From Eutreptiella sp. 'Long Island Sound 2002' (lineage: Eukaryota > Protista > Euglenida): DNA of 64,000 bases. How positions within the stretch are numbered: position 1 is the first letter of the stretch; each line of letters opens with the position of its first letter. Shown here one piece after another: positions 1 through 64,000 of the stretch. Below the pieces are notes generated by a model. That model saw only the letters and a program-made list of their open reading frames with translations. It was not told where the DNA came from and ran no database searches. The DNA is taken from contig OZ038379.1 of NCBI GenBank assembly GCA_964036045.1, positions 12,090,001-12,154,000 of the forward strand, read 5' to 3'. A program made the position numbers and the translations under genes.

Positions 1-1236
1 CAGTCAGCGGAAGTTATGGCAATTGAAGGGGCACTGAAAGTGGCTGCCTGTATGAAGCTCCCAGCAATCTATGTGGGGGCGGATAACTTAGCAGCAATCG
101 GGTCCGCCATTCGGCTCTTGGGGGTGGTGGCAACACATACAGGGGCCGAGTCTTTCGGCGCCTGGCACACACCCTGAGGTGGGGAAAGGTCCAGGTGAAG
201 CTGAGCTAGGTCCCTTCAAAGCTCAACCCCGCTGATCACCCTTCTTGCTTGTTTGAATTTCCTTCCCCCACCCTGATGAGTGCTGTCAAAGCAAGAGAGG
301 TCCCAGCTTCTGTTCATGGGTTGGGCTGGGGCAGGGGTTTGACAGGGTGAAAGGGCTGGGACCGGGCTGTGGAATACCGGCCCTGACGTAGCATTGTTTA
401 AATGGATGGCCGGTGCCTGCATGCGATGTGGGGTGCACAAGAACAATGGTAAACCGATGTTAGTGCAACAAACATAAGTTTAACCCACACATGGTGTCTT
501 ATGGTCTGCCCTAGACTCACTGAGTTTTTGACCCACCCACCCACCCACCTGGCACCCCATCCACCCACCCACCTCGTACCTTTCTGGCACTCCTAATACA
601 GTTTAGGGCTGAAAGACCAGCCAAAGGGGGGGGGAGGAGGGAAAATAAGACGGGCCATTTACATGAAATCGGATGGATCTACGGAACTGTTCTGGAAACA
701 CAGGCCCAGTACATGTTTGAAATGATTTTCTGATTCACCTGATTGGCTAAGTTGTTGCTCTGCGTGCGCACTGCGTGGGCACTGCGTGCACCTGCCGGGA
801 GACTCACCCAAGATCACCTGCCACCTGTCTGCTAGCACAGCAAAGCAACAAAGCCCATAAGATAACAACCAACACATGAGGGGGCACATGGGGCCAAGGG
901 CCATATGAGGGGTAGCGAACTTGGCGCCGAATACAAAACTGGGTGAGGTACAACAAGATGCAAATAGATTTGTGAAGGGTAGTCCCATCGCCCCTCCAAA
1001 TATTGCGATAGCCGTCGTACCCACGGGATCTTAACAGCGATGTACACCACAGAAACGAGCGTTGGGTCCAACAGTATCGCAGCCCAACGACAAGTTTCGC
1101 CCCACACCACCCCATCTCCTGCCGGGGCTGAGCTTCGAGGGCGGGATCTTCAAAGAGCAACAAACGACATTTCTTACGCGCCTCGTCTTGCCCAATCTAG
1201 CGAGGATGTTCAATGGACAGCAACAAACGACATTTC

Positions 1237-1800
1237 TTACTCAAGAGTATCACGGATCAGGCCCAAAATCCCTAGACGAGGGGCCCCCGGGGTAGGAAAT
1301 GTGTGTGCTTGGGTTGGGGTGGGCCAAAAGGCTGAATCTCCGCCCCGCGCACGCGCCGTGCGCGTGCCGCGCGCGTGCCGCGTCAAGTGCTTCCCCAAGG
1401 GGCCAAAACTAGGGTTCGAGTATTTGCCGACATACAAAACTTTGCACTGCGTGCGCACTGCGTGCATGGCATTCCCATTACAGGTCGTGAACGGGTATCC
1501 TAATTGGGACAGGGAGGGCAGCCTATCAAGGAGGGGTTGAACCAAGAGGGAGTTCAGGGCCCTCAAGTCAGCAATCAAGGCCCCTTTGGACGCATGTTTG
1601 GGCTTTGCAAAAGCTCTAAAGGATGAGGGGCCACCATCAGGGTCTGGGCCAATCACGCCATCTTGGCACATACGCGCGGCCAATGCCGCCAGTCCTACAT
1701 CGCTAGTTTCACCCTGATCAGGCAAATACCACAGGGCCCAGTCTAGACAAAGGGGGGGCATGCTTATTCCAAATATGTGTCGAGACACATTGGGCCTCAC
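1237..1800 (-). mobile_element. Relic reverse transcriptase, DIRS/Ngaro- or LTR-type N-terminal RT region
   Basis: LAARMCQDGVIGP...FRAFAKPKHASKGALIADLRALNSLL..RLPSL matches the G.I.P...F.vpK...Rli.DLR.LN pattern. Downstream RT motifs are not recognisable. Confidence 0.6.
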
Positions 1801-3229
1801 AGTACCCCACCCCCCTCGAAATCCCCCCCCCCTAGCGCGCGACGGTCTCCCGGGAGAGGGGGGGGGAGACAGTCGTCAAGTGATGGTCTCCCAGGTCAAG
1901 GCAAAGTGTGGCGTCCTCCAATGATGCAAGCAAACAGATCACAAGTGGACGGACATCCTCAGCAAAAGTGGGAGACCGGGGACGTTTTGGGGGGCGGATT
2001 CCTCCACATCTCGTCCAATGGTTTGGTTGATGTGGACCTTGTCACACCCTTGGTAGTATGGGGTAGTGTTCAGGCTGTGTGCGTGTTTGGGGTTCTGAAG
2101 CAATCCTAACGTCAGGTGACTCTGGAGACTTGGATGATACAACCACCACAACCTCTAGCCTTGAGAGTTGAGCGTTCTCATGATCCGTTTCAGCACTTTT
2201 GGAGAGAGAATATCACAGAACATGCACAGGTGATTGGTTTGAAGTAATGGAAAACCAATGCAAGGCCGTGTGTGACAGATGGGCAACACAAACCGCCGTA
2301 ATAGATGTTTAGTAGAAAATTGAAGTGACGGTCCCCCCGGGGGCGGGGGGGTTTGCAAGGGGGTGGGTGATTTCAAACGGTGGGGGGGGGGGGGGTATGC
2401 TGATCACCACCCACACACACCTGTAGCCATGTAGCCAGCGACACTTGTGTTCCATCAGTAACATGGTGCTCGCAGTTCTGCCATGGAGGGTATCAAGGTG
2501 ACCACAGGGGAATAACAACAGACACTACGCAATCCATGCTATCCCTTTGCCCCTGCTATTAATGGCGCCATGTTTGTCTAGGTTGGCGTGGGGGCGGGGG
2601 GGGGGGGGGGCATTGGCAATTCAGGCTTGGTTGGTGGGGGTTTACTTGGGAGGGGATGGCCTACAGAGGAGCATATGGCAGCCACACACTAATCACGAAA
2701 CAAGAACCAAATAGCAAACAGGCTGCATGGCACCTGTGTACCTGAAGACAACCTCCTCCTTCCAATAGCCAACAAGCTGATGGCAGACCTGAGGGCTCAG
2801 CATGCAAGCAGCGAAAGGCCATTGGGAAACCCGCCCCAAATCATGAGCCCTGCCACGTGCAACAAGATACCAGGCTGCTTGGAAGTCAAGAGATGCATCC
2901 ATTCGCTCTTGTCCTCCTGAAGCACAAGTTGTCTATGCATGGTGTCTTGCCTCAGCAGCCCGTCTCTGCAGAGTTACAGCTGAAAAAGCAGACAACCGAA
3001 GGAGACCTTCAAGAACACAAGCCAGCAGGGGGTTCATAGTGTGCACTCGCGTGACTGGGTGTGCGGTTGTTTGGGCATGCACCGAAGTTATCAAAACGGT
3101 TCCGGTGTTGCATGAACTGTGAACTGGGCAACAACGTAGTGCAGAATGCCACACGCCCCCCCTAGTTTGATTGATTCCATAGGAATATTTAATCCAGAAG
3201 GCAAATCAGTTGCGTTGGCAGCAGGTGGT

Positions 3230-3910
3230 CTCTGGGAGTGTCAGGGTTGTCCAAGGCACCCAAGGCAAGGAAAATGGACCCTTTTCCGTACATGCCTCTG
3301 TGTGACCATGCCTTGAAACACACTTCAAGGGGCCTTGACAGCCGGGAACATTTTCTGAGCATGCCTGCACACTTTGATCTGTAGGTTGAGGTGTGCAGAC
3401 ACCCTAAAATTGCTGTGAAGGTGTGCTGACTCTGTACAACATGTTTCAGGGGGCCTTGACAACCTGAAGACGCATTTGAGGGTGCCAAGACACTTCACTT
3501 TGCACGTTGAGGTGTCCACACAACCTCAAGTTGCTGTTGGGGGACTGATGGCACATGGTAACATGCTTCAGGGGGCTGTGACAGCCTGAAAATGTATTTC
3601 ACCATGCCGGGATTTCCAAGCTGTATTTGCATCTCCACGTGTGCTGACCCTCAAGAATTGCCATGTGGTGTGTGACCACGTATTTGTCAGCCTTGTCACC
3701 CAGGAATGGTTTCTGGGCATGCCGGGACACTTCAATTTGCATGTTGAGGTGTACCGACACCCTCCAGGTGCTTACAGGAGTGTTACACCAATTTGCAACA
3801 TGTTTCAGGTAGGCCCTAACAGCCTGAAAATGCACTTGAGCCTTCCAGGACATTTCAAGTTGCATGTTGAGGTGTCCTGACGCCCTCCAGGTGCTGACGA
3901 GGGTGTGATG
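3230..3910. repeat. Degenerate ~120-bp tandem repeat
   Basis: GTTGAGGTGT core at ~3385, 3506, 3743 and 3866, with ACATGTTTCAGG and CAGCCTGAAAATG recurring at ~120-bp spacing. Confidence 0.75.
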
Positions 3911-6900
3911 ACAGTTGACAACCAAGGATGCTTGGGTGCATGCCTCCTTCCAAGGAGCATGGACGGTCACAGACCTGCAAGACATGGATCATTCCATTTC
4001 ACATACACAATAGCTGGGCCAACACACTCCAAAATGGTGCAACCTTGGATGGGTCATGATCAAATCCAGAGTAGTCAGGATGGAGGGAGTCACTTGGATG
4101 AAAAACAGGCAACAAATTTGTTTTGGAGTCTGCCAATTTGAAAGCCTGTGGAACGGTGCCCCAGTGTCCGTATGGATGCAAGGTACAAGAAAGCAGGGGT
4201 CACGGTTACAGTATGCACACAAGGCAACATCTGGCGGATTTTGCCTCGCTTCAAACAGCAGGCACCAGAGGGGAAGCGGGTTCCATAAAGGCTGGTTGGT
4301 CACTGTGTCGTACAACTGATGCCCAGTGCCATGTCCTTTGAGCGCTGCTGTTGTTGATCAAAGGGCGGGGGGGTGCCTGGCGCACCCCCGTTGCGCGCCC
4401 GCCGCGCTACTTTTGTATTAACTATCCCGACTGTAACCCCGGATTTACCCTCCCCTAGAGGAGCCCCCCAAGTGGACCAGAGTGGACAGCAAACCTTTCC
4501 TACAAAGCAGGGGAGGGGGGATGGTGCTACAAGTATCGACAATGGCAATGGTACACTGCAACAATGCTGTGTGGGTGGGTGCCCATGCCAATCGTACACC
4601 GTGAAAACTGGCTACTGGTGGTGGAAAACAGCCGACTTTCCGCACGGTGCGCCTCCAATGACACTATTGGGGAAAGCATGCATCCGGGTGCCCCAGGGCC
4701 AGAAAACTTCAAAGCACACAGTTCGGGGGTACAGGTTAGCTAAAGTACAGTCTAAGGGGTTTAACTTTGGTCTTGTGGATGGGAGTGGAACGTTGGCCCC
4801 ACTGCTCACCAGTGCAGCATCCTGCCCCAATGGCATCCGCTCCCATCATGCAGCGCCGGCAGGCTTCACATGCAGTCATTCCCAAACTGTCAGCTTGAAG
4901 ATCATCTCAAGTCATCTGGAGGATGCTCTCCACCAGAAACGCTGCAGGAAAAGTAACATATTTGGGGGGGGGGGGGGGGTTGGATCGGGTGTACCGTTCA
5001 AACATATATGAGGAAATGCCGGAAATGGAGGTCAGTGGCAGGGTCAGTGGCAGTGTTTGCAAAGGGGAAGCCGCATTGAAGAGGGATGAGGAAGAGGGGA
5101 AGGCAGATATTATGGTCCCCAACTCTGCCGCATGCAGTGCCCTGGGACCTGATACCAACGTCATACGGGCAGCACGATAACGGTGCATGTCTCATGTGAG
5201 GGAAGACGTGGCACGTCCCATCAAAGGAGGGGGGGGCGTCAGTTGGGGCCCTGACAACCGACCCACCCACCTACACCAGAAAAAAAATCCTCAGGAAAAG
5301 ATGAAGGGGAGATTTATCAAAGGGGCCCGAAATTTGGAGGCCAGTTTTAGGTGCACAAGGTTGTTGTTGGCCTCTGACCCACCCACCCAGCCCGCCCTCC
5401 CCTTTTCTGCCACCATGCAATGGCCTGAATGCAGTGTGTGTGGAATGCAGGGCTGTTGATTGGGGGATGTTGGCCCTGCGCACACATGCGTTGCAAGTGT
5501 CCCCACGCTGAGTCCCCAAGCGTGCTCCCCTCAAAGAAGCCTCTCAACGGACCAGAAAATGGTGCCCTGAGCATCTGAGCATGGATAGAGGCAGGGCACT
5601 TGCACAGTCCCCCCGCAATGCGCGATGGTGTCCCCGACCCCCGGAGGAAACTGTCACCAAACGGTGTGCCAGCGCCGGCACCGTGGTTGTAAATGCTTAC
5701 TGGGGATGCGTGGAGGCTTCTGGAGGCTGGCTGAGGATTCCTAGACCGCAAAGTGCGCAACCGACCGTGTCTCAGTCCGCCCGAGGGGAGTATTATCCAA
5801 GGGGCAGAGGGCACTTCACTCGTCCTCAGATGATGGCAAACGCGCGGCTGGGGGGAGTTGACGGCACGATCCTTGGGTAGAAGGGGAGGGGGGGGGGGGG
5901 GGGGTCGGTGGGGGGGGCTCCGAATCCCAAATACGCCTTCCGGGACTTGGACTGGGGTGCACTGCATCCACACTGCCAAGATCGCCGGCGTCCGGTGACA
6001 GACTGCACCGGAATGGAACTGCCGTCGGGGGTTGCAGGGAGGGGGCAACGGGCCAGTGATCAAAGGAGCACGGACGTGGCACGGGGTCGGGTCGTGCTGA
6101 ACGGTAAGGGAATAACACTGTCATCTTCCTCGTCCACCACAGAGATATAAGAGGTAGCACCAGGGCCAAATACTCTCCCTGGCTGCCCGCAAGGCAACGT
6201 TCCCTTGCTAAGGCAAGAATAAATAAAATACGCACCAGCGTGCGGTACGCTGGACCCACAGCAGGCGTCCTCACGTGGGGGACCATCCACTGCCGTCGGT
6301 GGCGAGCCTACTGCGGTCAGCTGACCGCTATCCTACCGCCAGAACCAGAGACAGCAATTCAGGCTGGGCTCTCCCGAGGAGCTTGCCACACCACGGCATT
6401 GACCGTGCAAAGTGAAACGCCTGTGGTATAGCGGTTGTGGAGTAGGTGTGCGGATGAAGACGAGTCAGAGGGGCAACGAGGGCGGTCAGCTGAACAGGAG
6501 GGCCCAGGTCGTCCGCATGTGGCGTGCACGGTTCGCATGGTTGTGTTGTGGCGGTTCATGGCGGCAGTGGTTTGGGAAGCCGAACACACTGGTGTAGGTG
6601 GGTGGTTGGGTGGGGGGCTGGGTGGGTGGGTGTACTTGTGTCTGCATTTGGGGAAGAGACAATACAGGTGGCTTGGCAGTGCAGTGTGGCAATGAGTTTC
6701 AGACCGTTATTAGGAGGCAATGAGGGAATATGACAACTCGGGCTCCACGCCGATTGTCAGAGGTATAACACCCGCACCAGCACTGGGACACCAATAAGCA
6801 CCAGCATCTGCAGGCAGCACCGGTGGCATCACCAGCATCGCCGCAGTACAAGCGGCACCAGAACGACAGCCAGCACTAGCCACAGTAACAGCGCTTGTAC

Positions 6901-7478
6901 CAGCGCAAAAAGATTCCAAAAAGAAAAAAAGAAAAACTGCCCAAAAATGCCTCAACTCCGACCCGTTGCCGAAGTTTTACCACCAGCACCAAACTACGCG
7001 CCAGGATACAAAATGGGCCAGGGGCCTAAATACTAAACAAACATGCGGCAAATTGCACACCGAGGCGCTGGTGCTGCGTGTGATCACAACACATGCAGGC
7101 AGTTCAATAATTTGCCCCGGAAGCAGCGCAGGCAACAGGCTTGCGGCCCTCTGCAGCGCCGTGCAGAAGGAGCAGCAGCAGCAAGGAAACCGTATGGCAG
7201 TGGCAGGAAGTGCGGATCGTGTGCGCAGTCCAACCACCTCCCCCGGAGTGCCCTGGATGGGACCGTATCGGACCCCAGGAGGCATCACATGAGCTCACAG
7301 TGACTTCACAACAAAAGCATGGGTACAGGAAATGGCGTGTCAGCGCGTCAGGCAGGTCAGACATGATTCGAAGGAGGTGGCCCTACTGAGTCACACACGG
7401 GACTCAGCTGGTTCCTGCTGAGTTCCGCGTGCGACGGGGCGTATCCGTACCAAGTTTGATTGAGTGTCAGTCACTCCG

Positions 7479-10400
7479 TCAGACATCCGCGGTGCCCAAG
7501 GAGTACACAAAATACCCGCCAACTCCCGAATTGAGGGCCCCAAACACGAGCAACAGGACGATCCAGGCCATGCTCGAATCGCATTTCCCGTCGGAGCCGC
7601 CCGTTTCCGAGAACGAGCGCCGCAGGAACGCGTCGTTGGACCCGTCCGAGTCCGAGTCGCTGAACACCATGTGTCCGAAGGTGGGGCAGTTGAGGTCGTC
7701 CACGACCGGGGGCAGTTGCACGACCGAGCGACTGACACTGCGGCTGAACGTGCGGACCAGGAGCCGGGAGTCCTTGGGGGCGGGCTGGCAGGTCAGAAGG
7801 GGCCACAATGCGATCAGGGCGGCGACGGACATCGGCACGATGGCCAGCAGCCAAACTGCCTCTGAGAGGGACAGGGGACGCAGGGAAGTATTGGAACTTT
7901 GGGGGGGGGGGGGTGACCTAATTAAAATACAGACAAATGCAAACCAGAGGTAATGCACTCCACAGTCAGGCATAAGTGCATCTTTATTCTCTATGCCAAA
8001 CCTGGTTGAACCTCAACACACACACTGTGTCTGAAACAGAAAACAGAACATCATGTCTGACTACATTAGTCAGACAATCACAGTCAGTAGCTGTCAGTCA
8101 GACATCAGCAATCAGTGTCGGATAAAGACACCATGCAACTTTGGGGGGGGGGGGGGGGAGGTCTGGGACCCAAAAACTTGTGTGCCAAAAGTGGCCCGAC
8201 CAGAATTTCCCAATTGTAGATTTCGTTTTTTCCCACTGCGGTCACTTTGGTCTGGGGGCGGTGGGGGGGGTTTCAGGGGGAAAGGGTACCCCACCTCCTC
8301 CTGCGGTGTACGGCCATTCTAATACTTCCCTTGGGGGGGGGGCGGGGGGGGGGCACGTGGTCGCCTGCTCCCCCACCGTACAAGCCCCGGTCCTGCAACC
8401 GCATGCAGGCGTGCATGCACGGCTGTGATCTTAGACAGTGAGTGCGCAAAGAGGCTCACACAGCGGAAAGAAACGAATCCGGCTGCCGAGAGAGCCCCCT
8501 TGCTAGACCAACGCCCCACTGAAGGGGGCTGAAGGAGGCCGGCACCCAATTAGCCCTTTTGTCATCGGTTTTTGGACCCAATAAACTCCAAAGAAATGTT
8601 GGCAACCGAACCATGTTTGCTATTATTTCGATCAAAATCAAACCCGGCGGGTATTGCTGCACTAAGCGTGGTCACACAAAGTGGACATGCACACAAAGGA
8701 GGAAAACATCCGCCAGTGTGGTCACACACAGCGGGAAAGTATGACAAGTGTGGCAACACACAGTGGAAATATATGCACAACGGCGGTCACACACAGCGGG
8801 ATTGTCAGCACAAGGGGGGTGGCACACGGAGGGAATACACGCGCTGGCGTGGTCACACACAGTTGGGATGCATGCACAACTGTGGGGCACGCACAGAGGT
8901 AATCGCACACCGTGGGACTGCATGCACAGGTGTGGCCAACCACAGTGGTCATGTATGACAACTGGGTTGCAGGTACACACGGTGCGAACCTAGGCACAAG
9001 TGTGGTCACACAGTGGACATATCCAGCCCTACCTCCATGTGCAGCATTTCTGCATATACTGCCTCATTGGGCCCGCACTAAACAACCCAGGAAGGGCATG
9101 GTGATTTATTCGGCCTTCAATTTCTTTTTTGCGGACATACCCCATACGCGTATATGCGTGGGGCAGGGGAAACTTAAGAGGCGGGGGCTGTCGTGCTGCA
9201 GCACTGCAGTGGAAAGAAAAAATTGGTAGGAATCCTAAAACGGAAGGAGCGTTTATAGGACACATCCCGCAAGCTGATGCCCATTTGCCTCCCATGCGCA
9301 TCCAAAGCCCATTCTTGCCCTTCAAAACCCTGTGCAACCCCTTCGGAACACAACACGTGTTGTTAGGTTAGGGTTGGGGTTAGTTTGGTGCAAACCAGGC
9401 GCACGGGCGGAGGGGAGGGGGGGGGGGGGGGGGTCGCGCGCACAAGGCGCGCGATGCCACCGAAACACTCGGCTGCAGGTGATACAAACGGCATGAGCAG
9501 GCTACAAGGGCTGGAGATGACCCACCCACCTACCCATCCACCCACCCCCGGGTGGGGGGGCGGGGGGGTTCAGAAACCTTTGCTTGGTTGGCCCACACTG
9601 CCTGTAGTTCGGAGGAAGGTCGCCACTCTTCGGGACACTTGGTGGTTCCCTATACCCCACGATGAACGAAAAAAAGGTGGATCATGACACCCCTTGATAT
9701 TCCACCCACCTGGAAGTGAATCAAGGACCTTCCATCCTAAGGCCATGCTGTCAACCATTCAACTACCTTCCTTAGCTGACAAATCCTGTGCAATGGGCGC
9801 CTCGTTGGGTGAACACCATGTTAAAATTTTCAATGCCCCTGAGTCTCAAGGCTCGCAAACCCAGCACCGAAGAAAATCCCACCCCTCCCCCCCCCGGGGG
9901 GGGGGGGTAGCCAACCACCAAGGCCTTGTGCCAAACCCTCCCCAGGGGGGGGGGGGGCATGCCTTCCAAAAACCACTGAAAAAGGCCTTGGCCCCACCCA
10001 CCCAACCCCCGGGGTAGGGTGTCCGACACACCAAGCAATAGCCTGGCCATGAGTTGTCTTGGTGTGCATGCAATATTCTGTTCTGTTCTCCGAAGAGGAG
10101 AGCCGGTGTGAAGTCATGCAGTTTTTTGGATTATCTGTGGCTTGACCGAGAATCTTGTAACCGCGCTGTAGAGCTTTTTTGGTGCATTTTGATTCCTCCG
10201 TTGTTGGAACGCTTTTTTAGAGCCCCTTTGATGAAACACGGAAGCATCCCCGTTACAGAGAACCGGCCCCTCGGTTTCCATTCGCGACCCCACCCCCCTG
10301 CTGTCAGCCATAGGCCCATGCCCATGCCCCTGATCACTGTCCATGCCCACGCCCCTGGCCCCCTCAACGCCCCTCCAAGGCTCCTAGGTACCCGAATCCG

Positions 10401-13400
10401 GAGTCACCAAGTCCCCAAAGATGCCTTTGAAAAATGGGAAAGATGGGGGAAATGGGGAAAGATGGGGGAAATGGGGGGAAATGGGGGGAAATGGGGGGAA
10501 CTGGGGGGAAATGGGGGGAAATGGAGGATCAACATAGTGTCACGATAGAAATTGTATGAACAATCTGGCAGAACAATGGCGAAAAACAGGGGGGGCAATG
10601 GAACAAAAATGCGACGACATAACCATGTTCCCCCATCCCATTTCCCCCATTTTTCCGGAGGCTGCAGACCTTCCGATTAGTTCCCTCTACAAAACTAAGT
10701 ATCCGGTACCCGGATGGAAAAATGGATGGAATGGAAAGTATCCATGGGTATCCGAACACTCCGGTACCTGGGAGGCTTGCCCTCCCTGTAGTTCAAGGCA
10801 ATGATGGGCATGCACTGAGACTCACAGAGGGGCCCATACGCGGCGCATCGGGATAGGTCCAGTCAAAGGTGTTGCCAAAAATCACCGGAGCCCCAAAGGT
10901 GACCAACGACGACACACTGGCCAGCGCCCCTTGCACGGCCCCCTCCTGCAAACACAGATGAGACCCACATGGGATGCAGACTGCCGGTGTTGAGAGGTGC
11001 CCAGGAAGAGGGTAGGGCAGCATTCAGTGAGTGCAGAAGGGGGGGCAGGATTCGGCAAGGGCCACAGCCCTAGCGCCCTCGTTTGGGGGGGGGGGGGGAG
11101 GGGTGGATAAAGGCGATTTGGGAACAGTGTAGTACAACCGGTGTCCTGTGGACGACGGATGCTTGGCTGCTTGGCACTGCTTCATTTCCATTGGCGGGGG
11201 GGGGGGGGGGGCAGAGCCCCACCGACCCGACGCCCCCCTCCTCCCCCAAAAAATTCTCAGCCATTTTTGACCGCGAAAAATTTGGTCACCTTTGGCGCCG
11301 GATTTAATTGTGAATGAATACTGGTCTCGGCAATGAGTCCTCAGCCGCCATCCTTCATCTTTGCCAGCTCCATTGACACACACACACCCCTCCACCCTCC
11401 ATTGAAACGCCGCCTTTCCCTGCGACAGCCTCTGCTCTGCCCTCACTCGGGGCTGCACACAAGGGCATCCCCTGCCTCCCCGCTGCCTTTGCTTGTGCAT
11501 TGCTTTCACCCTTGCTCCTGCCCCTTCTGCCAAACTGGTTGTGGGTGGGGGCAGGCCAAGGCTGTATTAGAAGAGAGTTGTGGGGGGGGGGGGGGGGGTC
11601 TGGAACCCAAAATTTTGTGACCAAAAAATGGCCCAAATCAATTTTTCCTCCAGCAATTCTCATTTTTTGTCCTGAAACAATCTGGGTCTGGGGGGGGGGG
11701 GTCTGATGGCCGTTCTAATATGCCCTTGGGGCAGGCAGGCATGGGTGCTACAGGCAGCAGCTGAATGTGTAAATGAAACCAGGACCACATGTCGGGGCCG
11801 GAGGGAAGGGCGGGTGGGGGGGGTTGCTTGTTCGGTCGTCCGTGTGCCTATGTGCCCGGGTCCTTAGTATGTGTGCCTCCTGCGGTGTGGTGTGGTACGG
11901 TGTGGTGTGGTGTGGGGTGGTGTGGTGTGCCGAAGGCGCTGTTACCATAAGGCAATGGCCGGGATACCTTGCATACGGGTAATGCAAAACGGGGGGGCTG
12001 TGTGTCTGAATGCACGTTGTGTGCCATGTGTTGCGCACCCATGGTGGGGAGGACGGCTATCCCCATGTACGGTGGCCTTGATGAGGAGTCTCGTGCACTG
12101 GCATGGGCTAGCCAGACCTTCTGTGACTCTGTCGGCACCTGTTGGATAAACTCCGTTCCCATATCGTGCAGTCCGCGAGCCCCATATGCACTATCCGAAG
12201 GGATGGTGTTGCGATGGCCGCTGACCACTACTCGAGTACCGCAGTGTCCCCTAATTGGCTTTGCACTTGCGACGCCCTAGGCCCCACGTAGATGCTCAGC
12301 CACGTGTCCAAGCGCTTTCGGGCCGGCCGCCATTCATGGGGTTGCACCGGGCACTCCCACAGGTGTCGGGCTGTCTCCGGGCTGCTTCCACACAGCAGGC
12401 ATTGCGTGCATAGCTGCACGTTTCAGTGCGCGGAGCGCTCCACCAACACCATTATGGTAGGGAGATTACGCATCCGATGGGCCACTAGGTGCCTGGTCAA
12501 TGGTGAACCTGTCTAGAGGCAGACCGAGGCCTTTCCAGTAGTTTTGTCCCCGGGGGTGCTTGTCGTGTACCTGAGTGGGGATCATGGTGTGGTGCGGTGT
12601 GGTGGTGGTGTGGAGTGGTTTGGTGTGGTGTTCGGTGGCCATGCTCATGTCGAGATTGTGGGTGTGCCTGTACCTGCAGCCGTGTGCCTTTTGCGTTGCC
12701 CGCACTCCTATCAGGTCCGCGCTCCTATCCGCTCACTTTGGTGCGCGGTGAGCCCACCATGTCCTCATGTCATGGCCGGGGTGTCTGTGTGTGTGCAGGT
12801 GTGTTGCGCAGTGGCCCATCGGTGCAGGGGGTCCGTGCTCATGTCGAGCGCCCCTGGCTGTGTCTGAGCCCTTGCTTACACTCGGGTACTACTCTATACA
12901 AACCCCTCCAAAGAGGGGGGCTGGCTGCCGGGTTTGCCACCAAAGACCCGACCATCCGGTACTTTGGCCCTGAGGGCACCAAAGCTGCGCACAAAAGCGG
13001 GGGTTGCAGTGGGAGAGGAGCGGTTGTGTTGGACATTTCATTCCGGTCCGGAGGCATCCCGGTCCAGGTGTACCACTTTCTGATGCATTCTGTGTGCGTG
13101 GGCATGGGCGCACACGCGCGCACGCGCATGTGTGCCTCCATACTCACTCATTTTCTTCGATTTGGTTCAACAAAGCCATTGTCCTTCGCATCCTGTCCCA
13201 CATGCAGAACAAGGGGGGGAGGGGGGTCCTGCCATTTATAAATGTAAATTTGAAGGCACCCCAATCTCGTATCCCGCCTCTCTCCCCGGACCCTTGACCG
13301 TTTTTCACCACCGCCGTACGTCGAGACACGGCACAAATGTGATTTCCTGACGGAAATTTCATGGCACATATGACACAAACCGAGGGGAACACTATGGCCC

Positions 13401-16400
13401 GCCCGCAGTGCCGACCCGGACCCTCCCCACTGGAGACCCCCTCAGTATCCGGTGGCTTGCGGCGGTTGAAGTCCACAATTTCGGGTCCAAATCCATGTGT
13501 GGCCCCCCACAAGGACAGTGCCTCAAAGGAATGGGACAGGCGAGGCCAATCAGGGCAATTTTGGTGGGTTCGGGGGTGTGCCGAGGGCATATGAAGAGGG
13601 TCTCGAGGGTGTGCCAAAGGGTGGTCTCGAGGGGATGTTGAGGGAGTGTCAAGGGGGGGTCGGGGGGGGGGGGGGTCGAGGGTTCCGGGACTATGCCGAG
13701 GGTGTCGAAGGTGTCGAGCGCGTGCCGAGGGTGCGTCAAGGGTGTGCCGAGGCAGCCTCCAGGACTTCCGACTGGGCGGTGTGGAAACGACACACCTCAT
13801 CCGCCCGCACTGTGGATGCAATGATGGCCATGAGGCCAGGCTGCCAAATGCTTCCACAGGCCTGGATGAAACTGGCAACGTACGCCCAGAGGGCGGTGGG
13901 CGCCAAGGAGTAGGTCACGAACCCCGCGCCAGTGAAGAAGAGCCCCATGAACAACAAAAAGTTGCTGTTCGGACAGATTTGGGACAGAACCTGGAGACAG
14001 ATAGAGGGAAACCCGGAGAGGCACCCCCACGCTGCATGTCGCGTCGAGTCGGATGGGCCCCCACCACCGGGACCAGCCAACACGGGGATACGGGGCACTC
14101 CTCCCGGGAACGGTGCTACCCGGATGAGGCAGAGGTACCACTGTCGTACCAACTTCCCCCCGTCGGACGCGGTGTGTCGCATGCACCCTCCACACCTTGT
14201 GCCGAGTACGAAGCGACTCGTGCACTGCGCTCTGTGCAACGCACACTGCACTGCACCGAGCGCAGTGCACATCTTGCACATCGCACATTGCACACAGAGC
14301 ACACTGCACACTGCACGCCGCCCTCCCTACACACAGCGCCTTGTGCACTCTACATAGCGTACACCACAAACTGCCTCCTCCGCAGACAATGCACTCTGCA
14401 CTCTGCACATCGCTCACCGAGTACACGACACACTGCACACTGCAGTGTGTAGTGTGCGGTGGCAGAAGCACAAAGACACGCTGGTCAATCCCCTGCCCCC
14501 TGCTGCGTGACATGAGGCCTCAGCAGAGACTTTGTGCGTGCCCCAATCCCGCCATCCGCTGCTCCCTTCGCCGGACTCAATCGGCTGGAGGGGCATCGTG
14601 TTCGTGTCCTGCTTGTATTCAACGCTTTGTGTTGCAACATCCAAGGTCCACTACAGAGGGACGCTCGTTGGGCACCGACCGACCAAACAATATGATGCAC
14701 ATCGCGCAATGCACATCGCACGTTCGGGCCGTCTGCACAGACTGTTATCATGTGGGCCTCGTGGACCCTTCTGCCTGATTCCTGGACCCACGGAGGCCGC
14801 TCATAGACAGACTCGCCCGCCAATGTTTCGCATCTCATGGGCCCCTCTCTTCCCACGCGAGTGCCATTCTCGGCCGGGGGGATCATCAGCGGGCACAACG
14901 GCGAACGAAAAACAAACGGGAACCCCAAGCACCGGAGGAGGGGGGGGGGGGGTTCAGTTTTGGAACCCAACCCCTGCGGCGTTAGCACGGGGTGCGGGGG
15001 GGGAGGGGTCATCTTTTTTCCGCTTTTGGGGCATCTCTGAATCCCCCGTTCCATGCGGAGCATTTCGAGTACACACACAAGTCCGGGGGGGAAGATCCCA
15101 CAGACCAGTCACCGGCCGCCGCACCTTCATCCGCTCCATAGCCCCACGGGCCTGTGCCACGCCCGCACGGGCTGTGGCATGTCTGACACATGCCCCCCCC
15201 CCTTTGGCAGACGTGCTGCTCCCCCGGGGCGTGGGGGGGGATGGGGGGCTCTGGAGGAGGGGTCCCGCCCTGCACGGTCCACCCCCCCCTCTATAGGCCC
15301 CATTTCTTGCAAGGGAGGGGGTGGGGGGGCTGGCCGGCTTGTGCCCACCAACAGCGGCTAGGGTTCTGGTAGGGAACAGGGGGCGCACCTTCAGCAGCAG
15401 CACCGACGCCAACATCTCCACGATGGTGACGAACAGCCAATATGCGTCATAGGCCGAGCCCTCGATGTTGAACATCTGGGCATTGTACAAATCCAAGAAG
15501 TTGTCGCAGCCCGCCACCGTGAACTGCACGAGACTGAGAGCGAGCACGCACCAATGGGGACCAGGACCGGGACTGACGTGGTTGCGGGCAAAACAACGTC
15601 ACCAGCGCACAGGACGGTCCCTCAACTGCCGTCGGTCACCAGCGAAGCGGAGTCGGTTACCCACAAACTGCCGACGGTGCGGTGCCAGGCATCCGTCCGT
15701 GACGTACATACCTCGAAACAGCACCGCGCGCTGCTCCTTTTGAGGTGTGTGGCATGGCGGAGAATTTTCCAAAATGCATTGTTACGTTGGCCGATTGGCC
15801 GTCGTCAAGCCAGTACAGGCCACTGACCTGTAACATAGCCTCGGTCACGGAGCCCCTTTGCCATACAACCCCCCCAAAGACATCCAAAAACCCAAGTGTC
15901 GGGGGCTCGGCGGCGGGGCCCTACCCCCCCCCCCCCCCCCCGGCAAAGGAATGTTTCAGCCCCTCAACCGCCGCAGACCGCTGGCATTCGGGGGGGAGAT
16001 CCCGATCCGCGATGCACCGCAACAAGACTGAGTGCGCACGCGTCTGTCTGATCCGGTGGGACCTCAGAGATGGCAGGCACAAACAGCAGAGCAGCACTGA
16101 AATCGAACGCGAGCGGACTTCGTTCACGTCAGCTACAACACCCAATGCGTTGTCGGTGGAAGCGCCCGTGCCGGGTGCGGTCTTGCAACTTGTGGCCACC
16201 ATTTTCTCGCTCGAGTGGTGCGAACACTTGGCCGTGGTTGTGATGCTTCCCAGCCCCCCGTTCGTTGTCCGCACCCAAGTACACAGCCTTGTAAGGATGA
16301 CGCGCGGCCACAGCGAGCGGCCCGACGCAAGGGCATCGCGCGATAGCAGACCTGTACAGCACGAAGTATCGTCCCAGCTTTCGACGGCCACGGTACAGCC

Positions 16401-19400
16401 ACATGAACACGGCCCAAGGGTTGTTCTCCTTGAAACGGAACGGACGGCGGTTGCCCTTGGGCAGCGACTCTGGCATGAAAAACGACAGACTCAGTGCTAT
16501 GAGGCTGGCCACCGCAGCAATCATGAAATTGTCGTCAGCAGTGATGTAGTCATCGAGCATTCCGTGCAGAAAATACCTGCGGCCAGAGGGCATGGGCAGA
16601 CAAATCCGGAGCGAAATTGCTGCGGCACCCGCGCTCATGGACGGGCGCGACAAAAAATGGAGACCGGCGGGCAAACACATTGCACGTTAGCAGCCACTTC
16701 GGACATGCAAAGCTACAAATCTAGGGGTGCCAACTTTGTGGCGTGGTTCAACGAGGCTGTAGCTCCATGAACAGCACACACAGCACACTGCATACTGCGC
16801 TGGAAGTGGTATCATGTGCTATGCATGCCTGCTGCACGGCACAGCACCATGCGACACAGCACAGCACACCGCGACGTAAGACAGCACGACACAGCACCAG
16901 CACCGCACACTACAGCACAGCACCAGCACCAGCAAAGCAGTGAACAGCACAGCACAGCACCAGCACAGCACCAGCACCAGCACCAGCACCAACACCAGCA
17001 AAGCGCAGCACAGCACACAGCACAGCACCAGCACCAGCACCAGTAAAGCACACAGCACCAGCAAAGCAGAGAACAGAACAGCACAGCACAGCACCAGCAC
17101 AGCACAGCACAGCACAGCACAGCACAGCACTGCACAGCACAGCACAGCACTGCACACAGCACAGCGCAGCGCAGCATAGCACACAGCACAGCACAATACG
17201 ACCCGGATAAAATGTTGGGGACCAGAGGGGGGGGGGGGGGGTTGTGACATACCCCAAGAGGGATCCCGCTGACAGAGATCCCGCCATCACCCCGAACAAG
17301 AGCGCGGTGCGCTCCTCTGGCATGTCCTGTGTGACATCCGCCATGAACGCGTACAAAACGCACTGATCACCCGGCAAGAGGTTGTCCGCGACAAGATAAT
17401 ACCAAAACGGTAGCCTGAGATTGGGAGGCGTGAGGGTTGTAAACAGCTGCGGAGGAATGCAGAGGGTTGAAGAGGGTGGGCGGGCACCGTAGAGGATGAA
17501 AGACGTTTGGTTAGGGGGTGAAGACGGCAGGGATGGCTTGCGAAAGGTTGACGAGGGTCTTTAAAGCCGCGAGGAAAAAATTCCGACCAGAACCACGGAT
17601 TAGAAGAGGGGGAGCCGGGGCGGGAGGGGGAGGGATCTGTGTTTGTCAGCCGTTCTACTACCTGTTTGAGCAGGGGCGTACCTGCGATCATGAGTGGCGA
17701 TACCCCGGAAGGTGCCAGACACAAAAAACAATGTGCCAGAGTCATGTGCCTCCAAATGAACCAGTTCCTGGAAAGGCCCGGAGGCGCCTGGCACCCATAG
17801 CCAACACCCACTGCCCAGACCCCCGTTCTGGCCTGCCCGCCTAAGCGTTTCACTGGAGTTGGCCACAGGGAACCCCAGTACGACAGGGTCTTAGCAGGCC
17901 CCGCTGCATAGACCATTCCCTACCGCCCCATGCACCACACATGCACCATTCCATGGCGAGCAGCCGATGGAGGTAAGGCGGGCATACTTCAGGAACAGAC
18001 ACACGTTGGGAATGGTGACCGCCACCATCTCCAGAATTATAATGGGGTACCGCCCCACGGCATCCGAGATCCCCGCCATGATGGGGGCCGTCAGGAACAC
18101 CACCATCACATTGCCTGTGTTGAAGTACCCGGTCATAGCAGCAGCCCTTGGGGCTGAACCGAAGAATTCCTGCGCAACGGGCACCTGGTGTGAGTCTGCG
18201 TCTCCCATGCGAATGGAAGATGGACGTGCGCCAGGCGTGCGGGAACAAAGCAAAAAAGAGGCGAGTCTGTGGGGGGGAGCACAAAGCAACGGATACTTGG
18301 CGACCCACGTCCGTTCATTGCCTCAAACCAGCGCCGAATGTTGCCTTGAGTTCGCTGGGTTTGACCATCGAATGTTTCTTGGGCTGGCTGGGATCAGCTC
18401 GTCCCCTGCCCATGGATCCGGTCATTTGTCGTTTATGAAGCGGTGAGCGCAAGCAACACTTGCCTCACTATCAGAACCCGAATCACGGTTCTCACCCGGA
18501 AATTGCGAGTTGCTGGCAACTCTGTAGAACTGGAGTCAGCAATCATATTGGCATCACGAATGTCATCCATCTCTTCCGAGCCCAACGCTTCCCAAATGCC
18601 CCTGACCTCCCTATCGCGCAGCACATCATGAAAGGCTTGTGCCGACCAACCCCCTGACTGCCCCCTCATCCGCCCGTTCATGACCTTGCGCTCCCATGTG
18701 TGACGGCACCCACTGCACTGCCACACTGTCATCGAGGAGCTGCCACTGGCCCCACAACTCTTCCTACAGATCAACATGTGCCAGCGGCCCCCTTGACCCG
18801 ACCCATCCCTGCCGCTGCCACTTACCACACTTGCCTTGCAAACCCACAAACAACTGTGCACTGTCTGTCACCAAATGCAGCTGAACGCCTGGTTGTTTCT
18901 TAGTCAGGGGCAACACAGCATCCAACAACGCACCAACTCCTATTGGCTGGCCTCAGTACTGACAGCATGTGCCCAGGCTTGACAGATAGGTTCAGTTGTG
19001 TTCCCAGTAGCATGGCCGGGCACATCTGCCATTGGCAGACCTTTCACACATGGGGGCAGACGCAAAGGAAATCTCATGTCATACTTACAAGCACTGGGAC
19101 CGTCCTGCTCCCCGCATTAACCCTTGCTTCCGCTCTGCTCTGTGCTATTATGAGTGTTCCTGTGAGGCACACCTCCCTCAAATCCAACTTGGCGGACTCT
19201 CGGAAATCAATGGAGAACTGGTACAACAGCAGGATGGTGCAAAGCAGCACTGTGCCCCGGAGGTGGGAGGGCTTCATCTTCATCTCCGTTTCGGAATCTT
19301 CCCGGCGGAGGCTCTTGCTGCTAGAGTCTTCTGGCAATGCGATGGTGACTGAAGCCCGCATTGGATCTGGAACCACCGCCGGCTGTGGGTTATCATCCTC

Positions 19401-19403
19401 CAT
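7479..19403 (-). CDS. Major facilitator superfamily transporter, TetA/DHA1-MFSD14(HIAT1)-like, 8 exons, ~546 aa
   Basis: Exons with GT-AG boundaries and matching phases: 19173-19403, 17988-18169, 17253-17414, 16352-16576, 15389-15533, 13796-13990, 10826-10945, 7479-7859 (1641 nt, open to TGA). Motifs: motif A AGISDAVGRYP, YAFMADVT..ER..LFG, MPESLP, STVRADE|EGAVQGALASVSSL..GAP. The last acceptor needs the distal AG of CAGAG. Confidence 0.9.
7881..8333. mobile_element. MITE (CAAGG...CCTTG family) with a nested retroposon
   Basis: Imperfect TIRs CAGGGAAGTATTGGAA (7881) and TTCTAATACTTCCCTTG (8317-8333). Body is similar to 11557-11728. Confidence 0.65.
7914..8136 (-). mobile_element. Short 5'-truncated retroposon, longest copy (~223 bp)
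   Basis: Flanked by the duplication AACTTT+G-run (7895-7913 and 8137-8158). The first ~130 bp on the plus strand differ from 36391-36522 at about 3 positions. Confidence 0.75.
8590..9015. repeat. Degenerate ~30-bp minisatellite (GTGTGGTCACACACAGTGG.. core)
   Basis: Recurrent GTGGTCACACA/CAGCGGGA/ATGCACAA motifs. Confidence 0.6.
10430..10525. repeat. (ATGGGGGGAA)n purine satellite within an interspersed repeat; related array at ~31810-32030
   Basis: Tandem 9-10 bp units read directly. Confidence 0.8.
11557..11728. mobile_element. hAT-type MITE with 8-bp TSD
   Basis: TIRs CAAGGCTGTATTAGAA and TTCTAATATGCCCTTG. Perfect TSD GGGCAGGC at 11549-11556 and 11729-11736. Confidence 0.8.
11750..13130 (-). 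mobile_element. Degenerate non-LTR retrotransposon 3' part (zf-RVT/CCHC domain) in MFS intron 6
   Basis: NLPTIMVL...CTQCLLCGSSPETARHLWECP (~12340-12470) is a typical LINE C-terminal Cx2C...ET..H...C motif. Contains stops and frameshifts; (CACCA)n tracts nearby. Confidence 0.75.
14200..14460. repeat. Low-complexity GCACTGCACAC-type repeat
   Basis: Degenerate CACTG/GCACA units. Confidence 0.6.
16780..17195. repeat. (CAGCA/CACAG)n satellite in MFS intron 3
   Basis: Long run of 5-6 bp units; it generates spurious Cys-rich and Gln-His-rich ORFs. Confidence 0.9.
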
Positions 19404-20399
19404 GGAGAAAAAAAATGGTGCTTCACAAAGCATAGAAAATGTGTGCCCCACATTCCACGGCACGGGAACCTCTGATCCCGCGAGCATCATCAATCTGTAA
19501 ATCGCATCCGGGGTGGGCACCTGCTCCCTCGGTCCGCTGGCTGCCATTCAAAGCACAGAGACGTCAATATGACCAGGCAAAACAACCCCTCACCCCTTTT
19601 GCACAAACAACAGCAAAGGCACTGCAGGTCGTGGAAACGAGCCCTCGTGCTGTTTGGACAAGGGCGTCGGCCGTGCATGACGCCTCCACTGGGCTGGGCT
19701 ACAAGACCTGGGCGGCTTGTAGTGTTGAAGAACATCATTTTGACATCTCTGGTGTGAAACAAAACGTCATAGCAAACCAGCATGGTCAGGGCAGCAGAAC
19801 TGTCTTGGCGCCAGCTTTGGCCTTTACTGGATGTACATGACCTTACAGCCGTCAGGGGTCATGTTGAGGTGGATGCACCCAACAGCAGCCAGCATCCTCT
19901 CCCCAGTGGATCACGTATCTGCCATCAGACGAAAGGACGCATACCCAACAAAATGCTACATGTCCACCTCATCAAACGGGAAACAGACGCTTCAATGTGA
20001 AGGATGGTGCGCTTCAACCTGCTGTTCATGTATGGGATAAGGTGACCACTGTTGTGTGCGTCTTGCTTCGCACTGGATTTTGGAGCCGTCTGGGGGCCCT
20101 CCAGGCCCTTTTCTCTACTGGCGCCTTTTACTTTGCATGTTCATGTGCAATACTTGCTGTTGGAAATCTGCAACAGTGGCCGATTTATTGCATAGGAGCA
20201 AGTCCTCGGTGTGCTTACACATTTAGGGGCTGCAGCTCGGCTCATGCGCCTGGGTTTGCCTAGGAGTACACTTAATCCCAGTGGGGCTGCAGTGGCGCAA
20301 AATAAATGCCTCTCATGCACGCACTCATGGCCCAACATGTCCAAGAGGGGGGGAGGGGTTGCTTGGATGAACCAATCCATCTCATGCAGGATGTCCTCA

Positions 20400-21524
20400 T
20401 GGTTCCTCCTTGGAGAGTCACATTGTTTCCTTGCCTTGGCCCATCGCATCATGTGAGTGGTCCAGAGCTTTGAACTTGGTTGTTGGGCCACCCCAGAACG
20501 GGGTTGGTTATGGGTTCTGGCGGTGTTGTTGGGATCGCCAGATTGGTGGCCTGGATCGTGATTCCTGTGTGGTCTCCCCCTTAGGCCAAATAATGGGCCT
20601 GGTAGTCCACAGGGTCACTAATTGCTCATACCATGGGAGACAGGAGGATTGCATCAAAGTTGTCTGCCATGCCGTGTCCCTACGGTCACATGATGTAGTT
20701 GGAAAGCCGGGTCGACGAGGGTGCTTGACTGTAACCGATGGTGCCACCACCACCTTGGTCCTGTTGTTTTGGGCTATACCGTGTCGGTATATTCCCCCTT
20801 GAATACCTCTATGTCACTCCATTGTCCCAACCAGTCGTCCATGACTCTCCATTTCCTGTCAGGAAATCACTACTGTCGAAGTAGGGATTTTACGACGCGT
20901 CGGGCCCCGACACCTCCCGACGCGTCGTACATCCCCGACGCGTCGGGCCCCGACACCTTGTACGACACTGTACGACGCGTCGTACATCCCCGACGCGTCG
21001 GGCCCCGACACCTTGTACGACACAGTACGACGCGTCGTACAGTGTCGTACGACGCTTGTACGACACTGTACGACACTGTACGACACTGTACGACACTGTA
21101 CGACGCGTCGTACAGTGTCGTACGACGCTGGTACGACACAGTACGACACAGTACGACACAGTACGACACAGTACGACACAGTACGACACAGTACGACACA
21201 GTACGACACAGTACGACACAGTACGACACAGTACAACACAGTACGACACTGTACGACACAGTACGACACAGTACGACACAGTACGACACAGTACGACGCG
21301 TCGTACAGTGTCGTACGACATATATATGTATATATATGTATGTATGTATACACTGTACGACACAGTACGACACAGTACGACACAGTACGACACAGTACGA
21401 CACAGTACGACACAGTACTACACTGTACGACACAGTACGACACAGTACGACACAGTACGACACAGTACGACGCGTCGTACAGTGTCGTACGACATATATA
21501 TGTATATATATGTATGTATGTATG

Positions 21525-21562
<38 letters not shown>

Positions 21563-22730
21563 TATATACACTGTAGACTAATTGTAGACACTGTCGGCAT
21601 GTTGTAGACGCGAAGTGCCAATATTTGGCTTCCCCCAAAACGGTCCGCTGCCATCGTTTACCCGCACAGAGGGGGTGGGCGGTCTGGGGTCTGTAGACAC
21701 TGTGCACCACAAGTAGACGCGGCCTGCTAATTGTAGACACTGTCGGCATGTTGTAGACGCGAAGTGCCAATATTTGGGAAGGGGGCCGAAGGCCCCCTTC
21801 CCCCAAAACGGTCCGCTGCAATCGTTTACCCGCATATAGGGGGTGGGCGGTCTGGGGTCTGTAGACACTGTGCACCACAGGTAGATGCGGCCTGCTAATT
21901 GTAGACATTGTCGGCATGTTGTAGACGCGAAGTGCCAATATTTGAGGTTTCCCCTTTTGGACTGTTTTGACCAAAATGGAAACGCATTTGGACCCATTTT
22001 GCCCCGTTCTGACCAATCTGTTTTTTTTTCCATTTACATGTGTTTATATGTCTACATATGTATATGTCTGTGTGTGACGTACCGTGTCGTACTGTGTCGT
22101 ACTGTGTCGCACTGTGTCGTACTGTGTCGTACTGTGTCGTACTGTGTCGTACTGTGTCGTACTGTGTCGTACTGTGTGGTACTGTGTCGTACTGTGTCGT
22201 ACTGTGTCGTACTGTGTCGTACTGTGTCGTACTGTGTCGTACCGTGTCGTACTGTGTCGTACAGTGTCGGTGCTGTACGACACCTTGTACGACACTGTAC
22301 GACGCGTCGTACATCCCCGACGCGTCGGGCCCCGACGCCTTGTACGACACTGTACGACGCGTCGTACGCTCCCGACGCGTCGGGCCCCGACACCTTGTAC
22401 GACGCCCCGACGCGTCGTACAGTGCATTTCCGACAGCACTCCAGGAAATGGACTATCCGTTAGTATGGTGATGCACAATGGCGCATAAGGCAGACTCCAG
22501 CAGCTATGGCCCAAGGGTTATTGGTGGGGAGTAGTTGGACGTATTTGGATATGGAGTCGTGCACCAGCATGATGACGTCGCTTGATTGGTGGGTGTGGAA
22601 ACGTGGGAAAAAGTCTCGGACTGGCCATGCTGTGAGTGCCATGTGGTTGGCTCCTCTCTGAAATCCGACTTCCTGTAGCACGATCAGTTGGGGGATTGTT
22701 GCATGATTTCCTGGAGTATGGCAGTCCACA
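20400..22730 (-). mobile_element. Degenerate LINE apurinic-endonuclease region, split by the insertion at 20868-22441
   Basis: LIVLQEVG (~22670) is upstream; D.ILLS and GGDHTGITI (~20550-20680) are downstream. Removing the insert and one TSD restores TDSPFP-DRKWRVMDDWLGQW. The element probably extends to ~24550 and ~19900, but its limits are unclear. Confidence 0.7.
20868..22441. mobile_element. Non-autonomous palindrome-built foldback element with 8-bp TSD
   Basis: TSD CAGGAAAT at 20860-20867 and 22442-22449. Imperfect termini CACTACTGTCGAA and (reverse complement) GAGTGCTGTCGGA. (GTACGACACA)n on + (~21130-21470) and inverted (~22080-22260), many GTACGACGCGTCGTAC palindromes, central ~150-170 bp units at 21578, 21727 and 21895. 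Confidence 0.85.
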
Positions 22731-24516
22731 GGTTCCTAGGCTGTGTACTACTGGGTCAGGCCATTGAAGACTTGATGACAACATTTTCCGTGAGGCTGCT
22801 GCCCAATTCTGTTTGGTATTATGTGCTCATCAATGTGTATCCCTCTGCTATCCTCCATTACACATTTTCCACCCCCACAAAAGATAGTTCCTGGCAAGCT
22901 TACCCCCGACACAAACCCAATGGAGTTGGCCCCATGTTTAACGTGCCGTAGGACATGTATTGGGGGTGGTGGGGCTAGGGTTGGGATGCACATCATGACT
23001 GAGTGTGAGGATCCTGTCGCCAACGTCCTACAAGGCCAGGTGTTTCGGTACGTCATTGCTTGACAAGATATATGTCCAGCCTTCATGTCCCAGATGAGGT
23101 TTCTCACAGAAATTTTCCATTGGCATTTTCTGCTCACTCCACACTCTCAGGTATGGGCTCACCCTGAGCACCTGGTCACAAGCGCACGAACTAAGCCCTC
23201 TATGCCTCAATTCCTGTGGAAGATAGAGACCCCGTGATGCGCCTGAAGGCACCCAAAGCACGGAGAAAAGGTAACAGTGGTCCATTCAAAGGAGTACTGA
23301 GGTCGGCGAAGCGATGTCCCACCTCTGGACCGCTGGGAGCCCAGCACCACAACTGCCACTATGAAAAAGATGATGCTCCCGGTTTGGGAATCACATTCAC
23401 ATGGCCCATTACTGAGCGGATAAACACATACAGTCTGCCTTGTGGCAGCCAGCCTCTGGGAAGCCACACAGGCAGACACACATGCGGACAAGCAAAAGCG
23501 TGCGACACGATAGCCCCGACAGCAGGGTGCCAGGAGGCAATGATGCAGCTGGCCTCCACAGGGGATGCAAGGGGTTTAGAGCCCCTCGGTTGGTGGGCAG
23601 ACACAGAGAACGGAGGCTCTCCCAAACCGAGGACCGTGGGTGGAGAAAGTGAAGGGAGCGATGACTGTTGCGATGCGCCTCATCAGCAGACATCACACGG
23701 CACAGCATCCAAATGAGGGCGTTGGGCCAGTCAACAACGGCGATCGGTCAGTCATTCACACCCCTGACCATGACCTGATAATGAGCAGCACTGAATTCCC
23801 GGCAGTTGGCAGTCGGTGCTGCATCAACCCGATTGGTCCATTAACCTCCGGTGGTTGGCGGGTAACCGCCGGCCCGAAGGGCGGTGGGGAACGTCCGTAC
23901 TACCCCCCCAAAAAAAATCACGTCGCTAGGGAAAGTCCTGCCCAAAACGACATTTTTTTTCATCAACATGCCCAAGTGGCGACGATTACAAGAACCAGAG
24001 TGAAGTAGCATTGACAGAAGCCGAACCTTTCATCAACAATCGGCCAATTGCCCGGACACAACCTCCCAACGAAGCCATTCCGATGGTCAAAAACGTTGAG
24101 CTCTGGCACACTTGGACACCAAGGCTCGCATTTTAGAGGGGGGTGATTGTTCCAGAAAGGCTGGGTGGTTGCCGTACAGCCGGTGCCCAGCAGATTGTCT
24201 TTGGTGTGACCTCCCTATTGGTCGAGTTCCTTTGTGTCTATCGGGAATGGGTGAGGGAAAGTGCAGGCGCCTGGGTCAGAGCGGAATGTTGGTCTCATTG
24301 CTCACCATTGCAGCATCACTCCCCTGGCAGCGTGACGTGGTCAACTGTTCTCAGGGTCACACTTTTGTCATCAGACTGGACGGCCAGAGCCCAGAAAAGG
24401 CGGGGCTAGAACCAAATGGGAGGCGGGGGGTTGGTGTAGTTCTGGAACCCAAAACCTGCAGCTTGTGTGGCTCAGAGGTGGGGGTTGGGGTCACATTTTT
24501 CTGGTTGCTGTTGTTA

Positions 24517-24551
<35 letters not shown>

Positions 24552-26622
24552 TTCTGTTTGGCATACCGATTCCCGGCCGATTTCTGAGCATTTGTACTAC
24601 GCAGAAATTGGGGGGTAAAGAAATGTTGGGCACCCACCAGAACTGGAAAAAAAGAAGATTTTTGGGGGTGGGTATTTGGATTCCCAATTAAAGCATGTGA
24701 GCATGTGAGCTGTACATAAGTGCAGGTGAATTTGTGAATTCTCGGAAAATTTCGAAAAATTTGAAAAATGGGTTGTATAGAAAGAACTGGTGCTCCTGAT
24801 GAGAGCAGCTTTGGGCGTCTGCCGAGGGGAAGCGGGGGTCCCAGGTCCACAGTCCCCCCCTGAGCAATTGCAAAGCGGTCCATCGTAACGTGCACTACCG
24901 CAATCACCCCCCCCCGCGCGGCTGAGCCTCTCCACTCCGTGACAGAGCCCTGAGACCGGTTGGCCCGCCGGGTCTGCAAGAACACCTCCCATGCCCACGC
25001 ACGCGAACTGCGCATGTGCCGTCGCCGTCTCCCCGCGCAGTGCCCATGCAGACCACTGCATACCTGCGCACGGCTGCGGCGTTGGCTGAAGGTCCGTGAG
25101 CAACCGCCCATCCGTCACGTCAAAGCGCGGCGATAGACCTCATCCTTCAGTGTTGCGGAAGAAAGGGATCCCGACCCGCCAGAGGCCAGGACTTTCTTGG
25201 ATGAGGAAACCACCCGATCGTGTTCCATTACCTTGCAGTCCAAAGCTGGTCTACGTCCCAGGCGGGTCCCAGGGGCCCGAACGAGTACAAGGAACTGCAA
25301 TATCATAGAAAACCCTCGGGCAACTGCCAACAACCGTCGACTGGCCATCGAATGACCGTCAACCGTCGGCGGTTGGCGGTAAAGTCTCGGCGGCCGGGGG
25401 TTAACCGTCGGCGGTTGGGGCCAGCACCTGGCAGCCGCCCGCCAGCGGCTGCGGCGGTTGGCGGCGAACCGCTGGCGGCAGTCCCGAACCGTCCACAGCA
25501 ACAGACGAAACCCAGACTCAGAAGAGATCCCCTGGATGGCCTTGAGCCACAGGCACTGTCTGACTGTGCCCCCATATATAACCGAACACGCTGGCAGAGC
25601 ACAGGGTGCCGTGCACAATGCACACCGCAGTCGCATGCTGAATGGCAGGGGCACCATGCACTACCCCCCCATGCCCCCACCCCCACCCCCCGTAACCCCC
25701 CAGATCGCACAGTCCACTGCGTGTCCCTCATGCAAACAACCAACCCCAAAGTGCATCTTGGTTCAACACACCCCATCGACAGCCCAAGGGACCCCATGCT
25801 GCTGGCTGCAAACCCCCCAATCCCCTGGCCCAGGGGTGGGGCTGGGGGTTGGGGGTTGGGGGTGTACAAAGGTCAAGGAAACTGAACGAAATGGACCATT
25901 CCATCCTCCTGGTGCGGTGCGCTTGGTGAACATGGGGCAGCAACACAGCATGCGGGCTGCCTGCGGTGCATCAGACCTGCGGGTGGGATGCGTGCCATCC
26001 GCGCGCGCCCTGCGCGCCAGTACGCCCCCCCCCCCCCCGGCCCGGGATCTTTGCCGTGACTCTTTGTGCGGACCGGATCCGCAGGCAGACTCATGCGGGG
26101 GTGCCGCTGTTGTCTTGGGTCGGCTGGTGCAGTGTCTCCGGACGAAGGCCTGCAGGTGCGGCACGTGGGCACTGGCAGCCGCCCGGCAGGCGGTTTGAGG
26201 TGAGGGCTCGGGCCGTTGCCCTCGTCGTGCCCGGTGCACCGTCGTGTTCCTGTGCCGTCCCACAGCGCCCCTGCGATGCCACCCTCCGACTCACGCAGCC
26301 CGACCGGTCGTACCGGCGCACGCGACGGGCCCCCACACATGACTGCATCCTGATGGCTCCCTCCCGGGCCTCGTGCATCGGGGGGGGCCTCAGCGGGACA
26401 GCACCCTCTCCCCAGTCGCCATTGCACCCGATGCGACGTGGTGCGTGGGGGTGACCACTTCAGCTTGAGGCCAGTCCCGGAGGTTACCCGGCGAAAACGG
26501 GGAAGCGATACGCAGCAGCAGGCGCCAAGGCGAAGGGCTTCCCCCGCCACCAACACAACCGCACCCCCATGGCACTGCAGTCAGGTCACGTGTCGACGCC
26601 CACGGCGCTCAGGCCGCCGCCG

Positions 26623-29600
26623 CTAGAACTCCTCGACGGTGGGGGTGCGCGCGGACGGCACGTCCGCCTCGGCCGGCGGCGGCGGCGCCTCCTTCAGCCT
26701 TGCCTCGAAGGCCCGCTCCCTTTCCGCCGCCGTATCGATCGCCTGCTGGTGTTGGTCCTCGCATTCCTGCGTGCCGTTGGGGCTGCGCGAGAACGGGATG
26801 CAGCTTGGCCCTGGAGGTGAGGACAGAATATGGGGTAGGGGGGTGGGTTGGGGGGGCGGGGGGCAGGCGGCCACCGAGGCTCTCCAACCTCCAACGGCCG
26901 ACCAGTGCCAGCGTACAACAGGAGGCAGCCAAACACGTGAGATGCAGCGGCGACACCATGACGACTGTTGACAGTGACTGCGTGAGGCACACGGCAGAGC
27001 AGCACCGGGACCCGCGACGTCTCATCAAGCCCCCGGGGCATGGGCGGGCAGTCTCCCAGTGTGCAAGGCCTTGGCTCAGACTGTCAACCGCCCCGGTCTG
27101 GAACTGTGGGCAGTCCCTGGGGGCTCCTCACGTGGGCTGGCCATACACGCAGTGCCCCCGCGCACTGCGTGTAGTAACGGGCAGTAGGGGGCCTTGGCCT
27201 GCCATGAACCCCCCCCCCCCTCCGTAGAACCTTTGTATGCCCCTTCCTCGCTTGTCCCCCTTGGGTTTTTCAATGTATTTGATGTTTGTTCCGATCACAC
27301 TGCCTTTCGTGTCTGAGTGAGTGTCGTCAAGGATTCGTAAGTATAATCCGCCAAACTCCGCCATACTCCGCCATACGCTGCCATGCTCTGCGAGACAATG
27401 CTGTACTCCGCCATACTCAGCAATACTCAGCCATACTTCTTCAAACTCCGCCATACTCCGCCAACTGCCGCCATTATCCCCCATACTCCGCCATACGCCA
27501 CCATAATTAGCAATACTCCGCAATACTCCGCCTTACTCCGCCATATCGCCCTGTCCCCCGCCATACACTGCCATACTCCGCCACACTCACCCATACTCCG
27601 CCATACTCCACCATACTCTTCTATGGGTCGCCATACTGTTGCATACTCTGCCGTACTAGGCCATAATTCCCACTACGCCATACCACGCCATACTGAGCCA
27701 TAGTGCACCATACCCCGCCATGCTCCGCCACAAGCCGCCATACTCAGCAATACTCCGCCATACTTCTCCAAACTCCGCCATACTCTGCCATATGCTGCCA
27801 TACTCTGCAATACTCTGCCATATGCTGCCAGACTACCCCATACTGCCCGATACTCCGCCAGATTCCGCCACACTTCACCACACTCCGTCATACTCCGCCA
27901 TACTCCGCCATTCACCGCCATACTCCGCCATACTCCGCAATACTGAGCCATCCTCCGCCATAGCCCGCCAAAAGCCCCCGTACTGCGCTGAACTCTGCAA
28001 TACTACGCTATACTCCACCATAACCCGCAATACTCGGCCATACTCCGTCATGCTCTGCTCTACTCCGCCGAGGGAGGTATCCCCCCCCCGCCTCAGAATG
28101 AGCAGTGGCGAGAGGCCAATAGGCGCCGCCAAAGGCAAACAATCAGATACCGAGGCCGTGTGCCAAACTCCCCCCCCCTCTGCCGCCCGTCGGGGGGTCC
28201 AACAAAAATGCCTCCGCCACTTTTGCCCCCCCCCCCCCCTCCTTCCACACCGTGTCTGTCAGTCGGGGTTGGTTCCTACTTAGGGAAAGGGCCAGCCCTG
28301 GGCCCACCAACGGAGTGGCACAATTGTGCCCTCCGGGTCCCTGGCGTGGGGGTGGTAGAGCTGCTGTCAGCAAGCCCCACGTCTTGTCGGCTGCGCCTCG
28401 CGTCGCGTGTGGGCACGCTGGGCGCACGCAGCCCCCCCCGCCCCCCCCGCCCCCAACACAGGCACAGCACAGACCCATCCAGAGGCGTCTGCAGTAGCGG
28501 AACATCCACCGCATCTTCGACACCGGCGTCCGGTTGCAGATGATGTGCACGACCTTCGCGTACGAGGGGCAGCCCCCGAAACACGCCAAGTGCACGTCCT
28601 TCTTGTTGATGGCCCCGGTGGCGAAGCGGGCCCCGTCCTTCCGCCGGGCGTCTTTGATGGCAATGGACAGCGCGGTCTGGCCTGCGGAGGAGGGGGCCGC
28701 GCGCCGCCAGGGGCCCGGCGGTGATCACACCCACAAGCCCCGGATCCCACAATCAACAACGCAAGTGCCGTGCAAACAGGGGGCATCGCACAAAATGGGG
28801 GGGGGGGTGACCTAATTAAAAAACAGACAACTGCAAACCAGAGGTAATGCACTCCAAAAAGGGAAGGGGGGGGGGGGCAACCCCTTCCCCCTTCCGGTGG
28901 GCGGGCTCCTCCCTCACGTGCCATCGTGGTGGAGGGCGGGGGCGAACTCTGTCTCTTGTGGGTGCGGTCCGGGAATGCCTACGGACTCACTTCCGCGGCC
29001 GAAGCACCGCAGGGCCAAAATGCCACAAATTGGGGTTTTTTGGGTGGCCAAAAACGTGACCACCGGGTCAAGCTTCTGCGATCGCTCAACCGCAGCACTT
29101 TCCCAAAAAAAAATGGCAGTTCATGGAATTTTTTTTTCGGAGGGGGGGGTGTCGACATGTGGCACTGGAACCGAGGATCAGGGCAACCCCCAGTGGTACA
29201 TGTCCCACACCAAATGTATCAGATGCGGCAGAGAGCACCCTCCAAACATCTCGGCTTCGTAGTCCCCGGCTGCAGTTTCAGTTGAAGTGGGCAGATACCG
29301 AGGCTTTGGGTTATCACATGGGAAGGCTTTTGCAAACGTTGGTCTGCGGCCTTACAACAATGGACCTCATGCCCTCACTATCTGCCCATTCGACTTTCAG
29401 ATGTGGAAAGTTTTTTGACCTTTTTTCAGGGGAGGGGAGGGGGGCAGCAATCTCCCCCTCCAGCACTGAATCCTCAGGGACATTTTGTGGGTTACGGGGT
29501 CTACAGTGATTCCGGCATTTCGTTCCCTCAGGGGGGGGCACCTCCCCGTGCTGCGGGGGGGGTCCATGGGTCTGGCATTCGGACTGGGGGCCGGGGGGGG

Positions 29601-32600
29601 GGGGGATAAAGGCAGAGTACGTGTGCTGGTCCGTACTTCCGGGTGTGCGCGCTGGTTTCGGTTTTGAGGAGGCGATTGTCAGCCGCACGGGGACCATCGT
29701 CCCACTGCTCCCAGCGCCGGCATGCTTGACATTCGGTCCTTCCCAAGGCCGTCAGACCTGGCGAGCGAGGGAGGATTACGGGGGGGGGGCCACTGGGGCC
29801 GTTGTCCCCCGCCCGGTGCTGCAGCCCCACTGCAGGTCGGCTTCGGAGCCCATCGTACACCGCATCACACAGCCTTTCTTGCACCAGATCCCACCGCACT
29901 TCCCAGTCTTGCCCATCCACACTCAGTCGACCCTTCCTGCACCGCTACAATCGCACACCCAATACCACGTGCTGGGGTTGAGTGCAGAATAGACCCGGGC
30001 GAAAAAACGTGTTCAAAAAAAAAAAGAGGGTGGAATAGGTGGCCTTTTGTTTTTGGGGGGGCAAACAAAGGAAAGCGAACAACACAAGGTCCCCTGAAGC
30101 ACCAGAGGGCGGTTACTGCGTTTCAAAACGGTTGTTGGCGCCGGCTGGCGCCCACAGATACAGTTGGGGCAAAGTGTCCCCCCCCCAAGAAAAGCGGCAG
30201 GGACACACGGACCAAAGACGAGGTGGTAGGAGGCATAGAGGCCGAAAGAGTATGCCGGTCGGTCCATCCGGGTGTATGTACGAGGTCGCCTTTTGAGGAG
30301 GGAATCCTCCACTCGTGGATGGGTGGGTTCGGTGCCCACCCACTGGGTCGGGGTTGAAGAGGGTGGGCTCAAAGAAACTGCGACAAGAAAAGGAAAGAGC
30401 TGGGCAGCGTGCCCGGCTACCCCTAACAGCCGGGGGAAATTCATTTTACGGTGTGAGGGTGGGACCGCTGTCCCTCCGCTCACAAGCGCTGCTGCAGCCC
30501 CATGTCCCCCCCCCCCCCCCCACGCCGGCGCCGGCAATGCGTCACACACTCAGTCATTCCCAAGACCGTGAAGTTCGGAGGGTGCCCACCACCACAAATG
30601 ATGTGGGAACTGTAACACAGGGGCCGGGGGGTGGCGGATCCCCAAGTGTCACCGATCGCTGGTGCGCTGCATGTCCGGGAATTTTGCCAATTGTTTCAGA
30701 GATTCAACGCCTGTGCAGTGTGCAGTGAAGACTTCTCCTACCAAGGCCCTGCTGCGGGGCCGAGGGAGTGCTGTGCAGTGCCTGTAGGGGGGGGGGGGCA
30801 TTACCCCAAGCCTCCTCGAGCCCCAGATGGTGATCTCTCAAACCAACAACAACCCCACGATCACCGTACAGGCTAGAGGCTCCAAGAGTCCTTGAACAAA
30901 CGGGATCATGTCACAAGAAATTGAAGATTTTACCGCGCAAATTTGGCCTCACCCTTTCAAGGAAATGCCTGTCAGTTCCACCCTAACAGCTACTGTCTGC
31001 AGCCGTCTCGCAACCGCCAACGCGGCTTTCCAGCCGCCAGTACCCGCTGGTGCAGCCCTTTCAGCCCTCCTCCCCCTCAAAGCGCACCCCTGCCCCCCTC
31101 CCCTCTTGGTACCCCCACCAGCAAATCACAAGCCCAGCCCTCTGCTTCAACGACACAAAACAGCCCTTGGATGTGGCCCTGTGGCCCATCACCGCACGCA
31201 CCACACCTGCAGCGCAATACCAGTGAGCCCACCGGTCCCCAAGACGGACCATCCTGCAAAAGAAGGGCAGAGGCCCGAGATGCAGCCCTGGCACTGGCAC
31301 TGGGGCAGCCCCATCGGACGACGCACACAGTCCCGTTCCCCATCGGACGACGCACACAGTCCCGTTCCCCATCGGACGACGCACACAGTCCCGTTCCCCA
31401 TCGGACGACGCACACAGTCCCGTTCCCCATCGGACGACGCACACAGTCCCGTTCCCCATCGGACGACGCACACAGTCCCGTTCCCCATCGGACGACGCAC
31501 ACAGTCCCGTTCGCCCTGTCAAGGGCATAAGGCGCACCGGGCGACCGCACTGCGCACACGACTGGCATGGCCATACCTCTGCACATGCCAGGCCCAGTAG
31601 GCGTACATGGTACTGATGCCGGGGCTGGGGACTGCCCGGGTGAACCCCACGTTCCAGTCATTGGGCTGGCAATCCGGCACTGAGACTTCTTTGGCGGCGA
31701 TGAACTGACTGCTTTTGTACACCCCCCTGCAACGCGTGCGCACACATGTCAGGCCACCCGCCCTGACCGCCACCGACCTCACCAACTCGCCAAACCAGAG
31801 GTTTGGTGTCTGGAAACATGGGGGAGATGGGGCGAAATGGGGGAAAATGAGGGAGAATGGGGGGAAATGGGGGCGGGGGCACACAGTATATCCCTCCCTG
31901 GCGCACAAAATGGAGGGAAATTGGGGGCAATGGGGGACAGTCGGGGAGAATGGGTGTAAATGGGGGACATTGGGGAGAAACAGGGGAGATTGGGGGGAAA
32001 GGGGGGTGAAAGGGGGGGACTGCTGGGGGGGATGAGATATGAGGACAGAAGACTTTGGATGTGTAGATGCACACTCCAGGGATGGGCAGAGCTACTTTGG
32101 GCTGCAGCCGGCAATAGTGCCGCCGGGAATGAGCTACCTACGGTGCAGCAGGACACCCCTTGGGGTTGGATGAATTCATTTGGGGAGAAGGGGGGCCAGG
32201 CTATTTATCAAGGACCCAGGGAAGGGGGGGCTGGGGCATTTGGGGCCCTGGCAAGCCCCAGACCCACCTGCCCACATCAGAAAGCTTTTCCTCTGGAAAA
32301 AAAATGAAATTCATGAAGGGCGCCCGAAATGGGAGGCCAATTTTAGGTATACACAGGGTTTTCTTGGCCTCCGACCCCCTCCTAGGGGGACGGGCCACCA
32401 TGCATCAGCCTGAGGGCGCCGTGCGAGCCTACTTTCTCACTGCCCCCCCCCCCCCCCCCCCAGCCCCAGGCCCTTGCCCAGCCGCCGACAGGGCCCACCA
32501 TGTGTGTGTGGCCGGGGGGGGGGGGGGGGACATGGCGCGCTGTTCAGTTTTGAGGCACTTTGTTGACGTGGACGACAGTAGAATGGAGGTGCACGGGGAA

Positions 32601-35600
32601 ATAGCGACCACACAGGCCAGAGGGTGGTCAGGTGTGGCCACCACAGGTTGCCCCTTCCACCACCACCCTCGTTTCCTTCTGCACACCGCAGCGTGGCGTT
32701 GTCCTGCCGATCAGTGAGGAAGTTGTGGAGTGGTGGTGATGGCCTTGCAGCAGGTGTTCTGGTAAAGCCCTTCCGACTGCTCCGTACTGGGGGGGGAGGG
32801 GGGGCTGGACGCTGTAGGGGGGCGGTGTACATGCTGCGTACATGGGAAATAGACTGCGGAGGGTCTGCCACAAAGGCTCAGTAAGTGCGCCGGGTTGGCA
32901 CATCCGGGGGTGCGCACCGGTTTGGGCGTTCAGGAGGAAATCGTGTACATCGCTTGTCCCCAGCCGCTGGGGGAAAGCGCGTTTGGTGGTGAGAGTGGGG
33001 CTGAGTGTTGTACAACTGGTATCCAGTGCCATGTCTGACCGGCTGTTGTTAGTCAAAATCAGTGCTGGGGGACAGGGGGAGTTTGCCACAACGGCTGAGT
33101 AAGTGTGCCGGGGGCGAGGATGGCCATGCAGCAACCAATCCTTAGCTCCTGAAAGGCCCCCGTGACACAGACCAGATGGTCATCGCTCTTTCATTGTCCA
33201 AGAGTACTGCTGTCCAATTTGTAAGCTGTCAAGGGCCCGGCGACACCGCAATGCGCCGTGACGTCTTCACTCAACGGAACTGCCAATTGTGGTCCTACAT
33301 TTGTGCTGCAGAGAAGTGGACTGGTCAGTCAGTGGGCCCTGGAGCCCCAGCCAGGCTTGCGCTGAGTAACCTCCCAGGGTGGGGGGGTGGGGGGGTAAGG
33401 TGAGCTGAGCGAAGGGGTAGCGCGGCTCTTTGGCAGTAACCTCAGGGGGGGAGGGGGCGGACTCGTTTGCGGCCCTGGCCCACCCCAACCGACCCACCCA
33501 CCCACATCAGAAAAGTTTTCCCGAGGGAAAAAATGAAATCTATAAAAGGACCTGATGTTGTAGACCAATGTCAGGTACACAACCTCGGTATTGGCCTCTC
33601 CCTCCCTCCCTCCCCTCCGAGGACAAGTCAAGTCAAAAAAAGTCACCCGCCACCCAAAGCACCAACCCGGCTCCAGTCCCCATCTCTTGGGGGCTGGCCT
33701 TTAACGGGAGGGGGGCATGAAGAACCTCACAGAATCACTCGGGTTCAACCAGATTGTTGCGTGGCTGTGAGACAGAGTGCGACTTTGTATGGCTCCTCAA
33801 GGACAACGCATGGCTCCATCAGACACCCCCAAATGTTCCTTGGCTGGGGTCCCAATGTTGCAAGGGTTCAGTTGGGACGGATTCAGGGGGAGGGAGGAGG
33901 GGGGGTGTGCCATGAAGCCTGCACAAGTCGGTCGGTCGGTCCATCCGGGTGTATGTACGAGGTCGCCTTTTGAGGGAGTGCTGTCGGAAATGCATTGTAC
34001 GACACGTCGGGGCGTCGTACAAGGCGTCGGGGCCCGACGCGTCGGGAGCGTACGACGCGTCGTACAGTGTCGTACAAGGCGTCGGGGCCCGACGCGTCGG
34101 GGATGTACGACGCGTTGTACAGTGTCGTACAAGGTGTCGTACAGCACCAACACCGTACGACACAGTACGACATAGTACGACCGCCCTCCCCCTCTAGGCG
34201 GGTAAACGATGGCAGCGGACCGTCTTGGGGGAAGGGGGCCTTCGGCCCCCTTCCCAAATATTGGCACTTCGCGTCTACAACATGCCGACAGTGTCTACAA
34301 TTAGCAGGCCGCGTCTACCTGTGGTGCACAGTGTCTACAGACCCCAGACCGCCCTCCCCCTGTGCAGAGTGTTGCTTAATAGAAGGGGGGGGGCAGAGTG
34401 TTGTTTAAGAGAGGGGGGGGGGCAGAGTGTTGCTTAAGAGAGGGGGGGGGGCAGAGTGTTGCTTAAGACACTGTACGACGCGTCGTACAGTGTCGTACAA
34501 GGCGTCGGGGCCCGACGCGTCGGGGATGTACGACGCGTCGTACAGTGTCGTACAAGGTGTCGGGGCCCGACGCGTCGGGGATGTGCCTGCCCGGCTACCC
34601 CTAACAGCCGGGGGAAATTCATTTTACGGTGTGAGGGTGGGACCGCTGTCCCTCTACTCACAGTTACTGCTGCAGCCCCATGCCCCCCCCCCCCCCCCCA
34701 CGCCGGCGCTGGCCATGCGTCACACACTCAGTCATTCCCAAGACCGTGAAGTTCGGAGGGTGCCCACCACCACAAATGATGTGGGAAGTGCAACACAGAA
34801 AGTAATTTTACGGTGTGAGGGTGGGACCGCTGTCCCTCCGCTCACAGTTACTGCTTCAGCCCCGTGGCGTCCCGCCCACGCCGGCGCCGGCAATGCGTCA
34901 CACACTCAGTCATTCACAAGACCGTGAAGTTCGGGGGGGGGGGGGGGGGTGGCCTTCCTGATTTGAGTTTTTACGTTCAACCACAAGCCCAGGGCTCCCA
35001 GGAGATGACAGGCCTGGACTGAGTGGACGAGGGGGCTGCTGGAACACCAGCACAACCTGTCCGCAAGCAGCCACACATTGGCTGTGAATGCAACGTCTGC
35101 GTCCAGCGATAGAATGGAGTACCCACTGTTGATGGCATGGACCTTGAAAACAACAAAAGGGCGGAGGCAGGAGGCAGCCAGGCAGTGGGATGGGGAGCAT
35201 GGCAGGTCAGGGGGGGGTAGGGTGTCCCGGAATCGGTTCTGCACGCCTTTTGATGGGGAGTCCGGATGGCATCCCCCTCCATTTGGCCACAACGGACTGC
35301 GGTGAGGTGGTAAATCCAGAGACGCCGCTGGTGTTGCCTGGGTTACTCTGTGCCCGCGGCACTTACCGCACGCAAAAGGAATTCTCAAGACTTCACACAA
35401 AATTGTGGCCCCTGATCTATTGATGCAGATTTCTGCCGAGGGCGGAACGGCCGCGGTACCCCCCCCCTGTGTGACCTTCCGTCGGGTTGCGGCTTCTCTA
35501 CGGGGCCCGGGACGGTCACCCGTTCTTCCCTTCGCATGTTGCGTCGGGTGACCCCCCCGGCGCCCACAAACACACGCAACAGGGGCATCGACAGGGCACA

Positions 35601-38533
35601 TGTACGACTGCCCCCGATGGCCTTGATGGCTGAGCCGCGTGCACGCGTCCAACGGCTCGGAGGCGCACCGCCCGCCGAGGGAGGGGGTGGCATCCGATAG
35701 CCCCCCGAGTGGCGCAGTGTCGAGGGCGCATTCGAGCACAGCCTCGTCAGGCCCATCGGGTGGACTCAGGCCGGCAGCGCCGTCAGAGTCACGTCAGGGA
35801 CCCTCGGCGACACAGCACACAAGAGGTGTGGCACGCATGAGAAGGAGGGGGGGTGTCGCGGCCCCGAGTGCCGGGCAGACTAGCGTCCAGCACCTCAGAC
35901 ATGATTAGGCGGGTGTGGGTCCTCCTCAGCCATGCGCTGGATGCAGCATGTTCCTTCTGAGTTCTGAGTTCCGGGTGTGACGGGGGCAGGTATTACTGAC
36001 TGGCACATGATATGATGTGTTTCTGTTGCCTCGTGTCAGAGTTTTGGTTTGCGGTGCCACGGCTCGCGGGGGGGGGGGGCTCACACGCGGTGCATCACTG
36101 TTCGCAACGAGTGCCCCACAACCCACGCCGGTGCGTTGCCAGGAAAGAGCCGTCGATGAGGAGGTCGGAAGGGACAAAGGACCGCACAGGCGCCTTCCGC
36201 CAACCACGTGGCTGCTGGGCAAAGCGGGCGGCGCAGGCGGTCGTTGACCCACCACCAACCAACGCGCACGCACCGAGGCCTGTGGGGTGTTGTGTGTGTG
36301 AAGGGGGGGGGGGGTCGTGAACAAATTCAATTACTGCCCAAACTGCGAGGTTCGTCACCAATGACAGCAAACCATTGTTGTGAAGGGGGGTGTGACCTAA
36401 TTAAAAAACAGACAAATGCAAACCAGAGGTAATGCACTACACAGTCAGGCATAAGTGCATCTTTATTCTCTATGCCAAACCTGGTTGAACCTCAAAACAC
36501 ACACTGTGTCTGAAACAGAAAACATTGTTGTGAAGGGGGGGGGGGTCTGATAAAATTCTGTGTACCGAAAGGGACCCCGGGAAATTATCTTGTAACAAAT
36601 TTCACTTTTGTCGCAATCGATTTGAGGCGGGAGGGAGGAGGGTCCAGAAGTGGTGGGGGCGGGGGGGGGGGGGGTGCGAATCGATCTCCGAATTCAGGCC
36701 TGGGGCCGAGGCACCCCAGACTGTTGTGCGGGTGCAGCCCCGTTGTGCGGGTGCACGAGGCGCACCAACTCGACACTTCTGATATCCGTTGGTCCGTCCG
36801 TCTGCACGTCTGTCCGCCGGCCCGGCGGGCGGGGGGGCAGGCGTCCTGGCTGCCACCCCAACTCCACTTCACCCCTGTGCGCCTCGGGCGCTGCGCTGCG
36901 GACCGACCTGAAGCAGAATCTGCGCCGCCAGGTCCAGCACCCAGTTCTTGGAGTTGAACTTGCGCAGGGAGTCGCGCTTGTTGTCGACGTGGGGCTGCAG
37001 ATGCGAGCCATTGACGCAGGGCAGATGCTTCTCCATGCAGAGGGCCGTCATGCTGGGGTCCAAGGCCAGGATCACCCAATTGTGCAGCTGCGCGAGAGAA
37101 CGCCGGGGGGGCAGGACGGCTGAGGGCCGTGCCGGAGTTGCTGCAGATTGTATTGCAGACCGGTGGTGGTGGCACTGTTAGTTGCCGGTGGACGCTGCCG
37201 AAGTGGGACGAACCACGTTGGTTGTCGCGAATTCTGACCTTCGCGTCTGGCACACCCCGGCCGGCGGGATATATGTTTGTTTGGACCTTTCGGGCCTCAA
37301 GAGTCCTCATTTGCGCTGCCATGACAGGAGTTTTTCGCAAGACTCGACAATTACTCTTGGGTATCATCTCAAGCAGGATACAGGCCGTGAAACGTGGGCA
37401 TTGAGGGTTGGTGCAATGAGGGCACTGGTTACGCCAGTCGTTGTCCCATGGCTTGCTACGAAAACGTGCAGGGTAAAGATGGCCGCTACAGTTACCCAGA
37501 CCTGCGGCAACCACCACTACAACCTCCAGAAACCCCCGGTGCGCTGCCGAAGCGCTCTGACCTGCGCCTCCATTTCCTGAAGGTGGTTTGTTGCAGAACA
37601 TCATCGGTTGTCTGTGGGTTGAAATTGAGGCCGGATGTTGCAAGTGGACGGGGGCTACAGACGGGATTAAGGAGCAGGCGTTGTCAAAGCCAACCCAACA
37701 CTCCTTTCCAGTTCTGTTTCCAGAGCGGAATTTTTTATGGCGAAAGATCACACAGGGTGAACCACAATAGCAGGGCGACTCGTGTCAAGCAAGCTGAAGG
37801 GAACCCCATGACCTCAACGAGCAATTGGTTTGATTTCTTGTCCAGCGGTGCTGGGTAAATCAGAAATTAATGAATGAAATGAAATGAATGCAAAAAAATG
37901 GATTTTTTGTGGTCCCTGAAACAATGTCAGCTCAGAAAGAAAGGGGCGGTTCCGGGAATTGAACCCGGGACCTCCCGCACCCTGAGCGGGAATCATGCCA
38001 CTAGACCAAACCGCCAATTGTTAACTATATGCCCCATATATAAACGAGAACAGAACGCAACCTGAGAGTGTCAGAAAGGGCGGTTCCGGGAATTGAACCC
38101 GGGACCTCCCGCACCCTGAGCGGGAATCATGCCACTAGACCAAACCGCCATTGCTGATTATGTAAAATTTGTCAACACCCGTGAGCAGATAAAGAGGACC
38201 AACAGGATGTCCGAATACCCGTGGTGCAGCAGCACATACATTTACTCGCTGCAGAGAGACCAATTGATTCGCTACGAATGGAAGCCACTTGACGTTAGCC
38301 GTGTAGTAGAGAAGCGTCAGAGTGGGTTTTGCAGGGGTTGTCAGCATTTTGTATCGACATGCGAACACCTTCGACGGTTCGTTGACCAGGTCCGGATAGT
38401 GGCAGTGAAGCGGGCGCGGAGGCACGGTGACGTTGGGGTTGGGCTTTGCAAGCTCAAAGAGAGGAATACTGGATGCTTTGACGTTGCCCAGGTGCAACAG
38501 AGTCAGCACAACCCAAAACGACATCAACTGCAT
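26623..38533 (-). CDS. Nucleotide-diphospho-sugar transferase (GT77/PF03407-like) glycosyltransferase, ~12 exons, ~521 aa
   Basis: Phase-matched GT-AG exons: 38240-38533, 36908-37087, 35057-35142, 32918-33042, 32687-32786, 31577-31726, 31207-31253, 30653-30710, 29869-29936 (tentative), 29695-29757, 28475-28681, 26623-26810. N-terminal hydrophobic signal, then NQLVSLQRVNLHNWVILALD, DxD motif GYSILSLDADV, DWNVGF, WDDGQTAL and VVHIIC..SKMRWMF, in the order expected for this family. The family call is motif recognition, not a search. Confidence 0.75.
27345..28070. repeat. Degenerate (CCATACTCCG)n 10-bp satellite in the last GT intron
   Basis: Unit read directly over ~700 bp. Confidence 0.9.
28807..28855 (-). 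mobile_element. Heavily 5'-truncated copy (~49 bp) of the G-tract retroposon
   Basis: GTGACCTAATTAAAAAACAGACAACTGCAAACCAGAGGTAATGCACTCC after a G-run; degenerate CAAAA..GGG duplication on both sides. Confidence 0.65.
30245..30615. repeat. Interspersed repeat; second copy at 33935-33975 plus 34584-34930
   Basis: Near-identical GGTCCATCCGGGTGTATGTACGAGGTCGCC... and GCCCGGCTACCCCTAACAGCC...CACCACAAATGATGTGGG segments. The second copy has an internal duplication at ~34800-34930. Confidence 0.85.
31309..31511. repeat. Perfect 29-bp minisatellite x7 (CCCCATCGGACGACGCACACAGTCCCGTT)
   Basis: Seven identical head-to-tail copies with no spacers, inside the GT intron between 31253 and 31577. Confidence 0.95.
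32210..32390. repeat. Interspersed repeat family (..AAAAAATGAAATT..GGCCCGAAAT..GGCCAATTTTAGG..); copies at ~5230-5395 and ~33470-33610
   Basis: Visibly similar, diverged copies. Confidence 0.7.
33976..34583. mobile_element. Second, truncated copy of the palindrome-built element
   Basis: Begins exactly at the same terminus GAGTGCTGTCGGAAATGCA. Contains the palindromic units and one central unit in reverse orientation. About 115 bp of the host repeat is missing; no TSD. Confidence 0.8.
36391..36522 (-). mobile_element. Short 5'-truncated retroposon (~132 bp) with 18-bp TSD
   Basis: TSD CATTGTTGTGAAGGGGGG at 36373-36390 and 36523-36540. Confidence 0.85.
37944..38015 (-). tRNA. tRNA-Pro(AGG), copy 1, intronic, C at position 33
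   Basis: 72 nt cloverleaf: acceptor GGCGGTT/AACCGCC plus C73, A box TGGTCTAGTGG, anticodon arm CCCGC-TCAGGGT-GCGGG, B box GTTCAATTC. Confidence 0.92.
38078..38149 (-). tRNA. tRNA-Pro(AGG), copy 2, intronic, identical to copy 1
   Basis: Same 72-nt sequence, 134 bp from copy 1, with different flanks. Confidence 0.92.
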
Positions 38534-39049
38534 TGGCCAATGAGCATGCGGGCATAACACAGGCCCTTTCTCCACACATTTGCTGATAAAATGAGATGCA
38601 GGTGAGAGGCAGGGCACAAAGGGCGGCCCTATCTCATGTTTCCATGGGAGGGAGAGGGAAAGCTGAGAACGGCACCCACAACGGACGGAAACCCACAACG
38701 GACGAACACGCGCTATGGACGGAGGAAGGTGCGGGATGCGTGGAGGCAGTCACGACTATCCGGGGCACACCCCAACGTATCGCATGAGGCTGCAGGATGC
38801 CAATACACAAGCAGCCATATGTGGACACTACATGAGTTATGGCGGCCAGTTAGCATCCTTGCCATGTTGTGGGGGGCAATTTTATCTTCTGGCGCTGTCA
38901 GGCCCTGATCTCAGCTTGTCACAGCCCAAAGACAATCTTTTGCCCCTTTGATGCCCAAATTCTTAGTGCAGACCAGCTCCCCTATGATGTTACCCCCCCC
39001 CCTCCCCCGGAAGCACAAAAACGCAAAAACATAAGTAAGCAAATAAATA

Positions 39050-39760
39050 CCCCCCCTGTGTGACATTCCGTCTGGTTGTTGTTTCTGTACGGGACCCTGG
39101 GCAGTCACCCGTTCTTCCCTTCGCATGTTGCGTTGGGTTGCTGCTTTCTGTTGGCCGCTGTGGCCGGTGTGCGCTTGTGGGGCTCAGTGGTTGGTGTGCT
39201 GGGGTTGCTGGTGTCGTTTCCGCATTCGCAGAACCCAGTGATTGGTGTGCTGGGGCTGTGCTGGATGTGGTGGTGCGCTGTTGGCGCGTCAGCGGGGCCC
39301 AGTAGTTGGCGTATTGAGGTTGTACTGGTAGTTGCAGGGGTTGTTTGACTGTTTTTGCTGTCCACACACCTCCGTCCTCAGGCCGTCCATAACCTGCCTC
39401 GCTGCGTTTCTGTGTGCGTGAGGCCCAGGTGCCCTGTTCCTCCGCGCGTTGTCCCAGCCGTCCACCACATGTCCCTTTCCCCCTTACGGTTGGTCTGACC
39501 TTGTTGGCTCCCGCTCCTGTTGCGCAAACAGCCCATCTGGGCTGCGGGAGACACCCCCCAGCTGATGCCGGTTGAGCAGGGGTTTCCCTGGCACCCGGTA
39601 GCGACGGGGCTGGCTGGTCAGGCCATCCCCTTTGTTGTCGCTGCCCCATGGTCTCCCATCCCCTATGTTCTGGTTTCCTGTCCCTGTTGTCTTGCCCCCC
39701 CTGCCTCGCTGCCCCCCCCCCCCTCCTTGTCTGCTGCACTCGCCTTCGTCCCTCATGGTG
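39050..39760. repeat. Interspersed repeat family (GTGACATT..CAGTCACCCGTTCTTCCCTTCGC..); related copies at ~35460-35570 and ~56050-56560
   Basis: Shared blocks visible in all three positions. Confidence 0.75.
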
Positions 39761-41841
39761 TGGCTCCCACGTTCTGTGTGGCTGTGTTGCTCCCCTCCGT
39801 TGGCGCTCCTGGGTGCCCTTGTGAGCACCCACTCCTGTCCCACCAGCCTGCCCCCCCACATGAGGATTTCACGTCTCCACACAACCTTGACTGTCTCATG
39901 TGCGGTTGGCTGGTCACGGCCCTGTTGCCACCCCCATGGCGGGCACCTCCCAGCGTGCAGGGCGCAGTCCCTGCCCTTGTGGAGTTTGCGGGCACCTTGT
40001 GGAGGGAGGGGGGGGCCTGGTTGCTGATGATCCGCCGCATTCGGTGGTTGCTGCGGTGCTCACACCTCGTGGTCCCCCCGTGCCATTCTCTGTGTCTTGT
40101 TGGGGCTCGTCTCATCACCATGTGTGGGGCGGCCCTATCCCCCCGCCCCTTTTATAAGCTACTCCAATGTACACAACTATTACGGTCCCTGTGCCTACTG
40201 TAGCTTGGACAAGGGCGTAGCTTATACAGCGGGGGGGGGGGGGGTATGATTAAGCGCCCACGTATAGTTGAGGTGATGGTTAAACAATGCACCTTCACCC
40301 CTAATGCCCCCCCACCTGTCCATCATGCTTCCCTGCAAATACACACTTTCGTTTGCTCTGTGCCGAGTGTGCACAGCTTTGGCTGCGACCTTCTCTGCTG
40401 TGCAGAGAAGACTTGGTCGTTCTGTGCCACGTTGTGCACGTCGGCAGTACAGGCATACCATTGTGGGGGCGGAAAACGCTAGTTTCTGGTGTTGTTGGGG
40501 CCTTACTGTCTGTCGGCTTGTCACAGCTGAAGACTTCTCAAGTGCCGATTCTTAGAGTAGGTGAGGTGCTGTGCTGCCAAGCGCCGAGCGGGAGTGCAGG
40601 CTGGGGGGGGGGGTCCCCCCTCAACCCCCCCCCCCCCCTAGCCCCTATGATGTGGATCTCTCTTATTGCCCCCCACCCCTTTGATGCCTCCGGGAAGGAG
40701 GAAAAACAACACCCTGATAACTAGTTGGGCCTCAATATGGTCAGGCTGCAGTGTCCGCATTAGGCTCTGGCCGCGCCTGCCCCGCGACTGGCATCGCCTT
40801 CTGTCCATCTTGATAACTAGTTGGGGGGGGGGGGGGGGTGATGGATGGATTGCTGTCTGAAGCTGGCGGTACCTCAGTCTCTCACCAATCTAACACCCTT
40901 ACTCTCCCTGTCTGGCCTATCCTTACCTCCCTCCACACCCTTCCATTCCCTTGGCAGGTTGTGCCAACAGAGCCCCGAGACTGTCCCTGTTTCATTGCTC
41001 GGTGTCGGGTCCACACAGAGGACAGCAACGGCCCTCACTATTGGCCAGGTGTGTCCAGGCGGACACCCCATACCGGCAGTGGGGGTTTCCCATGCCGGCA
41101 TCACAAGCACAAAGGGGATTGCGGGAAGACCCAAACATACACTGCATGCTGCTATATAAAAGCAAACAAAGTTAAGCGCAACTGTGCAGAGGCAATCATG
41201 TAAACACTAACACAGCAAATGCGGCCTGGGCCCCGCAGCACACAACCACAGCAAACAGCGAACGACTAACCAAACAACCCAGTGATAGCAAATACTGACG
41301 TTCACTAGGGTTAGGGTCTGCCAAAAATCACTGTACCTGCAGGCAGCAATGCCAACACATTTCTACACCGATGGTAAACCACCATAGGCCGCAAACTGAG
41401 GGCGGTTTTAGAAAACCACCTGCCGCAACATATCGTCGAATGTGGAGCCCGCACACACAGTGCCTCCCGAAAAAGAAATGCAAAACAACGAGAAGCGCCG
41501 CCCCCCTAGGTACTCCAAAAATACCAAATGCGATTAGCGTTCAAAAGAATCATAAAATGCCACAAAATGAACGCTGTTATTGCACTTCACCATTGGCCAC
41601 TTCAGGCCTATTTGATCTGCCATGGAAAGAAAAGGAAGAAAGAAGGTCAATTCATCACCATCTTGGAGGGTAGTTGGTGGGTGAAGGGGGGGGTTTGGCC
41701 TGCCATACTTCCTTGCCGGTGGCCTGAGTCCCTGAATCCCCCAGACTGTTTGCCCCCAAACCTATCCCCCCCAGTTATCGGTGCTGCCCTGCAGTTACAG
41801 TCCCTGTGGGCTGTCTGTAGTTATGCCTCACCTAGTCCCCA

Positions 41842-42837
41842 CTATACCACAAGTCCTGGCGGCTCATCAGTCAGCAGCACTTGAGCTTCGTCCTGTTGCT
41901 CTTCTGCTTGGCCCTCTCGGAAACTGGAGGCCCTGCTGAATTCCTCCTGCGCCTGCTGCATGACGGTGTGGGGGGCGAAGTTCGGGATTCGGCTGTAGCA
42001 GACCAGCAGCACTGCAGTCATAAAAATAACGAGTGGTAGCCACATGATGAATATGCTGACCAACAAACCCTCACTAATGTCGCCATCTGCATATCGTGCA
42101 GCCTGAACCGGAAATATGAAAATGACGGTGACCAGCAAAGTGCTGAAGGACATCAATACAGTCCACACAATGGCGCGCACTTCGGATCTCTGCATCCAGA
42201 TGTACACCCCAATGCTGAAGATGATCACCAAGTCCAACCCAAGGCCCAAGAACCTCCACTTAAAGAACGGCATCAGCACTTCCATCCACGTGGCCGGTAT
42301 TCTGCCGTCCATTTTGTTGGCAAACTCATCGGACACCAACAGAAGGCCAAAGCCATAGAGCATGCTGGACACTGATAGCTGTGACAAATTGCCAGCATTC
42401 TGTGCATTCTGCAATATGCTCTGGATGACGATGGAGTATGCAAAAATCTGCATCCAAGCGCTAATTGAAGAGCCAGGGACATCTTCACCATCCATCCACG
42501 ACACGAACAAATAGAGCGGGTCCCACAAGCAGAAGACCATCGCAGCCACTAGCACAGTTGAGAAGATAGCCCGTGAACATTTCGTTGCACTCTGGGGGAA
42601 GCAGCACAACACAATCACCGGAGTGATAGTGACAGGTACCCATAGGAAAATGTATGTGGGCAGAAACACCACAGTCCACGTTGCGGTGATGATATGGTCC
42701 AGCTTTAGCGTGAGCAGGACGTTCGTTGCCAAGGGCAGAGCGGCTGATACCCCAAGGCTAAGCCCTACATAAAACATGGCTTGCCGAACCACTGGCGGGA
42801 GGGAGTTTAATGCATTCAGCAACCGTTCCGCTTGCAT
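41842..42837 (-). CDS. Intronless multi-pass membrane protein, TMEM185/FAM11-like (331 aa)
   Basis: Single clean ORF with ~7-8 hydrophobic segments. LLTLKLDHIITATWTVVFLP resembles the TMEM185 motif LLALRLDG..W..VFAP and recurs internally (NKMDGRIPATWMEVLMP, RYADGDIS). Acidic C-tail. Confidence 0.8.
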   Translation of the reverse strand: MQAERLLNALNSLPPVVRQAMFYVGLSLGVSAALPLATNVLLTLKLDHIITATWTVVFLPTYIFLWVPVTITPVIVLCCFPQSATKCSRAIFSTVLVAAMVFCLWDPLYLFVSWMDGEDVPGSSISAWMQIFAYSIVIQSILQNAQNAGNLSQLSVSSMLYGFGLLLVSDEFANKMDGRIPATWMEVLMPFFKWRFLGLGLDLVIIFSIGVYIWMQRSEVRAIVWTVLMSFSTLLVTVIFIFPVQAARYADGDISEGLLVSIFIMWLPLVIFMTAVLLVCYSRIPNFAPHTVMQQAQEEFSRASSFREGQAEEQQDEAQVLLTDEPPGLVV

Positions 42838-43099
42838 ATTTGCCCAAGTGCACGAAACTCATTAAGGCACAAAACCCTGAGAAACACAAAGGCCGACAGG
42901 GCACAATGGTCCTGAGGGGAAACGGCTGTTCGGCAGGCGGGCCAAACAGTGGAACGTCACCGCTGTAGAAGGGCCACAACCAGTCAGATTTGCTTCACTG
43001 CAATCAGCTCCAACCGCGCCTGCCACCACCGTCTTCATTGCTCTCAGTTCAGTGTTCCAGAGTGCGCTCTCTGTGTTCGCCTCCCAAAAGTTCAATGGT

Positions 43100-43415
43100 T
43101 GGGATCGTCTGTGAAGACGAGGATTTTGATATCAGGGGACAGTCGCTGTAGCGCAGGCACTAAAACAAAGCAGACCATGGCAAACAGTGCTGGAGACAGC
43201 GGGTTTCCCTGGCGGACCCCAAATTTGGTGGGGAGCTGTACGGAAGGGACCACTCCTTTTCCTACTCCAAAAATGAATGGGTGAGCATGGATAGGAGTAA
43301 TGCAATCGGGGGGATGGGGAGTCCGATGTAGATGAAAAATGCTTTGAAGTAATTGTGGTGTACCGCGTCAACGGCTTTGAAAAATCAATGAACACAAAAA
43401 GTCCTTCCTCCATGG
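43100..43415 (-). mobile_element. Relic LINE reverse transcriptase core
   Basis: Frameshifted FVFIDFSK(A)VDAVHH, FGVRQGNPLSPALF and ILVFTDD motifs in the correct order. Confidence 0.8.
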
Positions 43416-46339
43416 TGTCCCAAGCACCTCATGCATCCCAAAGTGACTGAAAATGAATCGCTGTTTTAGTATGAAGCCCTGCCCTCTCCTGCCCTGCCCC
43501 ATACCCCCTCTCCTGCCCTGCCCCATACCCCCTCTCCAGAGGAAACTCCACAATTCACTGATGACACGACAAGTAATGTTTTTGTAGTGCTGGCCCCTCG
43601 GGGGCACGATGATGGCCAAAGGCTGTGCTTCCAAGGCACGAAATAGTGTCCTGGGCGAGGCTATCACTTAGCCCCCCCAAAAAGTGAACATCAATTGGTC
43701 ATACAGGTCACAGGGGTTGCACGTTGCAAAGGGGGGGGCGTCTACGTCCCTCAGTCACTGACCCCCCCCCCCCCAACCCTCAGTTTTTATGGAAAACTTC
43801 CGTTTTGGTATGAAGCCCTGCCCTGCCCTGCCCCGTTTGGTCGTTCACTATGTCACAGGCAAAACACAACTGAGAATCCAATACCAACTCATAGCCAAAT
43901 ACTGATTCACCACACCACCAATGTTTTTAATCTGGGGGAGCCTCAAATGCTTGGGGGTCCGCGCATTGCAATAATTTTGTCTCACACAATGTAAAATAAG
44001 CACACTCTTTTCGCTGTTTTTGGAACTGCATGACCTGTGGATTTCTTAGATGAACAGATCTTCAGGCCCGCCCTCTTTCCAAATGGCATGCATCATTTCA
44101 TCAGCTCTGAAGCCTTTTGACGAACCAAACCCCCCCCCCTTCTTTTCCCACTGCTTATACCGAGCCTCTAAGATATTGGGTATCACAGAGTTCCACAAAT
44201 TCGTTGAAATTATAACCTTGCCAAACGAACCCAACCCACACTTAGCAAGCTCCGGGTCCACTTCATTGGGTTCCGCCTCCTCCGGGTAATAAGTTGAATC
44301 ACTGCCGTCACTCAACCCTTGTGAAGCCATGCTCTGCTCCACAAGCACTTCCTACAACTGTGATATTCGCACTTGCCCTTCTCCAAGTCCAACTCATCAG
44401 TCCCCTCTTGCCGAGAACCAGTACTCTCCTTCTGATTTGTTGCTGTCCACATTGATGATTTCCACTCCTTCCGCTGCCTCCAACGCTGCCTCTCCCCTTC
44501 GCTTCTTTCCTTTCTCCTACACTGCACCCGGGACGGCTCCGGCAGCCTCAGCAGTTTGGATCCTCTCCCTGATCTCTTGTTGCAGCCAGTCTGGCCACCG
44601 CGATTGGCAGAACAATTTCTTTTCCATAACGATGAGGTATCCGCAAACCACTTCTGGCACTGGGATTGACACTGTCTTCCAGTATTGCCATGCATATTAG
44701 GGCTTTGCATAGTGGTACGCAACTTCTTAGCTTCTCCAGCCCCCCGCCAATCATAGCGCGTGAACTGACACTCCTGAGGCCCACAACTGGGCTGCACCCA
44801 ACCGGCACAATGAGTGCCACCGCAATGCCTTGTGCTGTGTGTTCTCGAACAATTCAATCCATGTTCTCTCCAACAAAGCCGCGGACGCAAAGTTGGCACT
44901 GACATCCTCTGGCTGACCCCGTACCTCAAAGAACTCTAGCCATCTCTTCGCCAGGAACCTGACTTCTTGACTTTGCAGTCTTGGGCGTGACTTGTCCCTC
45001 AAGAACCCCAATGGGATATTTGATCATTGTGAATGGTCAAAAGAAAAAAATTGGCTTTGGAAATTTCCATTTCTTTCAAGAAAAAAATTGGTTTAGGAAA
45101 ATTCTATTGCCTTCGGCAGTGCATCTCGAAGAGAGGCTGACAGTTAGCCAATCAGTCCCTTGGCGAGGCCAGCAGTCAATCAGACAGAAACACACAGTGT
45201 GGGTTTTTTGTCCGTGGCAGACGCGGCCCCAAGCAGTGGGGAGTTTGTTCACTTCATGGCAAGCAGTGGCCGACCAGTAATGCAGCTGACCGCAGACCTT
45301 TTGGTTGGCGGTTCAACCCTGGTCGGCCAAATATGGCGCCTCTGCCGCCAAATATGGCACGCTGCCGCTGCCGACAGTAGGCCGACCAGGATTCGAAAAG
45401 CCAACCCTAAAGTTTGCGTTGGCTGTATTACCATCCGACCGGCGGTGGTGTAACCGCGATATGCCTCCCCACTACTTGGAGCCTTCTGAGCGAAAACTTT
45501 TGACCCCCCCCCCCCAACCCCCCCCCAAAAAAAGTGATATCCAGTTTTAGGGGATAGAGGCCTTAGAATAAAAAAATCCATTGGGGGATGGTCTTATTGG
45601 GCAAAATAATGATTTTACAAGGGGTTGGACATCCAATATCATGCCTTGGGGTATGCTACGCGAATGACCCCCAAAAAGGGGGGTACACGACGCCCGCGCC
45701 TGCGCTTGATCTAACAACCTCTCTTCGAGGTGATTTCCTGATTTTGAGCTGCAGAGGGTGGAAAGCTGCTTTGGCGGATTGTGTCCCAACCCCCTTGGGA
45801 CCCCCACCCCCCCCCTTCCAAACACCAAATAGGGTGAAAAACACATCAAGAGGGTCGAAAACATGCTTTACATAGGAGACTTGATGATTGTGAATGGTTA
45901 GAACATCAAAAAAATCGGTTTTGGAAATTTCCATCTTTGAGTTGTAGAGGGTGGAGAGTGTAGAGGGTGCTCATGCGGTTTGTGTGCACACTAGGTAACC
46001 GCCATTTTGAGGCTTTTGGGGGGCCCATGGCTCGGGCTACATGGGCCTAGTGGCCACTATGTGGGTCCCCGTGGGTGCTCAAGTACCTGTATTGTGACCA
46101 AATGATCACCCAAACCCATTTTGGAGGCGACAGAACGGTTTCGGAAAAGGTTTGAAATTCTATTGCCAGCCATGGCTGAGAATCACAGCAAACCAAACAT
46201 GCTTGGGTTGCAATGTGCAGCAGAATGTTGTTCTGACGAGTCTGATCAACCGCTTACTTGAATAAGCCCCCCTTTCCCGGTTGCGCCTGTGTCCACCCTT
46301 GCTCAGTTGCGCCTGTTTCACTCTTGCACGGTCCTACCA

Positions 46340-47030
46340 CCCGAGTTCTGACCTATGTGCAAAAGTCAATTCTTTGGGGGCGTTTTTGCACAGCGCGGGC
46401 ACAGCGCCAATTATTACGTTGTTTATCCCGGGAACACCCCTGAAAACCACCCCCCGACAGAAGCGTGCATGATCCATTCAAAACAGCATCAGGGGTGCAG
46501 AATTCAGGACCCTGGGACCAGTGGCAAGCATCAGAGGGTGCTGAAACGCACCGCGCACGCACCGCGCGCACCGTGCGCGTCAGAGGATGCAACGCTTTAG
46601 TGCAATGTACACCCTTTCAGAAAGTAGGCAGGGACGCGCAGAAAATACATTGAAATGGGAAACTTTTGTGAATGCATCATCACCACTTCCCCCCAGATAC
46701 TGCCCCCAAAGCGTGTTTTATCCATGCACACCAATAGCATCACCCAACCATTGCATACAGTGCACACTGGCCGCGTTTCAGCAACTTTTAGTGTGAGCAT
46801 GTATTGTGCGCGCCAGGCCGACGCCGCACCGCGCACCGCACCGTGCGCACCGCGCGGTCAGCACCCTCTCAGACTAAAACAAAAAATCCCTGGTGTACCA
46901 GACAGAGGCTGTAGGGTGCAGAATTCAGGACCCTGGGACCCATGGCTACCGGTGGTGAAAAACAGCCGACTTTTTGCACAGCGCGGGCACAGCATGCGCA
47001 CAGCGCACGGCGCGCCCCCTTTGAAGTGAC
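46340..47030. repeat. Modular repeat with direct and inverted sub-blocks
   Basis: GGTGCAGAATTCAGGACCCTGGGACCA at ~46494 and ~46915; TTTTTGCACAGCGCGGGCACAGC at ~46383 and ~46971; inverted AGAGGGTGCTGA (46533-46544) and TCAGCACCCTCT (46858-46869). A related block lies at ~4610-4650. Confidence 0.7.
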
Positions 47031-47099
47031 CTGGAACTGTTTTGGCGCTTTGTAGCCCCGCCCCCCCCTGCATAGTAAGCGGTCGTGCGCGATGGTTCC

Positions 47100-48300
47100 C
47101 AAACACACCCGAGGGAACATACCCCAAAATACCCTAAGTAATGGTTCCCTCACACCCCTGATTACTATGCAAAGGATGCGCGACACGAAACAAGACGTGC
47201 AGACACAAAATCGCATGACAAACAAAATGAGCCGGGAACTGCCTGTTGGGATGCTGCCTGTTGGGATGCGTGTTCAGCTCTACTGAGAAACACAGTGCCA
47301 GAGCGCTCATATGTGATGGTCCGGTAGTCAACATCGTGCTCTGAGGGGCCCAGAATTTTGTGGGCACAATACTGCCACCAGAACGTTTGAAATTGACAAC
47401 AGCACCAGCTGGGTATGTGTCAATATGATCAACACCCATGGCTGAGATTAAGAAAAACTGAAAAATTCTGCATAATACAGGGTACAGTGGAGTGCCTTGG
47501 ATGCCAGAAACCTGAACTACACAACAATGCACGAATACTACTACCTTGTCCAGCCAGCAAACGCACAGGACAAGCTCAATATCTGGCCTTCCAAGTAAAT
47601 TTGCAAAACTGAAAGTGATGCTTACTATGCAGGGGCGATTACTATGCAGGAAGGGGGGGGGGTACATATGCATGTTTATATGGGGAAGCAGCCCATGGAC
47701 AAGTTGTGAGGACTTATCATCATCATGCTCGAAAAGCACAACCCAACTTGACTTGGTGCCAGAGCAACATGCCAGGGCTGTTGATCTTCCCAGAAACCTG
47801 CCAATGCAAAGAATAAAATTGCACTATCAGCAAGAAAAACTTATCGGCCGGCAAACACCGTGTAATTTTTTTTTGGCCCACTGGGCCTGAAAATTGCACC
47901 TTGGCTGTGACTGATTTGGGGTGTGGTGAAAATTTGGTGCCTCCCTGGTGCTGCTCGCTTTTGTGTTGGCTCTGCTTCTGTTTGTTCAGGCCTATGTAGA
48001 AACCATCGGTCTGTTGCAGCAAGGCACTCCGAAAAAAGGTCCGCAAACTCTACAATAGCACTTTTCCCCTGAACACTTGCTGCATATGCAAGATCCATTG
48101 CTCAAGAACACCGGTCAGCGAGAGGTTGCGGACAGTTCTGGAATCTGATGCATGGGATTGCGGCGGACCGCAGCAAAATCAAGAAGAACGTCAGTCAACT
48201 GGGAACCTCATGTTTTTCTTTGGTTCACACCAAGATGAGCTGGCGTAGCCTGCTCACTTCACAGTACTTGAGATAACCTCGCAGAATCAAGGTTCAGAAC
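47100..48300 (-). mobile_element. Highly decayed non-LTR element relic
   Basis: Nucleotide similarity of 47291-47424 to 55171-55278 (shared ITxERSGTV translation) and a weak RT-like segment WQVSGKIN. Confidence 0.35.
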
Positions 48301-51300
48301 TGTCCAGTGCTATGATGATACCACAGTGGCCGCGGTAGCGGATCTGGCAGGTAGTGAGGATTAGCTGAGTCTGAAACCAGTTTATCCAGTGGGAGACTGC
48401 CACGCCCACAGGCTTTCCAGTATGCATGAGGCACAATGACGACTGCCAGACATTGAGCACAGCCCGATGCTGAAACACGCGAGACCTCTGGTGCGACCAT
48501 CCTCCTACGTGTGCCGTCTCCACTGACTGGGCCAAGGGCGGTTTCATGCTGTGCGGCAACGAGCGGTGCCGTATGTCCACTGCACTGGAGGGGGTTGTGG
48601 TTCCCAGCCCCGATCAATGCAGATTCCGTCACCCTCGTACCTGCGTGGTCACCCAAGTCATAGTTGCCCCACTTCACCCGGTCGCTGGACGCACCCCACG
48701 GGGTGGAGGCCGTGCACTCCTTTCCCTCGGGGTATACTTTTTTGCAGCCCATCCGGATTTGGCGAATCTAGCGCAATCCAAACCGGTGGTGCCCTCTCCC
48801 TGATGCATAACATTGGGAGGCACGTGGATAGACACATGGCCGTGTGTGTACGTTGAGAGAGATGGAACCGCAATTCGGACCGCAGCTTCCAGGGGCAAGG
48901 GGGCGGGTGTATGCAGCAGCAAGGGTGCTCGGGTCAGACCCTCCTGATCCCCGTGAATCCTGGTGCATTGTGCGCAGTGCGGGAGGTCCCGCATCCAGTC
49001 CACTTTACGGTGCTGGCGCATTGCTCACCAGAACCCCCGCTCGCGTGGGTTGTCTCGTGCCCGCCGCTACAAGTGCCCTTGGGCCTCGGTCAGCGCCCCC
49101 GCAGGTCCTGGCAACGCCGAAGCGGTCGACAGCCTTCGGGCCCGCAACGCCGCGCAGTTGCTGCGTGCAGCAATGAGCACGGGGCGGTGCCAGAGGCCAC
49201 TGGCCCACCATGGGCAATGCGCACGCTGATGCTCACGGGGCTGGTACCTCCCACGAGGGCGTGCTTGAGGCTCCTGCACGGGACGGGCCCGCTGGAGGTC
49301 GTCCCCCCACATTTCATACGTGTCGCGTGGCGGTGTGTGCAGTAGCCACTGGCGGTGCAAGGTTCGCATGCTGACACGCATCCGTGCCGATGTCATGGTC
49401 CTTGGCCGGGCGGTAGCTGCACAGCCCGTTTGTGCCAATGACGTGTCGCTCGCTTTCACCAGTTGGAGGTGCACCTCTCACACCTGCGGGACAACACCCT
49501 GCCACCCTCCTTGGGGCACCACGGCATGAACCCCAAGCAGCTCGTTCGTGGTGGGCCTGCTGCCAAACAAACACAGAACGGCCAGACTGGGGCACGCCTG
49601 CACCTCAACAGTGCAGCGGCCAGCCCAAGAACTGCTGTCGGCCACCGGCAAACGGAGTCGGTTGGCCATCTACAGCCGTCGGTTCACCAACCGCCGTCGG
49701 TTGACTGCTGGCTGATGATTTTGAAGTACCGACTGCTGTGGAACCGCCTGCCTTCTTGAGAAGTCGCCATGGGGGCATGAAGCCACGCATTCCGAGAGCT
49801 CTTCGTGCGTTTCTAATTCCTCGCAGCCACGGCCTTCCTTCCGCAGCCTGTGAGGCAACAGGCTGTGGACCTTGCACTGTGGGGCGGCTTGCAACAGAGA
49901 CAATCGGATGAACAAGTCCCTGAACAACCCTCACGCATCGCAGCAGTTTCTTCCTCGTGGCCAAGTGTGCCGACTGCATCGCGGCGGACCATGACCTGTT
50001 TGTCCTAAGCATCAGTGGCTTCTGAAACGCTCCAACGCCCTAGTTGAGGCAGAGGGAGAGCACCCCGGCGATCCCTCGTCACCAGCGAATCCTTATCCGT
50101 TCCTTACGGCTCGCGGGGTCACCGAGGATACCCCGGCGCGGAGGACAGCTCGCCGCTATTCCGTCTGCCCCCTCCCCCGGGGGGGGGTTCGATCTCGGGA
50201 CCTGCGGGGCAGGCGTCACGTGCTGTGACAGCTGAGCGCTGTGGCCTACCGTTCCTGTGCCGACGACCTCTCGCACGGTTTGCCTGCAGCTGATCGCGTG
50301 CAGCCTGAAGTTCATGCCCAAACATTCCCAGTGCGAAGGTGCTGGGCCCCATCGTACCCTTGCCTGATTGCCGACGGTGGGCATGTGCTGCTGCAACGGG
50401 AGTCCCCACTGCAAGGGCCCGGCGGGACGAGCAGCAGAAGCGGCGCACCATCTCGGCTGGGGGGGGCTAACACCCAACGACGCAGGCTTACACAGGCATG
50501 CGGTGGTATGCCTGGGGACTGCGACGACATCGGGCGCATTGATACAGAAGTAGGCGTGGGCACGCTGGTGCCGTCGCGGCCCCGATGTGAAGTAGCCCCG
50601 GAATATTCCAGAGCCCCCAGCCCTCCATGACCCGTGCATCCGGCGGAGTAGGCCCAGGCGCAAGACCGCAGCGTTGAGCAGGCGGTTGGGGATGAGTGCA
50701 GAGGCTCTGGCGCGGGCCATCGATGCATTGCCTGACTGCGGGCCTGCCATGGCTCAGCTCGGGGCTTGGAGCTCGGGGCGCCATTCGGGCACGTGCATCG
50801 CGGAGGTGGACCAGAGCTGGACGGTAGGTGGACTGCAGGTTCACGGGAGGGAATTGGACGTGCACGTGGACGGGCGGGATGGGCGCTGCATCTCCGGACG
50901 GCGTGGACAACGCCCCGTTGGCCTTCGTCGAGAGCGACGTCGGGACTGGGTCCTGCAGGGATGTCTGGCGTTCTCGGGACTGCCCGGATGGGCCGCCTGC
51001 TCGCGGCCGTGCAGACTCACCGGCCCGCGTCACGCGTGTCCCGCATCAAAGCTCGGGGATCTGGGACAGAGCTGGCGGTGGGCGTTCCATCGGCCATATC
51101 ATCATCGCACGGCTCAGCCCGAGGCCCTTTCCCAGGGCTACGAAGTCTGGTCTGCATGCGGGATCTGGCCTCACTGTAGTCCTCCGCACGCCCGGGGCCT
51201 GCACAACGGTCCTCCTCCAGATCAGCAGACGCCCATAGCACAGCGCCTCAAGGTGGTTTGCATTCACATCCAGACACCTCAGCCTGGCTGAGCTATCCGA

Positions 51301-53449
51301 GCGGAGTCCGGTGCAGCACCTGCACAACACACGCGGGAACGGCGATCACTTGCGGGCCCCCCGTTCCGCGAAGCTAAACAACGCCGCACTCTACCCCCGA
51401 AACGACACGGCACTCGACCCCTGAACAGCAGGCATTTCGTGAATGACGTCATAACAAACGAAAATGGCGTGAAGCCGACGATGGACCTAACCCACCCACC
51501 CACCCACCCACCCACCCACCCCACCCCCGAGGGGGCTCTTCGAGCAATATTGTGCGCCTTGGCTTCTGGTGAAGAGGCAGGTGGGCGTGCGTGTCTGGCT
51601 GCGGGTGCGTATGCGCCACAGATCCAAGGGGGACACACCGTGAAAATGTCGCCACAAGCGTCTGAAATGCTGCACGTCGAAGCGCCCCGAGGGCTCGTGC
51701 GTCGTGATCCATGTGTCATCGCAGTTCGTGGTCAGCCACATCGGGGCGCACACGCGGATCTGCCGCGGGTGCCCAAACATTGCGTTCGTGTGGTCGAACC
51801 CGCTCTGTGGCAGTGAAAATGCGTGTGTGGCCGGGCACAGGGGCATCCCCACGAGGGCGGGGGGTGTTCAGTTCAGTTCCGGACCCCAACCCCCGCGGCG
51901 TGGGCAGGGGGTTCCAGAGGGGGGGGGGGGTCCAATTTTTGTCGGGGTTTGGGGGCCTTTTTGAACCCCCCGTTTCATTCGGAGCATTTTGAATAGACAC
52001 AACTTCGGGGGGTACCGTCCCCTTTTACCATTCCCCCCAAACGGGGGGAATATGGGGAAGCCGGAGAAAACGGGGGCGGGCAAGATTCGTTGCCCCGGTC
52101 TCCGAAGGGTAGAAAAACTTTTCCGAGGGCTGGCGGAGAAGTTGGTTGTTCCTCATTGTTCACCGTTGGTGTGGGTTCGGGGGGTCATATGGGAGGGGGG
52201 ATCCGGCCTGACACGTAAGCCCCCCCGTGGGCACCACCAGCGGGTGATGGTGCGTCGGGACGTGGCGCTGTACGCATCCCCGGTCAACGGCTCACCGTAG
52301 CACAAATCCATACCCGACTCGTGATGAGGACGTCGGCAGCTGCATCGTAGTGGAACACCTCCGTGACATTGTCCTGCATCCGCACTTGGAGCCCCGGCAC
52401 CTGCGATTTCAAAGCCTCCACATCAAACAGACCCTGAAGACGGCAATGATGTGCCCCTGCGGTGACTGTTCCTCTGATCCGCATGCGTCTATCTGCAGGG
52501 CCTCCGGTGTGCACGGTGCGCACCGCATTGTAGAGTCGGGCGCCGTTCAAGCGGATCAGGACTCTCCCTAATGAAAAACAAGACCGCGCCCCGTTGGTTT
52601 GCAATCCAGAACTGGTAGACGTCCCTTTAAGTGGGCCTGGAGGGCCCATAAAGCAGGGGGCGTACAAGATCTGCCAGTTTATCATACAATACCCTGAGAC
52701 GACTGCCCACAGCTGTCAACTGGTCATCGGTTGACCAACTGTCGGCGGTTGGAGATTGACGTTGGCAGATCACCGCCGCGGCGTTCCCGGACTTTCTAGA
52801 AACAAAAACGTGTCCTTTCCTGTCCGTTCTGGAAGCCCTTGAAGCGGGTTAACAGGATCTGAGCCCCCTCCCTGCAGTCTTCGGGGCACAGGAGCACAGG
52901 CACGATCCCCTTGGATCCCTTTCTCACTCGGCAGAATACTGGAACTGTCATGTGCCACACCGGCTTCGGCTCAGACGACATCCAAAGCAAAGGATCCCAT
53001 CGGCCTCGCTGTGTCCGCCTGTGGGGGTCCACAGGACCGCCTCCATTCACCGGCACCACGAACCAAACGTTGTCGGTTACGCTTCCACAACCGCCATCGC
53101 TCAACAGCAGCTGTACCCCCGGAAATATTCCTCCGGGTCTGCGCGTTCTTTGCAAGACACACTCTTTCATCGTTCAAAACATGCCCATAGTACATGGGGC
53201 TAAGAGATTTGGGGGGCGAATGCAGAGCGGCTTTCCGTTTTGGACCCCATGTTTATCAGCAGCACCGCACTTCCCGGGGAGTTGCTTGGGGCCCCGCAGC
53301 GATTGGGCTGCCCCGAGGGCTGCACCCCTCAGGGTTTGTGTGCAAACGGTATGCAGATTGAGGGGAGACCCGCAGGACTTCTCGGTGGTAGTTAGTGGCA
53401 GTGGCAGTTGCCAGCATTCATAGCAGTAGCAGCTCCCTCCAGCGGCTTA

Positions 53450-55324
53450 GCTCCCTTTAGGCTGTGAGCATACAAATCAGTGTTGCTTTTGTGTTGCCTC
53501 GCTGTAGTGCAGGCACCAATTTTCGCCACTGCCAATTTTTGCTTGCCAAAATTCGTACACAGCAAATACCCCCCCCCTCCTGCACCTGGTAGTAACCTTG
53601 CAACTTAATGCTGTGCAGAACAGAGCCCTCGGGTGTCGTGCAATGGGGCATTCGTTTGCAGCACGCCCCATGCAACAAGAATGCGTCATTTCCACAGATT
53701 TCAACGTGTACTACCCTCAAACCTGCCTGCAAGCGTCCTGCTACCCCTAACTAGTAGTATCAGCCAAATGCATGCTGTCCAAGCTTCTTACATGTAGGTC
53801 CTTGGTGCTTGGTGATACGTCCTGCTCCCTGAAGTCATGACTCTGGTGTGGCTGATTTGTTCAGTCATCAACAGATCTGTACGGCGCAGCAAAACAGTCA
53901 ACCACATGAGATTCACACATTCGAGCGGCTAGTATCATTCAGCATCAAGGATCTACGCGTGAGACCCTTGAACAATGTGCATGTGAATGACAATCTTTGT
54001 TTCCGAAATGAGAAGAAGGCCACCAAGCACTAAAGTCAACTTACAGGGTCATACTTGTTGAACTTTGCGGAAATGATACGTTTGTGGCGTGTTGGGCGTG
54101 CTCGCAGCCTTTAGCTCTGTGGCCCTTCGGCTCCCTAGGGACAGCGCCCTACACAAGACCCATCGGTGTGCACCACCACAACACATACCGGGCCTGTGAG
54201 CAGCAGTGTACAGACATCCTTTGCGGGCGTTTCCGCGCGAATCAACTTCACCACAGCGTTGGCTACAGCGGCGTAGTACGCTGGGGGCAACTGCAAAGGC
54301 GAGAGGCTGTGGCAGGAGGGGCGGTGTGATCCGTTCCTGACACTCCTGAGTCGGCGGGCAGCGCTGCGGCGAATGCACAACGCTGCAGAATTTCAACATT
54401 TTTGGAAACTGGACTTTTGGTCAAGGCGCATGCCTGCGCCCCCCACCCCCTCCTTTACGTAAAACGATCGTTCAGTCCGACACTGGGCATGGGGGCTTGG
54501 CAACGGTTCTGCACACTATCCAATACCTCTCTCTTGGGGGATCGGAACGGCCGTGGACGGATGTGAATTGCCACCGTGAAACAGTCTTGGAGCGGCAGAG
54601 GCTTGACTGGAGCAAGCGCCCGCTGCTGCCAATACAGCGCTCGCCACACTGGAACGCTGAGGCAATGGCTGACTTGCATCTGCAAAGGATGCAGGAGAGC
54701 ATTGTGTGTCAGTGCAGGGGTAGGGAAGCCGCCAGCGGGGTCGTGGGAATCAGTTCTTTACCATGTGCCACCCGGTAATACCCGCCCCTGAATACACCCA
54801 CCTTAGTAAGAACCAGCAGCATCCAGGGTATGGACCAGCAGGATTTGCCTCCACCTGACCATGTCTGAGGTGGTGGACGTCAGTGGGAAAGATGATGTGG
54901 ATGCACGAGGAGGCGCTTGGGTGTGTGCTTACATCCGAGGGGACATAGCCAAAGTGACGGTTCCCGACCCCCCAAGGATTGTTCAAGGGGTGTGCGGCAC
55001 ATGGCCAAGCACACACAACGCAGGTGCGCAGTACAAACAACAAATGATGTGTTCAGATGTGTCTGGGTCAGGTGAGCTGTACGGCCACAGCCTCTTCACC
55101 TCCTTCAAAGGCTGCCTCGCCTCTACCCAGTTGGCGGAGATTACAGGTGCGGGGTTGCAGTCGTAGTGACCACGGTGCCAGAGCGCTCACATGTGATGCG
55201 CTGATTGTCAGGACCACGTTCTGAGGAGGCCCTGGATCGTGGCGGAACATTGAAATTGACACGCGGGTACATGTCAATGGTAATGATGGCCTCCCTTGAG
55301 CAGCAGCGCCTCACTCCCCTCGGG

Positions 55325-55397
<73 letters not shown>

Positions 55398-55800
55398 GTG
55401 TGTGCGTGCGTGTGCGTGTGCGTGTGCGTGTGTGCGCCGCGCGCGTGTGTGTGTGTGTCTGCTCTTGCCGTTTCTTGGTCTTTCCCCCAGATCTACTGAT
55501 CCCACTATGGCAGGGGTTCTCTACCCACGTCACCTTCATGCTTTGGGACGCGGACACAGCAGTGGGAATTGGCAACATCCATTGGCTGACAATTCGAAAA
55601 AGTAAGTGTCCTTGGTAGCACTTGTAGACACATGCGCCGATGGATGCAAGAAAGGCATTTGCTCTGGCACGTACAATACAGTCCCAGACTCAAATTTCCC
55701 AAAGCTGTGAATGCAACCTGCAACAGCCGCGATTTCCGACAAACACTGAACTTGCAGCGGATGCAGGCCATTGCTCAGTGAGGTTCCAAACAGCCCTCCG
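53450..55800 (-). mobile_element. Decayed retroelement with RNase H remnant
   Basis: VVVVHTDGSCVG at ~54150-54185 fits the RNase H first-aspartate motif. The surrounding frames are broken and interrupted by (GT)n. Confidence 0.5.
55326..55457. repeat. (GT)n/(GC GT)n microsatellite
   Basis: Read directly. Confidence 0.95.
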
Positions 55801-58800
55801 AGGGTGGGGAGGGTTGCCCCCATTCGCCCCCCCCCCCCCCCGGGCCGGTTGCCTCAAAACTCCCAGGTTTGTTTGCTGAGGAGGCCCAGGGCGGCGAAAC
55901 CGGTTGAGACACATTCCATAAACCGTGGCAGTGGCCCTGGCCCTGCTCGTCACGTGCTGTGTGCTGAAGGGCAGTTATTGGCTAATGAGAGTGGGAAATA
56001 TTGGTTTGGATTTTCAAATTACCAAATCGAGGTGACGGTTCCCTCACCCGCCCCCCGCTGTGTGACATTTCGTCGGGTTGCTGTTGCCCTTGACAGTCAC
56101 CCGTTCTTCCCTTCGCGTGCTGCGTCGGGTCGCTTAGCGGAGCCCAGAAGTTGGTGCACTGGGGTTGTGCTGGTTGTGACGGGGGTCGTCTCTCTGCCCA
56201 CTCCCCTCCGCATCCTGGTCGTCCACCCACCTACCTCGCTGTGTTTCCGTTGGCATGAGGTCCATCGGGTTGCGGTTTCTTTGCGGGGCCCTGGACAGTC
56301 ACCCGTTCTTCCCTGCGGGTGCTGCGTCGGGTGAATGCTTTCTGACGGCCGCTGCGGCCGGTGTTCCTTGTGGTGTCGTTTCCGCGTTAGCAGAGCCCAG
56401 TAGTTGGCACACTGGGGTTGCGTCCACCACATGCCTCGCTGCGTTTCCGTGTGCGTGGGGCCCAAGTGCTCCACCCCTCCGTGTGTTGTCCTGGTCGTCC
56501 ACCACCTGCCTCCCGGCGCTGCCGTGTGCGTGGGGCCCAATCACACCATCCCTGCGCGTAGCGCACGTGGGCATTACGCGCACCTTTCCCCGGGTGTCGC
56601 GAGCACCTCCACGGGTGGCGTGCGCTCGTAATGGTTGACGCGGGTGGCGTGTGCACCTGTGCGGTGGCCTGGGTGGTTTGCGCTGCACGGTGGTCGCACT
56701 GTTGTCCTTGGTTCGTTCCTGTCCAACGAGGGGGGGGGGGGGGGGGAGGGGGGGGTACAGGCAAAGGGTGGCGTGCGCATGCACGCACGCGCGGACACAG
56801 CCAGAGGCACACGCACACCGCACCTCAAGCACAACCCAGTAAATGGTGTCCGGCTTCCAACGCCTTTTGATCTCCTGCAGCAAAAAAACGCAGGGCAGAG
56901 GGCCCAACACCCGCAGCGAATTCAACACGTAACCCCCCCTGCGTCCCCCTGTCAGCGGTGACTGTTTCGTCGTGAAGCAGGAAACGGTGGTGCATGGGGA
57001 GTGCAGGGCATCCACGTGTGGCCTGGCAATACAACGTCGCCCCGGAACACCCAGCGGAACACCGGCAGTGGTGTGCACAGCTGCCGCCACCGTGCTGACA
57101 CCATGCCATCCACACGTGCAGGTCGCCAACCCCACTCTGCCCAAGCATGGCGGAGAGAGGAAAGTGATGGACAGCACCCTCCAAACTTCAGAGGAATGGG
57201 CATGCCTGCACGTGAAGCCTCCTGGTCCGCCCGCAACTTATCCTGCAACTGCTGCGCCATTTTCCGGCTGCTGGCGCTGAAAACAATCCTGCCTGACAGT
57301 GTGCACTTCATTGCGTTTGATTCTGGTGTTCACACCCCAGTGCGCTGTGCATACGACACCACACACCGCATTTGGGCGCTGTGCCCACTGGAGGTCTGTC
57401 CCAAGGCCTTTGTCAAAAAACTTGCAAGTTGTGTGGCACAAAAGACCGCACCTTCAGTCACGGCACGCAGGGGCAACGAGAATGTGCCGCATGGCCGCAG
57501 GATGTCAGAAGCAAGGACCAACGGTCTGAAGGGAAAAAATTGCCGCTGCGGCATGCTGCGACAGTGTTGGTCTGGGGAGGGTGACCTTATCGCATGCAGC
57601 CAGGCCACACAACAGAAATCCCTCCTACAGAACATGCAATGCTGTACTGAAGAATCCCTTTCGTCAATAGACGTGTTCTCACTCGTCATCCTCCTTCAAG
57701 CCATTTTCCGTATTCACATACATAATGGCCAAGTCACACAATGTGTCATTGCCCATGACAAAGCGCAAAACCTCTATCAACTTTCAAGTGCTGCGGCATG
57801 CTGCCTGCTGTTGGTCCTTGGTTGCAACACAGAGACAGCCATCTCCCCTCCAATTGCTCCTCTTCCCCTGTGCCTCACCATGTTTTTTGGCGGTCGAGCA
57901 GTTCCACGGTCACACCGTGCAGAGCTGCATGTCGTAGCACAGCACCGTGTGGTGCAACCAATTTCCAGTCACGTGTGTTCTGTGCATTTCGCGTACACAA
58001 GGGAGCCGATCCACCGTTGGCGAGCCGGACACGCCTGCCGTGGGTGCGTGCCATGCACCTCACCGCACTGACGCACAGCAAACACGCAGCACCATATCAG
58101 CATCGAACTGCATGCTTAAGAGCGTGTACAGCAGTCGCACACAGAAGACGAAGAACACGCACACAACCATAGAGAGTGACAGCACGGATCAGGTGATGGA
58201 AGACTCGCAATTGGAGACCGAGGGACGGCACTCGGCGACTGATGGACAGGGTATGGAGGCTGAGGAGACGGGGGAAATGGAATGGGGTCATGGAGGTACT
58301 TGGATGACTTTGATCATCTTCGTGGCCTTGATCTTCACAGATTTCAGGGACTTCGTGGCAGTCACTACAAATGAAAGGGAAATCTGGCCACATAAGGTCC
58401 ACTTGAGTGTCTAAAGCACCGACGAGTTTGCGGTGGCACTGATGCCGCCGCAAATAAGACGGGGTTGACAGCCGCGGGCGGAGCAGTGTAAACGTGCGAG
58501 GCCGCCGCTTGAACATTGAAAGGAAAAACGATGCCTGCGCAATGCATGTCACCTGCGCCACCCGGCCATGGGGGCATTCAGTGTAGTTCTGCATCTCAAC
58601 ACCCGCGGCATGAAAAGGGGGAGGGGGGTCCGGAGTGGGGTATTCAACTTTTTTGCCCGTTATTTTTTCCATATGTGAATTGCCCATTAAATTCATAGCA
58701 TCTTGACTGCCCCGTAAGGGGTCAGACAACCGTTGACCATTCGCGATAAATGAAACAAAATGGGAAATTCTGGCAGACACACGGATGCACCCCCTAAAGC

Positions 58801-61019
58801 AGCCAATGCGCTGGAATGCTGTTGTCGGGCCCACTGTGTAGCGGGGGCTGCTGCTCCTGAAGCGTAGGTTTGAGGGTATGGAAGGGCGGTCTCCGAATAT
58901 CTCCCGGTGCCATCTTGCCTTCGGGACAACTGGGCCCCTTCTTGAGGGAGGAGCACAACTTGAAGCACAACTTGAAGCACAACAACAGCACAATTCAAGC
59001 AATGATGGCTGCCGTGATCCTCGTTTGTTGGCCCCCTCGTGCAGCTCCAGCATCCTCCTCAACTACATGTCTTCGCGACACCAGCCGCGGCAGAGAGAAG
59101 GGGAAGGGGCGGAGGGGCAGAGGGTGGTGGGCAATCACATAGAGTAGAACACGCTAGGAAAGGCCTTGTGTGAGGGCTGTCCGCCTGCAATCGTCCCAGA
59201 CGGCAGGTCGGAGAGCAACCCTAGAGCAACTGAATCTCACCAACAATCTTCGGCATGCCTGTGGATTTGCAGCAACCAGTCTTACCCCGCCTACTATCGA
59301 TTAGGCAAGGCGATTCGCCATCATATTTTGGTACACCCCGAGGCTAGACCCCAGACAAAGAACAACGCATGATTGAATGTGAACCACTTATCACTCATCA
59401 CTAACGCAAGGTCTCCTTCGACTACCCGATCGATGCTTAACGCAACGGATTCGCGTGTGCGAGGCCTTGATATGAACATCACATGCACAACAAACATGTA
59501 CATGAACGAACGAACGAACGAACAAATGTCCCGTTGCGAGCCATAGCATCGGCACAATCCCCGCCGTTTCCCTTGTCGTTTCGAGCCCGGTGCCCACGTG
59601 TTTGAGTTGGGCTTTTTGTGACTTTGTGTGGTGAATTTTTTCCTGAGCGCACGCACGTGCAAACTACCGCGAAAGTTCTTGTGTGGTTTCATGCGCATCG
59701 GCTTCACTTTGCCACTTGCAAAGGCTCGGGGTGCGCCTAATGCGCATGGCCTCGAGCTTTTGTAGGCTATACGAGCGCGGATTCCGCGTAGCCCATCGGG
59801 TTCTCCGTACTCTCGCCCACCACGATGTCCAAGAGATTGCCGAACGCAATGCTGCCGCTGATATGAACATCACATGCACAACACGCACCAAGCATACCTT
59901 CCTTCACGTTCGGAAAGCCGTGACTGAAGTTGAAGAATCTTTCAGGGATTTCGCCCGACTGATGGTGGCTATTTCCTAACAAGAAGAAGCAAGCACTTCA
60001 CAATCACCTCGTCAACTTCCGACACCCTCACCAACCTACGGTCCCGTTTTCGTTTTGGCAACCCGGTTCGATGAGTCCGCATATCACCGGTTGCGGGGGG
60101 GGCTCAAAGGGCAGCCCGCCACTTAGCTCCAGTCGCGCTTTCCTTCACACGAGCTTACCGCTGGACAGTTTGCGCATTGTTCCACTGCATGTGTGGACCA
60201 TGTCCCTGTCCTCCGAGAGTTGGGTAAGAGCAACTTCACGGATTGTGTGGTGTGGTGTGGTGGCCCTTCATGGGTGATTGTGGTGATAAAGCTCGCTCGG
60301 CACGCGATGCGAATACGGTGAAGCCCGGGCAAACAAACGAAGGCACACCCAAGGGCATGTATGCAAAGCACAATTTGTACTCTTGCTCAAAGCGCATGGC
60401 CACCATCAACGCATTGTTGCGGTCGGCGTGGCTATGGCCAAGCCCGTTGTTGGAGGGCTCTTGCACGACGTACGACACGCACTCCTCCTTTGGGATCAAT
60501 CGGACCACCTACGGGTTGATGGGGTATGGGAGTCTTTCAACGCGCATACGGTTGTTGAAGAGGCAACCTCCATGCCCTCTCTCATGTTATGGCACTATCG
60601 AAAGAACGGATGAAGGTGTGGACCGAACGACAAAGGGTCCAACGAAGTGCTTGCAACTTGAGGTTGGGAGGCATGCGTCAATCAACTATTCCGTCATCTA
60701 CTTTGTGGGGTATGGAGTAATTTGCCGAACAAACGGGGAGCCCTGTGCGTTTGCGACATGGAAACGGTGCAGGTTGTTGAAGCCACGGCTCCGGCTTCAC
60801 TCCGCACCTCAAAGAAACAAGGTCAAATGCAGCACATGGGCACCTGAGGTTGTAACGAAGGTCCATGGCCATGGTCCGTGCCCACCGTTGTGTTCGTCGT
60901 GTTCTGCATCGCATTAAAAAGGAATGAATAAATGCATTGACAACGATGGTGGTTTTGACATCCAAGGTCGATTACAAACTCGTCCTTCGAGGAACGCGCG
61001 TTGATGTGCCCGAAAAGGT

Positions 61020-61021
61020 GC

Positions 61022-61060
<39 letters not shown>
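61020..61060. repeat. (GT)n microsatellite
   Basis: Read directly. Confidence 0.95.
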
Positions 61061-61061
<1 letters not shown>

Positions 61062-62603
61062 ATGCCATGAAAGTGGCCACACCTGCGGAGTTCCGTCTTG
61101 GTCCAAGGAACGATTGCCTTGTGCTTCAACGCCTTGTGCTTCAACGCCTAGTGCTTCAACGCTCGGAGGATTGATTGTCACTTCGATGAAACCGTCGCGC
61201 CTCGGTACTTTGCTTTGCGTGGCTCTAAAGGAGGACGGGGTGAATAATGACGGGTCGCGTCACGAGCATTGCACGGGATAGCAACGGATTGAAAAAATGG
61301 GTCGAACGATGCCACGTTTGAGAACCGGCGACACGCACCAAGGAGCTATGTGGAAAGGCAATCTTGCGTCAAAGTTTCCACGAAGGTAGGTGGAGGCAAC
61401 CTCCTCACCCATTTGTAAGTTTTGTACGGCACAAGATCTTTCATCAAGAACATGATGGCCGGCAACGAGAAGGCCAACAACAAGAAGTATAATAAAGTAC
61501 TCTTCATCTTGCCTAGAGATGTGAGCAACAAGATGCGAAAGCAAGAAGAAGCCAAAGCAATATGATGCGAATACACGCAATCGTGTCACGGTGGGTCCAA
61601 CCACACATTACATTACGTTACGTGGTAAGAATAAATGTTCACCAATTCTTTGCATGTCCGGCGCTACGAAAGCACTATCAACGCTCATTACCCAAACCTC
61701 ATTGCGTGCACTCAGATTGTTTGTGGCATTTTTTAATGTCCATTGCTTGCGTGTGCATTGCCGCGTAAGGAGTGCGTTTGGACGCATTGGGAACGGAAAC
61801 TATATACAATGGCGTAATTGACGCCGGAAGTTTGTGTCTCACCTAATTCCGTAAACAATCCGAGGGGGCCGGCACTTATCAACTCCCTTGATGGAGGTTG
61901 GCGTTCAAGGCCAGGAGCGTTGCGCAAGTCGATGTCCACATCACAAATGCTGGGGAAATGACGAGGGCTAGTGGTTGGAAGTCTTGGCATGGAACAACCT
62001 CCCACGTAGTGCATCGCTGCTGGCCCAAGAGCTTCAAGTCACTTACCTCCCTCCTTCAAGCCAACACTACTCGAATGCTTCGTATAAAGAAGTAGCAACA
62101 TCACCATTAGCAGCAACATAGTACCCTTCAACGATTCGGATAACACGAAAACCAATTTTCGTGAGGAAATGCAAACGAGAATCAACACGGAGGTGCATGG
62201 GTGCATACAAGAAAAGAAAATCGGTTGCATAGACAAGAGCTGTCTCAGATTACAAACCACAAGAATTCCACTGTGCATTACACCCAAAACTTCGATGATG
62301 TGAAGGGGCTCAAGGCAACAAAGCAAATTGTTCGGCGTCTAAGTGATTAGTGAGGAAAAACACAGCCAAAAACAGGCCTGAGCAACAAAACATCAAGGTG
62401 CAATAATGTCAAACAGTCAAAATGAAGGTTCTGGGATCCGAGACTTCTAGACATGTGATCAATTCATTCTAGCCTGCATTCTGAAATTGCCAAATTTCTG
62501 CAATAGATATAAATCAGAATCAGAAATGTGATCCTAGAAAATCCGGTTCCAACATTGTGTCAATTCCTGAATGTCCTGTCAGATACTGAGGAGAAAAGAT
62601 GAC

Positions 62604-62639
62604 GCGGCTCAGTAAGGGACTTATCCCTTACTTAGCCGC
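62604..62639. other. 16-bp-arm hairpin (one mismatch, 4-nt loop)
   Basis: GCGGCTCAGTAAGGGA-CTTA-TCCCTTACTTAGCCGC. Confidence 0.85.
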
Positions 62640-64000
62640 ATCCCACAAATGTGTCAGGAACGCCACAACGGAGTCGTCCAGAGACGTACCGTGAATCACG
62701 TAGCAAGCATCTGCGCTCTGTGTACAGAGACTCTAGTGCGTACTTCTTTCTGTACGCGCGGTGCCACAGCTCGCCGCTCCCGCTACCAGCGCCGTTCTAT
62801 AGGCTGCAAATTGCATACTGGCACCTGGTGGTTTGACACTCCGTGATCTGCCCGGTTACCCGCTTGACCGTTTCTGTGGCTACTGTGGGGACCGCGAAGG
62901 CACCAAAACGGTGCCTGACTGTGTTGACCTGTATATACAGTAGAGTGATTGATCGATCACCCAGGTGTGATACCTGAGTTTCAATCTGCCACAGATCCGA
63001 CAGCAGCCAAAACATCGGCGTTGTCCACATGTGACACTAAACTCATGAGTACTTGGGTCGAATGCATGTACTTCGTCCACCGCGGGTGTTAGTAGCTTTA
63101 AAGCTATCAATCAGCAAGATTGGTCGGCAATTGATTGTCATCGTCCTCCTCCTCTTGAACCTCCTCATCTTCCTCCCCATCTCTACCATGAAATCAACCC
63201 AAGCTGGGTCATTCTCATCATCCTCATCACTATCCTCATTAAAGTGCCGGTGCCTCAACTCCAGGGGACGGATTCCACAACAAGTGCTTGGAGACACACT
63301 ACAGCACTAGGTGGGAAAAAACTTTTTGTGCTTCGCACCCCGAATTTGCGTTCATGAAATTGCCGCTCTGGTTTTGGTGCCTTGGGCTTGCCTTACTCGA
63401 TCACTGCCCAAAAGGCTCAGCCTCGGCACAAGTCGGCTCTGACATACTTGGTGGGAGCAGATGTGCGACGTGATTCGCTGCACGTCCTTGGTTAGCCGTG
63501 CTTAGCACATTCAGAATTCCCTCTTACGCTTTGTGCCTGCTTTGTGCCCATGCATGCTTATGTGCATTCATTCAAGGAACAATACCGCCGAAGGCGGCGA
63601 AGCAAAGAATGAGGAACACATCAAAATACATCCCTGAGGTTGGGCTCCATTAGAAAATTAGGAAAACATCCTGGCTCTACAAAACACATTATTAGAACAT
63701 AAGGATAAGGAAAAAAGCCCGCGGTGGCCGAGGCCATTATTATTCCTTATTTAACACAAATTCTGCAGTACGACAAGAATATTCGAGATCTTGGGATAGG
63801 AGTTTCAAAATGGAATGGAATGGAGTTTAGCTGGAACGGAGTTTTTCAAATGGAATGAGTTGCCAGGGTCCGGAACGGACTTTATGAAGGGAACATCTTG
63901 GGATATGCACATTCCCTTGGGGATCCACACGGCAATACCCCTTTCAGCACGAAGTGCAAACACTCTGTCCAACAGCGGAGTGGTGTTCCGCTAGTGGTGG

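What the first reader, a model, noticed from the sequence alone, without database searches (positions are those of the whole stretch)
20849..22452. 1.57-kb non-coding foldback element built from nested palindromes, inserted into a perfect 23-bp palindrome
Seen: an 8-bp TSD CAGGAAAT. The reconstructed empty site TCCATTTCCTG-T-CAGGAAATGGA is a perfect 11-bp-arm palindrome, and excision restores the host LINE reading frame. The interior has 16-bp palindromes GTACGACGCGTCGTAC, near-palindromes CGTCGGGCCCCGACG, a 10-bp array facing its own inverse ~600 bp away (potential stem of ~170 bp or more), TA/CA microsatellites, and about 2.4 copies of a 150-170 bp core. It is very CpG-dense. The termini are only weakly inverted: one begins CACTA (as in CACTA elements, which make 2-3 bp TSDs), yet the TSD is 8 bp (hAT-like). 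Inference: an unclassified non-autonomous element whose arrays are transposase-binding or cruciform-forming sites, possibly with a preference for palindromic targets; it could also yield dsRNA or small RNAs.
Basis: partly seen in the sequence, partly recalled or inferred. Interest (0 to 1): 0.75.

Follow-up and report, generated by a model that had tools for sequence, protein, structure and literature searches.

The report
Young non-coding foldback DNA transposon family
This is one copy of a young, non-coding cut-and-paste jumping element with at least 226 copies in a large protist genome; its insertion into a perfect palindrome is a one-off and not a targeting rule, so it is a new but fairly ordinary transposon family.

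Summary
The structure is real. The element spans window 20868-22441 (1574 bp) and is flanked by an exact 8-bp duplication, CAGGAAAT. It has asymmetric ends, CpG-rich palindromes, 10-bp arrays facing each other, microsatellites and a 168-bp core repeat.

It belongs to a family in this 2.28-Gb genome. One end occurs 226 times exactly. The other end occurs in two variants, 91 and 138 times. Of 23 independent complete copies that I could read, 20 have exact 8-bp duplications. Their non-array parts are 99-100% identical, while array lengths vary widely.

- **Palindromic targets:** not supported. The other 19 empty sites are no more palindromic than random flanking positions.
- **Host LINE:** not supported. 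The flank has no Pfam match and is single-copy.
- **Assembly artefact:** excluded, because the same architecture recurs at many loci.

My reading is a non-autonomous foldback-type DNA transposon moved in trans by a transposase that makes 8-bp staggered cuts. The superfamily is open: hAT-like by duplication length, Mutator/Foldback-like by architecture. Four copies of 6-8.8 kb may be autonomous, but I could not read them.

Copies cluster strongly in distal chromosome regions. Earlier scan notes describe similar foldback and CpG-palindrome elements in this genome. I found none on this family.

The parts
20848..20859 (.). Left arm (TCCATTTCCTG) and central T of the 23-bp palindromic target; the right arm is the TSD plus GGA at 22450-22452
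   Evidence: palindromy is a one-off among 20 sites
20860..20867 (.). Left copy of the 8-bp target-site duplication CAGGAAAT
20868..20892 (+). 'B' terminus (CACTACTGTCGAAGTAGGG...); positions 6-11, CTGTCG, pair with CGACAG at the other end
   Evidence: 91 exact genomic copies, control 0; pairing in the fold
20893..21056 (+). Left subterminal block: about 2.5 copies of a 55-bp unit rich in CpG palindromes
   Evidence: in direct orientation relative to the right block
21057..21490 (+). Forward 10-bp minisatellite (GTACGACACA/T), in blocks punctuated by the 16-bp palindrome, with a 174-bp higher-order duplication
   Evidence: unit number varies from 2 to 71 among copies
21491..21575 (.). TA/TG/CA microsatellite
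21559..21944 (+). 168-bp core repeat: 1.9 full copies plus a 70-bp partial copy
   Evidence: 2-6 copies in other elements at 98-100% identity
21945..22072 (.). AT-richer unique spacer
   Evidence: 99.6% mean identity among copies
22073..22269 (-). Inverse 10-bp minisatellite (TGTGTCGTAC x 19.7), partner of the forward array
22270..22422 (+). Right subterminal block: about 2.7 copies of the same 55-bp unit
22423..22441 (-). 'A' terminus (GAGTGCTGTCGGAAATGCA, read inward on the minus strand)
   Evidence: 226 exact genomic copies, control 0; flanks diverge exactly at this base in 30 of 30 loci
22442..22449 (.). Right copy of the 8-bp target-site duplication CAGGAAAT
33976..34585 (+). Second family member in the window, built like the short type: A terminus intact, other end missing (truncated), one core copy, and four copies of a 31-bp G-rich repeat not present in the first element

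Best explanation
The feature is one copy of a young, non-coding, non-autonomous class II (cut-and-paste) transposon family with a foldback-type architecture. A DDE-type transposase encoded elsewhere is inferred to recognise the ends. Each end has 5 asymmetric outer bases, then the shared CTGTCG, then subterminal 55-bp repeats full of CpG palindromes that share a CGAC/GTCG core. The transposase excises the element and reinserts it at 8-bp staggered cuts, which gives the 8-bp duplication. The two facing 10-bp arrays, the microsatellites and the 168-bp core are internal satellites. They grow and shrink by slippage or unequal exchange and probably are not needed for movement. The palindromic target at this site is coincidental. 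Shown here: the family, its termini, the 8-bp duplications, the near-identity of copies, the array variability, the lack of coding capacity and the lack of target palindromy. Inferred: trans-mobilisation, the palindromes as protein-binding sites, and the superfamily. My estimate for the superfamily is hAT-like about 0.4, Mutator/Foldback-like about 0.35, other or undescribed lineage about 0.25.
For: The 65-bp A end finds at least 495 candidate places in the genome, and 40 of 40 scored are 100% identical. Flanks diverge exactly at the terminus in 30 of 30 loci. Exact 19-mers occur as follows, all with reversed-pattern controls of 0: A 226, B 91, and the one-mismatch variant B' 138, so B plus B' roughly equals A. 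All 20 extended loci have both termini. 20 of 23 independent complete copies have exact 8-bp duplications, one has 7 bp and two have none. Non-array modules are 99.2-100% identical, while arrays vary from 2-71 and 13-73 units and the core from 2-6 copies. Of 100 listed A ends, 83 pair with a B or B' end. Sizes are 137-2571 bp for the B type and a tight mode of 672-681 bp for the B' type. Minis of 137 bp (twice) and 192 bp (twice) exist, and four long copies measure 5955, 6241, 7459 and 8817 bp. No element ORF reaches any Pfam cut-off and there is no Rfam match. The fold pairs CTGTCG at +6..+11 with CGACAG at -11..-6 and gives z = -39. Published foldback families show the same design of asymmetric outer motifs followed by tandem-repeat arms of variable length: Tm1 (PMC3169594) and Tetris (PMC4079207).
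Against: No transposase was linked to these termini. None of the scored hAT, MULE, Merlin or zf-BED hits lies in or near the four long copies or any listed terminus. Only 150 of at least 1760 hAT candidates and 150 of at least 739 MULE candidates were scored, so this does not exclude either. The termini are only 9/13 inverted and the subterminal 55-bp blocks are in direct, not inverted, orientation. That is atypical for a textbook TIR element. The copies I read were chosen as the best matches to this copy, so the 99-100% identity overstates the homogeneity of the family.
Confidence: 0.85

Rival explanations
1. It is a deletion derivative of a hAT element: hAT transposase binds short imperfect TIRs and subterminal repeats and makes 8-bp duplications.
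For: The duplication is strictly 8 bp in 20 of 21 copies that have one. The TIR is short and imperfect, with subterminal repeated motifs. The genome holds at least 1760 hAT dimerisation-domain candidates, many in long open frames such as 846 and 893 aa. An earlier scan note mentions a hAT non-autonomous family in this genome (untested).
Against: The termini do not fit the usual hAT start: B is CACTA and A is GAGTG. The duplications show neither T at position 2, A at position 7, nor a central TA; A at position 7 occurs in 4 of 20 and central TA in 1 of 20. The hAT terminal and target consensus used here comes from my own knowledge of the literature. No scored hAT hit lies near any listed terminus or in the long copies.
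Confidence: 0.4
2. It is a Mutator/Foldback-type (MULE or Phantom-like) derivative, like Drosophila FB, Tm1 and probably Tetris.
For: The architecture matches: asymmetric outer motifs, then a shared short motif, then arms of short tandem repeats of variable number, as in Tm1. Most foldback elements are assigned to Mutator (PMC4079207). The genome holds at least 739 MULE candidates with many intact open frames of about 1007 aa. Earlier scan notes describe foldback-like deleted Mutator elements in this genome (untested).
Against: Those notes and the foldback literature report mostly 9-bp duplications (Tm1 8-10, mostly 9), whereas here 8 bp is nearly invariant. No scored MULE hit lies near the termini or long copies. 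FLYWCH and DBD_Tnp_Mut gave no hits at all. The subterminal blocks are direct, not inverted.
Confidence: 0.35
3. One reading: an element whose transposase prefers palindromic (cruciform-prone) targets.
For: This copy sits in a perfect palindrome with 11-nt arms, which is rare at random positions (about 0.2%).
Against: The other 19 empty sites have best arms of 1-6 nt, mean 2.9 against a null of 3.0. With 20 sites, one such hit has roughly a 4% chance, and the case was picked post hoc.
Confidence: 0.03
4. It belongs to a transposase lineage outside the Pfam-covered superfamilies. One candidate is the RAG1/CMC-like elements with CACTA-like ends and palindrome clusters that other scan notes report in this genome. 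That would make it a new combination with 8-bp duplications.
For: One end starts with CACTAC. It has CpG-palindrome modules like those noted for several transposon families here (untested leads). The long copies, at 6-8.8 kb, resemble the 7-8 kb sizes in those notes. Pfam probes for P-element, CACTA, RAG1, KDZ/Zisupton and two hAT-associated families, the hAT-like RNase H and DUF4371, found nothing.
Against: CACTA/Mirage/Chapaev and Transib elements make 2-5-bp duplications, not 8 (my own knowledge of the literature). Only one end is CACTA-like. There is no sequence link to those elements.
Confidence: 0.2
5. It is an assembly artefact, or a plain satellite block rather than a mobile element.
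For: It is rich in tandem and inverted repeats, which assemblers handle badly.
Against: The same ordered modules with identical termini and different flanks and duplications occur at more than 20 loci.
Confidence: 0.01

Closest known systems
Tm1, Mutator/Foldback family of root-knot nematodes (PMC3169594)
   Same: Both have asymmetric short outer motifs at the two ends, then a short shared motif, then arms made of a variable number of short tandem repeats. Both have MITE-like and longer members and no target consensus.
   Different: Tm1 makes mostly 9-bp duplications (8-10) and has a known MULE-like transposase. Here the duplication is 8 bp, the transposase is unknown, and the subterminal 55-bp blocks are direct rather than inverted.
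Tetris / DAIBAM foldback elements of Drosophila virilis (PMC4079207)
   Same: Both are non-autonomous and modular, with internal tandem repeats of variable copy number inside the arms. In both, a short MITE shares the ends with a larger foldback form, and no autonomous partner has been found.
   Different: Tetris has 8-10-bp duplications, about 220-bp repeat units, very few complete copies and a heterochromatic location. Here there are at least 226 near-identical copies, 10-bp and 55-bp units, and a location in distal chromosome regions.
Drosophila Foldback (FB) and Galileo (P superfamily) elements
   Same: Both have long, internally repetitive inverted arms. The foldback shape has arisen independently in different superfamilies (PMC4079207, PMC3573991).
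   Different: By my own knowledge, FB makes 9-bp and Galileo 7-bp duplications. No P-type RNase H domain was found in this genome.
hAT non-autonomous elements / hAT MITEs
   Same: Both have 8-bp duplications, short imperfect TIRs and subterminal repeated motifs. hAT is abundant in this genome.
   Different: The terminal bases and target sites do not follow the usual hAT patterns, and no hAT partner was found.
Euglenid nonconventional introns, proposed to derive from MITEs (PMC11282704, PMC12501133)
   Same: The ends pair with each other (CTG/CAG-containing stems) and direct repeats flank the unit.
   Different: The published code needs C-D-G at +4..+6 and C-H'-G followed by 5-6 nt and a purine exon start. 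Here the pairing triplets lie at +6..+8 and -8..-6. No placement allowed by the duplication meets the code on either strand for this copy (read directly from the sequence).

Membership tests
Class II TIR-order non-autonomous transposon | Fixed-length target-site duplication flanking copies at unrelated loci | tested here: met
   20 of 23 independent copies have an exact 8-bp duplication and one has 7 bp
Class II TIR-order non-autonomous transposon | Shared precise termini, with flanks diverging at the same base | tested here: met
   30 of 30 loci; 226, 91 and 138 exact terminal 19-mers with controls of 0
Class II TIR-order non-autonomous transposon | Terminal inverted repeats | tested here: inconclusive
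   The outer 13 nt match at only 9 of 13. CTGTCG/CGACAG pair in the fold. The subterminal 55-bp blocks are direct, not inverted.
Class II TIR-order non-autonomous transposon | No transposase gene inside; an autonomous partner exists elsewhere | tested here: inconclusive
   No Pfam family reaches its cut-off in element ORFs. Four copies of 6-8.8 kb with both termini exist but could not be read.
hAT superfamily | 8-bp target-site duplication | tested here: met
hAT superfamily | Termini of the usual hAT type, and the target pattern T at position 2 / A at position 7 or a central TA | tested here: not met
   The ends are CACTA and GAGTG. A at position 7 occurs in 4 of 20 and central TA in 1 of 20. 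Positions 1-3 are biased by how copies were sampled. The consensus itself is from my own knowledge.
hAT superfamily | hAT transposase between the same termini | not testable with these tools
   Only 150 of at least 1760 candidates were scored, none near the termini. The long copies could not be fetched.
Mutator / Foldback (MULE, Phantom) | Duplication of 8-10 bp, usually 9 | tested here: inconclusive
   8 bp is nearly invariant. This is at the edge of the reported range.
Mutator / Foldback (MULE, Phantom) | Long arms of short tandem repeats in inverted orientation, with variable copy number | tested here: met
   10-bp arrays facing each other, 170-nt arms 96% complementary; 2-71 and 13-73 units among copies
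Mutator / Foldback (MULE, Phantom) | MULE-type transposase between the same termini | not testable with these tools
   150 of at least 739 candidates were scored, none near the termini. FLYWCH and DBD_Tnp_Mut gave 0 hits.
CACTA / En-Spm | CACTA at both ends and a 2-3-bp duplication | tested here: not met
   Only one end is CACTA and the duplication is 8 bp. Transposase_21 gave 0 hits.
Merlin | 8-9-bp duplication and an IS1595-type DDE transposase with the same ends | tested here: not met
   All 128 candidates were scored and none lies in the long copies or near any listed terminus. Merlin hits are mostly central on chromosomes, the reverse of this family.
Zisupton / KDZ and P superfamily | Matching transposase domain present in the genome | tested here: not met
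   KDZ gave 0 hits and TNP-like_RNaseH_N gave 0 hits. The controls also stayed silent, so absence is not proven.
Euglenid nonconventional intron | 5'-N3-CDG ... CH'G-N5-6 followed by a purine exon start | tested here: not met
   The code is from PMC12501133. I checked all 9 boundary placements allowed by the duplication on both strands of this copy (sequence), and none fits.

The most novel reading that the evidence does not exclude
The four copies of 6-8.8 kb encode a transposase lineage not covered by current family models that makes 8-bp duplications. The family-specific CpG palindromes would then be binding sites for it or for an accessory protein, making this a new superfamily-level variant in euglenids. 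A weaker form is that this family feeds the pool of hairpin-ended insertions from which euglenid nonconventional introns arise.
Probability: 0.15. Interest if true: 0.6.

Novelty: new member of a known kind. Interest (0 to 1): 0.3.

Why it matters
The genome appears to be a euglenid according to other scan notes, which I did not verify. In the published Euglena gracilis assembly, about a third of the genome is unclassified repeat (PMC11252322). This family is recently active and would be easy to trace. It has two size classes, mini derivatives and probable autonomous copies, and it is strongly enriched in distal chromosome regions. That makes it a useful marker for transposition activity, for insertion-site choice, and for how short arrays inside transposons expand. 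It does not show a new transposition principle, and the palindrome-targeting idea that made it look special does not hold.

Tried and rejected
- **Palindromic target preference.** Tested on 19 other empty sites against 1560 random flank positions and rejected.
- **Host LINE.** Flank ORFs gave no Pfam hit at E<=10 and the flank is single-copy, so I could not check the palindrome in paralogues.
- **Finding the autonomous partner.**
  - The window and 50 loci hold no extra termini.
  - The only extra sequence inside a copy (L037) is a nested, unrelated inverted-repeat MITE.
  - I probed the genome with Pfam families: hAT dimerisation, hAT-like RNase H, DUF4371, zf-BED, MULE, DBD_Tnp_Mut, FLYWCH, P-element RNase H, Transposase_21, RAG1, KDZ and IS1595/Merlin. 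None placed a hit in the four long copies or near any listed terminus.
  - For hAT, MULE and zf-BED only the best 150 candidates are scored, so these results are not exclusions.
- **Fetching the long copies.** I did not try to read genome letters by any other route.
- **Metagenome scan for the terminus.** Three chance matches with no family motifs.
- **Euglenid nonconventional-intron code.** Not met on either strand for this copy (sequence).
- **Rfam.** Nothing in the element.
- **Large protein searches.** Not used. There was no real protein to search, and with the look-up of encoding contigs closed their hits could not be turned into DNA.
- **Human sequence.** The window is not human.
Full report
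**What is there**

The direct repeat CAGGAAAT lies at 20860-20867 and 22442-22449 and brackets a 1574-bp insert, 20868-22441. Removing the insert and one repeat copy gives a perfect palindrome with 11-nt arms around a central T.

From left to right the insert consists of:
- the 'B' terminus, starting CACTACTGTCGAAG;
- about 2.5 copies of a 55-bp unit packed with CpG palindromes;
- a forward 10-bp minisatellite of about 41 units, in blocks separated by the 16-bp palindrome GTACGACGCGTCGTAC and carrying a 174-bp higher-order duplication;
- TA/CA microsatellites;
- a 168-bp core repeat (1.9 copies plus a 70-bp partial copy);
- a 128-bp AT-richer spacer;
- the inverse 10-bp minisatellite of about 20 units;
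- about 2.7 copies of the 55-bp unit again;
- the 'A' terminus, which reads GAGTGCTGTCGGAAATGCA inward.

The best inverted arms are 170 nt, 96% complementary and 782 nt apart. As a single strand the element folds to -918 kcal/mol, against -574 +/- 9 for dinucleotide shuffles (z = -39). In that fold, CTGTCG at +6..+11 pairs with CGACAG at -11..-6. CpG observed/expected is 1.49 in the element and 0.69 in the window.

The two subterminal 55-bp blocks are in direct, not inverted, orientation (alignment score 208 against 78). The exact 15-nt near-palindrome occurs only once, although its 13-nt core occurs five times.

**It is a family**

The window holds a second A terminus at 33976 (0.04 expected by chance). 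It heads a truncated copy of about 610 bp.

In the window's own assembly (2.28 Gb, 2317 contigs) the last 65 bp of the element find at least 495 candidate places. The 40 that were scored are all 100% identical. In all 30 loci returned, the flanks diverge exactly at the first base of the terminus.

Exact 19-mer counts, each with a reversed-pattern control of 0:

| Terminus | Exact copies |
|---|---|
| A | 226 |
| B | 91 |
| B' (one-base variant of B) | 138 |

B plus B' therefore roughly equals A.

All 20 loci that I extended to 10 kb have both ends. Of 23 independent complete copies, 20 have exact 8-bp duplications, one has 7 bp and two have none. One of the two without a duplication sits in a satellite. 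The other may be a recombinant.

Non-array modules are 99.2-100% identical among copies. The forward array ranges from 2 to 71 units, the inverse array from 13 to 73, and the core from 2 to 6 copies, which gives sizes of 988-2950 bp. These copies were picked as the best matches to this one, so they are the youngest layer of the family.

**Two size classes, minis and long copies**

I paired the listed terminus coordinates on the first ten chromosome-scale contigs. Of 100 A ends, 83 have a B or B' partner within 20 kb.

| Type | Pairs | Usual size | Minis | Long copies |
|---|---|---|---|---|
| B | 37 | 673-2571 bp | 137 bp, twice | 6241 and 7459 bp |
| B' | 46 | tight mode at 672-681 bp | 192 bp, twice | 5955 and 8817 bp |

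Minis of the same size recurring at different loci suggest that very little beyond the ends is needed for movement. I could not read them to check their duplications. The four long copies are the obvious candidates for autonomous elements.

**What it is not**

- **Not a palindrome-targeting element.** The other 19 reconstructed empty sites have best palindrome arms of 1-6 nt, mean 2.9. At 1560 random flank positions the mean is 3.0. Arms of 11 nt or more occur at about 0.2% of random positions.
- **Not shown to be inside a LINE.** The flank ORFs give no Pfam hit even at E<=10, the frames carry stops, and the flank is single-copy.
- **Not coding.** Element ORFs are translations of the arrays and reach no Pfam cut-off. 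No Rfam family matches.
- **Not an assembly artefact**, given the many loci with the same ordered modules.
- **Not an obvious euglenid nonconventional intron.** The published code is 5'-N3-CDG ... CH'G-N5-6 followed by a purine (PMC12501133; review PMC11282704). It is not met by any of the boundary placements that the duplication allows, on either strand. The pairing triplets sit at +6..+8 and -8..-6.

**Which transposase**

This remains open.

*For hAT.* The 8-bp duplication is nearly invariant. The TIR is short and imperfect and is followed by subterminal repeats. The genome has at least 1760 hAT dimerisation-domain candidates, some in open frames of 846-893 aa.

*Against hAT.* The terminal bases and the target sites lack the usual hAT patterns. 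That consensus comes from my own knowledge.

*For Mutator/Foldback.* The design is close to Tm1: asymmetric outer motifs, a shared short motif, then arms of short tandem repeats in variable number (PMC3169594). Most foldback elements are assigned to Mutator (PMC4079207). The genome has at least 739 MULE candidates with many intact frames of about 1007 aa.

*Against Mutator/Foldback.* Those families make mostly 9-bp duplications.

*Other superfamilies.* All 128 Merlin candidates were scored and none coincides with the family. P-element, CACTA, RAG1 and KDZ, the hAT-associated families hAT-like RNase H and DUF4371, and the Mutator-associated DBD_Tnp_Mut and FLYWCH gave no hits. zf-BED hits were elsewhere.

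None of the scored hAT or MULE hits lies in the long copies. Only 150 candidates are scored per search, so this excludes nothing.

I could not read the long copies. A metagenome scan for the terminus gave only chance matches.

**Distribution**

On the four largest contigs of known length, 45 of 51 A termini lie in the outer 17% of the chromosome at either end (binomial P about 1e-15). None lies deeper than 30% of the chromosome length from its nearest end. Merlin-domain hits, for which every candidate was scored, show the opposite pattern: 9 of 51 are distal (Fisher P = 3e-13). Whether this reflects insertion preference, GC-rich or gene-rich compartments, or differential removal is unknown.

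**Context**

Other agents' notes on this genome call it a euglenid (Euglena-like). They describe foldback-like deleted Mutator elements with 9-bp duplications, and several transposon families with their own CpG-palindrome modules. I took these as leads only. I found no note on this family.

The genome size is close to the published 2.37-Gb E. gracilis assembly, in which 32.7% of the genome is unclassified repeat (PMC11252322). That assembly has 46 chromosomes with a maximum of 121 Mb, whereas this one has pieces of up to 201 Mb. A 1577-aa uninterrupted myosin frame next to one copy fits a protist. I did not verify the species. The window is not human.

**Verdict**

This is a real, young, abundant, non-autonomous foldback-type DNA transposon family with 8-bp duplications. 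It is new as a family and ordinary in kind. The palindromic target is a coincidence. The open question is the transposase, and reading four named intervals would answer it.

Noticed in passing
window 33976-34585: A second family member in the window, built like the short type. It is truncated at the non-A end and carries four copies of a 31-bp G-rich repeat that the main element lacks.
   Followed up: partly
genome coordinates (C1, C2, C3, C5): Copies of this family are strongly concentrated in distal chromosome regions (45 of 51 in the outer 17%). Merlin-type transposase hits are mostly central (9 of 51 distal).
   Followed up: partly
L037, inside the element at 302-2602 (element positions about 710-1288): A nested, unrelated insertion of about 580 bp with long inverted arms and poly-C/poly-G tracts sits in the element's TA microsatellite.
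   Followed up: partly
L039:5270-10000 (minus strand): An uninterrupted 1577-aa open frame with a complete myosin motor domain (E = 4e-191) runs off the locus end. It is about equally distant from plant class XI, myosin X and Dictyostelium myosin II structures.
   Followed up: partly
L031/L032 flanks and L044:1-7439: Kilobase-scale short-period satellites that stay open in several frames flank these copies. L031 and L032 are the same insertion on two contigs (C945 and C24), and L027 and L028 are likewise duplicates.
   Followed up: no
L036:303-2390: A complete element without a target duplication (flanks GGATTAGC against CATATTGC), possibly a product of recombination between two copies.
   Followed up: no
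G000 C16:6.45-6.82 Mb and C2:10.45-10.60 Mb: MULE-domain hits occur in same-strand clusters. At least 14 on C16 have 338-aa frames, and copies on C2 are spaced at 2.9 kb. This suggests tandemly amplified transposase-derived genes or elements.
   Followed up: no
   Followed up: partly
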